64,000 nt of DNA from an uncultured Gammaproteobacteria bacterium (GTDB lineage: Bacteria; Pseudomonadota; Gammaproteobacteria; CAWJPQ01). Below, piece by piece: positions 1 to 64,000 of the stretch (positions within the stretch are counted from its first letter, which is position 1; the number at the start of each line of letters is the position of its first letter). The notes under the pieces were generated by a model. That model was not told the DNA's origin. It was given only the letters and a program-made list of their open reading frames with translations, and ran no database searches. The stretch spans positions 10,088-74,087 of the forward strand of contig CAWJPQ010000003.1 of the NCBI GenBank assembly GCA_963844825.1. The letters run 5' to 3'. A program made the position numbers and the translations under genes.

Positions 1-220
1 TGACCGGGACCGGCCCCTTGGCGGGCGGTACCTGTTGATGATATCTCGAAAAGCTATCATTATAAATGATGCAATACCGCCGGCATATCATTCTTTTCGA
101 TACGGCGACATGCTCATCAGGGACAGGGCCGGCACACTCGGGGATATGGGCCCCAAGCGGGGGGCAAAGAGGGGCAAAACTGAATTTTGGGCCTCTCGGT
201 TGTCAAACAAGGAGATCGAG

Positions 221-697
221 ATGGGATACCGCTTATATATGAAACCCGAAAGACAGGCGAGTCTTATTGTCACTGCATGCAAGTGGGCGGCGGCGCTCGC
301 CCTGGCATTGCCGCTGGGGAACGCCCGGGCGGCCCCCCATGACAGCGGGTTGCGGGTCAAGGTGGACGGGCTCAAGTCGGACCGCGGGGATGTCATTTTC
401 GCCCTGTACAACTCCAGGGAGACATTCACCAAACACCTTTTCAAATCCGCCATTCACAGGATCGACCACCACCGCGCCGAGTGGGTCATCAAGCGGCTGC
501 CCCCGGGAGACTATGCCCTGGTCCTGGTCCATGACAAGAACGGCAACCATGATATGGACAGGAACATACTGGGGATCCCCGAGGAACCCTACGCCTTTTC
601 CAACAATGTCACGGGCTTCATGGGCGCCCCTGGTTTCGACAAGGCGAAGTTTACGGTGAGCCGGGGAATGAAGGTGGTGACCATCCACCTGCCGTGA
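221..697 (+). CDS. DUF2141 family exported protein
   Basis: AAGGAG before ATG 221; signal-peptide-like N-terminus; motif PGDYALVLVHDKNGNHDMDRNILGIPEEPYAFSNN typical of DUF2141. Confidence 0.8.
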   Translation: MGYRLYMKPERQASLIVTACKWAAALALALPLGNARAAPHDSGLRVKVDGLKSDRGDVIFALYNSRETFTKHLFKSAIHRIDHHRAEWVIKRLPPGDYALVLVHDKNGNHDMDRNILGIPEEPYAFSNNVTGFMGAPGFDKAKFTVSRGMKVVTIHLP

Positions 698-745
698 GGC
701 GAGGCGCACGCGCCTCAACCCCGCACCGGCGGCCCGGCCCGCCCC

Positions 746-3376
746 TCAATTCACCACATACGTCTTCGCCACATCGAAGGTGTTGCCCGTTGCCTGGTCC
801 CTCAGGGAGTACGCGGCCGTGAAACCGTTGTTCGGTTCAGGCTGACTCAGCGAAAAGAGAATGCCCGTCCCCTGGCCCGGCAACAGGTGCCCGCCGTTGT
901 TGAGCGTAGCTGGATCCGTGACCGTATTCAACACGGCGCTGCCGTCTGTCATCTGGTACCGGGTCAGATCGAACGACCGGTTGGAAAGGTTGTAGATGAA
1001 CAGACTGAACACGCTGCCCTTCTGGGCCATGCCGTTTATGACGGGGGCCACGGAGAAGGTGACCTTGCCGATGGCGGCGGAAAGATCGGGGGTCGCGTAG
1101 ACAGGGGCGAAGTTGCTCACCTGGGTCCCATCGACCGTGGCGGTGACCTTGATCGTGCCGGCGGAGTTGGTGGTCAACTTCACCGTCGCCACGCCGTTGG
1201 CGGTCACGGCCGAGGCGGCACTGAGCTGCCCGCTGCCTTGGTCAATGGAAAAATCCACCCGGGTACCGTCGGCGACGGCGCCTGAGGGCTCGGCGGGCTC
1301 GACGGTCACGGTGATCGTACTCTCATCGGTGCCGTCGGCGAGGATGACGTTGGGGCTCGCCGCCGCCACCAGGGAGACGGGGCTGTCGGGGTTGGCCGAG
1401 ACGCTCACCGTGGTGGTCCCCTGTATCGAACCCAGGGATGCGGTAATGCCGGACTGACCGACGCCGGTCCCCGTCACGGTGCCTGCATCGGCGGACGCGT
1501 TGCTGACCGATGCCACGGCGCTGTCCGAGGCGCTCCACGTCACCTGGGAGGTCAGGTCCTGCTGGGAATTGTCCGTGTAGGTCCCGACGGCGGACAGCTG
1601 CACCGCCGTGCCCTTGATGAGGCCGGGGTTCGAGGGGGTGACCTGGATGGCCGTCAGACGGGCATTGGTGACCGTCACGGCAGTGGATCCGCTGATGCTC
1701 CCGATCAGGGCCGTTACGGTGGCCGAGCCCGGGGCCAGCGTCACCGCCTGCCCCTGGGCGCCCGGGGCATTGCTCACGGTCACGACGGCGCTGTCGGAGG
1801 TCTGCCAGGTGACCTGACCGGTAATGTCCTGGGTGGTCGCGTCCGAATAATGACCCGTTGCCTTTAAAGAGACCCGCAGGCCTGCGGCGATGGACGGATC
1901 GGCCGGGGTCACGTCTATACTCTGCAGGGTCGCCGAGGTCACCGTGATGCGGCTCGTGCCGGTCTTCTGGCTCAGGGTCGCGCTGATCACCACACTGCCC
2001 GGCGCCTTTGCCTGGACCCGGCCCGCGTCGCCGGCGACATTACTCACCTGGGCAACCGTGGAATCGGTGGTGCCCCAGTTGACCTGACCGGTGAGATCCA
2101 GGGTCGAACCGTCGCTGTAATTGCCCGTGGCGGTCAAGGCCAGGGATGTGCCGTCAGCCAGCGCGTGGCTGGTGGGTGATACGTTGATCGACACCAGGGC
2201 GGCGCTGCTCACGCTCAAGGGCAAAGCGGCGGTCACCCCCGCCAAGGTCGCGCTGATGGCCGTGTTGCCCACCGCGAGCGCGTTCACCAGGCCGAATGAG
2301 CCCGAGGCATTGCCCACGGTCGCCACCGAGCCTTGCGAAGAGGCCCATGTGACCTGGTCCGTGATGTCCTGAATCGAACCGTCACTGAAGGTCCCCACCG
2401 CCGTGAGCTGCTCGTGCACACCCGCGGGGAGCACGCCCGTCACCGGCGTGATGCCGATGGCGGTGAGCACCGCCGGCGTGACGGTGACGGTGGTACTGCC
2501 GGTCATGCCGTTAAATACAGCCTTGATGGTGGCATTGCCGGCGGATTGGGACGCGACCAGACCGGCGTTGGCGCCGCCGTTGCTGACCGTGGCCACGCCC
2601 GCCGACGTGGAACTCCATGTGGCCACCCCCGTCAGGTCCTGGGTCGAGCCGTCGCTGAACACGCCGGTGGCGGTCAGCTGGGTGACGGTGCCGTCGGCGA
2701 TGGACGGGCTGGATGGCTCCACCCGGATGGCGGTCAGGGATGCATTGGTTACCGTCACCGCCGCGCTGCCCTGCACCTTGCCCATGGTCGCGGTAACAGT
2801 GGCCGACCCGGCGGCTGCACCGCTCAACAGTCCTGCCCCCGGGGTCACCGTGGCCACCGCCGTGTCGGACGACTGCCAGCTCACCTGGTCGGTCAGGTCC
2901 TGGTGCGTGCCGTCGGAGAAGCGGCCTGTCGCGGACAGCTGCACCTTGGTCCCGGCGGCGATGGCGGGCGACCCGGGGTTGATGTCGATGGCCACCAGGT
3001 TCGCATTGGTCACGGTCAGGGTGGTATTGGTCTTGATGCCGCCGACCGTTGCCGAGATGGTGGTCGGTCCGACCGCGACGGAGGTGACCGTTACGCCGGA
3101 GGCGCCGGCGCTGCCGATCGTGGCGACCTTGGTGTTCGATGAGTCCCATGTTGCCTTGGCGGTGAGATCCGCCTTGGAGTTGTCGCTGTAGATGCCCGTG
3201 ACCGCCAACTTTGTCGTGGTGCCGTCGGCGATGGACGGAGCGACCGGCGAGATCTGCATCTGCTGCAAAGACACGCCGCCCGCATTAGACGAGGTTGATG
3301 AGGCGCCGCCCCCGTTGCACCCTGCAACGGCCAATGCCACCGTCAGCACTAGTGCCGACGGGAATATGGCGCGCAT
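746..3376 (-). CDS. Surface lipoprotein with 7 tandem Big_2 Ig-like repeats, a Big_1-like domain and a C-terminal domain (LigA/LigB-like adhesin)
   Basis: Lipobox VAGC after MRAIFPSALVLTVALA; seven ~90 aa repeats with G.(F/Y)SD...D(L/I)T...W; ILADGTDESTITVTV Big_1-like segment. Confidence 0.8.
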   Translation of the reverse strand: MRAIFPSALVLTVALAVAGCNGGGASSTSSNAGGVSLQQMQISPVAPSIADGTTTKLAVTGIYSDNSKADLTAKATWDSSNTKVATIGSAGASGVTVTSVAVGPTTISATVGGIKTNTTLTVTNANLVAIDINPGSPAIAAGTKVQLSATGRFSDGTHQDLTDQVSWQSSDTAVATVTPGAGLLSGAAAGSATVTATMGKVQGSAAVTVTNASLTAIRVEPSSPSIADGTVTQLTATGVFSDGSTQDLTGVATWSSTSAGVATVSNGGANAGLVASQSAGNATIKAVFNGMTGSTTVTVTPAVLTAIGITPVTGVLPAGVHEQLTAVGTFSDGSIQDITDQVTWASSQGSVATVGNASGSFGLVNALAVGNTAISATLAGVTAALPLSVSSAALVSINVSPTSHALADGTSLALTATGNYSDGSTLDLTGQVNWGTTDSTVAQVSNVAGDAGRVQAKAPGSVVISATLSQKTGTSRITVTSATLQSIDVTPADPSIAAGLRVSLKATGHYSDATTQDITGQVTWQTSDSAVVTVSNAPGAQGQAVTLAPGSATVTALIGSISGSTAVTVTNARLTAIQVTPSNPGLIKGTAVQLSAVGTYTDNSQQDLTSQVTWSASDSAVASVSNASADAGTVTGTGVGQSGITASLGSIQGTTTVSVSANPDSPVSLVAAASPNVILADGTDESTITVTVEPAEPSGAVADGTRVDFSIDQGSGQLSAASAVTANGVATVKLTTNSAGTIKVTATVDGTQVSNFAPVYATPDLSAAIGKVTFSVAPVINGMAQKGSVFSLFIYNLSNRSFDLTRYQMTDGSAVLNTVTDPATLNNGGHLLPGQGTGILFSLSQPEPNNGFTAAYSLRDQATGNTFDVAKTYVVN

Positions 3377-3770
3377 AAACGACCATTCAAGCAACATGCG
3401 AAAACGCAATTTCATAGGCGTCGTGTGTCCCTTCATCATCACTGCTCGGCACCCCCAGCTATAGGATAATCGGCCAACGGCCATGGTCAGCGGTCACCCG
3501 GTCGCGGCGTTTCCACGCTGTATATATAGATCGGCGGAAGCTTATGCACCTTAAATGAAACCGCACAGCAGCCCCCCGAGCCGCCCCGCAAAGCCCTTCA
3601 GGGCCTGCCAACACCCCGCTGAGACCCCGCGCCGCCGCACGGATACCGGGACAAATCAGGCCTTGCTTATGCAGGCACGCCTGATATCGGGCAACCGGGG
3701 GCATGGATCCGATCGGCCAGAGCGGGGGGTTATCCATGTCCGGCGACGGGACTTTGCGAGCGTTTTAGAA

Positions 3771-3787
3771 CTGGCTGAATATTTGCA
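3771..3787 (+). promoter_or_regulatory. Candidate sigma54 -24/-12 promoter upstream of cyc2
   Basis: CTGGCTGAATATTTGCA = GG-N10-GC with TTGCA; imperfect TGGCAC half. Confidence 0.3.
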
Positions 3788-4085
3788 TCTTCAGCATCGC
3801 CATCGGATGCAATTAAAGCTTGTCCCTGCAAGGCCGATGTAATAGGGACAGCAAGGGGTCAGGTTTTCATTTGCAAGAGTGATCCGCGAAGGCAACGGGA
3901 CTGAAAGGCTATCGACTTGTTCGGCAGAGTCGTGGTCTTTTGGTTTGATTTTGCGGAAATAACATTGGCATCTTGTATGACTATGATCTTGGCATCAAAG
4001 GCGAACAGTAGTATGCTTCGTTTCGGCATTTGGGTCACAGACTTACGTGATCCTGGCTCGGACGCTAAACAAAGGAGGAAAGTGG

Positions 4086-5456
4086 ATGAAAAGAACTAAC
4101 TCATTACTCAGTCTTATAGGTAGTCTTCTTATAGGAACATTTGGATTACTACTTATCCCGCAACAAGCACAGGCGGTGCCGGCTTTCGCCCGCCAGATGG
4201 GAGTGTCGTGTAACACCTGTCACTTCCAGCACTTCCCCGAGCTGAATTCGTTCGGCCGGGCCTTCAAGGCGAGCGGTTTCACCATGACCGGCACGCCGAC
4301 CATCGACCAGGACGGCAACTTCTCGCTGCCCTCCAACCTGAACGCGGCGATCTTCACCAACCTGCGCTATCAGAAGAGCAACGGGACCGGTTCAGGCAGC
4401 ACCTCTACGGGGAAAACGACGAACAACGGGGCGTGGATCTTCCCCGGGGAGACCTCCCTGTTCGTCGGTGGCCGGGTCAGCCAGCACGTGGGCGCCCTGG
4501 TCGAGGGTGACGTAGGTGCCGGTGGAATCGGCGGCGGCGGCTTTCTCGCCAGCATCAAGGTTCCCATGGTCCACAAGATCGCCTCAACCCCTTTGACCGG
4601 TGACATCAATGGCGGTGTGGTGCCGTTCAGCGCGGGTCTGGGGCCGGCCTATGCCTTCGAGATCATGAACACCGGTGCGGTGGGTAACCACTTCATGAAC
4701 CTGGTGCACGTCAGCTCCATGTCGGCGATCCAGTTTGTCCAGACGGCAGGCATGAGCACGGGCGACACCAACGCTGAAGGCATCGGGGCATTCGCCGAGA
4801 GCAGCAACTTCTTCGTTACTGTGGCCGGATGGGATCCCAACCACAGCATCGCGGATATATCGGGCACCAGTTCATCCCCCAGCTCCCAATACGTGCGCGT
4901 TGCAGTAACGCCACAACTGGGGCGTTGGGATACCGGCTTCGGCTTTGCATGGTACGGCGGCCAGTCTGTCGTAGGGGACGGCGCTGTTACCAACGGTGTC
5001 TACAAGACCCATATGTGGGCCTTCGATGGCCAGATGCAGGGCAACCTCACCATGGGCGGCCGCCACATGCCGCTGGGCGTCTACGTGAGCTATGCCCAGG
5101 CACCGGGCTCCACGTCGACGGGAGGGCCGATGAACCTCTATAACACCGGCAGCCGAACCATGAGGTCCGGGTCCATCGCTGCGGAGCTGGGGGCCTTCGA
5201 CCAGGGCCGCAGCACCATCCAGGTGGGCTACCGCTGGGCTCAGACAGGCGCGACGACCCACAACATCGACAATGCCTACACGGTGGGACTCACCTATCTG
5301 CCGTGGGACAATGTCCAGTTCGCCGTGTATGAGACGATCTACAGCGGCAGCGCTCATGGTAATAACCCCAACAACGGGTATACCAACCTGGCTGACGCCG
5401 GTCTGGGCGGCTCAGGCCACTCTCTGACCTCTGTCAACCTGGCGGTAGGCTTCTGA
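4086..5456 (+). CDS. cyc2: Cyc2-family fused monoheme cytochrome c / porin (candidate Fe(II) oxidase)
   Basis: AAAGGAGG RBS; signal peptide ending AQA, then VPAFARQMGVSCNTCHFQHFPELNSFGRAFKASGF (Cyc2 N-terminal signature, one CxxCH); beta-barrel-like remainder ending in Phe. Confidence 0.85.
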   Translation: MKRTNSLLSLIGSLLIGTFGLLLIPQQAQAVPAFARQMGVSCNTCHFQHFPELNSFGRAFKASGFTMTGTPTIDQDGNFSLPSNLNAAIFTNLRYQKSNGTGSGSTSTGKTTNNGAWIFPGETSLFVGGRVSQHVGALVEGDVGAGGIGGGGFLASIKVPMVHKIASTPLTGDINGGVVPFSAGLGPAYAFEIMNTGAVGNHFMNLVHVSSMSAIQFVQTAGMSTGDTNAEGIGAFAESSNFFVTVAGWDPNHSIADISGTSSSPSSQYVRVAVTPQLGRWDTGFGFAWYGGQSVVGDGAVTNGVYKTHMWAFDGQMQGNLTMGGRHMPLGVYVSYAQAPGSTSTGGPMNLYNTGSRTMRSGSIAAELGAFDQGRSTIQVGYRWAQTGATTHNIDNAYTVGLTYLPWDNVQFAVYETIYSGSAHGNNPNNGYTNLADAGLGGSGHSLTSVNLAVGF

Positions 5457-5512
5457 TGCCGGTGGCAGGCTAGCTTTCCTGCCAATTCAGAGCCTCTGTC
5501 AGAGGTGTAACG

Positions 5513-5548
5513 AAAAAACCCCAGCCCTTTCGGGCTGGGGTTTTTTTT
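5513..5548. terminator. Bidirectional intrinsic terminator between cyc2 and sqr
   Basis: AAAAAACCCCAGCCC-TTTC-GGGCTGGGGTTTTTTTT hairpin with A and T tracts on either side. Confidence 0.9.
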
Positions 5549-5640
5549 CATCTCCACGCTTTTCTAACGAAGCTCTATGGCGAGCTCTATGGGCGGGATC
5601 ACGCCGCCAACAGCGGGCCGCCGGCCCCGAAAGAGACCTG

Positions 5641-6930
<1,290 letters not shown>

Positions 6931-7181
6931 TTAACGGTTCTGGCCGTATTGCATGGACTCTAAATGATCACCGGCAACGCCGGCTTGAGCGAAATCAATC
7001 CGGCGATCATTCTCCCCCCAAACTGGAGCTCACCCACCTATTGTACGTTTTTGGGGCCGGTTTTGGACAGGCGACGGCGTCCCGGGCGGCCGGTGCCAGC
7101 GTTTGCAGCCACCCGGGCGTTGAAATACACTCTGGCGCGAGGGAGCGGGTTTGCGGTGGCTACGACGGCTGGGGACCCGTC

Positions 7182-7376
7182 CCTCCTCGCCCGTGGGGGA
7201 TTTATGCCCTTCCGGGTAGAAGGACAGGATGAGAGGATCAATAGATTGGCCGCACCTGGCTATCACCCCCTCACCCCAACCCTCCCGGTGGGAGAGGGAG
7301 GGAACAAGCCCCTCGCCCAAGCATGCCTTCCTGGGCGAAAACAATTTTCATGCTCCCGCTCGAGGGGAGAGGGAAC
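7182..7376. repeat. REP-like palindromic repeat cluster
   Basis: CCCCTCACCCCAACCCTCCC..GGGAGAGGG at 7266-7300; segment 7198-7238 closely matches 48644-48686. Confidence 0.7.
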
Positions 7377-7402
7377 GAATTTAGCCGGGGCACACCATTG
7401 TC

Positions 7403-8194
7403 ATGTTTTTTATCCTATCCAAGCTCGTCTGGGCCCTCATAGAGCCCACCAACCTGCTGATCCTCGGGTTCCTGACCGGCACACTGCTGCTGTGGCTCGG
7501 CAGGACCCGGGCGGCGCGCAACACCCTCGCCGTCACCAGCATCGTGCTGCTTACCGTCGTCCTGCTGCCGGTGGGCGATGCCCTGCTGATTCCCCTGGAG
7601 CAGCGCTTCCCGGCGCCCGAACTGCCCCCCCGGCTGGACGGCATCATCCTGCTCGGCGGCGCCCAGCGCCCGCTGCTCACCCGGGACTACCACCAGCCGG
7701 CCATGTCCGGCGCCGCCGAGACCATGACCACCTTCCTCGCCCTGGCCAGGGCCCACCCCGAGGCGCGGCTGGTGTTCGCGGGCGGGTCCGGCGACCCCCG
7801 CCACCAGGACGTCTCCGAGGCGGACACGGTGAGGCTGTTTCTGCGTCAGCAGGGCTTCGATCCGAACAGGCTGACCTACGAGCGCCGATCCCGCAATACC
7901 TATGAGAACGCCGCCTTCGCCAAGCGCCTGGTGACGCCCAAGCCGGGCCAGCAGTGGGTGCTGGTGACCACCGCCTACGGGATGCCCCGGGCCGTGGGGG
8001 TGTTTCGCGCCGCGGGCTGGCCGGTGATCCCCTACCCCTGCGACTACCGGGTGGGCCGGCACCTGCAACTGCTGCCCAGCCTCCTTATCGGCGATTCCCT
8101 GTCGACCCTGGCCATGGCCCTGCACGAATGGCTGGGGCTGACAGCCTATTACGTCACGGGCAAGACCAGCGCCCTGTTCCCGGGGCAGGGGTAG
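7403..8194 (+). CDS. YdcF/ElyC-like DUF218 membrane protein
   Basis: N-terminal TM helices, GIILLGG, SRNTYENA, VLVTTAYGMPRA, HEWLG motifs. Confidence 0.9.
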   Translation: MFFILSKLVWALIEPTNLLILGFLTGTLLLWLGRTRAARNTLAVTSIVLLTVVLLPVGDALLIPLEQRFPAPELPPRLDGIILLGGAQRPLLTRDYHQPAMSGAAETMTTFLALARAHPEARLVFAGGSGDPRHQDVSEADTVRLFLRQQGFDPNRLTYERRSRNTYENAAFAKRLVTPKPGQQWVLVTTAYGMPRAVGVFRAAGWPVIPYPCDYRVGRHLQLLPSLLIGDSLSTLAMALHEWLGLTAYYVTGKTSALFPGQG

Positions 8195-8241
8195 CGCCCG
8201 AGCCCCCATCCGTCGCGACGGACGCTGGTGACGGACACGGG

Positions 8242-9351
8242 CTACTCCAGCTTGTGCCGGAACAGCACCCCCGCCGCGGCCAGGGCGCACACGCCGATCA
8301 CGGCCATGGGCCAGAACTGCTGCCAGAGGGTGGCGAGGGGCAGATCCTCCAGGAAGATTCCCCGGACCACCACCAGGAAGTAGCGCATGGGGTTCAGATA
8401 GGTGATGTACTGAACCGCCATGGGCATGTTGGCGATGGGCGTGGCGAACCCCGACAGGATCACCGACGGAACCAGGAACACGAATGCGCCCAGCATGGCC
8501 TGCTGCTGGGTACTCACCAGCGAAGAGATCATCAGCCCCACCCCGATGGCCGACAGCAGGTACAGGGCGATGCCCAGGTACAGGACGGCGAGGCTGCCCA
8601 GCAGGGGGATGTGGAACCAGGTCACCGCCAGGACGATGATCACGCTGGCCTCGAACAGGCCGATGAGGAACGCCGGCAGGGTCTTGCCCAGCACGATCTC
8701 CAGGGGCCGCAGGGGCGTCACCTGGAGCTGATCGAAGGTCCCCAGCTCGCGCTCGCGGGCCACCGACAGGGCGGTCACCATCAGGCTCACCACCATGGTC
8801 AGCAGGGCGACGATGCCCGGCACGATGAACCAGCGGCTGGCCAGGTTGGGATTGAACCAGGCCCGGGTCTCCAGGTGGGACGGCAGGCCCGGCAGGCCGT
8901 GGCCCCGGGCCCATGCCTGATTGAAGGAAAAGATGATGTTGCGGGCGTAGTTGAGGATGATCAGGGCGGTGTTGGAATCACGCCCGTCGACGATGAGCTG
9001 GGCCCGGGCGGGACGGTGCACCCGGAGCCGGCGGGAGAACTGGGGCCCGATATGCAGGACCAGGGCGGCGCGCTTGGTGTCGATCATCCGGTCGATTTGA
9101 TCCTGATGCCTCAGGTCGGCGATCTTTTTGAAGACGCCGGTCCCCGTGAAGTGCGCCGTGAGCTGGCGGGAGGCGGCGCTGTTGTCCTCGTCGTATACCG
9201 CCAGGGCCACCTGGTTGAGGTCGAAGGTCGCCGCGTAACCGAAGATGATCACCTGCACCAGGGGCGGCACGATCAGCACCAAGCGGCTCTTCTTGTCCCG
9301 CCACAGGGAGAGGAACTCCTTGATCACCAGTGCCCGAATTCGTCCCCACAT
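8242..9351 (-). CDS. ybhR: ABC-2 transporter permease (YbhR-like)
   Basis: MWGRIRALVIKEF start, ARERELGTFDQLQVTP, SGFATPIANMP. Confidence 0.85.
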   Translation of the reverse strand: MWGRIRALVIKEFLSLWRDKKSRLVLIVPPLVQVIIFGYAATFDLNQVALAVYDEDNSAASRQLTAHFTGTGVFKKIADLRHQDQIDRMIDTKRAALVLHIGPQFSRRLRVHRPARAQLIVDGRDSNTALIILNYARNIIFSFNQAWARGHGLPGLPSHLETRAWFNPNLASRWFIVPGIVALLTMVVSLMVTALSVARERELGTFDQLQVTPLRPLEIVLGKTLPAFLIGLFEASVIIVLAVTWFHIPLLGSLAVLYLGIALYLLSAIGVGLMISSLVSTQQQAMLGAFVFLVPSVILSGFATPIANMPMAVQYITYLNPMRYFLVVVRGIFLEDLPLATLWQQFWPMAVIGVCALAAAGVLFRHKLE

Positions 9352-9359
9352 GGTCGCGC

Positions 9360-10508
9360 TCACTCCAGACGCTTGTGGCTGATGCGCCAGGTGAGCCCGA
9401 GGAAGACGGCGGCCATGGCGATGAGGGCCAGGCTGTTGGGGAGGATCACCGACCACACGTTGCCGGCGAGAAAGACCGTCTGCAGGATGGCGACGAAATA
9501 ACGCGCCGCGATCAGGTGGGTGATCCACTGGATCGGCGCGGGCATGCTGCCGATGTCGAAGATGAACCCCGACAGGATGAACGCCGGCAGAAAGGTGACG
9601 ATAATCGCCGTCTGGCCCGCGGCGAACTGGTTCTTCGTCACGGTGGAGATCAGCAGCCCCATCCCCAGGGCCACCAGGAGGAACAGGGCCGCCGTGCACA
9701 GCAGCACCCACGCCGAGCCCACCAGGGGCACCTTGAACAGCAGCAGCGCCATGGCCACCGAGAGCGCCATGCCGCCCATGCCCAGCAGAAAGTACGGGAT
9801 CAGTTTGCCCAGCAGGATCTCCCCGACGCTGACCGGGGTCACCATCAGGGCCTCCATGGTCCCCCGCTCCCATTCCCGCGCCACCACCAGGGAGGTGAGC
9901 AGGGCGCCGATCAGGGTCATGATGATGGCGATCAGGCCCGGCACCAGGAAGTTGCGGCTGCGCACCTCGGGGTTGAACCGCACCCGCTGCTCCATCTCCA
10001 CCGGGGTCTCATCGGGCAGGCCATGGCGCCTCGCCCGCTGCTGCAGCCACGTGGCCCAGGCCCCCTGGACGTAGCCGAGGACCAGGCGACCGGTATTGGC
10101 GTCCACGCCGTTGACGATGACCTGGACCGCGGGGTCGCGATGGGCGAGCAGGCGCCGGGTGTAGTCACCGCGCAGGACCACGATGCCCCGCACGCGGCCT
10201 TGGGACAGGGCCCGTCGCGCCGCCCGCATGGTGGCCATGGGGTGGCCCACCAGGTAGGGCGAGTGGCTGAAGGCGCCGGTCAGGCTGGCGGTCTCGGGCG
10301 TCGGGTCCTGGACGACCACGGCGATGGGCACGTCGCGGGCGTCGAGGGACACCCCGTAGCCGAAGATCAGCAGCAGGATCACCGGCAGGACGAAGGCGAT
10401 GGAGATACTGCTCGGGTCGCGCAGGATCTGCCAGGTCTCCTTGTAGACGAGCCCCCACAGGCGCATGATCGCGCCGCCGCGGCGCCCGTCCGGCCCGGGG
10501 GCGCTCAC
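9360..10508 (-). CDS. ybhS: ABC-2 transporter permease (YbhS-like)
   Basis: KETWQILRDPSSI, AREWERGTMEALMVTP. Confidence 0.85.
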   Translation of the reverse strand: MSAPGPDGRRGGAIMRLWGLVYKETWQILRDPSSISIAFVLPVILLLIFGYGVSLDARDVPIAVVVQDPTPETASLTGAFSHSPYLVGHPMATMRAARRALSQGRVRGIVVLRGDYTRRLLAHRDPAVQVIVNGVDANTGRLVLGYVQGAWATWLQQRARRHGLPDETPVEMEQRVRFNPEVRSRNFLVPGLIAIIMTLIGALLTSLVVAREWERGTMEALMVTPVSVGEILLGKLIPYFLLGMGGMALSVAMALLLFKVPLVGSAWVLLCTAALFLLVALGMGLLISTVTKNQFAAGQTAIIVTFLPAFILSGFIFDIGSMPAPIQWITHLIAARYFVAILQTVFLAGNVWSVILPNSLALIAMAAVFLGLTWRISHKRLE

Positions 10509-12319
10509 TGCCCGGCCCCCGGCTGCTTTTCGATCAGGTCGATGAACACCTGCTCGAGGGTGGGCTCGGGCAGGGCCGGGCTTGCGGTCTGCGCCTTGAG
10601 CTCGTCGGGAGAACCCAGGGCGATGCTCCGGCCCCGGTACATGATCAGCAGGCGGTCGCAGTATTCCGCCTCCTCCATGAAGTGGGTGGTCACCAGCACC
10701 GTCACCCCCTCCGCCGCCATGGCGTTGATGCGCCGCCAGAACTCCCGGCGCGCCAACGGGTCCACGCCGGAGGTGGGCTCATCGAGGAAGACGATCTTGG
10801 GCCGATGCATCAGGGCGCTGCCCAGGGCCAGGCGTTGCTTGTAGCCCAGGGGCAGGTCGGCGCTCACCGCATCGCCCATCTCCCGCAGGCCGAACTCGTC
10901 CAGCACCCAGTCGATGCGCTCTTGGCGCACGCGGCCCGACAGGCCGTAGGTGCTGCTGAAGAAATTGAGGTTCTGGCGCACGCTCAGATTCCCGTACAGG
11001 GCGAACTTCTGGGACATATAGCCGATCTGGGCGCGGGCCGCCGCGGCCGCCCGGCGCAGGTCCACCCCGGCCACCCGCAGGGTACCCGACGACGGCGGCA
11101 ACAGCCCGCACAGCATGCGAAAGGTGGTGGACTTGCCGGCGCCGTTGGGCCCCAGCAGGCCGAAGATCTCCCCCCGGCCCACTCGGAAGCTTATCCGGTC
11201 CACCGCACAAAAGGCGCCGAAGCGCTTGGTGATCTCCTTGACCTCGATGGCCCCCTCCCCCGGCGCGGCGGCGGACGGCGCAGGCGCCGCAGTAACCGCA
11301 GTAGCCGCCGGGGCCGGGGCCGCATCCGGTGGGCCTGCGGAGTCCTGCCCCTCCAGGCGCTCCTTGATCGCCGCGATCGCCGCGTCCTCGAAGCGCGGGG
11401 GGACCGCCTCCAGGTGCTCCCGCGCATCCCCTTCCAACACGGCGCCGATGTCAGCTACGTCTGCGCCCTGTTTCAGGACCAGCCGTACCCGGGCCCCCTG
11501 GATCACCGTATCCAGGACGGCGGGCGAACGGGACAGGCGCTCCTGCATCAGGCGCTTGTCACCGGCGGGGGCGGCCATGGTAAAGCACCGCCCCTGCAGG
11601 CGCCGGGTGAAGTCCCCCGGGGGCCCCTGACCGAGCAGCGCGCCCTGATGGAGCAGCAGCACCTCCTCGCAGCGCTCCGCCTCATCCAGGTAGGCGGTAC
11701 TGAGCAGGATGCCCGTGCCGCCCTTGACCAACTGGTAGATGATCTCCCACAGCTCGCGCCGGGACACCGGGTCCACGCCCACGGTGGGCTCGTCCAGCAG
11801 CAGCAGCGCCGGGGGCCGCACCAGGGTGCAGGCCAGGCCGAGCTTTTGCTTCATGCCCCCCGACAGCTTGCCCGCCAGGCGGTCCATGAAGGGGGCGAGG
11901 TTGGCCAGGTGCATCAGCTGCTCGAAGCGCTGGGCCCGCGCCCCGCGGGGCACGCCCTGGAGATTGGCGTACAGGTCGAGGTTCTGGCGCACGGTGAGGT
12001 CTTCATACAGGCCGAAGCGCTGGGGCATGTAACCGATGCTGGCCTGTATCTTCAGGCTCTGGGCCGCGACATCCATGCCCAGGGCGACAATGCGCCCTTG
12101 GTCCGCCGCGAGCAGCCCGGCGATCAGGCGCATCAACGTGGTCTTGCCGGCCCCGTCGGGTCCGATCAGGCCGCTGACACGCCCCGTCCCGATGGTCGCC
12201 GAGATGCCGGCCAGGGCGGTGACCCGGCGTCCGCCGGTGTCGAACCGCTTGACCACCTCCTCTATCACGACGGCGGGACTCGCCCCCGGTGCTCGCGTTG
12301 CCTCGCCGGCCGCGCCCAT
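10505..12319 (-). CDS. ybhF: ABC transporter ATP-binding protein with two ATPase domains (YbhF-like)
   Basis: Two Walker A motifs (GPDGAGKT, GPNGAGKS), LSGGMKQK, two DEPT Walker B motifs. Confidence 0.9.
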   Translation of the reverse strand: MGAAGEATRAPGASPAVVIEEVVKRFDTGGRRVTALAGISATIGTGRVSGLIGPDGAGKTTLMRLIAGLLAADQGRIVALGMDVAAQSLKIQASIGYMPQRFGLYEDLTVRQNLDLYANLQGVPRGARAQRFEQLMHLANLAPFMDRLAGKLSGGMKQKLGLACTLVRPPALLLLDEPTVGVDPVSRRELWEIIYQLVKGGTGILLSTAYLDEAERCEEVLLLHQGALLGQGPPGDFTRRLQGRCFTMAAPAGDKRLMQERLSRSPAVLDTVIQGARVRLVLKQGADVADIGAVLEGDAREHLEAVPPRFEDAAIAAIKERLEGQDSAGPPDAAPAPAATAVTAAPAPSAAAPGEGAIEVKEITKRFGAFCAVDRISFRVGRGEIFGLLGPNGAGKSTTFRMLCGLLPPSSGTLRVAGVDLRRAAAAARAQIGYMSQKFALYGNLSVRQNLNFFSSTYGLSGRVRQERIDWVLDEFGLREMGDAVSADLPLGYKQRLALGSALMHRPKIVFLDEPTSGVDPLARREFWRRINAMAAEGVTVLVTTHFMEEAEYCDRLLIMYRGRSIALGSPDELKAQTASPALPEPTLEQVFIDLIEKQPGAGQ

Positions 12320-12327
12320 GGCGTCCC

Positions 12328-13399
12328 TCAGCGCATGGACGGCGGCGGGTCAGACGCTTCCTTCCCGGCGTCACCCGCACAGCCCAGCGTCGCCGGGGTC
12401 AGTTGATTCGGGGAGAGGGTGACCGTCGCCGGCATGCCCTGGCGCAGCTCATTGCGGGGGTTGCAAACGTACACGCGCACCTGATAGACGAGGTTGGTGC
12501 GCACATCCGGCGTCTCCACGCTCTTGGGCGTGAACTCCGCCGTCGGGGAGATATAGCCCACCCAGGCCTTGTAGGCCTTGTCCGGGAACGAGTCCGTGGT
12601 CACCCGGGCCGCCATCCCCGGATGCACCTTGCCCAGGTCCCGCTCCGAGACATAGGCGCGGACCCACAGGGGCTGGTCCAGGGCAAGGGTGTAGACCGGG
12701 GTCTGGGGCGAGGCCATGTCCCCGGGCTCCAGGATGCGGTTCTCCACCACCGCGTCCACCGGCGCCGACAGCCGGGTGTCGGCCAGATCGGTCTGGTCCA
12801 GCGCCAGCTGGGCCTTGAGCGCCTGCAGCCGGGCCTTGGCCGCGGCGATGTCCTCTTTGCGCGGGCCTTCCAGGGCCAGGGCCAGGGAGGCCTTGGCCGC
12901 CCGCAGACGCGCCGTTGCCGCGTCGGCCGCCGAGCGGGCGTCCTCGGCGTTCTCGCTGGAGGTCAGGCCGCGCTTGAGCAGGTCCGCCTGGCGGCGGGCG
13001 ATGCGCGCGGTATTGCGGGCCTCGGCCTGGGCCGCCTCCACGTCGGCACGCGCCTTATGGATCTCCTGGGGGCGGGTGCCCGCCACCAGGGCCGCCACCA
13101 CCTGTTCCTGGGCGGCCACTTGCGCCTGGGCCTGGGCTACCCGGTGGGTAAAGCGCCGGTCGTCAAGGCGGGCCAGTCGCTGCCCCTGCTTGACCCGCTC
13201 GCCTTCCGTGACGTCCATGGCCTCGATGCGCTCCGGGACGGAAAAGGCCAGATCCACCTGGCGAATATCCACGTTGCCGTACAGGGTCAGCCCGGAAACA
13301 GTGGCCTGTTTCCCGCTGAAGTACCAGACGGCCCCCCCGCCACCTGCTCGCTAGCAGAATGACGACGATGACAAGCCGCTTAACCTTGCTCACACTCAC
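12328..13399 (-). CDS. ybhG: HlyD-family membrane fusion protein (YbhG-like), frameshift near 13340
   Basis: LYGNVDIRQVDLAF and ISPTAEFTPKSVET motifs; N-terminal TM anchor lies in another frame (13163..13399 ORF). Confidence 0.8.
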
Positions 13400-13487
13400 C
13401 CCTGTTCCTGGTATTCATTAGGGCCCTCCATGGAATAAGTCGCCGGCGGTGCGGCGTTACCGGGTGCTCCCGGCGTGGTTGCCGGAG

Positions 13488-14453
13488 CTATTTAGTCATG
13501 GTGGTGTCCCACGTGGTCGTCTCCCCCTGACGCACGGACACCTTCTGTTGTATATCCTGATAGCCCTCGGCGGCAAGCCTGACGGTATATATCCCCGGCG
13601 CCAGGTGCAGTTTCAACGGCGACGTCCCGTAATACACATCGCCGATATAGACCTTGACCCCGCCGGGGGTCGTGCCCACCGCCAGCACCCCCTGGCGGTC
13701 CGGTGCTCCGGCATTGGACCCGGCCGGCGCCGCCGCTGCAGGAGGGGCGGCCTGAACCGTCACGCCTGGCACGGGGGCCCCGGCTTGCAGGAACAGGTCG
13801 GGCTGGGCCCGGGCCAGGGCGCCGTTGACCGCCATGAGCGTCTTGCGCGTGACGTTTTGCAGGCTCTTGTGGATAAAATGAACAATGGTCGCCCGATTGT
13901 CGCCCATGACGCCGGCAAAGCGCTCCGACTGCTCCTTGACCGTGCCCGACCAAAGGGCCTGCCCGCTGCCCGGCGTGCGCAGGGTGGATTGCACCTGCAT
14001 GTCGATCTGATCCCGGGAGTGCACGTCGTAGCGAAAGCTGTCGATCCGCCCCCCGAGCACGAAGGCCGCGCGATCCGTATGGGGGTCGCCGTCACTCACC
14101 ACCTGGTAGCCGCCGGCCGCCAGCTGTTGCCTCATGGCGGCGGTGACCAGCGCGGCGACATCCTCATCGACGACGATCTTGTCGCTGTGCAGGTCGGAGA
14201 CGTGGGTGTTTCTGATATCCCCGATCTGGCGCGAGGGGGCGTTGTCCCGGGCATCCCGGTACTCTTTGACCCATATGTAGACAGGGCGGCGCGGATTGAC
14301 GGGCTGCACATCGGCGGGCTTGAGGCCTTCCTTGACCTGCAGCGGGCCGGCGCTGCCGCCCAGCGAGGGGACCCGATAGCTCGCGCATGCGCTGAGCACA
14401 AGGCCCATGGTTACTGTCAGACATACCGCTTTGCATAAACCCTTCACCACCAT
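13488..14453 (-). CDS. Lipoprotein with YajG-like domain and C-terminal PEGA domain
   Basis: Lipobox LSAC; TTPGGVKVYIGDVYYGTSPL...PGIYTVRLAAEGY PEGA pattern. Confidence 0.7.
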   Translation of the reverse strand: MVVKGLCKAVCLTVTMGLVLSACASYRVPSLGGSAGPLQVKEGLKPADVQPVNPRRPVYIWVKEYRDARDNAPSRQIGDIRNTHVSDLHSDKIVVDEDVAALVTAAMRQQLAAGGYQVVSDGDPHTDRAAFVLGGRIDSFRYDVHSRDQIDMQVQSTLRTPGSGQALWSGTVKEQSERFAGVMGDNRATIVHFIHKSLQNVTRKTLMAVNGALARAQPDLFLQAGAPVPGVTVQAAPPAAAAPAGSNAGAPDRQGVLAVGTTPGGVKVYIGDVYYGTSPLKLHLAPGIYTVRLAAEGYQDIQQKVSVRQGETTTWDTTMTK

Positions 14454-14623
14454 CGCCTCCCTGATGTTCCAATGCCCACCGGTACCTTTATATCAAACAT
14501 GGATCGGGCAAATCCATCGCACCGCCGCCGGCCCAAGCGGGGCATTATATCCCATTAGCGGCGGGGTTTGAGGGGAAGGTCGAAGCGAGGCGGGCGCGGA
14601 CGCAACCGCGGATCAGCGCGTTA

Positions 14624-15886
14624 TCAGGTTACCGATGTCGTCGTGAACTCGGTCGACCGGCACGCCTCCTCATCCATGCACTGCTTGCACACCTCGATCC
14701 CGTTTTGAGAATGCTTGGCCTCGTACATGGAGATATCCGCGCAGCGCATGAGCATCTCCTCGCCCTTGCCGTGGAACGGGTAGGCGCTGATGCCCACGCT
14801 GCCCCCGATCTGCAGACGCAATCCATTGATCACAAAGGGGGTGCGCAGCTGACCGATGACCTTCTCGGCGATGTGCACGCCGCCCTTCACGTCCGAATCA
14901 AACAGCAGCAGCGCGAACTCGTCACCGCCCAGGCGGGCCACCGTATCGGACTCGCGTATCATCTTCTGCAGCCGGATCGCCACCTGCTGGATCAGCATAT
15001 CGCCCACCTGATGGCCGTGGGTATCGTTGACCTCCTTGAAGCGGTCCAGATCCACGAGCAGCAGACAGAAGGGCTTGGCGCTGCGCCGCGAGGAGATGAT
15101 CGCCTGGTGCAGGCGGTCATAGAAGTGGGTGCGATTGGACAGGCCCGTGAGCGGGTCGTGCAGGGCCTGATACTCCAACGCCTCGGCCAGGTCGACCAGA
15201 GAACGGCGCATGTACTCCAGGTCGACCGCAAGCTCATTGACCTCCCGGACATTGCTCCGGATGCCCAGGGAATGACTGAAGTGGCCGGAGGCGATCAGCC
15301 GTGACGCCTCCCTGACGCGGGTCAACGAGCGCGAGACCTGGCTCGTGACGAAACCCACCAGGATCAGGGTCAGCGCGATGTACGCAAACCCCAGGTAGAG
15401 GCCGCGCCGGTAGGCCTGAGCGATCTGATCACGGGTCGGCGCCTCCTCATAACCCAGATGAAGCTCCATCCCGTCCGCCCCGGCGCCCCTCAGGGGCACC
15501 GAGATGTAGTAGACGCCGTCGTTGCCCTGGCCGAAGAAAAAGTCTTCCCGGAATTGCGTATCCGGGGGCAAGGCCGGAGCGCCCAACAGGAGCCGGCCCT
15601 TGGCGTCGACGAGGCGCGCCGAGACCACCTGACCCGAGAAGACCGCCTCATTGAGAAGTTTTTGCGCATCGTGCGTCGTCATGGCCTCGCCCACCAGGCG
15701 CGAGAAGATATAGGCCTGGGTACGCACATTGTCGATGAACTGCGCCTCGTAGCCCCGCTTGACGATGTACAGGACGCTGCCGAACAGCAGCGGCAGCAAC
15801 AGGGCATGGACGGCCAGCATGCCGAGCACCATGCGCCCGCTGAATCTCGTTACCCAGTGCCGGATCAATTCACGTAGCCCGACCAT
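14624..15886 (-). CDS. Membrane diguanylate cyclase (2 TM, periplasmic domain, HAMP, GGDEF)
   Basis: HDPLTGLSNR, DLDRFKEVND, RESD I-site, RLGGDEF intact. Confidence 0.9.
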   Translation of the reverse strand: MVGLRELIRHWVTRFSGRMVLGMLAVHALLLPLLFGSVLYIVKRGYEAQFIDNVRTQAYIFSRLVGEAMTTHDAQKLLNEAVFSGQVVSARLVDAKGRLLLGAPALPPDTQFREDFFFGQGNDGVYYISVPLRGAGADGMELHLGYEEAPTRDQIAQAYRRGLYLGFAYIALTLILVGFVTSQVSRSLTRVREASRLIASGHFSHSLGIRSNVREVNELAVDLEYMRRSLVDLAEALEYQALHDPLTGLSNRTHFYDRLHQAIISSRRSAKPFCLLLVDLDRFKEVNDTHGHQVGDMLIQQVAIRLQKMIRESDTVARLGGDEFALLLFDSDVKGGVHIAEKVIGQLRTPFVINGLRLQIGGSVGISAYPFHGKGEEMLMRCADISMYEAKHSQNGIEVCKQCMDEEACRSTEFTTTSVT

Positions 15887-16323
15887 AGGACCTGCATGAT
15901 CTTCACGTTTTGATCCTCGGCGGTCTTCTTCCACATATAGGTGACGGTGCCGGACTCGGTTTTCAGCCTGTGCACCAGTGCGCTCAGGTTCGAGATGGTC
16001 TCGGGCCGCGCCCAGCCGTGACTGAACGCCTGGCTCACCAGGCGGCGCTGGTAGTGCCGCCACGACATGAACATCACCTTCTGCAAAAACACCTCTCTGA
16101 GCAGCGGGTCCGTCTCGTTCAGCACCGGCTGCAGCCGCACCCCGCCCTTCACCACGGGGGCGTCCATGAACAGGAACAGCACCTCGTCGTTGGACAGCTT
16201 CTCAATACCGCCGGCGGTGCCGCTGACCAACACCAGGGTCCTGTGTCTCTCATCCGCCCGGGCGCCGCTCACGGGCGCCATAAGCACGAGGATAAGCGCC
16301 AATAAACCGAGCACACGCCTCAT
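15865..16323 (-). CDS. Small periplasmic protein (substrate-binding-protein-like)
   Basis: Signal peptide ending ARA; ATG overlaps upstream stop (ATGA); overlaps the cyclase start. Confidence 0.65.
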   Translation of the reverse strand: MRRVLGLLALILVLMAPVSGARADERHRTLVLVSGTAGGIEKLSNDEVLFLFMDAPVVKGGVRLQPVLNETDPLLREVFLQKVMFMSWRHYQRRLVSQAFSHGWARPETISNLSALVHRLKTESGTVTYMWKKTAEDQNVKIMQVLWSGYVN

Positions 16324-17498
16324 GGGAACATTGCGCTCCACTGCGCCATGAGCTGGCTGTAATGGCCGCCTTCACGCAGGTAGCGCGCCCCTTCGAGGGT
16401 TACCGCCTGCCGCGGGGTGATCTCGAAGCGAAGGCCGCCGACGAGCCCCGTATTGGCCAGGCCGTTGGACAGCAGTTGAAGGTACGGGTCATGATTGACG
16501 GCCGCGCTGCCCTCGTATCTCACATAGGGGATCCAGTGGGACGTGACTTTGTACTCAAGCTGCAGGTATCCGCTGTAGAACGTGTGTGACGGGCTGGCCG
16601 CCGCCGTGCGTTTGATCTCGTTGTGGACGCCGAATACCGCCGCGTTCACGTGCACCTCGCGCCGCGTCCAGTTCACAAAGCCGCCCGCGAGCACCTGATT
16701 GACCTGGTCGACACCGCCGCCCCTGCCGGGCAACTGCGCGGCGCCGGCGAACACGCCCGCCTCGTTGGTGCCCAGCGCGTCCGGCAGGTACGAGGCCATG
16801 AACACGCCCATCAAGCGGTTGCCGAACAGCTTGGGGTGCAGGGCGTTGAGGGCCGCCAGCTTCCCGGGCTTCAATTCCGGCGCAGCGCCGAACCCCAGAT
16901 GGAAACGCCATTCACCCCCGTCCCCCGTGATGGTCTTATCCACCCGAACGCCCCACAGGTGGATGGGGAGCACGCCGCCGTCGTCTTCATACTGGACGAT
17001 CTGCGGACGGCTGATGGAGGTCTGCAGAAACGGGGCGTGGTGATAGAGAATGTCCCAGTAGGAGGCCGGTGAGTGATAGCGACCCACCCAAAGCAGGGTA
17101 TTGTTGCCGATGCGCCGGCCGAGCTCGAGCCGCTCCAGGTCGTGCTCTTCGTCGCTCACCAGGTACTCGCCCAGAAAACGCCAGTTTTTATAGGAGGCAA
17201 GACCGAACAGGTCGGCGCCGTAGTGTGTCTCGTGCTTGGCCAGGCCACTGGCGGCGGGCAGCCCGGGGCGCTGGGCGTATTTCACAAACGGGAAGACCAC
17301 CCCGTCGACCCCCGCCCGGGCCGGGGTGGGGAGCGTCACCACCGGCAGGCACGCCAGCACGATGGCCGCAAGCCTTCGCAGCCGGACCACAGCGCGGGAC
17401 CGTTGCGGCGGGTCGGCCGAGGCGGTTGCGTCAGGCAGGTTATTGGCGGAACTCCGGGATATCGGTTTGTTATAAGACTTTTCCGCGTATATCCTCAC
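16320..17498 (-). CDS. Putative outer-membrane beta-barrel / porin
   Basis: Signal-like segment ending ARA; amphipathic strands; VGRYHSPASYW..YHH..FLQTSISRP; ends WSAMFP; start codon uncertain. Confidence 0.65.
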   Translation of the reverse strand: MRIYAEKSYNKPISRSSANNLPDATASADPPQRSRAVVRLRRLAAIVLACLPVVTLPTPARAGVDGVVFPFVKYAQRPGLPAASGLAKHETHYGADLFGLASYKNWRFLGEYLVSDEEHDLERLELGRRIGNNTLLWVGRYHSPASYWDILYHHAPFLQTSISRPQIVQYEDDGGVLPIHLWGVRVDKTITGDGGEWRFHLGFGAAPELKPGKLAALNALHPKLFGNRLMGVFMASYLPDALGTNEAGVFAGAAQLPGRGGGVDQVNQVLAGGFVNWTRREVHVNAAVFGVHNEIKRTAAASPSHTFYSGYLQLEYKVTSHWIPYVRYEGSAAVNHDPYLQLLSNGLANTGLVGGLRFEITPRQAVTLEGARYLREGGHYSQLMAQWSAMFP

Positions 17499-17775
17499 AT
17501 AATCCCCCTCTCAATCAGGGCCTAGCAAAAGGCGCAGGGGGACCGTTGCCACGCCGCAGATCGCGCGTGGCACTGGCCCATTGTCATAGTTGTTCTTACA
17601 TCGTTATGTATCGGCGGATGCCGCCGGGGATTGAATCAAACTGATCCATGCGCATCATGGACATATGCGCCGACGGGCGGGCCTTGGACAGGCCCGCGGC
17701 CAAACCGGCTGAAGGGGGGAAGACGCCACAGCGCCGGATCGGCGGGCGCCCTAACAGGTCGGTGACGGAGGCGGG

Positions 17776-20272
<2,497 letters not shown>

Positions 20273-20359
20273 TGAGGCGTGCGTGGTCAGTTAGGTTAAA
20301 GGAGCTGGGAGACTTCGGCGTACAACCAGGCGCTTGGTTCTTGGTATTGAATTATAGCC

Positions 20360-20544
20360 CTACTTTACTAGATACAATAACACGGCGCCACCGATCATGC
20401 TCCCAAGGCCCACCATCCGCAGGGAGCGGTCGTTCATCCTGGCCAGTTGATCGAAGGTGTCCCGGGTGAGCCGGGGATTCAGGAAGGGCAGGATGCCCTC
20501 CAGAACAAACATCAACGCCAAGGCTGAACCAGGTCTCGCCACAT
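20360..20544 (-). CDS. yjeT: DUF2065 (YjeT) small membrane protein, 1-nt deletion near 5' end
   Basis: ALALMFVLEGILPFLNP; ATG 20544 (MWRDL) joins after restoring one T; synteny. Confidence 0.8.
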
Positions 20545-20665
20545 GGGGCTTCTTCTATCCCTCGCCGGCGGCGATGGTGTCCCGCGGCCCTCCCCCGGGG
20601 ATCCGCCGCCGCAAGGCGCGATTCCCCCGGGGATGGGAAGCGGCCCGCAGGCGGCGCGCCGCCGG

Positions 20666-21589
20666 TCAATGCTGGGTTTGCCCGCCCATCGGCTTCACAT
20701 CGCCGCCTTTGTCTTTGGGACTCGCTCCGCCCTGACGCTTGAAGAACTTGAAGAACTCCGTATCGGGCGCCTGGATAATAAGATCCGAGGGCGAGTTGAA
20801 AGAGGACCGGTAGGCGATCAGACTGCGGTAAAATTCGTAAAAGTCGGGCGCGGCCCGGTAGGCCTTGGCGTAGGTCCCCGCGGCCTTGGCATCGCCCTCA
20901 CCACGTATCTGCTCGGCCTGACGGTAGGCATCGGCCAGGATCTCCACGCGCTGACGATCGGCGTCGGCACGGATGCGCTCCGCCGTCTCATGGCCCTTGG
21001 CCCGCAGTTGCTTGGCCACCCGCCCGCGCTCGGCCTCCATGCGCTTGTAGACGGAGGCGCTGACCTCGGTAGGCAGGTCGACCCGTTTCATGCGCACATC
21101 GACGATGCTGATGCCGAAGTCCTTGACCTGTTTGTTGGCATCCACGAAGACATTCTGCATGATCTGACGGCGCTCGCCGGAGACCACTTCCTGAATGGTG
21201 CGCTTGCCGAACTCATTGCGCAGTTCATCCTTGATGATCTGGGCGATACGCGTCTCGGTGCGTGTCTCGTTGCCGCCCATGGCGGTGTAGTAGCGCCCCA
21301 CGTCCGCGATCCGCCACTTGACGAACGAATCGACGATGACGTTCTTCTTCTCGTTGGTCAGATAGCGCTCGGGCGCCGAGTCCAGATTCAGCACGCGGCT
21401 GTCGAAGGTCATCACGTTATTGATGAAGGGCATCTTGAAATGCAGCCCCGGAGCCAGGTCCGTGCGCTCGATGGCGCCCAGCCGGAACAGGATGGCCTTC
21501 TGTCTTTCATCCACCGAATACATGGACAACGAGCCGACCACCAGGACGACCAGCGCGACAATGATGGCTATGAGTTGATTACGGCTCAT
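20666..21589 (-). CDS. hflC: FtsH protease modulator HflC
   Basis: SPFH domain, PGLHFKMPF, RMEAER, FYEFYRSL. Confidence 0.95.
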   Translation of the reverse strand: MSRNQLIAIIVALVVLVVGSLSMYSVDERQKAILFRLGAIERTDLAPGLHFKMPFINNVMTFDSRVLNLDSAPERYLTNEKKNVIVDSFVKWRIADVGRYYTAMGGNETRTETRIAQIIKDELRNEFGKRTIQEVVSGERRQIMQNVFVDANKQVKDFGISIVDVRMKRVDLPTEVSASVYKRMEAERGRVAKQLRAKGHETAERIRADADRQRVEILADAYRQAEQIRGEGDAKAAGTYAKAYRAAPDFYEFYRSLIAYRSSFNSPSDLIIQAPDTEFFKFFKRQGGASPKDKGGDVKPMGGQTQH

Positions 21590-22848
21590 CGACGTCTCTC
21601 CCTCTCACGCGAGGCCTGAAAGCTGCTCTCTATGCGCTGGCGCAGGCTGTCACTTTGCGATTGCTGGCTGCCCGAGGACGAACCGGCGCCGCCGCCCGAC
21701 GGGGGCGACTGCTGTGGCTGCGACGAGCCGCCGCCCTGATCGGACCCCTGCTGGGACTGCTTGGCCTCGCGGTTCTCCTTGAGGATGCGATCCAGCGGCA
21801 GATACATCAGGCTGTTGCTCCCGCCCGTGTCCAGCAGCACCTTGCTCGTGTTGGAGTAGACGTCCTGCATGGTCTCCAGATAGAGGCGCGTGCGGGTGAT
21901 GTCCGGGGCCTTCTGGTACTCGGTCAGGATTTCGTTGAACCGGTCCACATCGCCCTTGGCATTGGCGATCTTCTTGGCGCGATAACCCCGCGCCGCCTCG
22001 ATCGCGCGCGCGCCGGCGCCGCGGGCCTTGGGGATGACGTCATTGGCGTACCCCTCGCCCTCGTTGATGATGCGCTGCTGATCCTCCCGCGCCTTGATGG
22101 CGTCGAGGAATGCGCCCTGCACTTCCTCGGGGGGCTGGGCATCCACCAGGTTGACGCTGGTCACATGGAGCCCGGTACCGTAGCGATCGGCGATCTCCTG
22201 CATCAGCTTCTCGGTCCCCGCCACGATCTCGGCGCGGCCTTCCTTGAGGACAAAGTCCATCTGGTGCTTGCCTACCACCTCACGGATAGAGCTCTCGGCG
22301 ATCTGCTTGAGGGTGGTATCCGGATCGCGCACGTCGAACAGGTACTTGCGGGGGTCCTCGACCCGGTACTGAATAGCCACCCGCAGGTCGACGATGTTCT
22401 CGTCCTGGGTCAGCATCAGGGCCTCGCTGGGCACCGGGGTCGCCTTCTGCCCTTCTATGCTCCGATAACCGATCTCGATGGTCCTGACCTGATCGATATT
22501 GACCTTCTCGACGGTCTCGAGGGGGCGCGGCAGGCGGATATTGGGGCCGGGCCTCAAGGTGGCGACATACTTTCCAAAGCGCAACACCACCCCGCGCTCG
22601 GCCGGCTGGATGATATAGACCATATCGTAGGCCAGCCAGGCGAGCACGGCGACGACCAGGATAATGGCGATACCGCCGCGCGGGTGCCCGCCGCCGCCAT
22701 GGGAACGGCCGCCCCCGAACAGACCGCCGAACCGGTCTTGCAGTTTGCGAAGGATCTCGTCCAGGTCAGGAGGGCCTTGGTTGTTACGGCCGCCGCCCCC
22801 GCCCCATGGATCGTTATCTTTTCCACCACCTGGTTCATTCCAGGCCAT
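21586..22848 (-). CDS. hflK: FtsH protease modulator HflK
   Basis: MAWNEPG, GPPDLDE, MLTQDENIV. Confidence 0.96.
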   Translation of the reverse strand: MAWNEPGGGKDNDPWGGGGGRNNQGPPDLDEILRKLQDRFGGLFGGGRSHGGGGHPRGGIAIILVVAVLAWLAYDMVYIIQPAERGVVLRFGKYVATLRPGPNIRLPRPLETVEKVNIDQVRTIEIGYRSIEGQKATPVPSEALMLTQDENIVDLRVAIQYRVEDPRKYLFDVRDPDTTLKQIAESSIREVVGKHQMDFVLKEGRAEIVAGTEKLMQEIADRYGTGLHVTSVNLVDAQPPEEVQGAFLDAIKAREDQQRIINEGEGYANDVIPKARGAGARAIEAARGYRAKKIANAKGDVDRFNEILTEYQKAPDITRTRLYLETMQDVYSNTSKVLLDTGGSNSLMYLPLDRILKENREAKQSQQGSDQGGGSSQPQQSPPSGGGAGSSSGSQQSQSDSLRQRIESSFQASRERERRR

Positions 22849-22920
22849 TGATTACTCCATTCATCGGTTTCAAGCTAAGGTGCGATTTTATTGTGCCTAC
22901 GTCGCCGTCGCAAGGACTCA

Positions 22921-24120
22921 TCAAAAATCAACGGGTTCAGTCTTTGCTACCGGCTCATCGATCGTCGGCCGTCGTGGCGCCGTTGTGGCGTGCGGCGGGG
23001 CCCCTGCCTCGGGAGGGGCCGCGTCCTCGTCCCGGATACGGGCCACCACGGCGCGGCGCAGCAGGTCCAGGCCCTCATTGCGAGCGGCCGACAGCCAAAC
23101 GCGCTTGATACGGCCCTTGTCGTCGTAATCCAAGTGAGGCTCGGTATCATCCATCAAGTCAATCTTGTTGTATACCTCAATCTGAGGAATCGCGTCCGCG
23201 CCGATCTCTTTCAGGACGTCGTTGACCTGGGAGATGCACTCGCGGCGATTGTCGTCGTGGGCGTCCACCACGTGCAGCAGCAGGTGGGCCCCCTGGGTCT
23301 CCTCGAGGGTCGCCCGGAAGGCCGCGATGAGACTGTGCGGCAGGTGACGGATGAACCCCACGGTATCGACCAGCAGCACCGGGTCCACATCAGGCAGATC
23401 CAGGCGCCGCAGGGTCGGATCCAGGGTGGCGAACAGCTGGTCCGCGCTGTAGACGCTGGCCCCGGTCATGCGGTTGAACAACGTCGATTTGCCGGCGTTG
23501 GTGTAACCCACCAGCGAAACGGTCCTCAGGTCCGCCTTGCGCCGGGACTTCCTGCGTCCGTCCCGTTGCGAGCGCACCTTCTCCAGGCGCTTGTTCAAGT
23601 GCTTGATGCGGTGCCGGATCAGGCGGCGGTCGCTCTCGAGCTGCGTCTCGCCGGGACCGCGCAGCCCGATGCCCCCCTTTTGCCGCTCCAAGTGCGTCCA
23701 CCCCCTGACCAGGCGGGTGGACAGGTGACGCAGTTGGGCGAGCTCGACCTGCAGCTTGCCCTCAAAGGTGTGGGCGCGCTGGCTGAAGATATCCAGAATC
23801 AGGCCCGCGCGGTCCAGCACCCGGCACTGCAGCAGCTGCTCCAGGTTGCGTTCCTGGGCCGGCGTCAGGGCGTGATTGAAGATCACCAGATCCGCGTGGT
23901 GCTCCCGCACCTGCGCAAGGATCTCCTGGGCCTTGCCCGAGCCGACAAACAGTTTGGGAGTCGGGGCACGGCGCCTGCCCCGGATCGTGGCCACTGGAAT
24001 TCCGCCTGCCGAAACGGCAAGCAGATGAAATTCCTCGAGTTCCTCCTCCTGACTCACGCCGTTGAAATCGACGTGCACCAGTATGACGCGTTCGCCTTGG
24101 CTACGCGGGCGGTCAAACAA
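22921..24120 (-). CDS. hflX: Ribosome-splitting GTPase HflX
   Basis: RGPGETQLE, GYTNAGKS, LFATLDPT, DTVGF, NKID. Confidence 0.97.
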   Translation of the reverse strand: MFDRPRSQGERVILVHVDFNGVSQEEELEEFHLLAVSAGGIPVATIRGRRRAPTPKLFVGSGKAQEILAQVREHHADLVIFNHALTPAQERNLEQLLQCRVLDRAGLILDIFSQRAHTFEGKLQVELAQLRHLSTRLVRGWTHLERQKGGIGLRGPGETQLESDRRLIRHRIKHLNKRLEKVRSQRDGRRKSRRKADLRTVSLVGYTNAGKSTLFNRMTGASVYSADQLFATLDPTLRRLDLPDVDPVLLVDTVGFIRHLPHSLIAAFRATLEETQGAHLLLHVVDAHDDNRRECISQVNDVLKEIGADAIPQIEVYNKIDLMDDTEPHLDYDDKGRIKRVWLSAARNEGLDLLRRAVVARIRDEDAAPPEAGAPPHATTAPRRPTIDEPVAKTEPVDF

Positions 24121-24150
24121 AACGGCGACTACCCCGCTGGCGTCCCAAAT

Positions 24151-24402
24151 TTATGCATGAGCGGTATCCGACTCGGCATCCTCATGTGAAGGGACCTTGA
24201 CGTTGCGCGCCGGCACAATGGTTGAGATGGCATGCTTGTACACCATTTGGCTCACCGAGTTCTTCAGCAGCACCACAAATTGATCGAAAGACTCGATCTG
24301 GCCCTGTAACTTAATGCCATTCACCAAGTAGATGGAGACCGGTACCCGTTCTTTACGTAGTGCATTTAGATAAGGGTCTTGTAATGATTGCCCTTTTGCC
24401 AT
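24151..24402 (-). CDS. hfq: RNA chaperone Hfq
   Basis: [34 protein letters not shown]...YKHAIST. Confidence 0.99.
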
Positions 24403-24610
24403 CGCTGATTCTCCTTTCTTATCTTTATCCTTAAATCTGTGTCCTTGAAAACCGGACCCTTTCATCTGTCGTTGCACAATGACGTCCTTATGATTGCGAA
24501 AATATGATCATGCTCGGAAAGTTCAGCTTAGCGGCGGATGACGAAGAAATATGCAATTAAGCCCCCGGACTCATCGATTGATACTATCATATACCCGAAG
24601 ATCTGGAAAT

Positions 24611-25546
24611 TTAAACAAAAATACTCCCCAGATGCCTGATTATCCTCCCGATTGAATCGCTGACACTGTTATCGAACCAGTCGGCCTCACTCTCCGCCCT
24701 CAACCACGTCAACTGGCGTTTCGCGAATTGCCGGGTGGCCGTCACAGCATGGTCCCTCATTTGCTCATAAGAACTGTTCCCGGCCAAATAGTTCCATACC
24801 TGACGATACCCCACCGCCCGCATGGCCGGCAGGTCAATGCTCAGGTCCCCCCGCCGGTACAGCCGGGAGACCTCCTCCAGGAGACCGCCGGCGAGCATCT
24901 GGTCAAAACGCCCCGCAATGCGTTGGTGGAGGATGGACCGCTCCGCGGGGGCCATCACCAGTTTCACCACCCGGTAGGGCAGCGCCGTGGGACCCGGCTC
25001 GAGACACAACTGCGTCCAGCTTTTCCCTTCAATTTCAAAAATTTCCAACGCACGCTGGATGCGCTGGCGGTCGTTGGGATGAATGCGGGCCGCCGTGGCC
25101 GGGTCCACCTGGCGGACCCGCTCGTGAAGGCTCGCCCAGCCCTCCCGTTGCGCCTGGTCTAGAATACGGCGACGCACTTGCGGGTCCGCGGAGGGCAGTT
25201 CGGACAGCCCCCGTTGCAGGGCCCGAAAATACAGCATTGTCCCCCCGACCAGTAATGGTATTCGGCCCTCGCCTGTGATCTGCGCCATCTCGGCAAGGGC
25301 ATCCCGACGAAATTCCGCCGCCGAATAGGCCTCCAGGGGGTCCCGGATATCCACCAGGCGGTGAGGCACCTCCCGCAACACCTCCGGCGGCGGCTTTGCC
25401 GACCCGATGTCCATCCCCCGGTACACCTGGGATGAATCCACGCTGACAATGTCGCAGGGAAACCGTTTGACGATCTCGAGGGCCATGTGGGTCTTGCCCG
25501 AGGCCGTGGGACCCATGAGGAAAATAACCGGTGGGAGCGCTTTCAT
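24611..25546 (-). CDS. miaA: tRNA dimethylallyltransferase
   Basis: [40 protein letters not shown]. Confidence 0.97.
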
Positions 25547-25610
25547 CGTCGTTGCTGAGTGACCGTCAGGCCCATAATTACCACGCCCGCCGACAAACCT
25601 GCAACTCAGC

Positions 25611-25880
25611 CCCCAATTCGGGACACCCACCATTTCAGCAATTCGGGACACCCATGCATTTCAGGCCCACCCGGCGTGACCATTCAGCGCACCTCAGTGC
25701 CTCCCTTCATGCTCAATTCGGGTCCCGGCACGGCCGTTCAACGGCCCCAATTAATGGGTGTCCTGAATAATTGTGGATTGAGCGCCGAGGGCCCGGCTTT
25801 TATGGGTGTCCCCAAAGGCCCTTAGAGGCTCATTTTGTGGGTGTCCTCAAAACGGCCCCAATTGATGGGTGTCCTGAATT
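25611..25880. repeat. Left bipartite array of GGACACCCA-core repeats (2 forward, 1 degenerate, 4 reverse)
   Basis: AATTCGGGACACCCA at 25615 and 25640; TGGGTGTCC at 25755, 25803, 25838, 25866. Confidence 0.9.
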
Positions 25881-25988
25881 GGAGGTAAAAACGGAGCGGC
25901 CCTTGGATTTCGGCGGGTCATCCCAGATATAATGCTATCTTGTCGATTCATCTTTTAAGTACTGGTCTGTAGACCGGATAGCGGTGTT

Positions 25989-26421
25989 ATGAACGAATTC
26001 ACTCCCCTGCTTTCAACGATTGGTGGCATTCTCATCGGGCTTGCCGTGGCGGGTCTGTTCTTCTTCAACGGCCGGATCCTGGGGATCAGCAACATCGCCG
26101 CGGAGCTGTTCGGATCCGATCATGCGGGCAGGCAATGGCGTTTTACGTTTATCCTGGGCCTGTTGGCCGGGGGTGGCCTGCTGGAGCTGTTTTACCCCGC
26201 CGCCCTGAGTGTCCCGAGCCCCCGTTCCATTCCGGTGTTGGTCCTGGCCGGCCTGCTGGTGGGCTACGGGACGGGAATGGGCCGGGGGTGCACCAGCGGT
26301 CACGGCATCTGCGGCATCAGCCGCCTGTCACCCCGGTCGATTGTCGCCACGCTTGGTCTTTATGGCCTCCGGCATGGTGACCGTGTACATCACCAACCAC
26401 CTGCTGGGGGGGAGCGCATGA
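25989..26421 (+). CDS. YeeE/YedE family sulfur-compound transporter subunit (PmpA/PmpB-like), 1-nt insertion near 26353
   Basis: NGRILGIS, GCTSGHGICGISRLSPRS; C-terminus (VFMASGMVTV) in shifted frame. Confidence 0.85.
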
Positions 26422-26894
26422 TGAGGCTGTTGACCGTCTTTCTGTCCGGCCTGCTGTTCTCCCTGGGGCTCGGCATCTCCGGGATGACCCAGCCCACCAA
26501 GGTCATCGGCTTTCTGGACATCTTCGGCCACTGGGATCCCAGCCTGGCCTGCGTCATGGCGGGCGCGGTGGGCGTCAACCTTATTCTGTACCGTTTGTCC
26601 ATCAAGCGCCTGCAGCCATTGTTCGCCCCGCAATTCACCGTCCCGTCCAAGCGCCCCATCAATGTGCCCCTGATCGCCGGGTCCGTGCTGTTCGGTGTCG
26701 GTTGGGGCTTGTCGGGCTACTGCCCGGGCCCGGCGCTGGTCTCCGCCGTCACCGGATGGGGTTCCGTGCTGGCCTTCGTAGGTGCCATGCTCGTGGGCAT
26801 GATCCTGTTTCAACGCCTGCAGGCAAGGCGCATCTACCCTGACCCCGCCAACAAGCCGGACATCGCCTCCACGTCGACTTCCGCCCGTCAATAG
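26418..26894 (+). CDS. YeeE/YedE family (DUF6691-like) transporter partner subunit
   Basis: GLGISGMTQPTKVIGFLD, WDPSL, GWGLSGYCPGPA; ATGA overlap with upstream gene. Confidence 0.85.
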   Translation: MMRLLTVFLSGLLFSLGLGISGMTQPTKVIGFLDIFGHWDPSLACVMAGAVGVNLILYRLSIKRLQPLFAPQFTVPSKRPINVPLIAGSVLFGVGWGLSGYCPGPALVSAVTGWGSVLAFVGAMLVGMILFQRLQARRIYPDPANKPDIASTSTSARQ

Positions 26895-26948
26895 CGCCTG
26901 CCCCCGCCGAGGGGCAGGCAACGCACGACCAGACAAGAAACTCAGCCC

Positions 26949-28361
26949 TTAGCGCTCGTAGGCCAGTTCGTGGGGGAAGCGTCCTTCAGGGACCACGGTC
27001 CCCTCGCGGGCGGTCATCCACATGTTGTACAGCCACACCAGGTTGCCCGTGAACACCATGGTGCCACCGGCCCAGCGCCCGATCATGTAGGGATGCTCGG
27101 CCATGACGGTCTCGATGTAGGGCACCTCGTAGATCTTGGATGCACCCTGGATCAGGCCGGCGATGGTCATGGTCACCCAGTACGTGATGAAGCCGATCAG
27201 GACGAACCAGAAGTGGAAGTTTCCCAAGGCCAGAGAGTACAGCTTGCGGCGCATCATCTGCTGCAGGCCGAAGTACACCGCCGCGATCTCGATGTGCGAT
27301 GAAAAGCCCAGCAGCGCCAGGTGGGCGTGGGCCACAATCCAGCCGGTGCCGTGGATGTACCAGTTGATCGAACGGGTCTGCTGGAAGCCTCCCTGCATGT
27401 TCAGGGGCACGGCCATCAGTACGCCGACGATTACGAACTTCATCTCCAGGTTCTCCACGAACATGCTCCACTTGCCCTTGATGGTCAGCAGGATGTTCGC
27501 CACGAAGGCCACCGCCGGGATCAGGATCAGCACGCCCTCCACCGAAGCAAAGGACTTCAGCCACTCCGGCAGCGGCGCCGACATCAGGTGGTGCGCGGCG
27601 GGCGTGGAGTAGAAGGCGACGATCGCCCAGAAGTTCAGATGCGCTACGCGGTGGGAGTACAGCGGATTGCCCGTGAGCTTGGGGACCATGAAATAGGCGA
27701 TGCCGATGGCCACCGGCGTAATCCACAGCCCGAGGATGTTGTGGCCGTTCCACCAGGTCAGATAGGCCTCGGTCAGGCCGGTGAGGTGGAAGTACTCCGG
27801 TGACTGACCGACGGTGAACACCACCGCCAGCATGAAGATGCACGCGCCGAAGAACCAGTTGGTGATGTAGATACCCTGAGTACGTCGGTGGGCGATGGTC
27901 ATCCACACGTTGATGCCGAGGGGGAGCACAGCTAAGAAGGTAAAGGCCAGGTCGGCGGGCCAGATAAAGTCCGAGTATTCGCGTCCCGAGGTGAACCCCA
28001 GCCATAGCAAGACGCTGGCGACGGCCAGGCTGCCGTTCCATCCCATGGCGGTCCACAACCCGAGCTTTTCCGACCACAGCTTGGTGTTACCCAGGGCAGG
28101 CGTGATGTACATCATGGTCATGGCAAAGGCGCCGGAGATCCAGCCGAGGATCACAGCCATTACGTGGACCTGGCGCATGTGGCCAAATGAAAACATCTCC
28201 GACCCAGTGACGAAATCGGGAAAGGCCAGCTTGGCCGCATTGTACGATCCCAGCCCCGTGCCGACGATGAACCACAGGATCGCCGAGAAGCCGAACACGA
28301 TGGTCGCCGCCCCCGGCGGAATATCCTTATTTTTGGCAAAAAGGTATTTGATGACACTCAT
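26949..28361 (-). CDS. ccoN: Heme-copper oxidase subunit I, cbb3 (C-family) type, divergent and orphan
   Basis: ~12 TM; RQVH, GREY, WWNGHN, Y-x5-HH (YSTPAAHH), HAH: six His ligands plus helix VII Tyr. Confidence 0.85.
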   Translation of the reverse strand: MSVIKYLFAKNKDIPPGAATIVFGFSAILWFIVGTGLGSYNAAKLAFPDFVTGSEMFSFGHMRQVHVMAVILGWISGAFAMTMMYITPALGNTKLWSEKLGLWTAMGWNGSLAVASVLLWLGFTSGREYSDFIWPADLAFTFLAVLPLGINVWMTIAHRRTQGIYITNWFFGACIFMLAVVFTVGQSPEYFHLTGLTEAYLTWWNGHNILGLWITPVAIGIAYFMVPKLTGNPLYSHRVAHLNFWAIVAFYSTPAAHHLMSAPLPEWLKSFASVEGVLILIPAVAFVANILLTIKGKWSMFVENLEMKFVIVGVLMAVPLNMQGGFQQTRSINWYIHGTGWIVAHAHLALLGFSSHIEIAAVYFGLQQMMRRKLYSLALGNFHFWFVLIGFITYWVTMTIAGLIQGASKIYEVPYIETVMAEHPYMIGRWAGGTMVFTGNLVWLYNMWMTAREGTVVPEGRFPHELAYER

Positions 28362-28753
28362 TGGCTCTTATCCTCATCGAGGTGGTTTGCCGATATTGGC
28401 ACCTTCTCCCCGGTAAAATAGGCCGTCCTACCGGATAAGGATAGGGAGAAAACAGAGCATCATTGGTGATTCTGCGCAGGTGCGGACCTGGGTGGGGTCA
28501 CAGATTAGTCGGCTTTGAAAACCGAAGTGCCAGCGATCAGGGGCTCTCTTTCCTGCTCAACAGCAGATGAACACAGGGTCCCGGCCTCCAGCGTGTGACG
28601 ATCACGGCACCTACAAAGCCACTTCCCAATTCGTTCCCGGCCGATCCCAGGCGCCACCGGCACCCCGTTGTAAACACCGGACGGCTTTGCGCAACCCCGG
28701 CAGTGGAGACGGCCCACAAAGGCCCATAAAAAGAAAAGCCTGACCATGCTTGG

Positions 28754-28769
28754 GCAAGGCACATACCAG
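28754..28769 (-). promoter_or_regulatory. Candidate sigma54 promoter facing ccoN
   Basis: Minus strand CTGGTATGTGCCTTGC (GG-N10-GC); IHF-like TATCAATTTGTTT at 28809-28821; divergent sigma54-activator remnant. Confidence 0.55.
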
Positions 28770-28890
28770 CTACCTTCACCGGTGCGTCGACATCGGGACA
28801 AACCTACATATCAATTTGTTTTTATGTAATATATTCCTGCGCAACCCCATTCCCCTGCGGCGCCGGTGGTGCGCATGAGGCCTTGCTCAC

Positions 28891-29607
28891 TTGCGAAAAT
28901 ACTGCCGTTTTTGTCATAAATATTTTCTAATATATGTCATTCATGTCAGGATCGTACGCCATACCTCACACCCTGCCCCTGCATCGGCCCTGCTGGATGC
29001 CCTGCCGGGGCCGGTGGTTCTCATCGACCTAAACTACCGAATCCTTGCCGCCAATGAGCGTTACTGCAGCCGCTATGGCGGCTTGGAGGGCGCAACCCAA
29101 ACACCCCGGTGTTATCAGGTCTCCCATCACCATGATCAGCCCCGCGACGTTGCCGGCGAGACCTGCCCGATGAAGAACAGCCTGACCTCCGGCCACCCCC
29201 AGCGGATCCTGCACATCCACTACACCCCACGGCGCGAGAAGCACGTGGACGTGGAGACCTTCCCCATCCGCAGCGACGCCGGTCAGATCACCTATTTCCT
29301 CGAAGTGCTGCGTCCCTCGGGCGTGGCCAGTGCCCGGGCCGAGGCCGGGGGGCTGATGGGGCGCTCCCGCGCCTCCAACGGTATGCTGGAACTGATCGAG
29401 CGCGTCGCCTCCAGCGACACATCGGTGCTGCTGCTGGGCGAATCGGGCACCGCAAGGAGCTGGCGGCCAAGGCCGTCCATGACGCCAGCCCCCGGGCCAC
29501 CCCTCGCCCGGGCCCTGGGCGTCAGTGAGCGCACCCTATACCGCAAGCTGCAGGCCCTGGGCGCCGCCCCATCGTCTGAGGCCGCCGACAACGACCCAAC
29601 GCCCTGA
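28891..29607 (+). pseudogene. FisR-like sigma54 activator remnant (PAS-like sensor, Walker A stub, HTH; AAA+ core deleted)
   Basis: CYQVSH...GETCP sensor; LLLGESGT then G-K-E-L in shifted frame; jumps to LARALGVSERTLYRKL; no GAFTGA or Walker B; start uncertain. Confidence 0.8.
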
Positions 29608-29835
29608 CAGCCCCGCGCCGGCCATCAGCAGCGCACCCAGCCCCTCGCGGGACGATGTCCCGGCGGATACTGGGCCGACGTCGACATACTGACGCTGCGA
29701 CCCGTCGCCCGCAGACGACAACCGACCTTTTGCCCTTTGGAGTTCTGCAGCGCATGGTGGCGCTATCGGCCACCACACGGCATTTGAGCGGCCCTGACGG
29801 CTCATCGCTGTCAGGGCACCGTTTCCGCAGGCCAG

Positions 29836-29851
29836 CGGCACAGTAGTTGCA
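29836..29851 (+). promoter_or_regulatory. Candidate sigma54 promoter for bactofilin operon
   Basis: CGGCACAGTAGTTGCA (GG-N10-GC), 40 bp upstream of ATG with AAGGAG RBS. Confidence 0.55.
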
Positions 29852-29890
29852 TCGAGAACCCAGCCAACACCAACTGAAAGGAGAACGGGC

Positions 29891-30454
29891 ATGTTCGATC
29901 GCAATTCATCGAAGCGCACCACGGGCAGGGCCGGGGACACCGTGGAAACGGAGACCATCACCCACTCCCCCGCCCCCAAACCGCCGTCCCATGAGCGGGC
30001 CACCGGCATGGCCACCATCGGCCCTTCCATCCATATCAAGGGGGACCTCAGCGGCGAGGAGGACCTGGTGGTCCAGGGCAATGTGGAAGGCACCATTACC
30101 CTCCATGAGAACAACCTGACCATCGGCCAGGAAGGGACGGTCAACGCCAACATCCAGGCACACACCATCATCGTCGAGGGTACCCTGAAGGGTGACGCCT
30201 TCGGCGAGGAAAAGGTGACCATCAAGCGGACCGGCAGCGTGCACGGCAATGTCTCCGCGCCGCGCGTCAGCCTCGAGGATGGCGCGAAATTCAAGGGCAG
30301 CATGGACATGGACTACAAGGGATCAAAACCGGCCGAGTCATCCAAGGACAACGCCTCCGCGTCAGTGTTCAAGCTCGACAACAAGACTTCCTCCGCTGAA
30401 AAGGCTGCACCTCAGCCGAAGGCCTCGGTGGAAGCAGAAAACATTGAGACCTGA
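29891..30454 (+). CDS. Bactofilin (polymer-forming cytoskeletal protein)
   Basis: IGPSIHIKGDLSGEEDLVVQGNVEGTI...SLEDGAKFKGSMDM beta-helix repeats. Confidence 0.92.
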   Translation: MFDRNSSKRTTGRAGDTVETETITHSPAPKPPSHERATGMATIGPSIHIKGDLSGEEDLVVQGNVEGTITLHENNLTIGQEGTVNANIQAHTIIVEGTLKGDAFGEEKVTIKRTGSVHGNVSAPRVSLEDGAKFKGSMDMDYKGSKPAESSKDNASASVFKLDNKTSSAEKAAPQPKASVEAENIET

Positions 30455-30514
30455 ACCGGCGCGTCGAGCCGCCCCCATCGGGGCGGCAGGGCTGGCCGAG
30501 TCAGCGGGTAAGGA

Positions 30515-31141
30515 ATGATGTCGCTGGATCACTGCATTTTCGATCCGGAAGCGGTCGCGCCGGGGCGCCAGGTAACGAATAGCCCAGTGTTCGCCTCGCT
30601 CATCGAACGGATGGACAAGGAGCCGAACCGGGTCATTCTCGACCTGGGTCCCGCCCGCGCCGCCAATCTGGCGCTGCTGTCGAGATTTCGCTGCAAGCTC
30701 TTCTTCGAGGACGCCCATGAGTTGATCGATAACCTCACGGGCGACCCCGCAGCAGACGAGGGCGTTCTAAAAGACTGGCTCGGCCAATGGACCGCCGGTG
30801 CCGGCGACGAGTCCATCGATGTGGTGCTGGCCTGGGATATCTTCAATTATCTCGAGCCGGCGCTGTGGAGGATCTTTATCGATCATGTCACACCGCTGAT
30901 GAAAACAGGCGCCCACCTCTATCTGTTGATCTACTCGCAACGGGAAATGCCGGCGCTGCCCATGCAGTTCAAGGCCCTCGCACCGGACAAGATGGAGTAC
31001 CAGCCGTTGACCGGCGCCGCCCGACCCTCCCCCCGCCTCAATCAAACCGAACTCAAAAGGCGCATGCGCAAGTACTCCGTCGCCAAGTCGGTATTGCTGC
31101 GTAACGGATTGCAGGAATATCTGCTGAAGCGCACGGCCTGA
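30515..31141 (+). CDS. Hypothetical protein with class I SAM-methyltransferase-like fold
   Basis: VILDLGPA and IDVVLAWDIFNYL motifs; downstream of bactofilin. Confidence 0.6.
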   Translation: MMSLDHCIFDPEAVAPGRQVTNSPVFASLIERMDKEPNRVILDLGPARAANLALLSRFRCKLFFEDAHELIDNLTGDPAADEGVLKDWLGQWTAGAGDESIDVVLAWDIFNYLEPALWRIFIDHVTPLMKTGAHLYLLIYSQREMPALPMQFKALAPDKMEYQPLTGAARPSPRLNQTELKRRMRKYSVAKSVLLRNGLQEYLLKRTA

Positions 31142-31227
31142 ATCGCACCGGTCACGGCATCGCCCGCAGGCCTTCTCAGGTGTTCGCCGGCTGAGGCGAT
31201 GTCAATCGACGGGTAACCTGACGCGCG

Positions 31228-31839
31228 CTAGAGAATGCGCACCACCGCCTGTTTGGTAAACAGGCTGAACGCCAGATATTCATAGGTCCAGCCGTTGCCG
31301 CGGACCGCCTCCTGAAACGCCTTGAACTCGTCCTCGCGCCAATGTTTGTTGCCGACGTATTCGTCAAAGACGATAACTGTTCCGGGGACGACTTGCGCCG
31401 CAAGCGTATCGAGGAGGGTCTTGGTAGCACTGTAGATGTCGCAATCGATATTCATGAAACGCACCGGATCCTTGTGGGTCTTCACGAATTCCGGCAGGGT
31501 GTCCTCAAACCACCCCTTGTGCAAGACGACATTGTCCGGGACCTGCGGCATGACCCCGTGGGTCGTATAGCTGCCCTTTTCCTCCCGGTGCCAGGCTTCC
31601 GGCAAACCCTCAAAACTGTCAAAGCCATGCACCGGTTGTTGTGCCAGGTGGGCAATCTGACGAATGGTGGTACCGAACCTGACGCCGAACTCCAACACCA
31701 GCCCTGAATCACGGGCCGACTCCAGGCCGAGGCGGAAGGCTTCGCGATGGGAGCCGATCATCGTGGGCATGCTCGGACCGGCCGATTTTAAGTAACGCCA
31801 TGCATCGGCGCGTTCTCTTTCATGGACGGTCACAGGCAT
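31228..31839 (-). CDS. TylF/Methyltransf_24-like class I SAM methyltransferase, possibly 5'-truncated
   Basis: LEFGVRFG, GFDSFEGLPE, KGWFEDTL, IDCDIYSAT, IVFDEY. Confidence 0.8.
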   Translation of the reverse strand: MPVTVHERERADAWRYLKSAGPSMPTMIGSHREAFRLGLESARDSGLVLEFGVRFGTTIRQIAHLAQQPVHGFDSFEGLPEAWHREEKGSYTTHGVMPQVPDNVVLHKGWFEDTLPEFVKTHKDPVRFMNIDCDIYSATKTLLDTLAAQVVPGTVIVFDEYVGNKHWREDEFKAFQEAVRGNGWTYEYLAFSLFTKQAVVRIL

Positions 31840-31944
31840 TAGTGCGCATAAACAGTCACTTGCGTTGAACCTGGCCGGGCCCAGGCAGTTTACGGCGCCC
31901 GGGACGGCCGCCTTCTTCCCAATATTGTACTCAATTCTTCGGCC

Positions 31945-32215
31945 TCACAATTATGGGGACACCCATTATTCCGGTCACAATTATGGGGACACCCATTATT
32001 CCGGTTGAAAGACATCCACTCGCTCTCAGATGCCCTGATTTGAACTGCTGTGGATTCAGTGGGTGTCCCGAATTGAAGTGGTGGGTGTCCCAAATTGCAC
32101 CCCCAAATTGAAGAGTGCTGTGGATTTGGTGGGTGTCCCGAATTGCATTGCACCGATTTGGTGGGTGTCCCGAATTGCAGGCGGTGGATTTGGTGGGTGT
32201 CCCGAATTGCAGGCG
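31945..32215. repeat. Right bipartite array of GGACACCCA-core repeats (2 forward, 5 reverse)
   Basis: Perfect 30-bp tandem TCACAATTATGGGGACACCCATTATTCCGG x2; GTGGGTGTCCC(G/A)AATTG at 32059, 32081, 32129, 32161, 32193. Confidence 0.92.
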
Positions 32216-32324
32216 GGGCGGCGTAGTCTGCTACGTGGGGTGCCGGCCTCGCGGGGGACCCGTTGGGGGAAGCAGTCTCGCGCTGGATGAATAACGTATT
32301 GATATAGGACGATGGTGGGAGCAT

Positions 32325-32458
32325 AAGTGGCGGAGAGGGAGGGATTACTCGGCCCCAAGGGGCCTCGCCCTTCGGGCCGCCGCATCGGCGGCGTTCAACC
32401 GGCCTGCGACCGGTTGTCGAACCCGCTGTTCCTCAACCCGGGGGCTCGAATCCCCGCA
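32325..32458 (-). ncRNA. RtT-like tRNA-associated repeat element downstream of tRNA-Ser
   Basis: 22-bp exact copy of the tRNA 3' end (32325-32346 = 32511-32532) followed by GGATTACTC...TCGCCCTTCGGG...GTCGAACC, the layout of the E. coli rtT repeats. Confidence 0.65.
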
Positions 32459-32513
32459 TACATGAGGGTTTCGCGGTTTTTGAGTATCCATGGCCAAGAC
32501 CCTATGCCTCAAG

Positions 32514-32601
32514 TGGCGGAGAGGGAGGGATTCGAACCCCCGGACGGTTGCCCGTCAACGGTTTTCAAGACCGCCGCTTTCGACCACTCAGCCACCTCTC
32601 C
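32514..32601 (-). tRNA. tRNA-Ser (anticodon TGA)
   Basis: GGAGAGG acceptor stem, anticodon loop CTTGAAA, long variable arm, GGTTCGAATCC, encoded CCA. Confidence 0.97.
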
Positions 32602-32660
32602 GGATCAGGTACTTGGGTAGGGGTCCCGCGAACGTAACAGCATAGCGAACGGGGCTATTT

Positions 32661-32688
32661 TTGACTAGGGGTAGGAAAAAGTTAGAAT
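32661..32688 (+). promoter_or_regulatory. Candidate sigma70 promoter for yccA
   Basis: TTGACT-N16-TAGAAT. Confidence 0.45.
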
Positions 32689-32785
32689 TATTGCTAATAG
32701 AAGATTAAACTTTCGGCCAAGATTCAGGTCTTTTTGATACACGACGCTAGTTATTTCACGGCGTAAAGAAGGAGGTTCTCCGAAT

Positions 32786-33453
32786 ATGTACTCAAACGAA
32801 CGTGTCGTCTCCCGTCCAGCGGTTCGGTTATAGCCACTAACAAGCTGATTCGCAATACTTATACCCTGCTGGCCCTGACGCTGTTGTTCAGCGCCGTGAC
32901 CGCGGGCGCTGTCCATGAAGTACAACCTGCCCTATCCGGGCTTTCTCCTGACCCTGGTGGGGTACTTCGGTCTGCTGTTTTTGACCTATCGCCTGAAGAA
33001 CAGCGCCTGGGGGCTGGCCGCCATCTTCGCCCTCACCGGCTTCATGGGCTTTACCCTGGGGCCGATCCTCAACCTCTATCTGCACATGCCCAACGGCGCC
33101 CAGACGGTGATGATGGCCCTGGGCGGCACGGGCACATGTTCCTGGGCCTGTCCGCCTACGCCCTGACCACCCGCAAGGACTTCAGCTTCATGGGCGGCTT
33201 TCTCATGGTCGGCATGCTGGTGGCCTTCCTGGGCATGCTCGCCGCGTGGCTGTTCACCATGCCCATGATGTCCCTGGCGGTGTCGGGCATGTTCATCCTG
33301 GTGATGGGCGGGTTCATCCTCTACCAGACCAGCGCCATGATTCATGGGGGCGAGACCAACTACATCATCGCCACCGTGGGCCTGTACGTCAGCATCTACA
33401 ACCTGTTCCTCAGCCTGCTGCAGATCATCGCGGCGTTCAACGGCGACGACTGA
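32786..33453 (+). CDS. yccA: Bax inhibitor-1/YccA family protein, multiple frameshifts
   Basis: AAGGAGG RBS; NKLIRNTY, ALTGFMGFTLGPILN, TTRKDFSFMGG, GETNYI in successive frames; divergent from tRNA-Ser. Confidence 0.85.
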
Positions 33454-33565
33454 CGGGTGTCGCGAGCGGCGGGGGTTGGTTCCGCCGCTCGCCTTTTCCC
33501 TTCCCTGCGTTTCTCCCGACTGATCTGGAACCAAGCCCGATTAGGGGTTGAAGTGATCTATTGAT

Positions 33566-33652
33566 CCCCTCACCCTTTCCCTCTCCCTGAGGGAGAGGGA
33601 ATAACGAACTCCCCCTCACCCCAACCCTCTCCCCCTTCGGGGGAGAGGGGGC
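33566..33652. repeat. Two REP-like palindromes
   Basis: CCCCTCACCC..CCCTCTCCC..GGGAGAGGG twice between convergent yccA and cysG. Confidence 0.8.
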
Positions 33653-33669
33653 ATTGTGGAAAGACATGC

Positions 33670-35076
33670 TTACTTCGAGGGTTCGGTCTTGAACCAGGCC
33701 AGCTTGTCGTGGAGGCGCACCACGTCGCCGATGATGACCAGGGTCGGGGCGTGGATCTCGGTATTACGGACCCGTTCGGGCAGGGTCTCGACGGTGCCGA
33801 TGAGCACCCGCTGGGACGGCAGGGTGCCCTGCTCCACCAGGGCCGCGGGGGTGTCCGGCGCCAGGCCGTGCTCGATGAGCCCCCGGCACACAGGCTCCAG
33901 GCCCAGCAGGCCCATGTAGACCACCACCGTCTGGCGGGGCTGGATCAGGGCCGGCCAGTTGAGCTCCTGGGGGACGCCGTCCTTGGTGTGGCCGGTGACG
34001 AACACCACCGACTGGGCGTAGTCCCGATGGGTCAGGGGGATGCCCGCGTAGCTGGCGCAGCCCGAGGCGGCGGTGATGCCGGGCACCACCTGAAAGGGGA
34101 TGCCCTCGTCGGCCAGGGTCTGGATCTCCTCGCCGCCGCGGCCGAAGATGAACGGGTCCCCGCCCTTGAGGCGCAGGACGCGCTTGTTCTCCTTGGCCAG
34201 GCGCGCCATGGTCTGGTTGATCTCCTCCTGGCGGACCGCGTGGTACGCACGCTTCTTGCCCACGTAGAGGCGCTCGGCCTCGCGCCGCACCAGGTCGAGA
34301 ATCCGCGGGTCCACCAGGCGGTCATAGAGCACCACATCGGCCTGCTGCATGAGGCGCAGGGCGCGAAAGGTCAGCAGGTCCGGGTCCCCCGGCCCGGCCC
34401 CCACCAGGTAGACCTCGCCGGTCCCCGGCACCACAGACCCGGCCTCATCCAGGGCCTGCTGCATGCGCTCATAGGCCTCGCCCTCGCGCCCGGCGAAGAC
34501 CAGCTCGGCGGGCGGGCCCTGCAGGACGTTCTCCCAGAAGCGGCGCCGCGCCAAGGGGTCGGACAGGCGCCTTTTGACCTCCCCGCGCAGCCTGCCCGCC
34601 AGCCCCGCCAGGCGCCCGTAGGCGGCGGGGACCAGGGTCTCCAGGCGCGCGCGCAGCAGCCGTGCCAGCACCGGGGAGGCCCCGCCGCTGGACACGGCGA
34701 TCACCAGGGGGGAGCGGTCCACCACCGAGGGCAGCACAAAGTCGCACAGCTCGGGCCGGTCGGCCACGTTCACCGGGACGCCCGCCGCGCGGGCGGCGCC
34801 GGAGACGGCGCGATTGACCTCGGCGTCATCGGTGGCGACCAGCACCAGGCGGTAGTCGGTCAGGGCGTCACGCCGGGCGGCGTAATCCCGCGCCAGGTGC
34901 TCGATGTCGCCCGCCTGGGACAGGTCTTGCAGACCCGGCGCCAGGTCCGGGGCGATTACCGTCACGCGGGCGCCGGCGCGCAGCAGCAGGGAGACCTTGC
35001 GCGCGGCCACCTCGCCGCCGCCCACTACCAGGCAGGGGCGGTCTCGGATGTTCAGGAAGACGGGCAGGAATTCCAT
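33670..35076 (-). CDS. cysG: Siroheme synthase
   Basis: [39 protein letters not shown]. Confidence 0.97.
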
Positions 35077-35137
35077 GGGTCGGGCGGGTTCAGGGTCAGG
35101 TGACAGATGTCGAAACGGAGTTGAAAAATACCTTTTG

Positions 35138-35178
35138 TCCCCTCACCCCAACCCTCTCCCCCTGTGGGGGAGAGGGAG
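35138..35178. repeat. REP-like palindrome
   Basis: CCCCTCACCCCAACCCTCTCCCCCTGTGGGGGAGAGGG. Confidence 0.8.
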
Positions 35179-35215
35179 TGTTTGAAGGCCTGTTCAGGGT
35201 AGTCGCGCGCGCCGT

Positions 35216-36499
<1,284 letters not shown>

Positions 36500-36808
36500 T
36501 CAGTCGACGATGATCTGGGCCGGCCAGCGCACCATGTGCCCCGAGGGGATGAATGTGCTCAGGTGCTCCAATACCGTCTCCACCTTGGCGGGCTCATCGA
36601 AGAACTCCACGACGACGGGCAGGTCCAGGGACAGATCCACCAGGCTCCCCGAGTGCATCACCCCCGAGGCCCCGTACCCCGCGGTCCCGCGAAAGACGGT
36701 GAGGCCCTTGAGCTTTTCCCAGTCGTGCAGACGCTTGACCAGGGTCTCGAGCTGGCCGTTGCCCTCGGTGAGGTACACGCGCACCATGACCACCTCGGCC
36801 GTCTTCAT
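36500..36808 (-). CDS. DUF190 family PII-like protein
   Basis: GLTVFRGTAGYG, LSLDLPVVVEFFD; ATG overlaps crcB stop. Confidence 0.85.
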   Translation of the reverse strand: MKTAEVVMVRVYLTEGNGQLETLVKRLHDWEKLKGLTVFRGTAGYGASGVMHSGSLVDLSLDLPVVVEFFDEPAKVETVLEHLSTFIPSGHMVRWPAQIIVD

Positions 36809-37197
36809 AGCTGACGCCCCATGACGATGCCTGCCCACCCCCCGGCCAGGCACAGCAGCACGCTGACAAAGACATTTGTCAGGGCCTTGATTTGATCGCC
36901 TTGCTCGAACAAGGTCAATGTCTCCAGAGAAAAGGTGGAAAAAGTGGTAAACGACCCCAGGAACCCGATCATCAACACCGCCCGCCACTCGACGCCCAGG
37001 CTCAGCCGTTCGGTCAATATGACATAGAGCAGGCCCATCAACAAAGAGCCCAGCACATTGACGGTCAGGGTCCCGTAGGGGAAGCCCTGCCCCAGCCAGC
37101 CGTAGACCCTCACCGAGAGCCAGTACCGCATGATCGCCCCCGCCGCGCCGCCGGCGCCGACCGCCAATAAGATACCCGACCTGAACGGAGATGCCAT
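36805..37197 (-). CDS. crcB: Fluoride efflux channel CrcB/FluC
   Basis: GGAAGAIMRY, FPYGTLTVN, GFLGSFTTFSTF. Confidence 0.95.
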   Translation of the reverse strand: MASPFRSGILLAVGAGGAAGAIMRYWLSVRVYGWLGQGFPYGTLTVNVLGSLLMGLLYVILTERLSLGVEWRAVLMIGFLGSFTTFSTFSLETLTLFEQGDQIKALTNVFVSVLLCLAGGWAGIVMGRQL

Positions 37198-37253
37198 AGG
37201 CTCCCTTTCTCGTTATTGTCTCACATTCGGTTGCACGCCGAAATTTGCGCGGC

Positions 37254-38598
37254 CTATTCCCGTGGCTTGTCCGCCTGCTCGTCCAGTTGGCGAAGACGGG
37301 CCAGCTTCTCGGCGATCTTCTCCTCCAGGCCGCGGGGCACCGGCCGGTAGTACTGGCGCGGCGCCATCCCCTCGGGAAAATACTGCTCGCCCGCCGCATA
37401 GCCGCCGGGCTCGTCATGGGCGTAACGATAGCCCTTGCCGTGCCCCAGCTTCTTCATCAATGAGGTGGGGGCGTTGCGCAGGTGCGCGGGCACCTCCAGG
37501 GACCCGTGACGGCGGGCATCACTCATGGCGGCATCGAAGGCGGCGTACACGGCGTTGCTCTTGGCGGCGCTGGCCAGGTAGACCACCGCCTGGGCCAGGG
37601 CCAGCTCCCCCTCGGGGCTGCCCAGGCGCTCCTGGACGTCCCAGGCCTGCAGCGCCAGGGTCAGGGCCCGGGGATCGGCGTTGCCGATGTCCTCGCTGGC
37701 CATGCGCGTGACCCGCCGGGCCAGGTACACCGGGTCGCAGCCGCCGTCCAGCATGCGCGCCAGCCAGTACAGGGCGGCATCCGGCGCCGAGCCGCGCACC
37801 GACTTGTGCAGGGCGGAGATCTGGTCGTAAAAGGCGTCGCCGTACTTGTCGAACCGGCGCACGCCGCCGCTCAGCACCTCGTCGATCATGGCCTCCTCGA
37901 TCACCTCGCCACCCTCCCCCGCGGCGGCCAGCTCCACGGTGACCTCCAGCAGATTGAGGGCGCGGCGCGCGTCCCGGTCGGCGGCCTGGGCGAGGCGGTC
38001 CCGCAACTCCTCGGGGAACACGATGGCGCGCTCGCCTAGGCCCCCTTCGGCATCGCCCAGGGCGCGGTCGATCACCCGGCGTATGTGCCCTGTCTCCAGG
38101 CCCTTCAGGACGTAGACCCGCAGCCGTGACAGCAGGGCGTTGTTGATCTCGAAAGAGGGGTTCTCGGTAGTGGCCCCGATGAAGATGAAGCTGCCGTCCT
38201 CCACGTAAGGCAGCAGGGCATCCTGCTGGGCCTTGTTGAAGCGGTGCACCTCGTCGACGAACAGGATGGTGCGCCGGCCATGCTGCTCCAGATCCCCCCG
38301 CGCCCGGGCGACGGCATTGCGTATCTCGGCGACCCCGGCGCCCACGGCCGACAGGCTGATGTAGCCGGCCTCGGCCGAGGCGGCGATGAGCCGCGCCAGG
38401 GTGGTCTTGCCCGTGCCGGGCGGCCCCCACAGGGCCATGGAGTGCAGCCTGCCGTGCTCGATGGCCACGCCGCAGGGGCTTGCCGGGGCCGATCAGGTGG
38501 TCCTGGCCGACGAAATCGTCCAGGGTGCGCGGGCGCATGCGCTCGGCCAGGGGCTGGAAGCGCGCATCCGTGTGATAGGGCTCGGTGACGCGACTCAC
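37254..38598 (-). CDS. rarA: Replication-associated recombination protein A, frameshift near 38470
   Basis: PLAERMRP in one frame; WGPPGTGKTT, DEVHRFNK, SEDIGNADP in the next. Confidence 0.93.
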
Positions 38599-38606
38599 GG
38601 GACTGT

Positions 38607-39266
38607 TTATTCCTTGATGACGTCCACGCCGGGCGGCGGCTCAAACCGGAACACCTGGGGATCGACGGACGGATTGAGCGCCAGGTGATCGAAGCTCAGC
38701 TGGGTCACCTGGTCGAAGTTGTCGGTCAACTCCATCATGCGCGGCCCCTTGTCATCGAAGGCCAGGCGCAGCTGCTTAAAGCTACTCGCTTTGGTCTTGG
38801 GCAGCAACTCCACCCACGCCAGGCCCTCTTTGGTGCCCAGATCCTTGATCCGGAAGGTGTCCTTGAGGGAGGCGTCGCTGCTCAGCAGCAGTGCGGGCGT
38901 ATCCTTGAGCAGGGTCGCCAGGGGTTTGACCGTCACCTGGGACAGATCGGCATCGTAAACCCACAGGGTCTTGCCGTCGGCCACGATCAGTTGGTGATAG
39001 GGCTTGGCGTAATCCCAGCGAAAGTGGCCCGGGCGCTGAATGACCACCTGCCCCGACGCATTTTGCACCAGCTCCGACTGGGCGTTGTACACCTGCTGCT
39101 CGAAGTGGGCCCGCAGGGTGTGCACGTCCTTGAAGAAGCGCTCCAGGCGCGCCGTGCCGTCAGCGCCCGACTGCCCCCAGGACGGCGCAATCAGGCATAG
39201 AGACACAAGCAGTAGCGCGAGTTGAAGGTATCTTTTCAATGAATTGTTCAGGCTGCCGGGACTCAC
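38607..39266 (-). CDS. lolA: Outer-membrane lipoprotein carrier LolA
   Basis: [30 protein letters not shown]; between ftsK and rarA. Confidence 0.95.
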
Positions 39267-41588
39267 TCCTGGTCGGCCGGCGCAGGCAGGTTGATCTCTC
39301 GCATGCCGTTGGACTGCATCGGTCCCACGATCCCGGCGCGCTCCATCTCCTCGATGAGCCGCGCGGCCCGATTATAACCGATCTTCAGGCGCCGCTGGAC
39401 CCCGGACACCGAGGCGCGCCGGGTCTCCTGCACCACCCGCACCGCGTCCTTGTACAAGGGATCGGCCTCCTCGTCCGCGCTGCCGTCGGTCATGCCGGGC
39501 ACGCCCGCCCCGTCGCCGCCGGCGCCCTCCTGGATGACCTCCTCCAGGTACTGGGCCTCGCCGCTGCCCTTGAGGCTGTCCACCACCTTGTGCACCTCGT
39601 GATCGGCCACGAAGGCGCCGTGGACCCGCTGGGGAATCCCCGTGCCGGGGGCCAGGTAGAGCATATCGCCGTGGCCCAGCAGTTGCTCGGCCCCCATCTG
39701 ATCGAGGATCACCCGCGAATCGATCTTGGTGGACACCTGGAAGGCGATACGCGTGGGGATGTTGGACTTGATGAGCCCGGTGATGACGTCCACCGAGGGG
39801 CGTTGGGTGGCCAGGATCAGGTGGATGCCCGAGGCCCGGGCCTTCTGGGCCAGGCGCGCGATGAGCTCCTCCACCTTCTTGCCCACCATCATCATCATGT
39901 CGGCGAGCTCGTCGATGAGCACCACGATATAGGGCAGCGGCTCCAGGGTGGGGATCTCCCCGGGGTCTTCCCCTTCCTGGGGCTTGAAGCGCGGGTCGGC
40001 GATGGGCTTGCCCTTCTCGATGGCCTCCTTGACCTTGCGGTTGTAGGAGCTGAGGTGGCGCACCCCCAGGGCCGCCATCAGGGTATAGCGCTTTTCCATC
40101 TCGGCAACGCACCAGCGCAGGGCGTTGGCGGCCTCCTTCATGTCCGTGACCACCGGGGCCAGCAGGTGGGGGATGCCCTCGTAGACGGACAGCTCGAGCA
40201 TCTTGGGGTCGATCATGATCAGGCGCACGTCCTCGGGCGAGGCGCTGTAGAGCAGGCTCAGGACCATGGCGTTGATGGCCACGGACTTGCCCGAGCCGGT
40301 GGTCCCCGCCACCAGCAGGTGGGGCATGGACGCCCAGGTCCACCACCATGGGCCGGCCGTTGATGTCCTTGCCCAGGCCCAGGGTCAAGGGGGAGGCGGA
40401 CTCGCCATAGGCCTTGGAGTTGAGGATATCGCTCAGGCGCACGGTCTCCCGGTGCTCGTTGGGGATCTCCAGCCCGACCACCGACTTGCCCGGGATCACC
40501 TCCACCACCCGCACGCTGATGACCGACAGGGCGCGGGCCAGGTCCTTGGTCAGGTTCGAGATCTGGCTGACCTTGACCCCCGGCGCGGGTTGGATCTCGT
40601 AGCGGGTGATGACCGGACCGGGGTGCACAGCGGTCACCTGGGCCTCGATGCCGAAGTCCTTGAGCTTGAGCTCCACCTGGCGGGCCATGGCCTCCAGGGA
40701 CTCCTCCGAGGGCGCCGTCTTGGAGGGCGCCGCCTTGTCCAGCAGGGACAGGGAAGGCAGCTCGGCGGCCTCGGCCTTGGGTGACTTGAACAAGGGGATC
40801 TGCTGCTCGCGCTGGGCCCGCTCGCTGAGCTCGAGCTTTTTGATCACCGGCTCGATGCGCGGCGCGGGGCGCTCCTGGGCCTTGGCCTTGGTCTGCTTCT
40901 CGGCCACCTCCTTCTGCCGGGTGTGGCGCTGGCGCCAGCCCGCCAGGGCGTCGCGCCACTCGAGCAGGCGTTGGCGTACCCTGGAGATCAGATCCAGGGT
41001 GAGCGCGCCGGTGGTATCCATCAGGCGCAGCCACGACAGGCCCGTGGTCAAGGTAATGCCCGTGAGCAGCAGGGCCGTCAGGAACAACGTGGCGCCGGCA
41101 AAGCTGAAGGGCAGGATGAGCTTGGCGCTGATGACGTTGCCGAGAATGCCGCCCGCATCCACGGGCATCATGCCCATGGGGTCCACCACGTGCATGGAGG
41201 ACAGACCGGTCCCGCCGATGAACACCAGGATCATGCCCAGGGCCACGATCCCCATGTGGCGCATGCCCGGCTTGTCCGCCGCCGGCCGGGGCCGGTAGAG
41301 CATCCAGCCGCCGTAGCCCACCATCACCGGGATCAGGAAGGCGAGGAAACCGAACAGGTGATAGAAGATATCCGCAAACCAGGCGCCCACCAGGCCCCCG
41401 GCGTTGTGCACCTTCTCGACGCTGTCGGCGTGGGACCAGCCCGGGTCGGAGGCGTCGTAACTGACCAGGGAGATCAGCAGGTACAGGGTCAGCGCGCCGA
41501 AGACGAACAGGGCCGCCTCGCGCAACCCCCGTTGCATGTGGGCGGTCAGCGGCGGTGTCTCCCTGCGGCGTCGCGTTGCCTGAGCCAA
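39263..41588 (-). CDS. ftsK: DNA translocase FtsK, frameshift near 40330
   Basis: N-terminal TM domain; PGPVITRYE; [15 protein letters not shown]; [10 protein letters not shown]; gamma domain IGYNRAARL. Confidence 0.95.
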
Positions 41589-41648
41589 AACCTAATCCTC
41601 TATCACAGCTTTTTTCCCTAAGATCCTAATTGTACATATTTTCAGGAA

Positions 41649-42716
41649 CTATGATAGCCCTGACTTCAAGGCCGGGTGGACCACCCGCCCGCCCCGGACG
41701 TTGAGCCCCACCGCCAGGGCGGGGTGATCCTCCCACCCCTGGTCGCTGAGCACCAGCAGATACGGCAGCACCGCGGCGGAAAGGGCCTCGGAGGCGCTGT
41801 GGGGCACAGCGCCCGGCATGTTGGTCACGGCAAAGTGCACCACCCCCTCCCACACGTAGGTGGGCTGATCGTAGGTGGTGGGCCGGGTGGTCTCGATGCA
41901 GCCGCCCTGGTCCACCGAGATGTCCACCACCACGCTGCCCCGCTCCATGGCGCCCACGGTCGCGGCGTCCACCACGTGGGGGGCGCGGGCGCCGGGGATC
42001 AGTACCGCGCCGATCACCAGGTCGGCGCCGCGTACCGCCTCGCGCAGGGCCTCGCCAAAAGGGTAAAGCGCGGTGACATTGCTGCCCAGGGCGCGCATCT
42101 GGGCGAGCCGTTCGCGCTGGCGGTCGAACACCGTCACCCGGGCACCGAGCGCCGCCGCCACCACCGCGGCATTGCCGCCCGCCGCCCCGGCGCCGATGAT
42201 CACCACGTGCCCCCGGCGCGCGCCCGGCAGCCCCCCCAGCAGCAGCCCCTTGCCGCCCTGGGGCATGTGCAGCAGGTGCGTGCCCACCTGCACCGACAGG
42301 CGCCCGGCGATATCACTCATGGGGGCCAGCAGGGGCAGGCTCCCATCGCCCTCCTGGACGGTCTCGAAGGCGATGGCCGTCAGGCCGATATCGGTCAGCC
42401 GCGCCATGAGGGCCTCGTTGGCCGCCAGGTGCAGGTAGCAGAACAACAGGTGATCGTCGCGCAGCCAGGGCAGCTCCTCCTCGATGGGCTCCTTGACCTT
42501 GACGACGAGTTCGGCCTCCCCGTACAGGGCCGGGCCGTCCGGCACCACCCGGACCCCCAGGGCCTCGTAGGCCGGGTCATCGAAGCCGCTGAGCCGGCCG
42601 GCGCCGGACTCGATGAGGACCTGGTGACCGTGTTGAATCAAATCCGCACAGGCCGCGGGGATGAGCGCCACGCGCCCCTCCAGGGGTTTGCGTTCGCGGG
42701 GAATTCCGATGCGCAT
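41649..42716 (-). CDS. ald: Alanine dehydrogenase
   Basis: MRIGIPRE, EGRVAL, VKVKEP, PLLAPMS, VDQGGC, NMPGAVP. Confidence 0.93.
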   Translation of the reverse strand: MRIGIPRERKPLEGRVALIPAACADLIQHGHQVLIESGAGRLSGFDDPAYEALGVRVVPDGPALYGEAELVVKVKEPIEEELPWLRDDHLLFCYLHLAANEALMARLTDIGLTAIAFETVQEGDGSLPLLAPMSDIAGRLSVQVGTHLLHMPQGGKGLLLGGLPGARRGHVVIIGAGAAGGNAAVVAAALGARVTVFDRQRERLAQMRALGSNVTALYPFGEALREAVRGADLVIGAVLIPGARAPHVVDAATVGAMERGSVVVDISVDQGGCIETTRPTTYDQPTYVWEGVVHFAVTNMPGAVPHSASEALSAAVLPYLLVLSDQGWEDHPALAVGLNVRGGRVVHPALKSGLS

Positions 42717-42981
42717 GCGTCTCACACTCCTTCGTCTGACAGCTTTACTGTGCCGTGGGCCTGGGACAGGCTTCCAGCCTATTATGAATCAAAACAATAG
42801 ATAATTTCGCGGTCGATTTCCATCCATCCGACCCAGGCGCGGATGCCGCTGTCCACCGCGTGCACCCCGAGCAGGCATGTTGCGGATTTGGCCGTGGGCC
42901 TGTCATTCGGGGGGCCAATTCGCATATTATCGTGTACCTTCGTCGGCCATGGGTCGCGGCCCGGGGCGGCGCTTATACCCG

Positions 42982-43019
42982 CCCCTCACCCCAGCCCTCT
43001 CCCCATAGGGGAGAGGGAG
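42982..43019. repeat. REP-like palindrome
   Basis: CCCCTCACCCCAGCCCTCTCCCCATAGGGGAGAGGG. Confidence 0.8.
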
Positions 43020-43051
43020 AGAAGAAGACATCTATTTCGGAGCAGCCCTGA

Positions 43052-44017
<966 letters not shown>

Positions 44018-44081
44018 CGGCAATGGCATGTAATTTGCTGCGTTTCCGGTAAACCACGATCACCGGAACGGATGCAACACC

Positions 44082-44384
44082 ATGCTACATACCTCATCGG
44101 AGAAGAGGCGCTTTCCCCGCATCAAGGTCCACTGCGCCGCCACCTTTCGCGAGGAAGGCGGCGGCCGCACCCACGAGGGACTGTGCCTGGAGATCAGCGG
44201 CAACGGCATCCTGCTCCAGACGCCCGAGCCCTTGGCGCCGGGCACCCGCCTGGAGGTCAGCATACGCCCCCTGAACGACATCACGCCCCCGCTCGACGCG
44301 GTGGTGGAGGTGGTGCGCGCCGACCCCGGCGAGTCCGAGGCGCATTACCGAATCGCCACCGCCATCCAGCGGGTCTTGAATTAA
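44082..44384 (+). CDS. Single-domain PilZ protein
   Basis: EKRRFPR (RxxxR) and EISGNG (D/NxSxxG-like). Confidence 0.8.
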   Translation: MLHTSSEKRRFPRIKVHCAATFREEGGGRTHEGLCLEISGNGILLQTPEPLAPGTRLEVSIRPLNDITPPLDAVVEVVRADPGESEAHYRIATAIQRVLN

Positions 44385-44407
44385 GCGGGCCCGGAACAGA
44401 CCGTTTC

Positions 44408-44441
44408 CTTGTCCCTTCTCCCCCAAAGGGGAGAGGGACAA
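44408..44441. repeat. REP-like hairpin / possible terminator between convergent genes
   Basis: TTGTCCCTTCTCCCC-AAA-GGGGAGAGGGACAA. Confidence 0.65.
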
Positions 44442-44460
44442 AGACAAGACGGAACCGGTC

Positions 44461-45289
44461 TTATCTCACCACGGTGTCCAGGCCCAGGCGCATGGTGCGT
44501 TTCGAGAACACCCGGTCGTCCAGCCCCACGTTGACCCGTATGTCCGACAGATCGATGATGGTCTTGTCGTCGGTGTTGAGGTTGACCGCCTCGACCTTTT
44601 TCCACACCCAGGCCTTGCCGATCTTTCTCCAGTCGATCTGCTCGCGCTTCAGCACCTTGCCGCTGGACCCGTAATAGTCGATCCGCCGCAACAGGAACGT
44701 GTCACTGTCGATCCAGTTCAGGGTCTTGCTGTAGGGATACTCCTCGGTCTGTTTCTTGGGCACACTCTCGACCACGAAGTAACGCTTGCCGCCGGGCCGG
44801 ACGGTTCGCAGCAGGCGGTGATCGTCCGCCTGGGGCATGCGCGGCATGAGCTCCGGGTCCTGCAGGACGGAGCGCTTGGCGAACTCGTCCTTGTTGTGCT
44901 TTTCGCCCTCGTCGTGGGTATCGCCGACCTTGCGGATGCTGCGAAGCTGCGGCATATAAATCCATTCGTCGTTATCCTTGTGCAGATCGGGGCGGTACGA
45001 CCATATCATGTAGGATTCGCCGCGCTTGTCGGGCGGGAACTCCGTGGCGAAGATCACCTTGCGGGTAAACTTGCCGTGGTCATATCGCTTCCACGCCATC
45101 TTGTAGGCAAGCTTCCTCTCCTCCCCCCGGGGCGACGAAGTGGAACGTCAATGTCAGCACGGCATCGTCGCCGCCATAGACGTCGTGGGACTTCCTGACG
45201 ATCTGGTCGGCGGACAGCTCCGCCGCGGCCGCCGACCCCGCGAACAGGACCAGAAGCAGCAGAAGGGGGGCGAACTTGCGGTAGGTCAT
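44461..45289 (-). CDS. LolA-like outer-membrane lipoprotein-sorting protein, frameshift near 45115
   Basis: Signal peptide MTYRKFAPLLLL; WIYMPQLRSIRKV, ESVPK...YPYSK, IDYY, NVGLDDRVFS. Confidence 0.7.
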
Positions 45290-45496
45290 ACTTGACTCCC
45301 TGGTTGTGAATGGTTGCGGCTGCACCGACCGGGGGCCGGCCATGTCCAATAGCAGAGGCGCTCAACGGCGGCCCGGGCCCTATTGTACTAGCCTCGTGCA
45401 ATGGGTGGGCAAGCTTGTTAACCTGTTAATTATATTGCTCAATTATTAATCGCCCGGGCCATCCTCCCGTCTCCCTGTTGCTTTATAATATCGGCT

Positions 45497-46681
45497 ATGC
45501 ACATTACCCGGATCGACAGCATCGATGAGCTTTCGCCCCGTGCCTGGAATGCCCTGCGGGGCACGGACAATCCGTTCATGCGATTCGAGTTCCTCGCCGC
45601 CCTGGAGCATCACGGCTGCGTCGGGGAGGATGCCGGGTGGATCCCGCAGTTCCTTGTCGCCGAGCAGGACAACCAGCTCCTGGGCGCGGTACCCCTGTAT
45701 CTCAAGTACCACTCCTTCGGTGAATTCGTCTTCGACTGGGCATGGGCCCACGCCTATGAAAACACGGGCCGCCGGTATTATCCCAAGCTGGTGGTCGCCG
45801 CACCGTTCACGCCCATCACGGGCCCGCGGGTGCTGGTCGCGGACACGGAGCAAGGGCCTGAAATCGCGGAGGCCCTGGTCAAGGCGACGCTGGAACGGGC
45901 CCGCACGCTGAAGGTCTCGTCCCTGCATTGGCTGTTCGTCAACCAGGAGGACGGGTCCCGGCTGGAGCGCCACGGCCTGATGCGGCGCGCCGGCTGCCAA
46001 TTCCATTGGCTAAACCCGGGGTACCGGGACTTCGATGACTTCCTCGACCGCTTCTCTTCGGCGAAGCGCAAGAAGATCAAGCGCGAGCGCCGGCGCATCG
46101 TCGAGGACGGCATCGAGTACGAGCGGGTCCAGGGCGAGCGGATCACCGAGACCCACTGGGACCGCTTCTATGATTTTTATCACTCCACATTCTGGAAGAA
46201 GGGCAATTTCGCTCCCCTGTCCCGGGCGTTCTTTTCGGAGCTGAGCCGCAACATGCCCGACAGCGTCATGCTGATCCTGGCCAAGCACCGCGGCGAGTAC
46301 GTGGGCGGGGCCTTGTTCCTGCATAATGAGCATACCCTCTATGGCCGGCACTGGGGCTGTTCCGAGGATTTCCACAGCCTGCACTTCGAGACGTGCTATT
46401 ACCGCGCCATTGATTTTTGCATCGAACGGGGCATAAAGTGCTTCGAGGCGGGCGCCCAGGGGGAGCACAAGGTCAGCCGCGGCTTTCTGCCGGTGACCAC
46501 GTGGTCGGCCCACTGGGTCAGGGACGAGCACTTCGCCCTGGCGGTACGCGACTTTCTCGGCCGTGAGCGCCAGGCCATCGCCTCATACATCGGCGAGCTG
46601 CAACAGCACCTGCCCTTCAAGGCGGGTGGCCCCGGGGTGACGCCGGCGGACGACACCGTCGATCACATTACATCGGCCTGA
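45497..46681 (+). CDS. GNAT/FemAB-like N-acetyltransferase (DUF482)
   Basis: [39 protein letters not shown]. Confidence 0.9.
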
Positions 46682-46695
46682 CAGCGAGTGACACC

Positions 46696-47430
46696 ATGCG
46701 GGCGACGCGGCACAACAGTCCTTTCTTTATCCCCGTGCACGACCCGGGGTACGCCTTCCCGGACCCGGCGCTGGCCATGGACGAGCCCAACGGGCTGCTG
46801 GCCGTGGGCGGTGACTTGTCGGTCAGGCGCCTGTTGACGGCCTACCGGCGCGGCATCTTCCCCTGGTACAGCGACGGCCAGCCGATCCTGTGGTGGTCGC
46901 CCGACCCGCGGGCGGTCCTGATGCCGGATCAGCTGAAGGTCTCGCGCAGCCTGAACAAGACCCTGCGCCAGGGACGGTACACCGTCACCTGTGACAAGGC
47001 CTTCGACGAGGTGGTCCGGGCCTGCGCGGGCGCCCGGGCGGGGAACCCCGGGACCTGGATCACCCGGGAGATGATGCAGGCCTACACCCGGCTGCACCGC
47101 CATGGCGTGGCACACTCGGTGGAGTCCTGGCAGGGCGATGAGCTGGCGGGCGGGCTGTACGGCGTGGCCCTGGGACGGGTATTCTTCGGCGAGTCCATGT
47201 TCCACCGCGGGCGGGACGCCTCCAAGGTCGCCTTCGTTCACCTGGCCCGGCACCTGCAGCGGCGGGGCTATGAACTGATCGACTGCCAGGTCGGCTCCGA
47301 GCACCTGGAGAGCCTGGGTGCCGTGGAAATCGACCGGGCGGACTTTCTCGACACCCTCTCACGGTGCGCCGAAGGGCCGGCGCCGGCGGGCGCCTGGCCG
47401 TCCGGACAGGGGCTGCCCCTGGAGGAGTAA
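46696..47430 (+). CDS. aat: Leucyl/phenylalanyl-tRNA--protein transferase
   Basis: [31 protein letters not shown]. Confidence 0.96.
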
Positions 47431-47439
47431 GGCGACGCC

Positions 47440-48183
47440 ATGAACCGATCGCGCCCCAGCCGCTTGAACACCTTGATGAGCTATCTGACGCCGCCGCACC
47501 CCTGCGGCTACCTGGCCAACCGGGATGCCACCAATCAATTCATCAACCCCGAACAGCCCATCGACACCCGCCTGTACAACCATCTCATCAAGCTCGGCTT
47601 CAGGCGCAGCGGCGACTATGTCTACCGGCCGCGCTGCTTCGGCTGCAGCGAGTGCATCCCGGTGCGCATCCCGGTCGACGAGTTCAGACCCAGCCGCAGC
47701 CAGCGCCGCAACCTGCGGGACAACGCCGACCTGACGGTCACCGCCCAGCCCCCCGAGTTCAACCAGGAGCACTTCGATCTCTACCGCCGTTACCTGCGGT
47801 GGCGCCATGCAGGCGGCGGCATGGAAAACCCCAGCCCCCGGGATTACATGGGCTTTCTCACCAGTCGCCTGATCGACACCTGCTTCTACGAGTTCCGCGA
47901 CGGCAACGCCCTGGTCGGTGTCGCCGCCACCGACCTCTTGCCGGACAGCCTGTCGGCGGTGTACACCTTCTATGACCCGCACCAACTCCATCGCGGCATC
48001 GGTGTCTACGCGGTCCTGTGGCAGGTCGCCGAGGCCGTGCGCCTCGGCCTGTCCTGGACCTACCTCGGCTACTGGATCAACGCCTGCGAGAAGATGCAGT
48101 ACAAGCGCCAGTACCGGCCGTTGGAGATCTTCCGGCAGGGACACTGGATCCGGGTCGACCGGCTTGACACACCGCCGGCATAA
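47440..48183 (+). CDS. bpt: Aspartate/glutamate leucyltransferase (ATE1-like, Bpt)
   Basis: PCGYL, GFRRSG..YRP.C..C..C, LSAVYTFYDP, YLGYWI. Confidence 0.92.
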   Translation: MNRSRPSRLNTLMSYLTPPHPCGYLANRDATNQFINPEQPIDTRLYNHLIKLGFRRSGDYVYRPRCFGCSECIPVRIPVDEFRPSRSQRRNLRDNADLTVTAQPPEFNQEHFDLYRRYLRWRHAGGGMENPSPRDYMGFLTSRLIDTCFYEFRDGNALVGVAATDLLPDSLSAVYTFYDPHQLHRGIGVYAVLWQVAEAVRLGLSWTYLGYWINACEKMQYKRQYRPLEIFRQGHWIRVDRLDTPPA

Positions 48184-48267
48184 GACCCCGAACAGGGGAT
48201 CCCGTATGTCTTACGCGGAGACTTGTTGTATAATCGGCCCTTGTTCATCAACAGGTACTATTCGGAT

Positions 48268-48486
48268 ATGGCGAAAGAAGAGCACATTGAAATGGAGGGA
48301 ACGGTACTGGAGACCCTGCCCAACACCATGTTCAGGGTGGAGCTTGAGAACGGCCACGTCATTACCGCGCACATCTCGGGCAAGATGCGCAAGCACTACA
48401 TCCGCATCCTCACCGGCGACAAGGTGACCGTGCAGTTGACCCCCTATGATCTCACCAAGGGGCGCATCGTCTATCGCGCCCGATAG
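48268..48486 (+). CDS. infA: Translation initiation factor IF-1
   Basis: [11 protein letters not shown]...[14 protein letters not shown]...[16 protein letters not shown]. Confidence 0.98.
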
Positions 48487-48572
48487 CCCCGTCTTCGCGC
48501 TCGCGAAGCACCCCTGCAGTTCTCCGCCGAATCGTCTTGTCCGCCGCGGCCCCTGATTAACCCGTCATATAC

Positions 48573-48686
48573 TCCCCTCACCCCAAGCCTCCCTGGGGGA
48601 GAGGGAGACGACAAAGAGATTTCCTTATTCCTGCTGCCCCGGTGGATTTCTGCCCCTCAGGGTAGAAGGCCGGGATGAGGGGATCA
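48573..48686. repeat. REP-like doublet
   Basis: CCCCTCACCCCAAGCCTCCC..GGGAGAGGG plus segment matching 7198-7238. Confidence 0.7.
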
Positions 48687-48730
48687 CCGAATCAGTCACG
48701 CCGTTTGGAAAGGAAGGACCGCCTAAAACA

Positions 48731-48756
48731 AAAGGGGCAGCGTACGCTGCCCCTTT
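48731..48756. terminator. Intrinsic terminator between infA and clpA
   Basis: Perfect palindrome AAAGGGGCAGCGTACGCTGCCCCTTT. Confidence 0.8.
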
Positions 48757-48781
48757 GACTCTCTACCGAAAGACCGGCGGG

Positions 48782-51053
48782 TTAGCTCTCCAACGCCTCC
48801 TCGACGCCCTCGATCTCGAAGGTCAGGTGGTCGTCGGCAACGCTCACCCGCAGGCGGCCGCCCTTGGCCAGCTTGCCGAACAACAACTCCTCGGCCAGGG
48901 GCTTCTTGATATGGTCCTGCAGCACCCGGCTCATGGGGCGGGCGCCCATGTCAGGGCTGTAACCGCGTTTGGCCAGCCACTGGCGCGCCAGCTCGTCCAC
49001 TTCGAGGGAGACCTTCTTCTCCTCCAACTGGGTCTCGAGCTCGATGATGAACTTGTCGACCACGTGACCGATGGTCGCCGACTCCAGGGCCTTGAACTGG
49101 ATAATGGCATCCAGGCGATTGCGGAACTCCGGGCTGAACGTCCGGTTGATGACCTCCATGGCATCGCTGGAGTGATCCTGGGTGGCGAAGCCGATGGAGC
49201 GCCGGCTGATCTGGTCGGCGCCGGCGTTGGTGGTCATCACCAGGATGACATTGCGGAAGTCCGCCTTGCGCCCGTTGTTGTCGGTCAGCGTCCCGTGGTC
49301 CATCACCTGCAGCAGCAGATTGAACACGTCCGGGTGGGCCTTCTCGATCTCGTCCAGCAGCAGCACCGCGTGGGGGTGCTTGTTGATGGCCTCGGTGAGC
49401 AGTCCGCCCTGATCGTAACCCACGTACCCCGGCGGCGCGCCGATCAAGCCGCGAGACGGTATGGCGCTCCATATACTCGGACATGTCGAAGCGCACCAGC
49501 TCGATGCCCAGGATATGGGCCAGCTGGCGGGTGACCTCGGTCTTGCCGACGCCCGTGGGCCCGGCGAACAGGTACGAGCCGATGGGCTTTTGGGTATCCC
49601 GCAGGCCGGTGCGCGCCATCTTGATGGCCGACGCCAGGGTCTCAATGGCCTCGTCCTGCCCGAAGACCACCATCTTCAGGTCCCGCTCCAGGTTGCGCAG
49701 CTTGTGCATATCGGAGCTGGACACGCTCTTGGGCGGGATGCGCGCGATCTTGGCGACGATCTCCTCGATCTCCTTGACGCCCACCGTCTTCTTGCGGCGC
49801 GACGCCGGCACCAGACGCTGGTTCGCGCCGGCCTCGTCGATGACGTCGATGGCCTTGTCGGGCAGGAAGCGGTCGTTGATATAGCGCGACGACAGCTCCA
49901 CCGCGGCGCGGATGGACTCGTGGGAGTACTTGATCTTGTGGTGCTCCTCGAAACGCGGCTTGAGTCCGCGCAGGATCGCAATGGCCTCCTCCACCGTGGG
50001 CTCGGTGACGTCGATCTTCTGAAAACGCCGCGCCAGGGCCCGGTCCTTCTCGAAGATGCCGCGATACTCGTGATAGGTGGTGGAACCGATGCACTTGAGC
50101 TCGCCGGAGGCCAGCACCGGCTTGATCAGGTTGGAGGCGTCCATGACGCCGCCGGAGGCCGAGCCGGCGCCGATGATGGTATGGATCTCGTCGATGAACA
50201 GAATCGAGCCCGTGCTCTTTCTTGAGCTGGGCGACCACGGCCTTGAGGCGCTTCTCGAAATCGCCGCGGTACTTGGTGCCCGCCAGCAGCGCGCCCATGT
50301 CCAGGGCATAGATCGTGCTGTCCTGCAGCACGTCCGGCACTTCCTCGTCGACGATCATCTTGGCCAGGCCCTCGGCGATGGCGGTCTTGCCGACGCCGGC
50401 CTCGCCCACCAGCAGCGGATTGTTCTTGCGCCGGCGGCACAGGATCTGGATCACCCGCTGGATCTCGTCGCGGCGGCCGATCAGCGGGTCGATACGCCCG
50501 CTCCGCGCCAGCTGGTTCAGATTGGTGGCGAAGCTCTCCAGGGGACTGTTGCCGCCGGCCTCGGCGGCGCATCTTCCTCCGGGGAGGAGGCGACAGGCTC
50601 TCACCGCGGTCCTCGCCGGGGACCTTGGAGATGCCGTGGGAGATGTAATTCACCACATCGAGACGTGTGATGTTCTGCTTGTTCAGGAAATAGACGGCCT
50701 GGGAGTCCTGCTCGCTGAAGATCGCCACCAGCACATTGGCGCCCGGTGACTTCCTTCTTGCCCGATGACTGGACATGGAACACGGCGCGCTGCAGGACAC
50801 GCTGGAACCCCAGCGTGGGCTGAGTATCGCGGGTGTCGTCAAGGGCCAGGTGGGGAGTGGTCTGATCGATAAAGGTCATCAAGTCATGACGCAGCTTTTC
50901 GATATCGGCCCCGCAGGCCCGCAACACCTTCGCCGCCGCGGGGTTATCAAGCAGGGCGAGCAACAGGTGCTCCACCGTCATGAACTCGTGCTTCTTCTCG
51001 CGCGCCTCTTTGAACGCGGAGTTGAGCGTAAATTCGAGGTCTTTGCTCAACAT
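48782..51053 (-). CDS. clpA: Clp protease ATP-binding subunit ClpA, about four frameshifts
   Basis: [18 protein letters not shown]; GEAGVGKT; FIDEIHT; GPTGVGKT; LLDEIEKAH across five ORF pieces. Confidence 0.93.
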
Positions 51054-51097
51054 AATTGGCTGCTCTTTTTACATGGATTAAAGGTTAAAGTGACACC

Positions 51098-51421
51098 TCA
51101 CGCCTCCTCCATGACGCATTGTAGCGGATGTTGGTTCTCCCGGGAAAATTCATTGACCTGCTCTACTTTAGTCTCAGCAATATCCCGTGTAAACAACCCG
51201 CAGACACCCGATCCCCGCGTATGTACATGCAGCATGATTTCCGTAGCCTTGTCCCGGTCCATGCCGAAGAATTTCTCCAATACGTATATTACAAAGTCCA
51301 TCGGCGTGTAATCGTCATTAAGCAGTATGACTTTGTAAAGGGGCGGTTGTTCAACCTTGGGGTCCGCCTCTTCGACTGATAGCCCGGTGTCATCGGAATG
51401 ATGCTGCTCTTTCTTCTTCAT
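51098..51421 (-). CDS. clpS: Clp protease adaptor ClpS
   Basis: [26 protein letters not shown]. Confidence 0.97.
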
Positions 51422-51774
51422 ACCATGACTCCTTCTATTTTACCGCAAATTTAGTAAAATTTCCCGAGCCCCCTCCCCGCTCCGCGCCCCCGGCGACCCC
51501 GCGCCCTCCCCTGGTTAAGCACCCCGGCGCATCGGTCCATAACCAATAATTCTAAGCGTGCCGGCCAGAATTATCACTATAATTCATGAAGTTACACGCT
51601 CCTGCCGGGGTCCATTCTAACTCACTATTGACTATGTTAATCAATTAGAAGAAAGTGTCTAGTGACAAATCGCGCTTGACAAAACGCGCGAGGGAGTGGG
51701 AGTTCGCATCACGATAAAGAGATAACAATGGCGGGACACCCGTCAGGTTCATAGTGATGAGGGGTGGATGAGCT

Positions 51775-52035
51775 ATGAAAAGTGGCACTGTCAAGTGGTT
51801 TAGCAACACCAAGGGGTACGGATTTATCTCTCCTGAGGACGGCGGCGAGGACGTCTTCGCGCATTTCTCCGCCATCAGCATGGATGGATACAAGACCCTG
51901 AAGGGAGGACAGAAGGTCGAGTTCGAGATACAGACGGGTGATAAGGGACTGTATGCATCGAACATCAAGCCTTCTCATGGCGTAGTACAGGAATCGCAGG
52001 AATCTATGGGGCCAGTTCCAAAGTTCGAGGGATAA
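51775..52035 (+). CDS. cspD: Cold-shock domain protein CspD
   Basis: [24 protein letters not shown]; divergent from clpS. Confidence 0.9.
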
Positions 52036-52060
52036 GGCCCCGGCCGACGGGGCACCCTGC

Positions 52061-53317
<1,257 letters not shown>

Positions 53318-53635
53318 GGGGCCTTCCTCTGTTCTACACGGGTGCCGCAAGCGGCGCCCGGACCGTATTCCAGTCCGCGCGCCCGCCACCGAAGCCCCCC
53401 TGCCAGTGATGGAGATGGAGGCGGGCCGCCTCGGGCGGCGGGGGGATTGTAGCAAGTCCCGCTCGAAGTGGCGAACCCGCATGTCTCACCAATGGGGGCC
53501 GCGGCGCGCGGGCCGGTGGTAAACTTGAGCCCCGCAAGGGTTTTCACCCGTCACGGCCTCATGCCGTCGCGCCGCCGCACCGGCGGCGGCATGGGCGCCG
53601 GTTACCCGCGAGAACAGATCGAGAGGCCGCCCCCG

Positions 53636-54085
53636 ATGAACACGAGATGGAGACCCCACGTCACGGTCGCCGCCATTGTCGAACAGGAGGATCGCTTCCT
53701 GATGGTCGAAGAGCTCATCGACGGCCGGACGGTATACAACCAGCCGGCGGGACACCTGGAAGACGGCGAGTCTCTGCGCGACGCGGTGATCCGCGAGACC
53801 CTGGAAGAGACCGCCGGGCGCTTCGTGCCGGAGTCTGTCGTGGGCGTGTACCGCTGGATCGAACCGAGCCGGCGCCGCACCTACCTGCGCACGTGCTTCG
53901 CCGGCCGGTGCCCGGATTTCGACCCCCACCGGGTATTGGACAGCGCCATTCAGCGCACCGTGTGGATGGACCTCGAGGAGCTCAAGGCCGCCCGCGCCTC
54001 CCTGCGCAGCCCCCTGGTCCTGCGCTGCATCGAGGACTACCGGCGCGGCAGGCGCTATCCCATGGACGTATTCACCGACGTGTGA
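53636..54085 (+). CDS. nudJ: NUDIX hydrolase (NudJ-like)
   Basis: PHVTVA, NQPAGHLEDGESL...RETLEET, RSPLV; upstream of mnmA. Confidence 0.85.
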   Translation: MNTRWRPHVTVAAIVEQEDRFLMVEELIDGRTVYNQPAGHLEDGESLRDAVIRETLEETAGRFVPESVVGVYRWIEPSRRRTYLRTCFAGRCPDFDPHRVLDSAIQRTVWMDLEELKAARASLRSPLVLRCIEDYRRGRRYPMDVFTDV

Positions 54086-54223
54086 GGGCGGCGCACCCGG
54101 CCGTCTGCCCGTCATGGCTCAATTTGATATAATCCCGGTCACCATGACCAGACGCCCACTTACGCCCTCCCGTACCCGCCACGACGCGGCCGTTATGGCC
54201 TGAACAACAGACAATCGCCCGTC

Positions 54224-55357
54224 ATGCCCCGACCTCACGCCGTATCCAATGCACAACAGGATGTGGCCGCCGCTACCGGCGCCCGGATTGCCGTGGGCCT
54301 GTCCGGCGGTGTGGATTCGTCCGTGGCCGCCCTGCTGCTGAAGCGCCAAGGCTATCGGGTCACGGGGGTGTTCATGAAGAACTGGCAGGAGCAGGACCCG
54401 CTCCACCCGTGCACCGCCGCCGAGGATGCCCGCGACGCAAGCCGGGTGTGCGAGCGCCTGGGCATCGCCTTCAGCGGCATCAATTTTTCCGAGCAGTACT
54501 ACCAGCGGGTGTTCCGCCATTTCCTGGCGCAGTACGCAAGCGGACTGACGCCCAACCCGGATATCCTGTGCAACCGCGAGATCAAGTTCCGCGCCTTTCT
54601 CGACCACGCCCTGGAGGGGGGCGCCGACCTGATCGCCACCGGGCACTACGCCCGCATCGAGCGCCGGGGGGACCGGTATTGCCTGCTCAAGGGCGTGGAC
54701 CCCGGCAAGGACCAGAGCTACTTTCTCTATGCCCTGAACCAGGCGCAACTGTCCAAGGCCCTGTTCCCCCTGGGCCATCTGGCCAAGGCCCAGGTGCGGC
54801 GCCTGGCGGCCGAGGCCGGTTTTGAAAATCACGCCAAGAAGGACAGCACCGGGATCTGCTTTATCGGTGAGCGCGACTTTCGCGCCTTCCTGCAATATTA
54901 TTTCGCCAAGGCCCCGGGGGCGATCCGCACCCTCGACGGCGCCGCGGTGGGCGAGCACGAGGGGCTGATGTTCTACACCATCGGCCAGCGGCACGGCCTG
55001 GGCATCGGCGGCGGGCGCCACTCCAGCGGCGAGCCCTGGTACGTGGCCGGCAAGGACCCCGCCACCAATACCCTGCTGGTGGTGCAGGGCCACGACCACC
55101 CGGCCCTGTATGCCCCGCGCTTGACCGCCAGGCAAGCCCACTGGATCGCCGGTGCGCCGCCGCCCATCCCCTACAAGTGCCAGGCCAAGACCCGCTACCG
55201 CCAGCCCGCCCAGGCCTGCGAGATCGTCGACCTGGACGGGGACGGGTGCACGGTGGTCTTCGACGCCCCCCAATGGGCCGTCACCCCCGGGCAGGCCGTG
55301 GTGTTCTACCAGGGGGATGAGTGCCTGGGCGGCGCGACCATCGACCGGGCGCACTGA
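54224..55357 (+). CDS. mnmA: tRNA 2-thiouridylase MnmA
   Basis: SGGVDS, TPNPDILCN, ATGHY, KDQSYFL, DSTGICF, TPGQ. Confidence 0.97.
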   Translation: MPRPHAVSNAQQDVAAATGARIAVGLSGGVDSSVAALLLKRQGYRVTGVFMKNWQEQDPLHPCTAAEDARDASRVCERLGIAFSGINFSEQYYQRVFRHFLAQYASGLTPNPDILCNREIKFRAFLDHALEGGADLIATGHYARIERRGDRYCLLKGVDPGKDQSYFLYALNQAQLSKALFPLGHLAKAQVRRLAAEAGFENHAKKDSTGICFIGERDFRAFLQYYFAKAPGAIRTLDGAAVGEHEGLMFYTIGQRHGLGIGGGRHSSGEPWYVAGKDPATNTLLVVQGHDHPALYAPRLTARQAHWIAGAPPPIPYKCQAKTRYRQPAQACEIVDLDGDGCTVVFDAPQWAVTPGQAVVFYQGDECLGGATIDRAH

Positions 55358-55426
55358 CCTCGAGTATGATCGCGTCACACGCCCTTATTCAGCCCACATG
55401 AAGATACCCGAGAATCTGACCACGAA

Positions 55427-56068
55427 GTGATGGACTCCGCTATCAATGACAGGACACTGGCGCTCGCGGGCGTCTTTCAGGCCGCCCAGCTGGTACAACG
55501 TACCGCGCGGTTCGGTTCCCCCCACGGCCCCACCTACGGGCCCTGCATCAACACCCTGTTCACCCTGAACCCGCCGAGCACCGAGGCGGTATACGGCGGG
55601 GTACAGGGGATCGAACGGGGGCTGAAGGTCCTGTGCGACCAGCTGGACAACCGCAGCGACGCCCGGGACATGGAGCTGACCAAGTATGTGGTCCAGTTGC
55701 TGCACCTGCAGCGCCAGCTGTCGAAGAACAAGGCCATGGTGAAAGTACTGCACGACGGGATCGTAGCCATCAAGTCCCTGGCCGAGCAGACCTCCGCCAC
55801 GGACGAGCGGGTGATCGACCAGCTCGCCGACCTGTACAGCAATACCATCAGCACCCTGAATCCGCGCATCCTGGTCAGCGGCGAACAGCAGTACCTGTCA
55901 GACCCCAAGATCGCCAATCAGATCCGCACTCTGCTGCTCGCGGGCATCCGTTCCGCCATGCTGTGGCGCCAGTGCGGCGGCAGCCGCTGGAAGCTCCTCC
56001 TGGAACGCGGCAAGCTGCTCAATGCGGCCAACGAGATACTTGCCGAGGCGGGCTCCATCACCGAGTGA
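55427..56068 (+). CDS. hflD: High-frequency lysogenization protein HflD
   Basis: LALAGVFQ, LLLAGIRSAMLWRQCGG; between mnmA and purB. Confidence 0.93.
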   Translation: MMDSAINDRTLALAGVFQAAQLVQRTARFGSPHGPTYGPCINTLFTLNPPSTEAVYGGVQGIERGLKVLCDQLDNRSDARDMELTKYVVQLLHLQRQLSKNKAMVKVLHDGIVAIKSLAEQTSATDERVIDQLADLYSNTISTLNPRILVSGEQQYLSDPKIANQIRTLLLAGIRSAMLWRQCGGSRWKLLLERGKLLNAANEILAEAGSITE

Positions 56069-56126
56069 CCGCCGCCGCCGGCCCGGCCATGTATAATTGA
56101 CGCCTATAGACCCTCGAGATATGCCC

Positions 56127-57495
<1,369 letters not shown>

Positions 57496-57515
57496 CCCCC
57501 ATGGGTTGCCTGTTT

Positions 57516-57557
57516 TGTGACGCAGGTCACAGTTTTCACGGCACGGCTATGGATAAT
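57516..57557 (+). promoter_or_regulatory. CRP-family box with class II promoter geometry
   Basis: Perfect TGTGA-N6-TCACA (57516-57531); TG.GATAAT extended -10 at 57550-57557; box centre about -41.5 from a start near 57565. Confidence 0.7.
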
Positions 57558-57564
57558 GGAACAT

Positions 57565-57662
57565 CAGGGAGTCATGACGACGCTCCCGCCTTTACCTCCT
57601 ACAACAAGTCGTCTTAGCACCCTGGCCCGGACTGTTACCCCTCCCAACAGTCCGGGCTTTTT
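57565..57662 (+). ncRNA. Candidate ~100 nt small RNA with C-rich anti-Shine-Dalgarno loops
   Basis: GACGAC/GTCGTC stem enclosing TTTACCTCCT; 12-bp terminator stem GCCCGGACTGTT/AACAGTCCGGGC with loop ACCCCTCCC then T5. Confidence 0.7.
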
Positions 57663-57744
57663 ACCGTCTTCACCTTAGCGCTTGCGGGTACAGGCGGCCT
57701 TGGATCCGGACCCACATCGACATAAATTCAGGGCGGGCACCACG

Positions 57745-58257
57745 ATGGAAGACCTACAACAGCATCGCTTGGGCGAGACCCCGGAGGCACTCCCGCTGGG
57801 CACCAGCGCTGATCACCGTGCCGTCGCCCTGGCCATGGCGGCCCAGGCGCAGCACACCCTTTGCATCCTCACCGAGGATCTCGACCATCCCGTTTTCAGC
57901 ACGCCGGCCATGGCCGAGGCCGTCACCCGGCTGGCAACCCGCAGCCGGCACTCGTCCGTGCGCATCCTGCTCCAGGACTCGACGGCCGTCACCCGGCGCA
58001 CCCACCGCCTGGTGGGGCTCAGTCAACGACTGAGCAGCAGCATTCATATCCGCCGCCCCCACGAGGAGCACCGGCGCATCGGGCGGGCCTTCCTGGTCGC
58101 CGACGCCACCGGCTATGTCCGCCGCACCCAGCCGCACCGCTACGAGGGCATGGCCCACTTCAACTCCACGGCCGAGGCGCGGGAATTATTACGCCTGTTC
58201 GACGTCTTATGGGAGAGGAGCACTCCCGACCCCGAACTGCAGCGGCTTTATATATGA
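57745..58257 (+). CDS. Conserved hypothetical protein (PLD-like fold, usually GNAT-associated)
   Basis: Organism-typical codon style; VRILLQD, HRLVGLSQRLSS, FLVAD, FDVLWERS; position after purB. Confidence 0.6.
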   Translation: MEDLQQHRLGETPEALPLGTSADHRAVALAMAAQAQHTLCILTEDLDHPVFSTPAMAEAVTRLATRSRHSSVRILLQDSTAVTRRTHRLVGLSQRLSSSIHIRRPHEEHRRIGRAFLVADATGYVRRTQPHRYEGMAHFNSTAEARELLRLFDVLWERSTPDPELQRLYI

Positions 58258-59123
58258 TGCCTCCAGGCCCCGCGAAATATGCCTTGCTTTATGCCCTCCT
58301 CGCCGGTGGGCTGGGCGCCAATCATGCCTCGGCCATGGACCTGAAGGTCATCCCGCTCGAGCACCGTTCGGCCGAGGCGGTCATCCCCCTGATCAAACCC
58401 TTCGTGACACGGGACGGCGGCCGTGTCACGGGCAGCGGCGACAGGCTCATCGTCCAGGAGCCGGCCGCGGACCTGCCCCAGCTCGAGGCCCTGGTGCGCC
58501 GGATCGATACGCCCTTGACACGGCTGCTGATCACCGTCGCCCAGGACGTCCATCCCCCCGGCCCTCCCGGAGACGGCGACAGTGCCGGCGGACCGGCGAG
58601 CGGGCCCCGCACCCGGGTCTATACGTCGGATGTCGCCGGCCGCCTGAGCGCCCCGGCGCCCGACAGGGGCCGCGATGGCGGACGCGTTTACGGCACCCTG
58701 TCCCTGGACAATGACCATCCGCCTCAAGCACTGCGGGTGCTCGAGGATCGCTGGGCCTCGTTCGAGACCACCGTGCGCGTGCCGGTGCTGGGTCAGTTCC
58801 TGGGCGTGGTCGGCGGGAGCGCGAACACCCTCAACACCATCAAGTACAAGGCGCTCACCACCGGATTCGCGGTCCGGGCGCGCGTCCACGACCAATCGGT
58901 CGTGCTGGACATCGCCCCGCGCAGCGCCGAGCGCGCCCGCCGCGGCGGCGGCGCCATCAAGGACCAGGCAATACAGACCACGGTCAGCGGCAAGCTCGGC
59001 CAGTGGATCGACATCGGCGGCGCGGTCAGCGAGTACAACACCCACGGGGAACAGGGGGTTCATTCCACCTACCCCCTGTCGCAAGACCTGGAGCATGTGT
59101 GGGTGAAGGTGCAGGCGCAGTGA
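58254..59123 (+). CDS. Secretin-N (NolW-like) domain protein
   Basis: Signal peptide; KVIPLEHRSAEAVIP, RIDTPLTRLLITV, TTVSGKLGQWIDIGG. Confidence 0.7.
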   Translation: MMPPGPAKYALLYALLAGGLGANHASAMDLKVIPLEHRSAEAVIPLIKPFVTRDGGRVTGSGDRLIVQEPAADLPQLEALVRRIDTPLTRLLITVAQDVHPPGPPGDGDSAGGPASGPRTRVYTSDVAGRLSAPAPDRGRDGGRVYGTLSLDNDHPPQALRVLEDRWASFETTVRVPVLGQFLGVVGGSANTLNTIKYKALTTGFAVRARVHDQSVVLDIAPRSAERARRGGGAIKDQAIQTTVSGKLGQWIDIGGAVSEYNTHGEQGVHSTYPLSQDLEHVWVKVQAQ

Positions 59124-59149
59124 CGCGCTGCGGCGGGGGCCGCCTGCTT

Positions 59150-59475
59150 TGACCCCCCTCATCCTTGCTTCTCCCCTGAAGGGGAGAAGGGACAGGGAAA
59201 TTGCTTTTTTGAAATCTCTTTGCTCCCTCTCCCCTTTGGGGAGAGGGTTGGGGTGAGGGGAGATAAACACTGACGGCAGCCGGCTCCCTGACCCCCTCAT
59301 CCTTGCTTCTACCCCCAAGGGGGAGAAGGGACAAGGAAGTTGCTTTTTTCCTCCTCTCCCCCTTCGGGGAGGGGGCTGGGGAAAGGGGATACTGGATATA
59401 ACGGCGGTGCGCTCCCTGACCCCCTCATCCTTGCTTCTCCCCCAAGGGGGAGAAGGGACAAGGAAGTTGCTTTTA
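59150..59475. repeat. Cluster of five REP-like palindromes (BIME-like)
   Basis: Three CCCCCTCATCCTTGCTTCT.CCC..GGGAGAAGGGACA units alternating with two inverted CCTCTCCCC..GGGAGAGGG-type units. Confidence 0.85.
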
Positions 59476-61286
59476 TTAACGGCCGCGCAAAAAGAGCTTA
59501 TCCAGCTCGTTCATATCCAGCTGCACCCAGGTCGGGCGGCCGTGGTTGCACTGGCCGCTGCGCTCGGTGGTCTCCATGTCGCGCAGCAGGGCGTTCATCT
59601 CCGCCACCGTCAGGCGACGGTGGGCCCGCACCGAGGCGCGGCAGGCCATGTTCCCCAACAGGGTATGGAGGTGTTCCTCGACACGCTCGGTGCGCCCATG
59701 GGCCAGGAGGTCCGACAGCATATCGCGCACCAGCGTCTCCACATCGGCCTCCTGCAACAGCGTGGGTACCTGGCGCACGGCAAGGGTCGCCGGGCCGATG
59801 CGCTGGACCTCGAAGCCGAGCTGGGTAAACAGGTCGGCGTGGGCCTCGCCCTGTTGGGCCTCTTTGTCGCTCACCGCCAGGGTCAGAGGGACGAGCAGGG
59901 GCTGCGCGGCGATGCCCCCCTTGGCCAGGTCGGCCCGCATGGTCTCGTAGACGATGCGCTCGTGGGCGGCGTGCATGTCCACCATCACCAGGCCGTGGGC
60001 GTTCTCGGCGAGGATATAGACCCCGTGCAGCTGGCCCAGGGCGTAGCCGAGGGGCGGCACCGGTGAGCCCTCGGCCTCGCCCGGCCGGGGCGTCGGGGCG
60101 TCGGGGCGGGCCGGATGCAACGCCCCGTAGTCGCGGATCTGTTCCTGCACCGGGTAGGCAAACCCGGCCTGGCGAGGCGGGGTATACGCCGGCCCCGCGC
60201 CCGACCGGGCGCCCGGCGGCACGGCGTCACCGCCGATCCCCCTGGGGTGGCGACCTCCCCGCCAAGGCCGACGCCCTGGGCGCCCGCCTTGCTCTCGGCC
60301 AGGGCCCGCTGGACCGTGCGCAGCAGAAAATCATAGACCAGGCGGCCCTCGCGAAAGCGCACCTCGTGCTTGGTGGGGTGCACGTTCACGTCCACCAGTT
60401 CCGGCGGCAGATCAAGATACAGCACGTAGGCCGGGTGCCGGCCATGATAGAGCACATCGTGATAGGCCTGGCGCAGGGCGTGGCTGACCAGCTTGTCGCG
60501 GATGAAGCGGCCGTTGACATAGACGTACTGCAGATCGGCCTGACTGCGTGAAAATACCGGCAGGCCCACCCACCCCCGCAGGTGCAGGCCGTTGGCCTCC
60601 GCCTCCACCCGCAGCCCCTGATCCAAAAAGGGTTCCCCGCACAGGGTGGCGACACGCCCCTGCTGGGCCGCCAGGTCCGGGGCGCGGCCCAACGACAGCA
60701 CGGCCTTGTCCCGGTGCCGGAGGCTGAAGCCCACATCGAAGCGGCTCAGGGCGATGCGCCTGACCACCTCCTCCACGTGGCCGAACTCGGTCTTTTCGGT
60801 GCGCAGGAACTTGCGCCGCGCCGGGGTGTTGAAGAACAGGTCCCGGACCTCCACCGTGGTGCCGCGGGGATGGGGGGCGGGCGCCGGGGCCGCCGGCGCC
60901 AGTCCCCCTTCGCTGCGCACCGACCAGCCCTTGTCGTCGCCCTCCACCCGAGACACCAGGGCGAAGCGGGCCACCGAGGCGATGCTGGGCAGGGCCTCGC
61001 CGCGAAAGCCCAGTGTCCCGATGCGGGTCAGGTCTTCCAGGCTGGTGATCTTGCTGGTGGCGTGGCGGCCGAGGGCCAGGGCCAGGTCGTCCCTGTGGAT
61101 CCCCCGCCCGTCGTCACGGATCCGGATCAGGCGGGTGCCCCCCGCCTCGATGTCCACGTCCACCTGCCGGGACCCGGCGTCAAGGCTGTTCTCCAGCAGC
61201 TCCTTGACCACGGAGGCGGGCCGTTCCACCACCTCGCCGGCCGCGATTTGATTGGCCAGCTGGGGGGGAAGGTACTGTATGCGCAT
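59476..61286 (-). CDS. mutL: DNA mismatch repair protein MutL, frameshift near 60225
   Basis: [26 protein letters not shown]; C-terminal [18 protein letters not shown] endonuclease motifs. Confidence 0.95.
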
Positions 61287-61437
61287 TGAGCCGGCTTACC
61301 TAGACGGATGACAAGGGACCGCGTCGCGGCCCGGTCCTATTCTACCGTATGGCACCCTGCCCGCCTATCGGCGCTCAGGCCGGCCGCAGGGGGGATAATG
61401 TGGACAAAGTGGAAAACCCGCGGCGGCGGGTTGGGAC

Positions 61438-62766
61438 TCAGCTGCCGTCGGTCACGGGGATGTCCAGGGTCTGCCCCACCTGCAGGGTGTCGCCGCTGAT
61501 GTGATTGACGCTGCGCAGCCGGTGCAGACTGACCTGGTATTGCTTGGCGATGCCGATCAGCGTGTCCCCGGGGGTAATGACGTGGGTGTGACGGGAGGTG
61601 TTCGCCAGCACGGTACCCGCGGGCGGGTGATGGCGGAAATACGCCTCGATGCCCGTGAGGATGCGCTTGGCGATCCGGTGCTGATAGCGGTGGCTGCGCA
61701 GGTGAGCCTCGTCGCGGGGATTGGATATATAGGCCGTTTCCACCAGGATGGAGGGGATATCCGGTGACTTGAGCACCACGAACCCGGCCTGCTGCACCTT
61801 GTGTTTGTGGAGCCTGCCGAGGCGGTCCAGTTGATCCAGGACATCCGCCCCCACATCCAGACTGGCCTCGATGGTCGCGGTCTGGGACAGATCCAGCAGG
61901 ACCGAGGCCAGGAGGTTGTCCTTGTCCTCCAGGCTCACGCCGCCCACCAGGTCGGCGGCGTTTTCCTTGGCCGCCAGCCAGCGGGCCGCCTCATCGGTCG
62001 CCCCATGCTGGGACAAGGCGTACACTGAGGAGCCGCTGACACGATGATCGCGGAAGGAATCGGCGTGAATGGAGACGAACAGGTCCGCCTTGTGGGCACG
62101 GGCCTTGCGGGTGCGCTCGCGCAGGCTCACATAGTAATCCCCGTCCCGGGTCAAATACGGCACCATGCCGGGCTCATTACGGACCAACTTCTCGAGCTCC
62201 CGGGCGATCGCCAGCACCACGTTCTTTTCCTTGGTACCGTGGGGACCGTGGGCGCCGGGGTCCTCCCCGCCGTGCCCCGGATCGATCGCCACGATCACCG
62301 GCCGGGGCCCCTTGGCGCCGTTGGGCTCCAGGGTCTTGACCGGCTCTGAATGCCCCTGATCCTCCAGGTCCACCACCAGGCGGCGACCGTAGGTCCGGTT
62401 CGGCTGCAGGACAAAGCTCTTGGGCTTGGCGGCCTGATTGAGGTCCAGCACCACCCGCAGGGTCCCGCCCCGGCGCCTGCCGGAGCGGATGTCCTTGACC
62501 AGACCGCCGTTGGTGCGCGCCAGGGAGATGTTCCCGGCCAGGCGCCCGTGCTTGATATCGATAACGACGCGGTGGGGGTTTTTCAGGGCGAACAGGCTAT
62601 ATTGAACGGCGGCAGTGACGTCGAACACCACGCGGGTGCTGTCGGGGGCGGGCCACACGCGAACACTGCTGACCTGCGCCGTGCCGGCCACGGCAAGCGA
62701 CGAGAATAACAGCATCCCTATAACCCAGATCCCACGCATCGGCAACCTTGCCCCCTTATTGTTCAA
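61438..62766 (-). CDS. amiB: N-acetylmuramoyl-L-alanine amidase (AMIN + Amidase_3 + LysM)
   Basis: IDPGHGGEDPGA, SIHAD, LKSPDIPSILVE, C-terminal LysM. Confidence 0.9.
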   Translation of the reverse strand: MNNKGARLPMRGIWVIGMLLFSSLAVAGTAQVSSVRVWPAPDSTRVVFDVTAAVQYSLFALKNPHRVVIDIKHGRLAGNISLARTNGGLVKDIRSGRRRGGTLRVVLDLNQAAKPKSFVLQPNRTYGRRLVVDLEDQGHSEPVKTLEPNGAKGPRPVIVAIDPGHGGEDPGAHGPHGTKEKNVVLAIARELEKLVRNEPGMVPYLTRDGDYYVSLRERTRKARAHKADLFVSIHADSFRDHRVSGSSVYALSQHGATDEAARWLAAKENAADLVGGVSLEDKDNLLASVLLDLSQTATIEASLDVGADVLDQLDRLGRLHKHKVQQAGFVVLKSPDIPSILVETAYISNPRDEAHLRSHRYQHRIAKRILTGIEAYFRHHPPAGTVLANTSRHTHVITPGDTLIGIAKQYQVSLHRLRSVNHISGDTLQVGQTLDIPVTDGS

Positions 62767-62898
62767 TCACGCCGGGATAGACTTTTTTAATACACTTACC
62801 ATTAAAACGCAAGAATTTTATGCACATACCCTCGAAATCTCGAGGACAACATTACATAAACACCATAACATGGAACATCAGGGCCGGCGCCCCCGGGG

Positions 62899-63360
62899 TC
62901 AGGGGACAGCCAGCGCCGCCAGGATCTCCCGGCCCCGGGCGGTGGCGGCCTCCCACTGCACCCGGCGGCCCTGCGGGATATAGGCGATGGTCAGCCGGAT
63001 GTCAGGGGGCGGGAGCACACCGGTGCCGCGCTCGGGCCACTCCACCAGGCACACGGCCCCGGGGGAAAAGTAATCCCGGATGCCCATAAACTCCAGCTCT
63101 TCGGGATCGGCGAGACGAAACAGGTCGAAATGATGGAGCTCGCGGCCGCCCACCCGATAACTCTCCACCAGGGTGAACGTGGGGCTCTTCACCGGCCCCC
63201 CATGGCCCGCGCCCTGCACGAAGCCCCGGGCGAAGGTCGTCTTGCCCGCCCCGAGCTCGCCCTGGAGATACAGGCAGCCGCCGTCGCCGCAGGCCCGCTG
63301 GAAGGCCGCCCCCAGGGCGGCCATTCGATCCTCGTCGACCACGGTCACGCCGGCCGCCAT
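62899..63360 (-). CDS. tsaE: tRNA threonylcarbamoyladenosine biosynthesis ATPase TsaE
   Basis: GELGAGKT, VKSPTFTLVESY, HFDLFRL, VEWP. Confidence 0.96.
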   Translation of the reverse strand: MAAGVTVVDEDRMAALGAAFQRACGDGGCLYLQGELGAGKTTFARGFVQGAGHGGPVKSPTFTLVESYRVGGRELHHFDLFRLADPEELEFMGIRDYFSPGAVCLVEWPERGTGVLPPPDIRLTIAYIPQGRRVQWEAATARGREILAALAVP

Positions 63361-63425
63361 CCGTCACCCCTGTCCGTTGCGGGGCCGGCGTCCAATCCAG
63401 GGGATTGATGACGGGGACAAGCCGG

Positions 63426-64000
63426 TCATTGCACGGAAGGATTGACCAGCCCGTGGAGCGCCCCAATGAGGTCGCTCACGATCAGGCCCCGCTCCCCGTC
63501 CCGGGCGGCGCGGTCGCCCGCCTTGGCGTGCAGGCACACGCCCAGGCGGGCCGCGTCAATCAGGGGCAGGCCCTGGGCGACGAGGCTGACCACAATGCCC
63601 GTCAGGGCATCGCCCATGCCCCCGCTGGCCATGCCGGGGTTGCCCCCGGCACAGATCTCCACCGGCCCGCTGTCGTCATAGATGAGGGTGCCCGCCCCCT
63701 TCAATATGCTCGTCCCCCCGTAGCGCCGGTTCAGCTCGCTCACGGCGGTGAAGCGGTCGGCCTGGATCTGCGGCGTGGTGCAGCCCAGCAGGCGCGCGGC
63801 CTCCCCCGGGTGAGGGGTGATCACCCAGTTGCCCCGCTTGAAGGGGTCGCCCGCCAGCAGATTGAGGGCGTCGGCGTCCACCACCAGGGGCAGCTGGGTC
63901 TCCAATACCACCTTGAACATGGCCTGGGCCCACTCGTCCTGGCCCAGACCGGGTCCCACGGCGACCGCCGTGGCCCGCTGCAGCAGGGGCCGCAGGGCGG
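63426..64000 (-). CDS. nnr: NAD(P)H-hydrate dehydratase (Nnr/YjeF), 3' part only
   Basis: GPGLG, DADAL, ITPHPGE, LKG, GGMGDALTG; runs off the window edge. Confidence 0.93.
   Translation of the reverse strand, partial: ALRPLLQRATAVAVGPGLGQDEWAQAMFKVVLETQLPLVVDADALNLLAGDPFKRGNWVITPHPGEAARLLGCTTPQIQADRFTAVSELNRRYGGTSILKGAGTLIYDDSGPVEICAGGNPGMASGGMGDALTGIVVSLVAQGLPLIDAARLGVCLHAKAGDRAARDGERGLIVSDLIGALHGLVNPSVQ

Follow-up and report, generated by a model that had tools for sequence, protein, structure and literature searches.

The window, as we call the whole stretch of 64,000 nucleotides that was analysed, contains a gene predicted to encode a Cyc2-like fusion of a monoheme cytochrome c with a 16-strand porin, the protein P0001. 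Its coordinates and those of the features around it are collected in Table 1. The leader of P0001 has basic residues (K/R), then a hydrophobic run and AQA before Val31. Residues 30-65 read AVPAFARQMGVSCNTCHFQHFPELNSFGRAFKASGF, which is the heme-motif stretch that the first-pass annotation had placed at the signal-peptide cleavage site, and its count of one heme motif was confirmed by the sole CXXCH of the protein (CNTCH, residues 42-46). The C-terminus reads ...LAVGF. No family of Pfam-A or NCBIfam matched P0001 at E ≤ 10, and every source name given among its homologues is 'hypothetical protein', as had been guessed in the first pass.

Upstream of the gene, two promoter-like sites were seen where 0.7 ± 0.9 were expected in shuffles, and the terminator-like hairpin downstream was not above chance alone (2 seen versus 2.0 ± 1.3 expected). 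Three metatranscriptomic libraries, which belong to two studies, yielded contigs that matched parts of the open reading frame with 0-12 differences per 158-488 nt; these contigs are no proof of transcription. The flanks at 2500-4051 and 7350-8300 were uncovered in the RNA libraries and covered by a DNA run, and they were not counted as evidence.

Table 1. Features of the cytochrome-porin locus, with positions in the window
Feature	Position	Strand	Remarks
Two overlapping sigma-70-like promoter matches, 5' of the cytochrome-porin gene	3959..3987 and 3989..4017	+	Consensus matches only
Shine-Dalgarno AAGGAGG	4072..4078	+	7 nt ahead of ATG at 4086; read from sequence
Cyc2-like fused monoheme cytochrome c/16-strand porin (P0001)	4086..5456, stop included	+	456 aa
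Putative signal peptide, residues 1-30, AQA at end	4086..4175	+	Read by eye from translation
Cytochrome motif, residues 30-53	4173..4244	+	AXPXFARQ-M, 3 residues, CNTCH, 4 residues, PEL
Predicted beta-barrel, residues ~72-456, 16 long strands, C-terminal Phe	4299..5453	+	DSSP on model, Foldseek, VIA-align
Terminator-like hairpin, then T run	5523..5542	+	67 nt past stop of cytochrome-porin gene
SQR-like flavoprotein gene	5641-6912	-	185 nt past stop of cytochrome-porin gene
Lipoprotein, PqiC/PelC/LptE-like N-domain and C-terminal PEGA domain	13488..14453	-	321 aa
GGDEF protein	14624-16063		Adjoins lipoprotein gene

Architecture of the cytochrome-porin

The AlphaFold2 model of P0001 was a confidently predicted beta-barrel (mean pLDDT 88.9, pTM 0.87) with 16 long strands according to DSSP. 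Foldseek with this model retrieved porins, with OprP at rank 6 and OprO at rank 9, and VIA-align gave Z scores of 22.8 for OprB, 21.5 for OprO and 21.4 for OprP, within a range of 21-23 to 16-strand porins. The porin-like body ending in Phe that had been noted from the translation was thereby borne out. Identity among the top structural matches was 8-13%, and a PDB sequence search gave one irrelevant match only (E 0.039). P0001 thus shares its barrel fold with OprO/OprP, OprB and the general 16-strand porins, but has a predicted N-terminal heme-binding segment that these lack.

The features by which Cyc2 proteins are recognized were taken from Keffer et al. 2021 (PMC8406198). The signal peptide of P0001 is a reading of the sequence, and in the model a helix covers residues 6-21 and pLDDT is below 50 at residues 24-30. 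It is followed by AVPAFARQ (residues 30-37), which agrees with AXPXFAR[Q/K], by exactly one CXXCH and by an OprO/OprP-like barrel of 16 strands, in a protein well above the minimum length of 365 aa. The Cyc2 architecture claimed in the first-pass annotation therefore stands. It is also conserved: P32, F34, A35, R36, Q37, C42, C45 and H46 were invariant across 133 homologues, in an alignment with a mean column identity of 22%, and 262 of the 268 proteins of the homologue set had exactly one CXXCH.

One detail departs from the published description, and a second may do so. The screen motif of PMC8406198 is PXFAR[Q/K][T/Y], and P0001 has Met38 where T or Y is expected. Across the clade of P0001 (n = 220), the counts at this position are T 121, M 71, V 18, I 6, L 3 and A 1. 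Applied to the letter, the published screen would have dropped P0001, and the protein is therefore named Cyc2-like here; since it removes the Met variant (71/220), reference trees may lack some members of the clade. The second detail concerns the PEL of P0001, whose Pro is the fifth residue after His46, versus the fourth in the Gallionellaceae-type set; PMC8406198 puts PXL four residues downstream of CXXCH, with a consensus that varies among clusters.

Placement among Cyc2 proteins

At E ≤ 0.001, searches with P0001 yielded 379 homologues, and the top match other than the protein itself has 73% identity (E 4e-215). Among representatives, 2132 matched at this threshold, and 95 of them reached E ≤ 1e-30. 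These numbers are far beyond chance. The membership of P0001 in the Cyc2 superfamily of cytochrome-porins can be regarded as highly probable. To place it within the superfamily, a Gallionellaceae-type anchor was used, consisting of one protein from a Gallionellaceae MAG (P0368) and its 64-80%-identical relatives, with no Zetaproteobacteria or Chlorobi anchor; such Gallionellaceae proteins are counted as cluster 1 in PMC10734462. BLASTP of P0001 against this anchor gave E 2e-16, with 31% identity over 157 N-terminal residues only, whereas members of the anchor clade are 55-73% identical to it over the full length. The hhalign comparison with the anchored Cyc2 set (probability 99.0, E 4e-18, 191 columns) likewise ended at query residue 226.

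In the first tree (120 rows), P0001 grouped in a clade of 57 rows with a support of 99, outside the Gallionellaceae-anchored clade of 23 rows (support 100). The second tree, made with IQ-TREE from 55 rows, recovered the P0001 clade with 20 rows and a support of 98, and again set the Gallionellaceae-anchored clade apart. An AU test on 25 rows under LG+G4 rejected the union of the two clades (p-AU 0.002, cost 20.7 lnL), the constrained group having been named after the tree had been seen. For loci L029-L103, a Cyc2-like ORF was extracted by pattern from 58 of 75; the other 17 (L031, L032, L034, L041, L043, L059, L060, L074-L076, L078, L080, L083, L088 and L098-L100) were omitted from the trees, and ORFs below 380 aa were also excluded from the 120-row tree. 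The clade comparison refers to the Gallionellaceae anchor, named Cyc2 sequences of A. ferrooxidans, Leptospirillum, Zetaproteobacteria and Chlorobi being absent from it. As judged from these sequence comparisons, P0001 belongs to a distinct, well-supported clade and not to cluster 1 of the Gallionellaceae/Zetaproteobacteria type. The likeness of CHFQHFP to cluster 1, proposed in the first pass, is not supported: the motif of the anchored clade is FARQY...CH[ADS]A[FY]P[RK]LN and that of the P0001 clade is CH-FQHF-PxL.

P0001 nevertheless has much in common with cluster 1 Cyc2 (Mariprofundus Cyc2PV-1, Gallionellaceae Cyc2, Ghiorsea Cyc2TAG1_1), namely the signal peptide, one CXXCH with AXPXFARQ before and PxLNxFG after it, the fused 16-strand barrel, a length of ~430-460 aa and homology that covers about 200 N-terminal residues. 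It differs in having Met for the Y that follows FARQ, in a spacing from the heme His to PxL that is longer by one residue, and in lacking counterparts of the Met and His residues (M182, M386, H411) that are invariant in the anchor set. Besides the CXXCH His, no Met or other His is conserved above 70% in the P0001 clade. Because these residues of the anchor are missing, heme ligation, and hence the potential, may differ in the P0001 clade.

The sister of the P0001 clade, with supports of 95 (120-row tree) and 97 (55-row tree), was a clade typified by Ralstonia, Caballeronia, Paraburkholderia and Acidiphilium, whose taxa have been networked with Acidithiobacillus Cyc2 (PMC10654088). Its members (...FARQTG..C..CHTVFPELT) have the same architecture, but their tblastn match is restricted to the N-terminal 10-25% of P0001, their motif after CH is different, and they end in W-x-M-W versus G-F in P0001. 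Cluster 3 Cyc2 proteins (Leptospirillum Cyt572, Ca. Tenderia electrophaga Cyc2) are likewise described as fused cytochrome-porins; the Cyc2 of Tenderia is assigned to cluster III in PMC9769843.

The P0001 clade is patchily distributed over phyla, in MAGs labelled Gammaproteobacteria, Deltaproteobacteria or Thermodesulfobacteriota. MAGs are the sole source of the 28 named loci. Half of these (14/28) are labelled Deltaproteobacteria or Thermodesulfobacteriota, which does not fit a purely microaerophilic iron-oxidizer role.

A lipoprotein gene linked to the clade

In the host genome, the PEGA-domain lipoprotein gene lies 8 kb from the cytochrome-porin gene. By tblastn it was detected in the fetched flanks of 20 of the 28 named loci, 13 of which have it immediately downstream in the same orientation. 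Among 301 sampled genomes of one phylum, seven of the nine that carry the clade have the lipoprotein, always adjacent, and none of the other 292 does. A sample of 400 genomes of the host's class also held nine clade carriers, of which only G000 and G001 have it, so that it is missing from seven of nine gammaproteobacterial carriers; the other 391 genomes had none. With both samples pooled, it was present in 9/18 genomes with the P0001 clade and 0/683 without. A dedicated lipoprotein gene therefore goes with the P0001 clade; none was detected in the sampled genomes that lack the clade, among them G075, G276, G192 and G350, which carry anchor-type Cyc2. This strict one-way linkage provides a testable handle on the assembly or working of a fused cytochrome-porin.

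The lipoprotein family has a conserved lipobox (G-C-[SA]-G-P), and the model of the lipoprotein (pLDDT 85.1) has an alpha/beta fold. Its N-domain gave Z scores of 16.0 to XCC0632/DUF330, 12.1 to PqiC, 11.5 to PelC and 9.3-9.8 to LptE, and sequence-family matches were weak (5/14 members for Lipoprotein_16, 2/14 for LptE), so the likeness is one of fold only. The same fold occurs in known barrel-lipoprotein pairs (LptD-LptE, PelB-PelC, PqiC rings), and here too the lipoprotein is encoded beside a barrel gene, with the PEGA domain as an addition relative to LptE, PelC and PqiC. Since lipoproteins with a similar fold form rings around, or plugs in, barrels of the outer membrane, we infer that the lipoprotein would be a structural or assembly partner of the cytochrome-porin, in physical contact with it. 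When mature P0001 was modelled in complex with the lipoprotein and heme, the score was 0.00, which counts neither for nor against binding. A literature search on Cyc2 with PEGA, or with a lipoprotein and porin-cytochrome, retrieved no relevant paper on a cyc2-lipoprotein link.

Beside the cytochrome-porin/lipoprotein pair, two regulator types recurred, a response regulator with HD_5 (8 loci) and a PAS/HAMP histidine kinase (6 loci). No recurrent cytochrome or electron carrier was detected beside the clade genes, the recurrent neighbour families having no CXXCH.

Host context and proposed function

The genome of the host, a gammaproteobacterium that has not been cultured, is 79% complete, and Ca. 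Tenderia is among the nearest named relatives by PurA (73%). Its lineage comprises two species and no cultured relative. The genome encodes RuBisCO at 3-4 loci (5 matches) and COX1-family heme-copper oxidases at 3-4 loci (6 matches). SoxB, dsrA, narG and Photo_RC were not found, and because of the incompleteness of the genome the missing pathways are not shown to be absent. The sulfur-oxidizing backbone proposed in the first pass has only the SQR-like flavoprotein and a sulfur-transport-family protein (Sulf_transp/DUF6691) of the window in its favour; SoxB and DsrA were not found in the 79%-complete genome, and the SQR gene is absent at the corresponding place in the sister species, which leaves it weak.

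We hypothesize that the signal peptide is cleaved to leave a short N-terminal segment with one covalent c-type heme, fused to a 16-strand barrel in the outer membrane. The single heme, in or at the barrel, would carry one electron at a time across this membrane, between a dissolved redox species on the outside and soluble carriers in the periplasm. Flow would most likely be inward with Fe(II) as the most likely donor, because RuBisCO and heme-copper oxidases are encoded in the host genome, and SoxB, DsrA, NarG and a photosynthetic reaction centre were not found there. On balance, the whole is probably best explained by a Cyc2-superfamily protein of the outer membrane, from a distinct clade, most likely passing electrons of Fe(II) inward and partnered by the lipoprotein. 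Points against this explanation are the Deltaproteobacteria and Thermodesulfobacteriota labels, the departures around the heme motif, the lack of a recurrent electron carrier beside the gene and the lack of the lipoprotein in most gammaproteobacterial carriers. An Fe(II)-oxidizing role in vivo is in itself plausible, at somewhat below an even chance.

A rival reading, built on the first-pass annotation, is a neutrophile-type cluster 1 iron oxidase that a sulfur oxidizer would have obtained by lateral transfer, with the Gallionellaceae or Zetaproteobacteria as donors. This would account for the shared AXPXFARQ...CXXCH...PxLNxFG pattern and architecture and for the LN, not LT, after the PxL proline, as in the Gallionellaceae type. 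Cluster 1 identity is contradicted by the clade placement in both trees, the AU test and the N-terminus-only identity, and the only congener has the gene at the same, syntenic place. The reading as a whole is extremely improbable. GC3 of the cytochrome-porin gene is 0.76 and that of its neighbours 0.82-0.92, which is not diagnostic of transfer because other genes of the window also have 0.70-0.76. The SQR-like gene next to the cytochrome-porin gene and the Sulf_transp/DUF6691 protein could instead point to a joint role in sulfide or polysulfide oxidation. The two genes are convergent, however, and thus form no operon; the SQR of the window had no tblastn match at E ≤ 1e-10 in any of L001, L002 and L003, the three nearest related loci in the comparison, and its family was limited to G000 in neighbour clustering. 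We consider a sulfur-linked role very improbable, and just as little is expected of an ordinary porin with an unloaded N-terminal CXXCH or a heme or iron uptake channel: a barrel like those of general and phosphate porins and the precomputed Porin_4 match on one homologue would suit it, but not the invariant P-F-A-R-Q, C42, C45 and H46 or the near-universal single CXXCH.

A weightier alternative, which we still regard as unlikely, is that members of the P0001 clade act more generally, as a redox conduit or sensor in the outer membrane, and are no iron oxidases. Anaerobes would then use them to pass electrons out to Fe(III), to humics or to partner cells, or to signal external redox conditions via c-di-GMP, and the host likewise. 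The Deltaproteobacteria and Thermodesulfobacteriota labels, the HD_5 regulators and histidine kinases, the GGDEF protein beside the lipoprotein gene and the putative heme ligands unlike those of the anchor clade are all in line with this, and PMC8406198 itself allows other functions for Cyc2. On the other hand, three Cyc2 homologues of this design, with one heme in a 16-strand barrel, are reported to oxidize dissolved Fe(II) (PMC8406198), Fe(II) oxidation is reported for a fourth (PMC13692758), the regulators occur in a minority of loci only, and RuBisCO and oxidases are present in the host, with other lithotrophic pathways not found in its 79%-complete genome. Inward transfer of electrons from Fe(II) is therefore preferred here.

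The gene cyc2 serves as a metagenome marker for iron oxidation. According to PMC8406198, cluster 1 is the only cluster whose function is generalized confidently, and P0001 fits the Cyc2 architecture, yet lies outside the functionally tested cluster; to call its host an iron oxidizer from the motif alone therefore overreaches. A bolder proposal, which we put forward as speculative and rather unlikely, is that the CH-FQHF-PxL clade and the PEGA lipoprotein form an undescribed two-part outer-membrane redox module, its heme ligated unlike that of tested Cyc2. It would be used for extracellular electron exchange by anaerobic Desulfobacterota-like bacteria and by an autotrophic gammaproteobacterial lineage, the host being an unrecognized iron- or electron-oxidizing autotroph of marsh and other sediments. 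Elsewhere in the host genome, a multiheme cluster was observed, with ORFs containing 21, 13, 6 and 15 CXXCH.

A Cyc2-like fused cytochrome-porin

The cyc2-like ORF is a genuine gene for a Cyc2-like fused cytochrome-porin of an uncharacterised clade, and the leader, single CXXCH and C-terminal Phe reported for it in the first-pass annotation are all present. Its product (P0001) starts with a basic, then hydrophobic leader ending in AQA, carries its only CXXCH at residues 42-46 (within residues 30-65, the stretch quoted in that annotation) and has Phe as its last residue. Because it has its own AAGGAGG, promoter-like and terminator-like sites, the gene looks like a single-gene unit. The features discussed are listed below.

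Positions of the cyc2-like gene and of other features in the window
Feature	Position	Strand	Remark
Big_2/invasin-type gene	746-3484	-	912 aa, 7 Big_2 repeats and Big_1/invasin domain; upstream of cyc2-like gene
Two promoter-like sites	3959-4017		predicted; 5' of cyc2-like gene
AAGGAGG			read from sequence; 7 nt 5' of cyc2-like ATG
Cyc2-like ORF	4086-5456	+	456 codons plus stop
Terminator-like hairpin	5523-5542		predicted; 3' of cyc2-like gene
SQR-like flavoprotein gene	5641-6912	-	Pyr_redox_2, 423 aa; converges on cyc2-like gene
Lipoprotein gene	13488-14453	-	window copy
GGDEF gene	14624-16063	-	adjoins lipoprotein gene
DUF6691/Sulf_transp membrane protein gene	25989-26894	+	beside COX1-family gene
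COX1-family oxidase subunit gene	26949-28361	-	adjacent ORFs without CXXCH

Pfam-A and NCBIfam gave no family for P0001, even at E<=10, and a PDB sequence search returned nothing relevant. Despite this, the protein is no orphan by sequence similarity: a word-indexed search found 379 proteins at E<=0.001 (best non-self match, 73% identity), and cluster representatives numbered 2132 at E<=0.001, 361 at <=1e-10 and 95 at <=1e-30. All source-given names in the word-indexed search were "hypothetical protein", as had been predicted. ESM Atlas neighbours were auto-named cytochrome c clusters, the closest one with a Pfam family having Porin_O_P on 20% of its members.

Criteria for Cyc2 given by Keffer et al. 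2021 (PMC8406198) include a signal peptide, one CXXCH, a length of at least 365 aa, the motif AXPXFAR[Q/K][T/Y] before the CXXCH and PXL after it, and an OprO/P-like barrel of 16 strands. In P0001, AVPAFARQ is followed by Met, where the published motif has T/Y, and then by three residues, CNTCH, four residues and PEL. Motif counts were taken over 268 proteins (P0001 to P0268), of which 220 carry PxFAR[QK] in their 150 N-terminal residues, followed by T (121 proteins), M (71), V (18), I (6), L (3) or A (1). CXXCH occurs three residues on in 220/220, with PxL after four residues in 204/220. Exactly one CXXCH is present in 262/268 and a C-terminal F in 206/268. Since the published tree (PMC8406198) was built on a PXFAR[Q/K][T/Y] screen, the Met form would have been removed.

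An AlphaFold2 model of P0001 was built from A1, an alignment of 133 homologues at <70% mutual identity (mean pLDDT 88.9, pTM 0.87); its 16 long strands span residues 87-455. Its Foldseek matches, with E of about 1e-8 to 1e-7, were porins (PorB, OmpT, MOMP, OprP ranked sixth and OprO ninth), and VIA-align gave Z of 22.8 for OprB, 21.5 for OprO and 21.4 for OprP over 290-313 aligned residues (3.0-3.6 A). The predicted 16-strand barrel, with porins as best folds, agrees with the porin-like body of the first-pass annotation, which had called for structure prediction.

The gene is probably expressed. Part of the window was contained in 20 runs of 16 studies, and four runs were aligned in detail: one sediment DNA run, which covers 30/30 bins and may be the source sample, and three metatranscriptomic libraries with contigs on the ORF, of which two are sediment runs from a single study and the third is a salt-marsh run from a different one. 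The RNA-library contigs occupy 4054-4430 (8 differences), 4438-4595 (0), 4590-5077 (12) and 5196-5392 (5), and represent presence in RNA libraries, short of proven transcription. RNA-library contigs at 90-95% identity also pile up on the SQR-like gene, and these probably come from other organisms' sqr genes.

Placement among Cyc2 types

Trees were constructed with FastTree (120 rows) and IQ-TREE (55 rows, LG+C20), and both recovered five groups, with motif types A (the query's; CH-FQHF-PxLN), B (FARQTG..C..CHTVFPELT), C (FARKY, about 400 aa), D (FARQY..C.TCH-AAF-PRLNSFG) and E (FARK, about 510 aa). Support was 99-100 in FastTree and, with each group as one side of a branch, 98-100 in IQ-TREE. 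A search with a type D ORF gave 1153 matches, and named sources among the best 120 (64-100% identical) included a Gallionellaceae MAG (P0368), Steroidobacter denitrificans, and MAGs labelled Acidiferrobacterales, Chromatiales and Burkholderiales. From the single named anchor P0368 we infer that type D is cluster 1-like, because Hoover et al. 2023 (PMC10734462) place a cluster 1 copy in all FeOB Gallionellaceae with cyc2, and Keffer et al. (PMC8406198) describe cluster 1 as having short branches across distant taxa.

P0001 aligned with P0368 at 31% identity over 157 N-terminal residues (E 2e-16; one-residue gap after CH), and the A1 profile matched that of A3, an alignment of 25 type D sequences, over 191 columns (probability 99.0, E 4e-18), stopping at query residue 226. 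The query and type D are therefore homologous, though distantly. In the trees, type A pairs with type B (support 95 in FastTree, 97 in IQ-TREE), with C, D and E elsewhere; constraining A and D to form one group, named post hoc, lowered lnL by 20.7 (p-AU 0.002; 25 rows, LG+G4). The first-pass annotation had likened the protein to cluster 1 and asked for a Cyc2 phylogeny, which instead sets the query beside type B and outside type D: judged by this anchor, its clade does not belong to neutrophile cluster 1.

The heme environment also differs from that of the Gallionellaceae-type set. In A3, H43, M182, M386 and H411 are invariant, and the query's clade has no counterpart of the last three. In A1, conservation of His or Met reaches 60% only at H46 (100%) and H49 (70%); K61 is conserved at 91%. 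An assayed Ghiorsea cluster 1 protein is described as low-spin, with His or Met as its two axial ligands (PMC13692758). Since Met is nowhere conserved in A1 and no His besides H46 exceeds 70%, the sixth heme ligand of the clade is not obvious.

The nearest tree rows to the query were MAGs labelled Gammaproteobacteria and Chromatiaceae. All 28 named clade A loci are from MAGs, labelled Deltaproteobacteria (11), Thermodesulfobacteriota (3), Rhodocyclaceae, Sulfurisoma, Acidiferrobacterales and Sericytochromatia, among others. Fifteen plasmid records carry type B relatives (Ralstonia 6, Caballeronia 2, Acidiphilium 2, five more genera 1 each), and just 5 of them are matched by P0001, across 10-25% of its length. 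Among 400 genomes of the host's class, 64 matched the A1 profile, with full-length matches in only nine (G000, G001, G035, G073, G137, G266, G269, G345 and G397). Nearly all remaining matches were confined to profile positions about 5-150, the cytochrome part, in agreement with the remark that the porin part of Cyc2 is poorly conserved (PMC8406198). Two clade A copies contain in-frame stops and may be pseudogenes or assembly errors: G195 C52:43751-44980 (2 TAG, 1 TAA) and G536 C110:1022-2242 (1 TAA), the latter with the lipoprotein gene still adjacent.

Host genome

The window is C3:10088-74087 of the host genome (G000; 3.1 Mb, 14 contigs, 79% complete). One other species alone shares its genus and family, and the remaining relatives share only the class. 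Host PurA is 82-83% identical to three metagenome proteins and 73-75% to those of gammaproteobacterial MAGs, Ca. Tenderia electrophaga and an Ectothiorhodospiraceae bacterium. The congener has the gene order Big_2 protein, cyc2-like, DUF218, lipoprotein (-), purA (-), so the position of the Big_2/invasin-type gene is kept, whereas the SQR-like, ABC-2 transporter and GGDEF genes are found in the host only.

RuBisCO (5 matches) and COX1-family oxidases (6 matches) were detected in the host genome, NiFe-hydrogenase-like matches were weak, and Photo_RC, dsrA, SoxB and narG were not found at 79% completeness. This gene content would fit a role in iron oxidation or, in wider terms, electron uptake. 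The sulfur-oxidising backbone proposed earlier was not supported, as SoxB and dsrA were not found and the SQR-like gene is absent at the corresponding place in the congener. One RuBisCO large-subunit match (G000:C11:503269-504196) is split over two frames and one COX1 match (G000:C9:231786-233039) contains TGA and TAA; either may be a frameshift or an error of MAG assembly.

Contig C2 (G000:C2:231500-237100) carries adjacent ORFs with 21, 13, 6 and 15 CXXCH, the same cluster as locus L104 5547-11043 (Cytochrome_C7/c3 families). The ORFs with 6 and 15 motifs adjoin each other and could be a single gene. The cluster is followed by a 570-aa ORF (L104 12081-13793) with an N-terminal TPR and a terminal Phe. 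The CXXCH counts, the one property compared, are reminiscent of PCC3 porin-cytochrome clusters described for Gallionellaceae (PMC10734462).

A lipoprotein gene linked to clade A

The most novel and testable result is the linkage of the cyc2-like gene to a gene for a lipoprotein of about 300 aa, a link of which no description was found in the literature searched. Neighbour families were defined by clustering ORFs around Cyc2-like homologues, and CXXCH was absent from all recurrent ones. By tblastn, the lipoprotein was present at 20/28 named clade A loci. At 13 it lies directly downstream on the same strand, with ORF gaps of 32-206 nt in 12 and, at L009, where the gene caller gave no cyc2 ORF, 180 nt between the two tblastn matches. 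It lies 1-4.3 kb away in 7 further loci; 3 of the 8 loci without it stop <=0.9 kb from the cyc2-like gene.

In 301 genomes from the phylum of one deltaproteobacterial clade A locus, nine had a full-length clade A gene, and seven of these the lipoprotein, always adjacent and on the same strand; it was found in 0/292 of the others. In the class sample, the full-length lipoprotein occurred only in G000 and G001 among the nine clade A genomes, and in 0/391 without a full-length clade A gene (a count including the unpublished G040 and G141), 26 of which gave partial profile matches, mostly to the generic PEGA domain. These are raw counts over related, non-independent genomes. Co-occurrence was thus one-way: the lipoprotein was found only alongside clade A, which can exist without it.

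The lipoprotein has a conserved lipobox and, in 13/14 members, a PEGA domain. In its predicted structure (pLDDT 85.1), the C-domain has a transthyretin-like fold and the N-domain resembles, in fold alone, XCC0632/DUF330 (Z 16.0), CsgG (12.4), PqiC (12.1), PelC (11.5) and LptE (9.3-9.8). Several of them ring or plug barrels of the outer membrane.

Other recurrent neighbours were a response regulator with HD_5 (8 clade A loci) and a PAS/HAMP histidine kinase (6), which stand beside the pair at L005-L008, L010, L016, L020, L021 and L023; together with the GGDEF gene in the window, they form a c-di-GMP theme. At five Rhodocyclaceae-type loci (L005, L006, L016, L021 and L023), the cyc2-like and lipoprotein genes are separated by an ORF of a Pfam-less family (258-342 aa) on the opposite strand; L005 and L023 have, in addition, a member of another unmatched family (205-239 aa) there.

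Follow-up and report, generated by a model that had tools for sequence, protein, structure and literature searches.

What are two arrays of a short repeat doing at either end of a run of non-core genes between miaA and a tRNA-Ser gene? The question is raised by a window of 64,000 nucleotides, the whole stretch of DNA analysed here, from an uncultured gammaproteobacterium. In a preliminary description each array was taken for an element emptied by loss of its recombinase gene, and the pair was thought able to capture or mobilise the genes lying between them.

Two arrays of inward-facing units

The exact core GGACACCCA is present in 13 copies in the 64-kb window against 0.96 expected (sd 0.88, largest 4), a number reached in 0 of 100 shuffles of the window. 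All 13 copies are confined to two arrays of ~265 bp. The cores of array L lie at 25621+, 25646+, 25755-, 25803-, 25838- and 25866-, and those of array R at 31957+, 31987+, 32060-, 32082-, 32130-, 32162- and 32194-. The exact count bears out the arrangement described from the letters alone, a pair of forward copies opposed to four or five reverse ones, and likewise the absence of the motif from the rest of the window. The same layout was obtained with a PWM at a threshold of at least 14 bits (++---- for array L, ++----- for array R), and the 15-mer AATTCGGGACACCCA, with up to 2 mismatches allowed, gave 9 matches in the window against 0.19 expected.

When read as 22-nt units, the arrays extend over 25614-25881 and 31950-32209 and are separated by ~6.07 kb. 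Neighbouring units are irregularly spaced (22-48 bp), and some are duplicated in tandem locally; array R, for example, contains three periods of 32 bp. The forward and reverse halves are 64-100 bp apart and no gene lies between them in either array; array L carries an extra degenerate forward unit at ~25715-25730. Folded as single-stranded DNA, array L forms nested forward/reverse hairpins (z = -4.66), and array R gave z = -2.95. In contigs from sequencing runs X1 and X2, compared with the window, the forward half of array L is ~22 letters shorter and its reverse half contains a back-joint, 25858>25740. These variants carry little weight because they were read from contigs, possibly from the genome's own source sample.

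The unit of ~22 nt has the consensus AAATTCGGGACACCCAyCAAtt, in which the GGACACCCA core is invariant. Single units hardly fold: over 45 units the MFE averages -2.4 kcal/mol (shuffles, -1.5 +/- 1.3), and the stem amounts to only 3-4 bp, GGG(G)/CCC(C). The usual substrate of a Y1 enzyme is therefore not evident in them. The GTAG/GTGG tetranucleotide expected 5' of a hairpin by the rule of PMC6006769 is absent from the consensus. The TIR motif GGGGWSAS fits strictly in 13 of the 45 units (3 of the 13 in the window); the majority have CGGGACAC, with one G missing.

The interval between miaA and tRNA-Ser

The left flank is the core gene miaA (tRNA isopentenyltransferase, 24611-25546, minus strand; Pfam IPPT, E = 2.3e-87), collinear with contig C21 of a sister species, G001; its likely ATG, as read from the sequence, lies ~67 bp from array L. 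The right flank is tRNA-Ser(UGA) at 32514-32601 on the minus strand, identified by ARAGORN and by the Rfam tRNA model (61.9 bits) and 99% identical to G001:C83:6751-6840. Comparison with G001 is made at 65-87% nucleotide identity over 350 contigs, in synteny blocks of only a few kb.

At least five blocks make up the mosaic between these flanks, and their counterparts lie on five different G001 contigs. The first block is a YeeE/YedE-like membrane protein gene (DUF6691 and Sulf_transp; 25989-26894, plus strand), with its counterpart on C119 at 70-73% amino acid identity. The second is an extra, full-length ccoN for cbb3 oxidase subunit I (26949-28361, minus strand; Pfam COX1, E = 9.1e-75), with no ccoO after it; it shares 89.65% nucleotide identity over 1430 nt with C9:231718-233147 of the same genome. 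Upstream of it a stretch of 185 nt (28371-28555) is 87% identical to C12:49090-49274, either copied from there or common to both loci. The third block (28891-29607, plus strand; Pfam PAS_4, homology over 28978-29501) is the N-terminal PAS fragment of a sigma-54-type activator. It corresponds to residues 15-174/188 of a 441-aa protein on G001 contig C34 and lacks the AAA+ and DNA-binding parts; a full-length orthologue was not found in the genome. The fourth (29891-31141, plus strand) consists of a bactofilin gene (29891-30454; Pfam Bactofilin, E = 7.2e-25) and a 208-aa ORF (30515-31141) that matched no Pfam family, both collinear with G001 contig C60 at ~70% amino acid identity. The fifth is the C-terminal half of a TylF-type methyltransferase (31228-31866, minus strand; Pfam Methyltransf_24 and TylF), residues 223-435 of a 435-aa protein on G001 contig C4, whose homology stops at 31866, ~80 bp from array R. 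The decay ascribed to the cargo is thus real for the activator and the methyltransferase, while ccoN is an intact additional copy.

The identity of the blocks to G001 equals that of the core genes on either flank. GC content of the interval is ordinary (0.56-0.67 against 0.53-0.73 in the flanks), the 6-kb interval is single-copy in the genome, and the truncation at ~29500 has no array adjoining it. As had been noted from the sequence, no integrase or transposase family was found among the ORFs of the interval in a Pfam search; neither was a Y1 homologue found inside the 64-kb window. The array sites coincide with breaks of synteny with G001 (arrays L and R of the window, and C2:185k), a coincidence that means little because such breaks are too frequent.

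Downstream of the tRNA gene lies an RtT-like element (32328-32471, minus strand), matched over the whole of Rfam model RF00391 with 41.7 bits (gathering score 45) and E = 1.7e-5. It contains a 24-nt duplicate of the tRNA-Ser 3' end (32327-32350). This duplicate was considered as an att site and the reading was dropped because it sits in the RtT-like match, which is just below the Rfam threshold. A composite transposon or a tRNA-linked island was likewise rejected, as the arrays have only units in common, no integrase family is present, GC is ordinary and the interval is single-copy. The empty-site alleles and circular intermediates by which mobility of the island was to be recognised were not seen, nor was any contig bridging the island, in the short, low-depth contigs assembled from reads, whose uncovered parts prove nothing; runs X4 and X6 gave small shares, mostly conserved genes.

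A HUH/Y1 gene is flanked by the same units

At two loci of this genome, C2:142769-144326 and C3:110995-112739, inward-pointing units surround an intact HUH/Y1 gene of ~340 aa; the protein of the second locus is encoded at C3:111555-112574. The two genes have 4-7 units upstream and 3-4 downstream, all pointing inward, and the ORFs between the two pairs of clusters carry the motifs NHYH and YVDLNP. The window arrays are indeed laid out like the ends of an element that lacks its gene. From these owner loci, together with the same layout in other Gammaproteobacteria, the guess that the enzyme would be of a Y1/HUH, RAYT-like type holds. The supposition that the arrays were emptied by loss of a gene is not supported. 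Beyond the ~22-nt units, arrays L and R have nothing in common, either between themselves or with the gene-bearing loci; no stretch of at least 30 nt is common to them and those loci, and both the 32-nt 5' leader that is 97% identical between the two Y1 genes and any remnant of the gene are absent.

In an alignment of 28 sequences of the Y1 protein, N87, H88, H90, W179, E180 and Y200-N204 do not vary, and at least 90% of the sequences retain P205. The query has Y at position 89, and the Y motif reads Y200, V201, D202, L203, N204. The distance from H90 to Y200 is 110 residues, the length 339 aa from M18, and the C-terminal region is conserved across the family. The protein matches the NCBIfam model REP_Tyr_transpos with E = 8e-9; no Pfam match was obtained at E <= 0.001 (Y1_Tnp reached only E = 0.057), and comparison with PDB by sequence or profile returned nothing. 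A fold search was needed because these Pfam and PDB searches were weak or empty. With an AF2 model (pLDDT 74), the top Foldseek match was 4er8_A (E = 4e-4, probability 1.00, TM 0.65 on target), the E. coli REP-associated transposase, followed by TnpA chains of IS200, ISDra2 and IS608. The model thus predicts a HUH/Y1 (IS200/RAYT) fold for the protein. The C-terminal domain alone (109 aa, pLDDT 76.5) matched no fold, with a best Foldseek E of 3.6 and a best VIA-align Z of 2.8.

Judged by its sequence, the protein fits subclass 2.3 of the TnpA-Y1 superfamily in its HuH, W and Y motifs, HuH-Y distance, length and C-terminal tail. For this subclass Quentin, Siguier, Chandler and Fichant (2018; PMC6006769) give in Table 1 and the text a median HuH-Y distance of 110, a median length of 325 aa, the motifs NHYH, WE and YVDLNP, a conserved insertion and a specific C-terminal tail. 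A search with the Y1 protein yielded at least 8000 homologues, and 608 related stretches were obtained in reference genomes.

Distribution of the arrays

The genome contains 81 GGACACCCA cores where its base composition predicts ~40, and 10 clusters account for 45 of the 81; a PWM scan gave 73 matches against 5 in a reversed-sequence control. Beyond the gene-bearing pair, gene-less clusters of units occupy at least six loci, the two window arrays included. One array, at C3:135753-135898, is one-sided (-----), as are many metagenome loci. The genome also contains classical examples with single TIRs, GGGGACAG or GGGGTCAG, at a distance of 770-800 bp.

Orientation was compared at 63 homologue loci of Gammaproteobacteria with both flanks present. 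The motif [GA]ACACC occurs 87 times forward and 12 times reverse in the upstream flanks, and 12 times forward and 63 times reverse downstream. An inward pair is found at 29 of the 63 loci (outward control, 3 of 63) and is missing at 34. Exact GGACACCCA arrays flank Y1 homologues in Microbulbifer, Pseudohongiella and other genera, and the 9-nt core is conserved among Y1 proteins of distant genera that are only 45-55% identical. In Pseudohongiella 150 cores were counted, and 17 in the control. Of the 101 cores of Hahella, 44 fall within 53 kb around a single Y1 gene, in many intergenic spacers among ordinary genes, instead of as paired arrays at the borders of an island. In G001, a relaxed motif scan found one recognisable unit beside the 50%-identical homologue, and no arrays were found in this sister species. 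The same scan found an inward pair of units beside the homologue of G003 and none beside that of G012; a repeat finder detected no arrays at the homologue loci of G001, G003 and G012.

Metagenomes were scanned for three spaced cores. A homologue was found within 2.5 kb in only 9 of 77 array loci, a rough figure because the scan also caught tandem repeats with regular periods of 18, 21, 31 and 42 nt, which are probably unrelated. The search for clustered motifs in genome and metagenomes, proposed at the outset as a check, turned up both Y1-linked and gene-less arrays.

Discussion

These results suggest that each window array is, with good probability, a cluster, without the gene, of the repeats that belong to a TnpA-Y1 subclass 2.3 protein, a long single-strand-DNA transposase related to RAYT and TIRYT. 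The arrays stand to the Y1 gene as REPIN/BIME clusters do to a REPtron, or clusters of TIRs to their TIRtron. The intervening 6 kb has the look of a patchwork made from rearranged host genes, not of cargo belonging to the arrays. Several observations count against the assignment of the arrays: the G001 homologue has a single recognisable unit and that of G012 none, 34 of the 63 loci have no inward [GA]ACACC pair, single units barely form hairpins, some metagenome matches are regular tandem repeats that are probably unrelated, and the X1/X2 variants of array L add little to it.

It is highly improbable that the arrays are ends of a composite element whose 6-kb cargo a Y1 enzyme captured or moves in trans. 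Such an element would account for arrays at both ends of an interval whose content is unlike that of the sister species, and for a methyltransferase fragment that stops ~80 bp short of array R, in a genome with two intact Y1 genes. However, each array is already a complete inward-facing pair and not a half-end, the two are not copies of each other and share only units, and the interval is a single-copy mosaic of ordinary GC. Its blocks correspond, with identities like those of core genes, to sequences dispersed over G001 contigs C119, C34, C60 and C4 (where synteny blocks are a few kb anyway), one truncation has no array beside it, and the Hahella arrays fill many spacers among ordinary genes. 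The proposal that the pair captures or mobilises cargo was accordingly abandoned.

Two further explanations concern the arrays themselves. By the first they are MITE-like remnants, complete elements from which an internal deletion removed the gene, and not clusters built from units. No stretch of 30 nt or longer, the leader included, is common to them and the gene-bearing loci; one-sided arrays such as that at C3:135753-135898 and the local tandem duplicates within arrays are also contrary to this origin. We regard it as unlikely, despite the inward geometry with 64-100 bp between halves and the dimers and clusters of TIRs in TIRtron-bearing genomes (text of PMC3733652). A domesticated Y1 protein, with the units as immobile double-stranded binding sites of a regulatory or architectural, iteron-like kind that spread by slippage only, seems similarly improbable. 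It would suit units that are not hairpins, their irregular multi-copy arrangement in promoter-side spacers such as that upstream of miaA, a core kept across distant genera unlike species-specific REPs, and a conserved C-terminal domain with no fold assigned. The invariance of the HUH and Tyr catalytic residues in all 28 aligned sequences nevertheless counts against it; units occur at many unrelated loci, up to 150 per genome, and slippage alone seeds no new loci. Subclass 2.3 is, moreover, multicopy and described as recently spreading in the text of PMC6006769.

The linked protein matches subclass 2.3 as portrayed in that paper in motifs, ~110-aa HuH-Y spacing, length of ~325-340 aa, C-terminal tail, gammaproteobacterial hosts and several diverged copies per genome. 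The published account of the subclass differs in its entry 'REP: no', from a repeat search that required a GTAG/GTGG tag and a hairpin, whereas the genes here lie between inverted arrays, each made of several copies of a non-hairpin GGACACCCA unit, and arrays without a gene are present as well. In the TIRtrons of Di Nocera, De Gregorio and Rocco (2013; text of PMC3733652), a RAYT-like gene lies between inverted repeats sharing GGGGWSAS, and further TIRs occur elsewhere as singles, dimers or clusters. Bracketing of the gene and additional copies elsewhere are common to both systems, but each end here is an array of 2-7 units in place of one TIR, and the linked protein has the signatures of subclass 2.3, while the TIRYTs in the text of PMC6006769 belong to subclass 2.1, with a few in 2.2 and 2.5. 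REPtrons, REPINs and BIMEs, as outlined by Nunvar (2010) and by Bertels and Rainey (2011), are similar in the inverted short repeats flanking a Y1 gene and in gene-less inverted intergenic clusters whose halves can pair as a fold-back. The present units, in contrast, are neither palindromes nor stable hairpins and have no GTAG tag; they number tens and not hundreds, their core is conserved across genera, and the genome has the gene twice, as diverged copies. A link between subclass 2.3 and these arrays was not found in print, in a search that covered sections and passages of PMC6006769 and passages of PMC3733652. The phrase 'undescribed mobile system' was too strong, since both the subclass of the protein and the TIRtrons, a related class, are already published. 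Searching the literature for the motif strings returned only primers and the like. Tn7, Mu and IS21 also have several directly repeated protein-binding sites per end, with the ends facing each other; these elements rely on DDE transposases and on double-stranded ends whose layout is fixed. The enzyme here is of the HUH/Y1 type, and the sites vary irregularly in number and spacing.

In the mechanism we propose for the cluster reading, the subclass 2.3 enzyme would recognise the GGACACCCA core and act in trans, its binding and cleavage of the units and their mobility all being presumed. New arrays may form close to existing ones and gain their units one at a time, by nick-and-reseal or replication-linked copying, and their forward and reverse halves could pair as a fold-back in single-stranded DNA. 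The variable miaA-tRNA-Ser interval would have been assembled from rearranged, partly truncated host genes, with arrays occupying two of its intergenic spacers and perhaps serving as breakpoints. A more far-reaching version can be offered only tentatively and is on balance doubtful: an active enzyme with a non-hairpin substrate would seed and expand arrays within tens of kb of its gene, and deletions and translocations with these arrays as breakpoints would then truncate genes and build mosaics like this interval. If true, this would be a Y1-driven genome plasticity distinct from IS200-type transposition and from the spread of REPs and REPINs.

For the window the practical outcome is negative, in that the interval does not represent a new element carrying cargo. 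Subclass 2.3 forms a large branch of the HUH/Y1 enzymes, uncharacterised so far, for which the text of the main superfamily survey (PMC6006769) reports no DNA partner. The conserved 9-nt core in inward-facing arrays provides a concrete candidate substrate for biochemistry, and a marker by which gene-less arrays can be annotated in gammaproteobacterial genomes and MAGs.

Repeat arrays in the window and across the genome

Thirteen copies of the core GGACACCCA were found in the window against 0.96 expected, a number reached in none of 100 shuffles. All of them lie within two gene-less blocks, array L (25614-25881; cores at 25621+, 25646+, 25755-, 25803-, 25838- and 25866-) and array R (31950-32209; cores at 31957+, 31987+, 32060-, 32082-, 32130-, 32162- and 32194-). 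The longer word AATTCGGGACACCCA gave 9 matches in the window at ≤2 mismatches (0.19 expected). Spacing within the arrays, as read by eye, is irregular, with local duplications. Both arrays are real, and the preliminary description of 13 copies in two blocks near tRNA-Ser(UGA) was borne out.

The genome assembly (3.1 Mb, 14 contigs, 79% complete), in which the window corresponds to C3:10088-74087, contains 81 cores against ~40 expected from base composition; ten clusters account for 45 of the 81. Alignment of all 45 clustered copies gave a unit of ~22 nt with the consensus AAATTCGGGACACCCAyCAAtt; a weight matrix detected 73 units in the genome and 5 in the reversed-sequence control. Two cluster pairs flank a gene, with units directed inward, also relative to that gene. 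On contig C2, C2:142769-142872 (++++) and C2:144210-144326 (---) enclose a gene at C2:142958-143998 (+); on contig C3, C3:110995-111481 (seven +) and C3:112654-112739 (----) enclose one at C3:111555-112625 (-). Gene-less clusters are located at C2:161021-161306 (+++----), C2:185143-185391 (+++++-), C3:135753-135898 (-----) and C12:298405-298527 (++-), in addition to the two window arrays.

The gene within each cluster pair encodes a Y1-type protein

Both array-flanked ORFs carry the motifs NHYH and YVDLNP, and their proteins are 59% identical. Pfam gave nothing at E ≤ 0.001 for these ORFs, Y1_Tnp appearing only at E = 0.057; NCBIfam REP_Tyr_transpos matched residues 161-217 (E = 8e-9, under the model's cut-off). 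A homologue search returned at least 8000 relatives (E ≤ 0.001 for every one of the 8000 candidates scored). The best 120 of these are mostly ~320-375 aa, and where a name is given it is mostly 'transposase' or 'REP element-mobilizing transposase RayT'. Alignment of 28 sequences placed the start at M18, giving a protein of 339 aa; N87, H88, H90, W179, E180 and Y200-N204 are invariant in it, P205 is retained in at least 90% of sequences, and H90 and Y200 are 110 residues apart. The top Foldseek match of the AlphaFold model (pLDDT 74.2) was 4er8_A, the E. coli REP-associated tyrosine transposase (E = 4e-4, probability 1.00); the IS200, ISDra2 and IS608 transposases came next.

A 32-nt stretch that includes the start codon and the preceding 27 nt is common to both genes at 97% (C2:142961-142992, C3:112570-112601), a conserved leader although the proteins have diverged. 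In homologues L043 (Endozoicomonas sp. MAG) and L053 (Ca. Thiodiazotropha sp. MAG) the C-terminal domain is interrupted by an in-frame stop, which makes them possible pseudogenes.

Repeats accompany homologues in other genomes

A reference-genome scan yielded 618 matching stretches, and a relative is encoded by 608 of them. Eighty homologue loci were retained, and 63 were analysed after exclusion of 17 whose upstream flank fell short of 400 nt or whose downstream flank fell short of 500 nt. Within 350 nt upstream of the gene, the hexamer [GA]ACACC occurred 87 times forward and 12 times reverse; within 450 nt downstream, the counts were 12 and 63. An inward pair was present at 29/63 loci, compared with 3/63 for the outward control, and absent from 34. 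In Microbulbifer (2+/4-) and Pseudohongiella the gene is flanked by exact GGACACCCA arrays, AGACACCCA is found on its flanks in Pseudoalteromonas and Paraglaciecola, and different repeats occur at other loci, e.g. GAGCACGGA at 4+/10-. Homologue tallies among compared genomes covered 41 genomes, including the unpublished G040, on which no specific claim rests. The homologue of the sister species G001 is 50% identical, with one recognisable unit alongside and no arrays; that of G003 has one inward pair of units, and no units were found at that of G012.

Comparison with published families

TnpA-Y1 subclass 2.3 was defined by Quentin et al. 2018 (PMC6006769), whose defining passages give a median length of 325 aa, the motifs NHYH / WE / YVDLNP, a 55-aa insertion that raises the median HuH-Y distance to 110, a C-terminal tail specific to the subclass, and Chromatiales and Alteromonadales as hosts, with 3.9 copies per genome. 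The Y1 protein agrees with these passages on every listed point, including the 110 residues from H90 to Y200. That survey lists no REPs for subclass 2.3; the repeat search described there demanded a GTAG/GTGG tag and a hairpin. Text searches of the literature revealed no link of subclass 2.3 to such arrays, and searches by motif strings returned primers only.

In TIRtrons, as described in passages of Di Nocera et al. 2013 (PMC3733652), a RAYT-like gene is bounded by terminal inverted repeats (TIRs) with a common GGGGWSAS, and further TIR copies occur away from the gene, singly or in dimers or clusters; TIRtron proteins were assigned to subclasses 2.1, 2.2 and 2.5 (PMC6006769). Of the array units, 13/45 fit GGGGWSAS strictly. 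Classical TIRtrons are also present in the genome, with three shorter Y1 paralogues (240-290 aa frames) at C7:58334 (locus C7:58007-58794), C11:581825 (C11:581483-582309) and C11:478956 (C11:478667-479451). Their ends are single perfect 17-24-nt inverted repeats, ~770-800 bp apart, containing GGGGACAG or GGGGTCAG.

Gene-less arrays and their build

Hahella sp. NBU794 has 101 cores against 45 in the control, and 44 of the 101 fall in 53 kb around a single Y1 gene (chromosome 3,692,250-3,744,991; L123-L125), in many spacers among ordinary genes (ABC transporter, deo genes, corA, LysR regulators, catalase). A phage-type integrase gene (3,693,241-3,694,575) lies at the left edge of this neighbourhood. 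In one Pseudohongiella chromosome 150 cores were counted (17 in the control), occurring singly and in small clusters. When metagenomes were scanned for three spaced cores, 77 loci were obtained, and at 9 of them a homologue lay within the fetched flanks; where full 2.5-kb flanks were available, 1/18 had the gene. Several of these matches are regular tandem repeats, probably unrelated to the array system.

The gene-less arrays have units alone in common with each other and with the gene-bearing loci; no stretch of ≥30 nt is shared between the two kinds, though both genes share their leader. Folding of a single unit is weak (-2.4 kcal/mol vs -1.5 ± 1.3 for shuffles); whole-array fold-back of forward on reverse units gave z = -4.66 for array L and -2.95 for array R. 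Contigs from two sequencing runs (X1, X2), both from one study and possibly from the source sample of the genome, differ from the window in array L: the forward half is ~22 letters shorter, and the reverse half contains a back-joint 25858>25740. These observations suggest that clusters may grow and shrink one unit at a time.

The interval between the arrays

The interval encodes a YeeE/YedE-like protein, ccoN, a PAS protein, bactofilin, a 208-aa ORF and a methyltransferase. Several genes are copied or partial: ccoN (26949-28375) is a second copy (89.65% over 1430 nt to C9:231718-233147), the 185 nt upstream of it are 87% identical to C12:49090-49274, the PAS ORF corresponds to residues 15-174/188 of the 441-aa G001 activator, and the methyltransferase ORF to residues 223-435 of a 435-aa protein, with homology stopping ~80 bp from array R. 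The ccoN duplication is almost exactly gene-for-gene, the window copy lacking ccoO and lying beside the truncated activator; ccoN and the activator are neighbours in G001 too (G001:C34).

The interpretation of the interval as cargo delimited by the arrays was unsupported. Its genes have G001 counterparts on contigs C119, C34, C60 and C4 at 66-88% amino-acid identity, similar to flanking core genes; its GC content is not distinct, and no read-run contigs joining across it were seen. The genes that follow miaA and tRNA-Ser in G001 are instead NHL and TPR-sulfotransferase genes. The position of the arrays at synteny breaks is only suggestive, because synteny with G001 is interrupted every few kb.

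The tRNA-Ser(UGA) gene (32514-32601, minus strand) is followed just downstream by an RtT-like element (32328-32471, minus strand; Rfam RF00391, 41.7 bits, gathering score 45) that carries a second, 24-nt copy of the tRNA 3' end and might therefore be taken for an att site. Another region with a tRNA-Ser (C3:135471-154672) contains a one-sided array (-----), a cluster of TPR-sulfotransferase paralogues (~140-153 kb) and, at 154672, an isolated core. Such sulfotransferase genes adjoin miaA and tRNA-Ser(UGA) in G001, which hints at translocation between the two regions.

The window arrays are probably gene-less clusters of repeats cognate to a predicted subclass 2.3 Y1 enzyme, in a TIRtron/REPtron-like system whose ends are multi-unit and non-hairpin.
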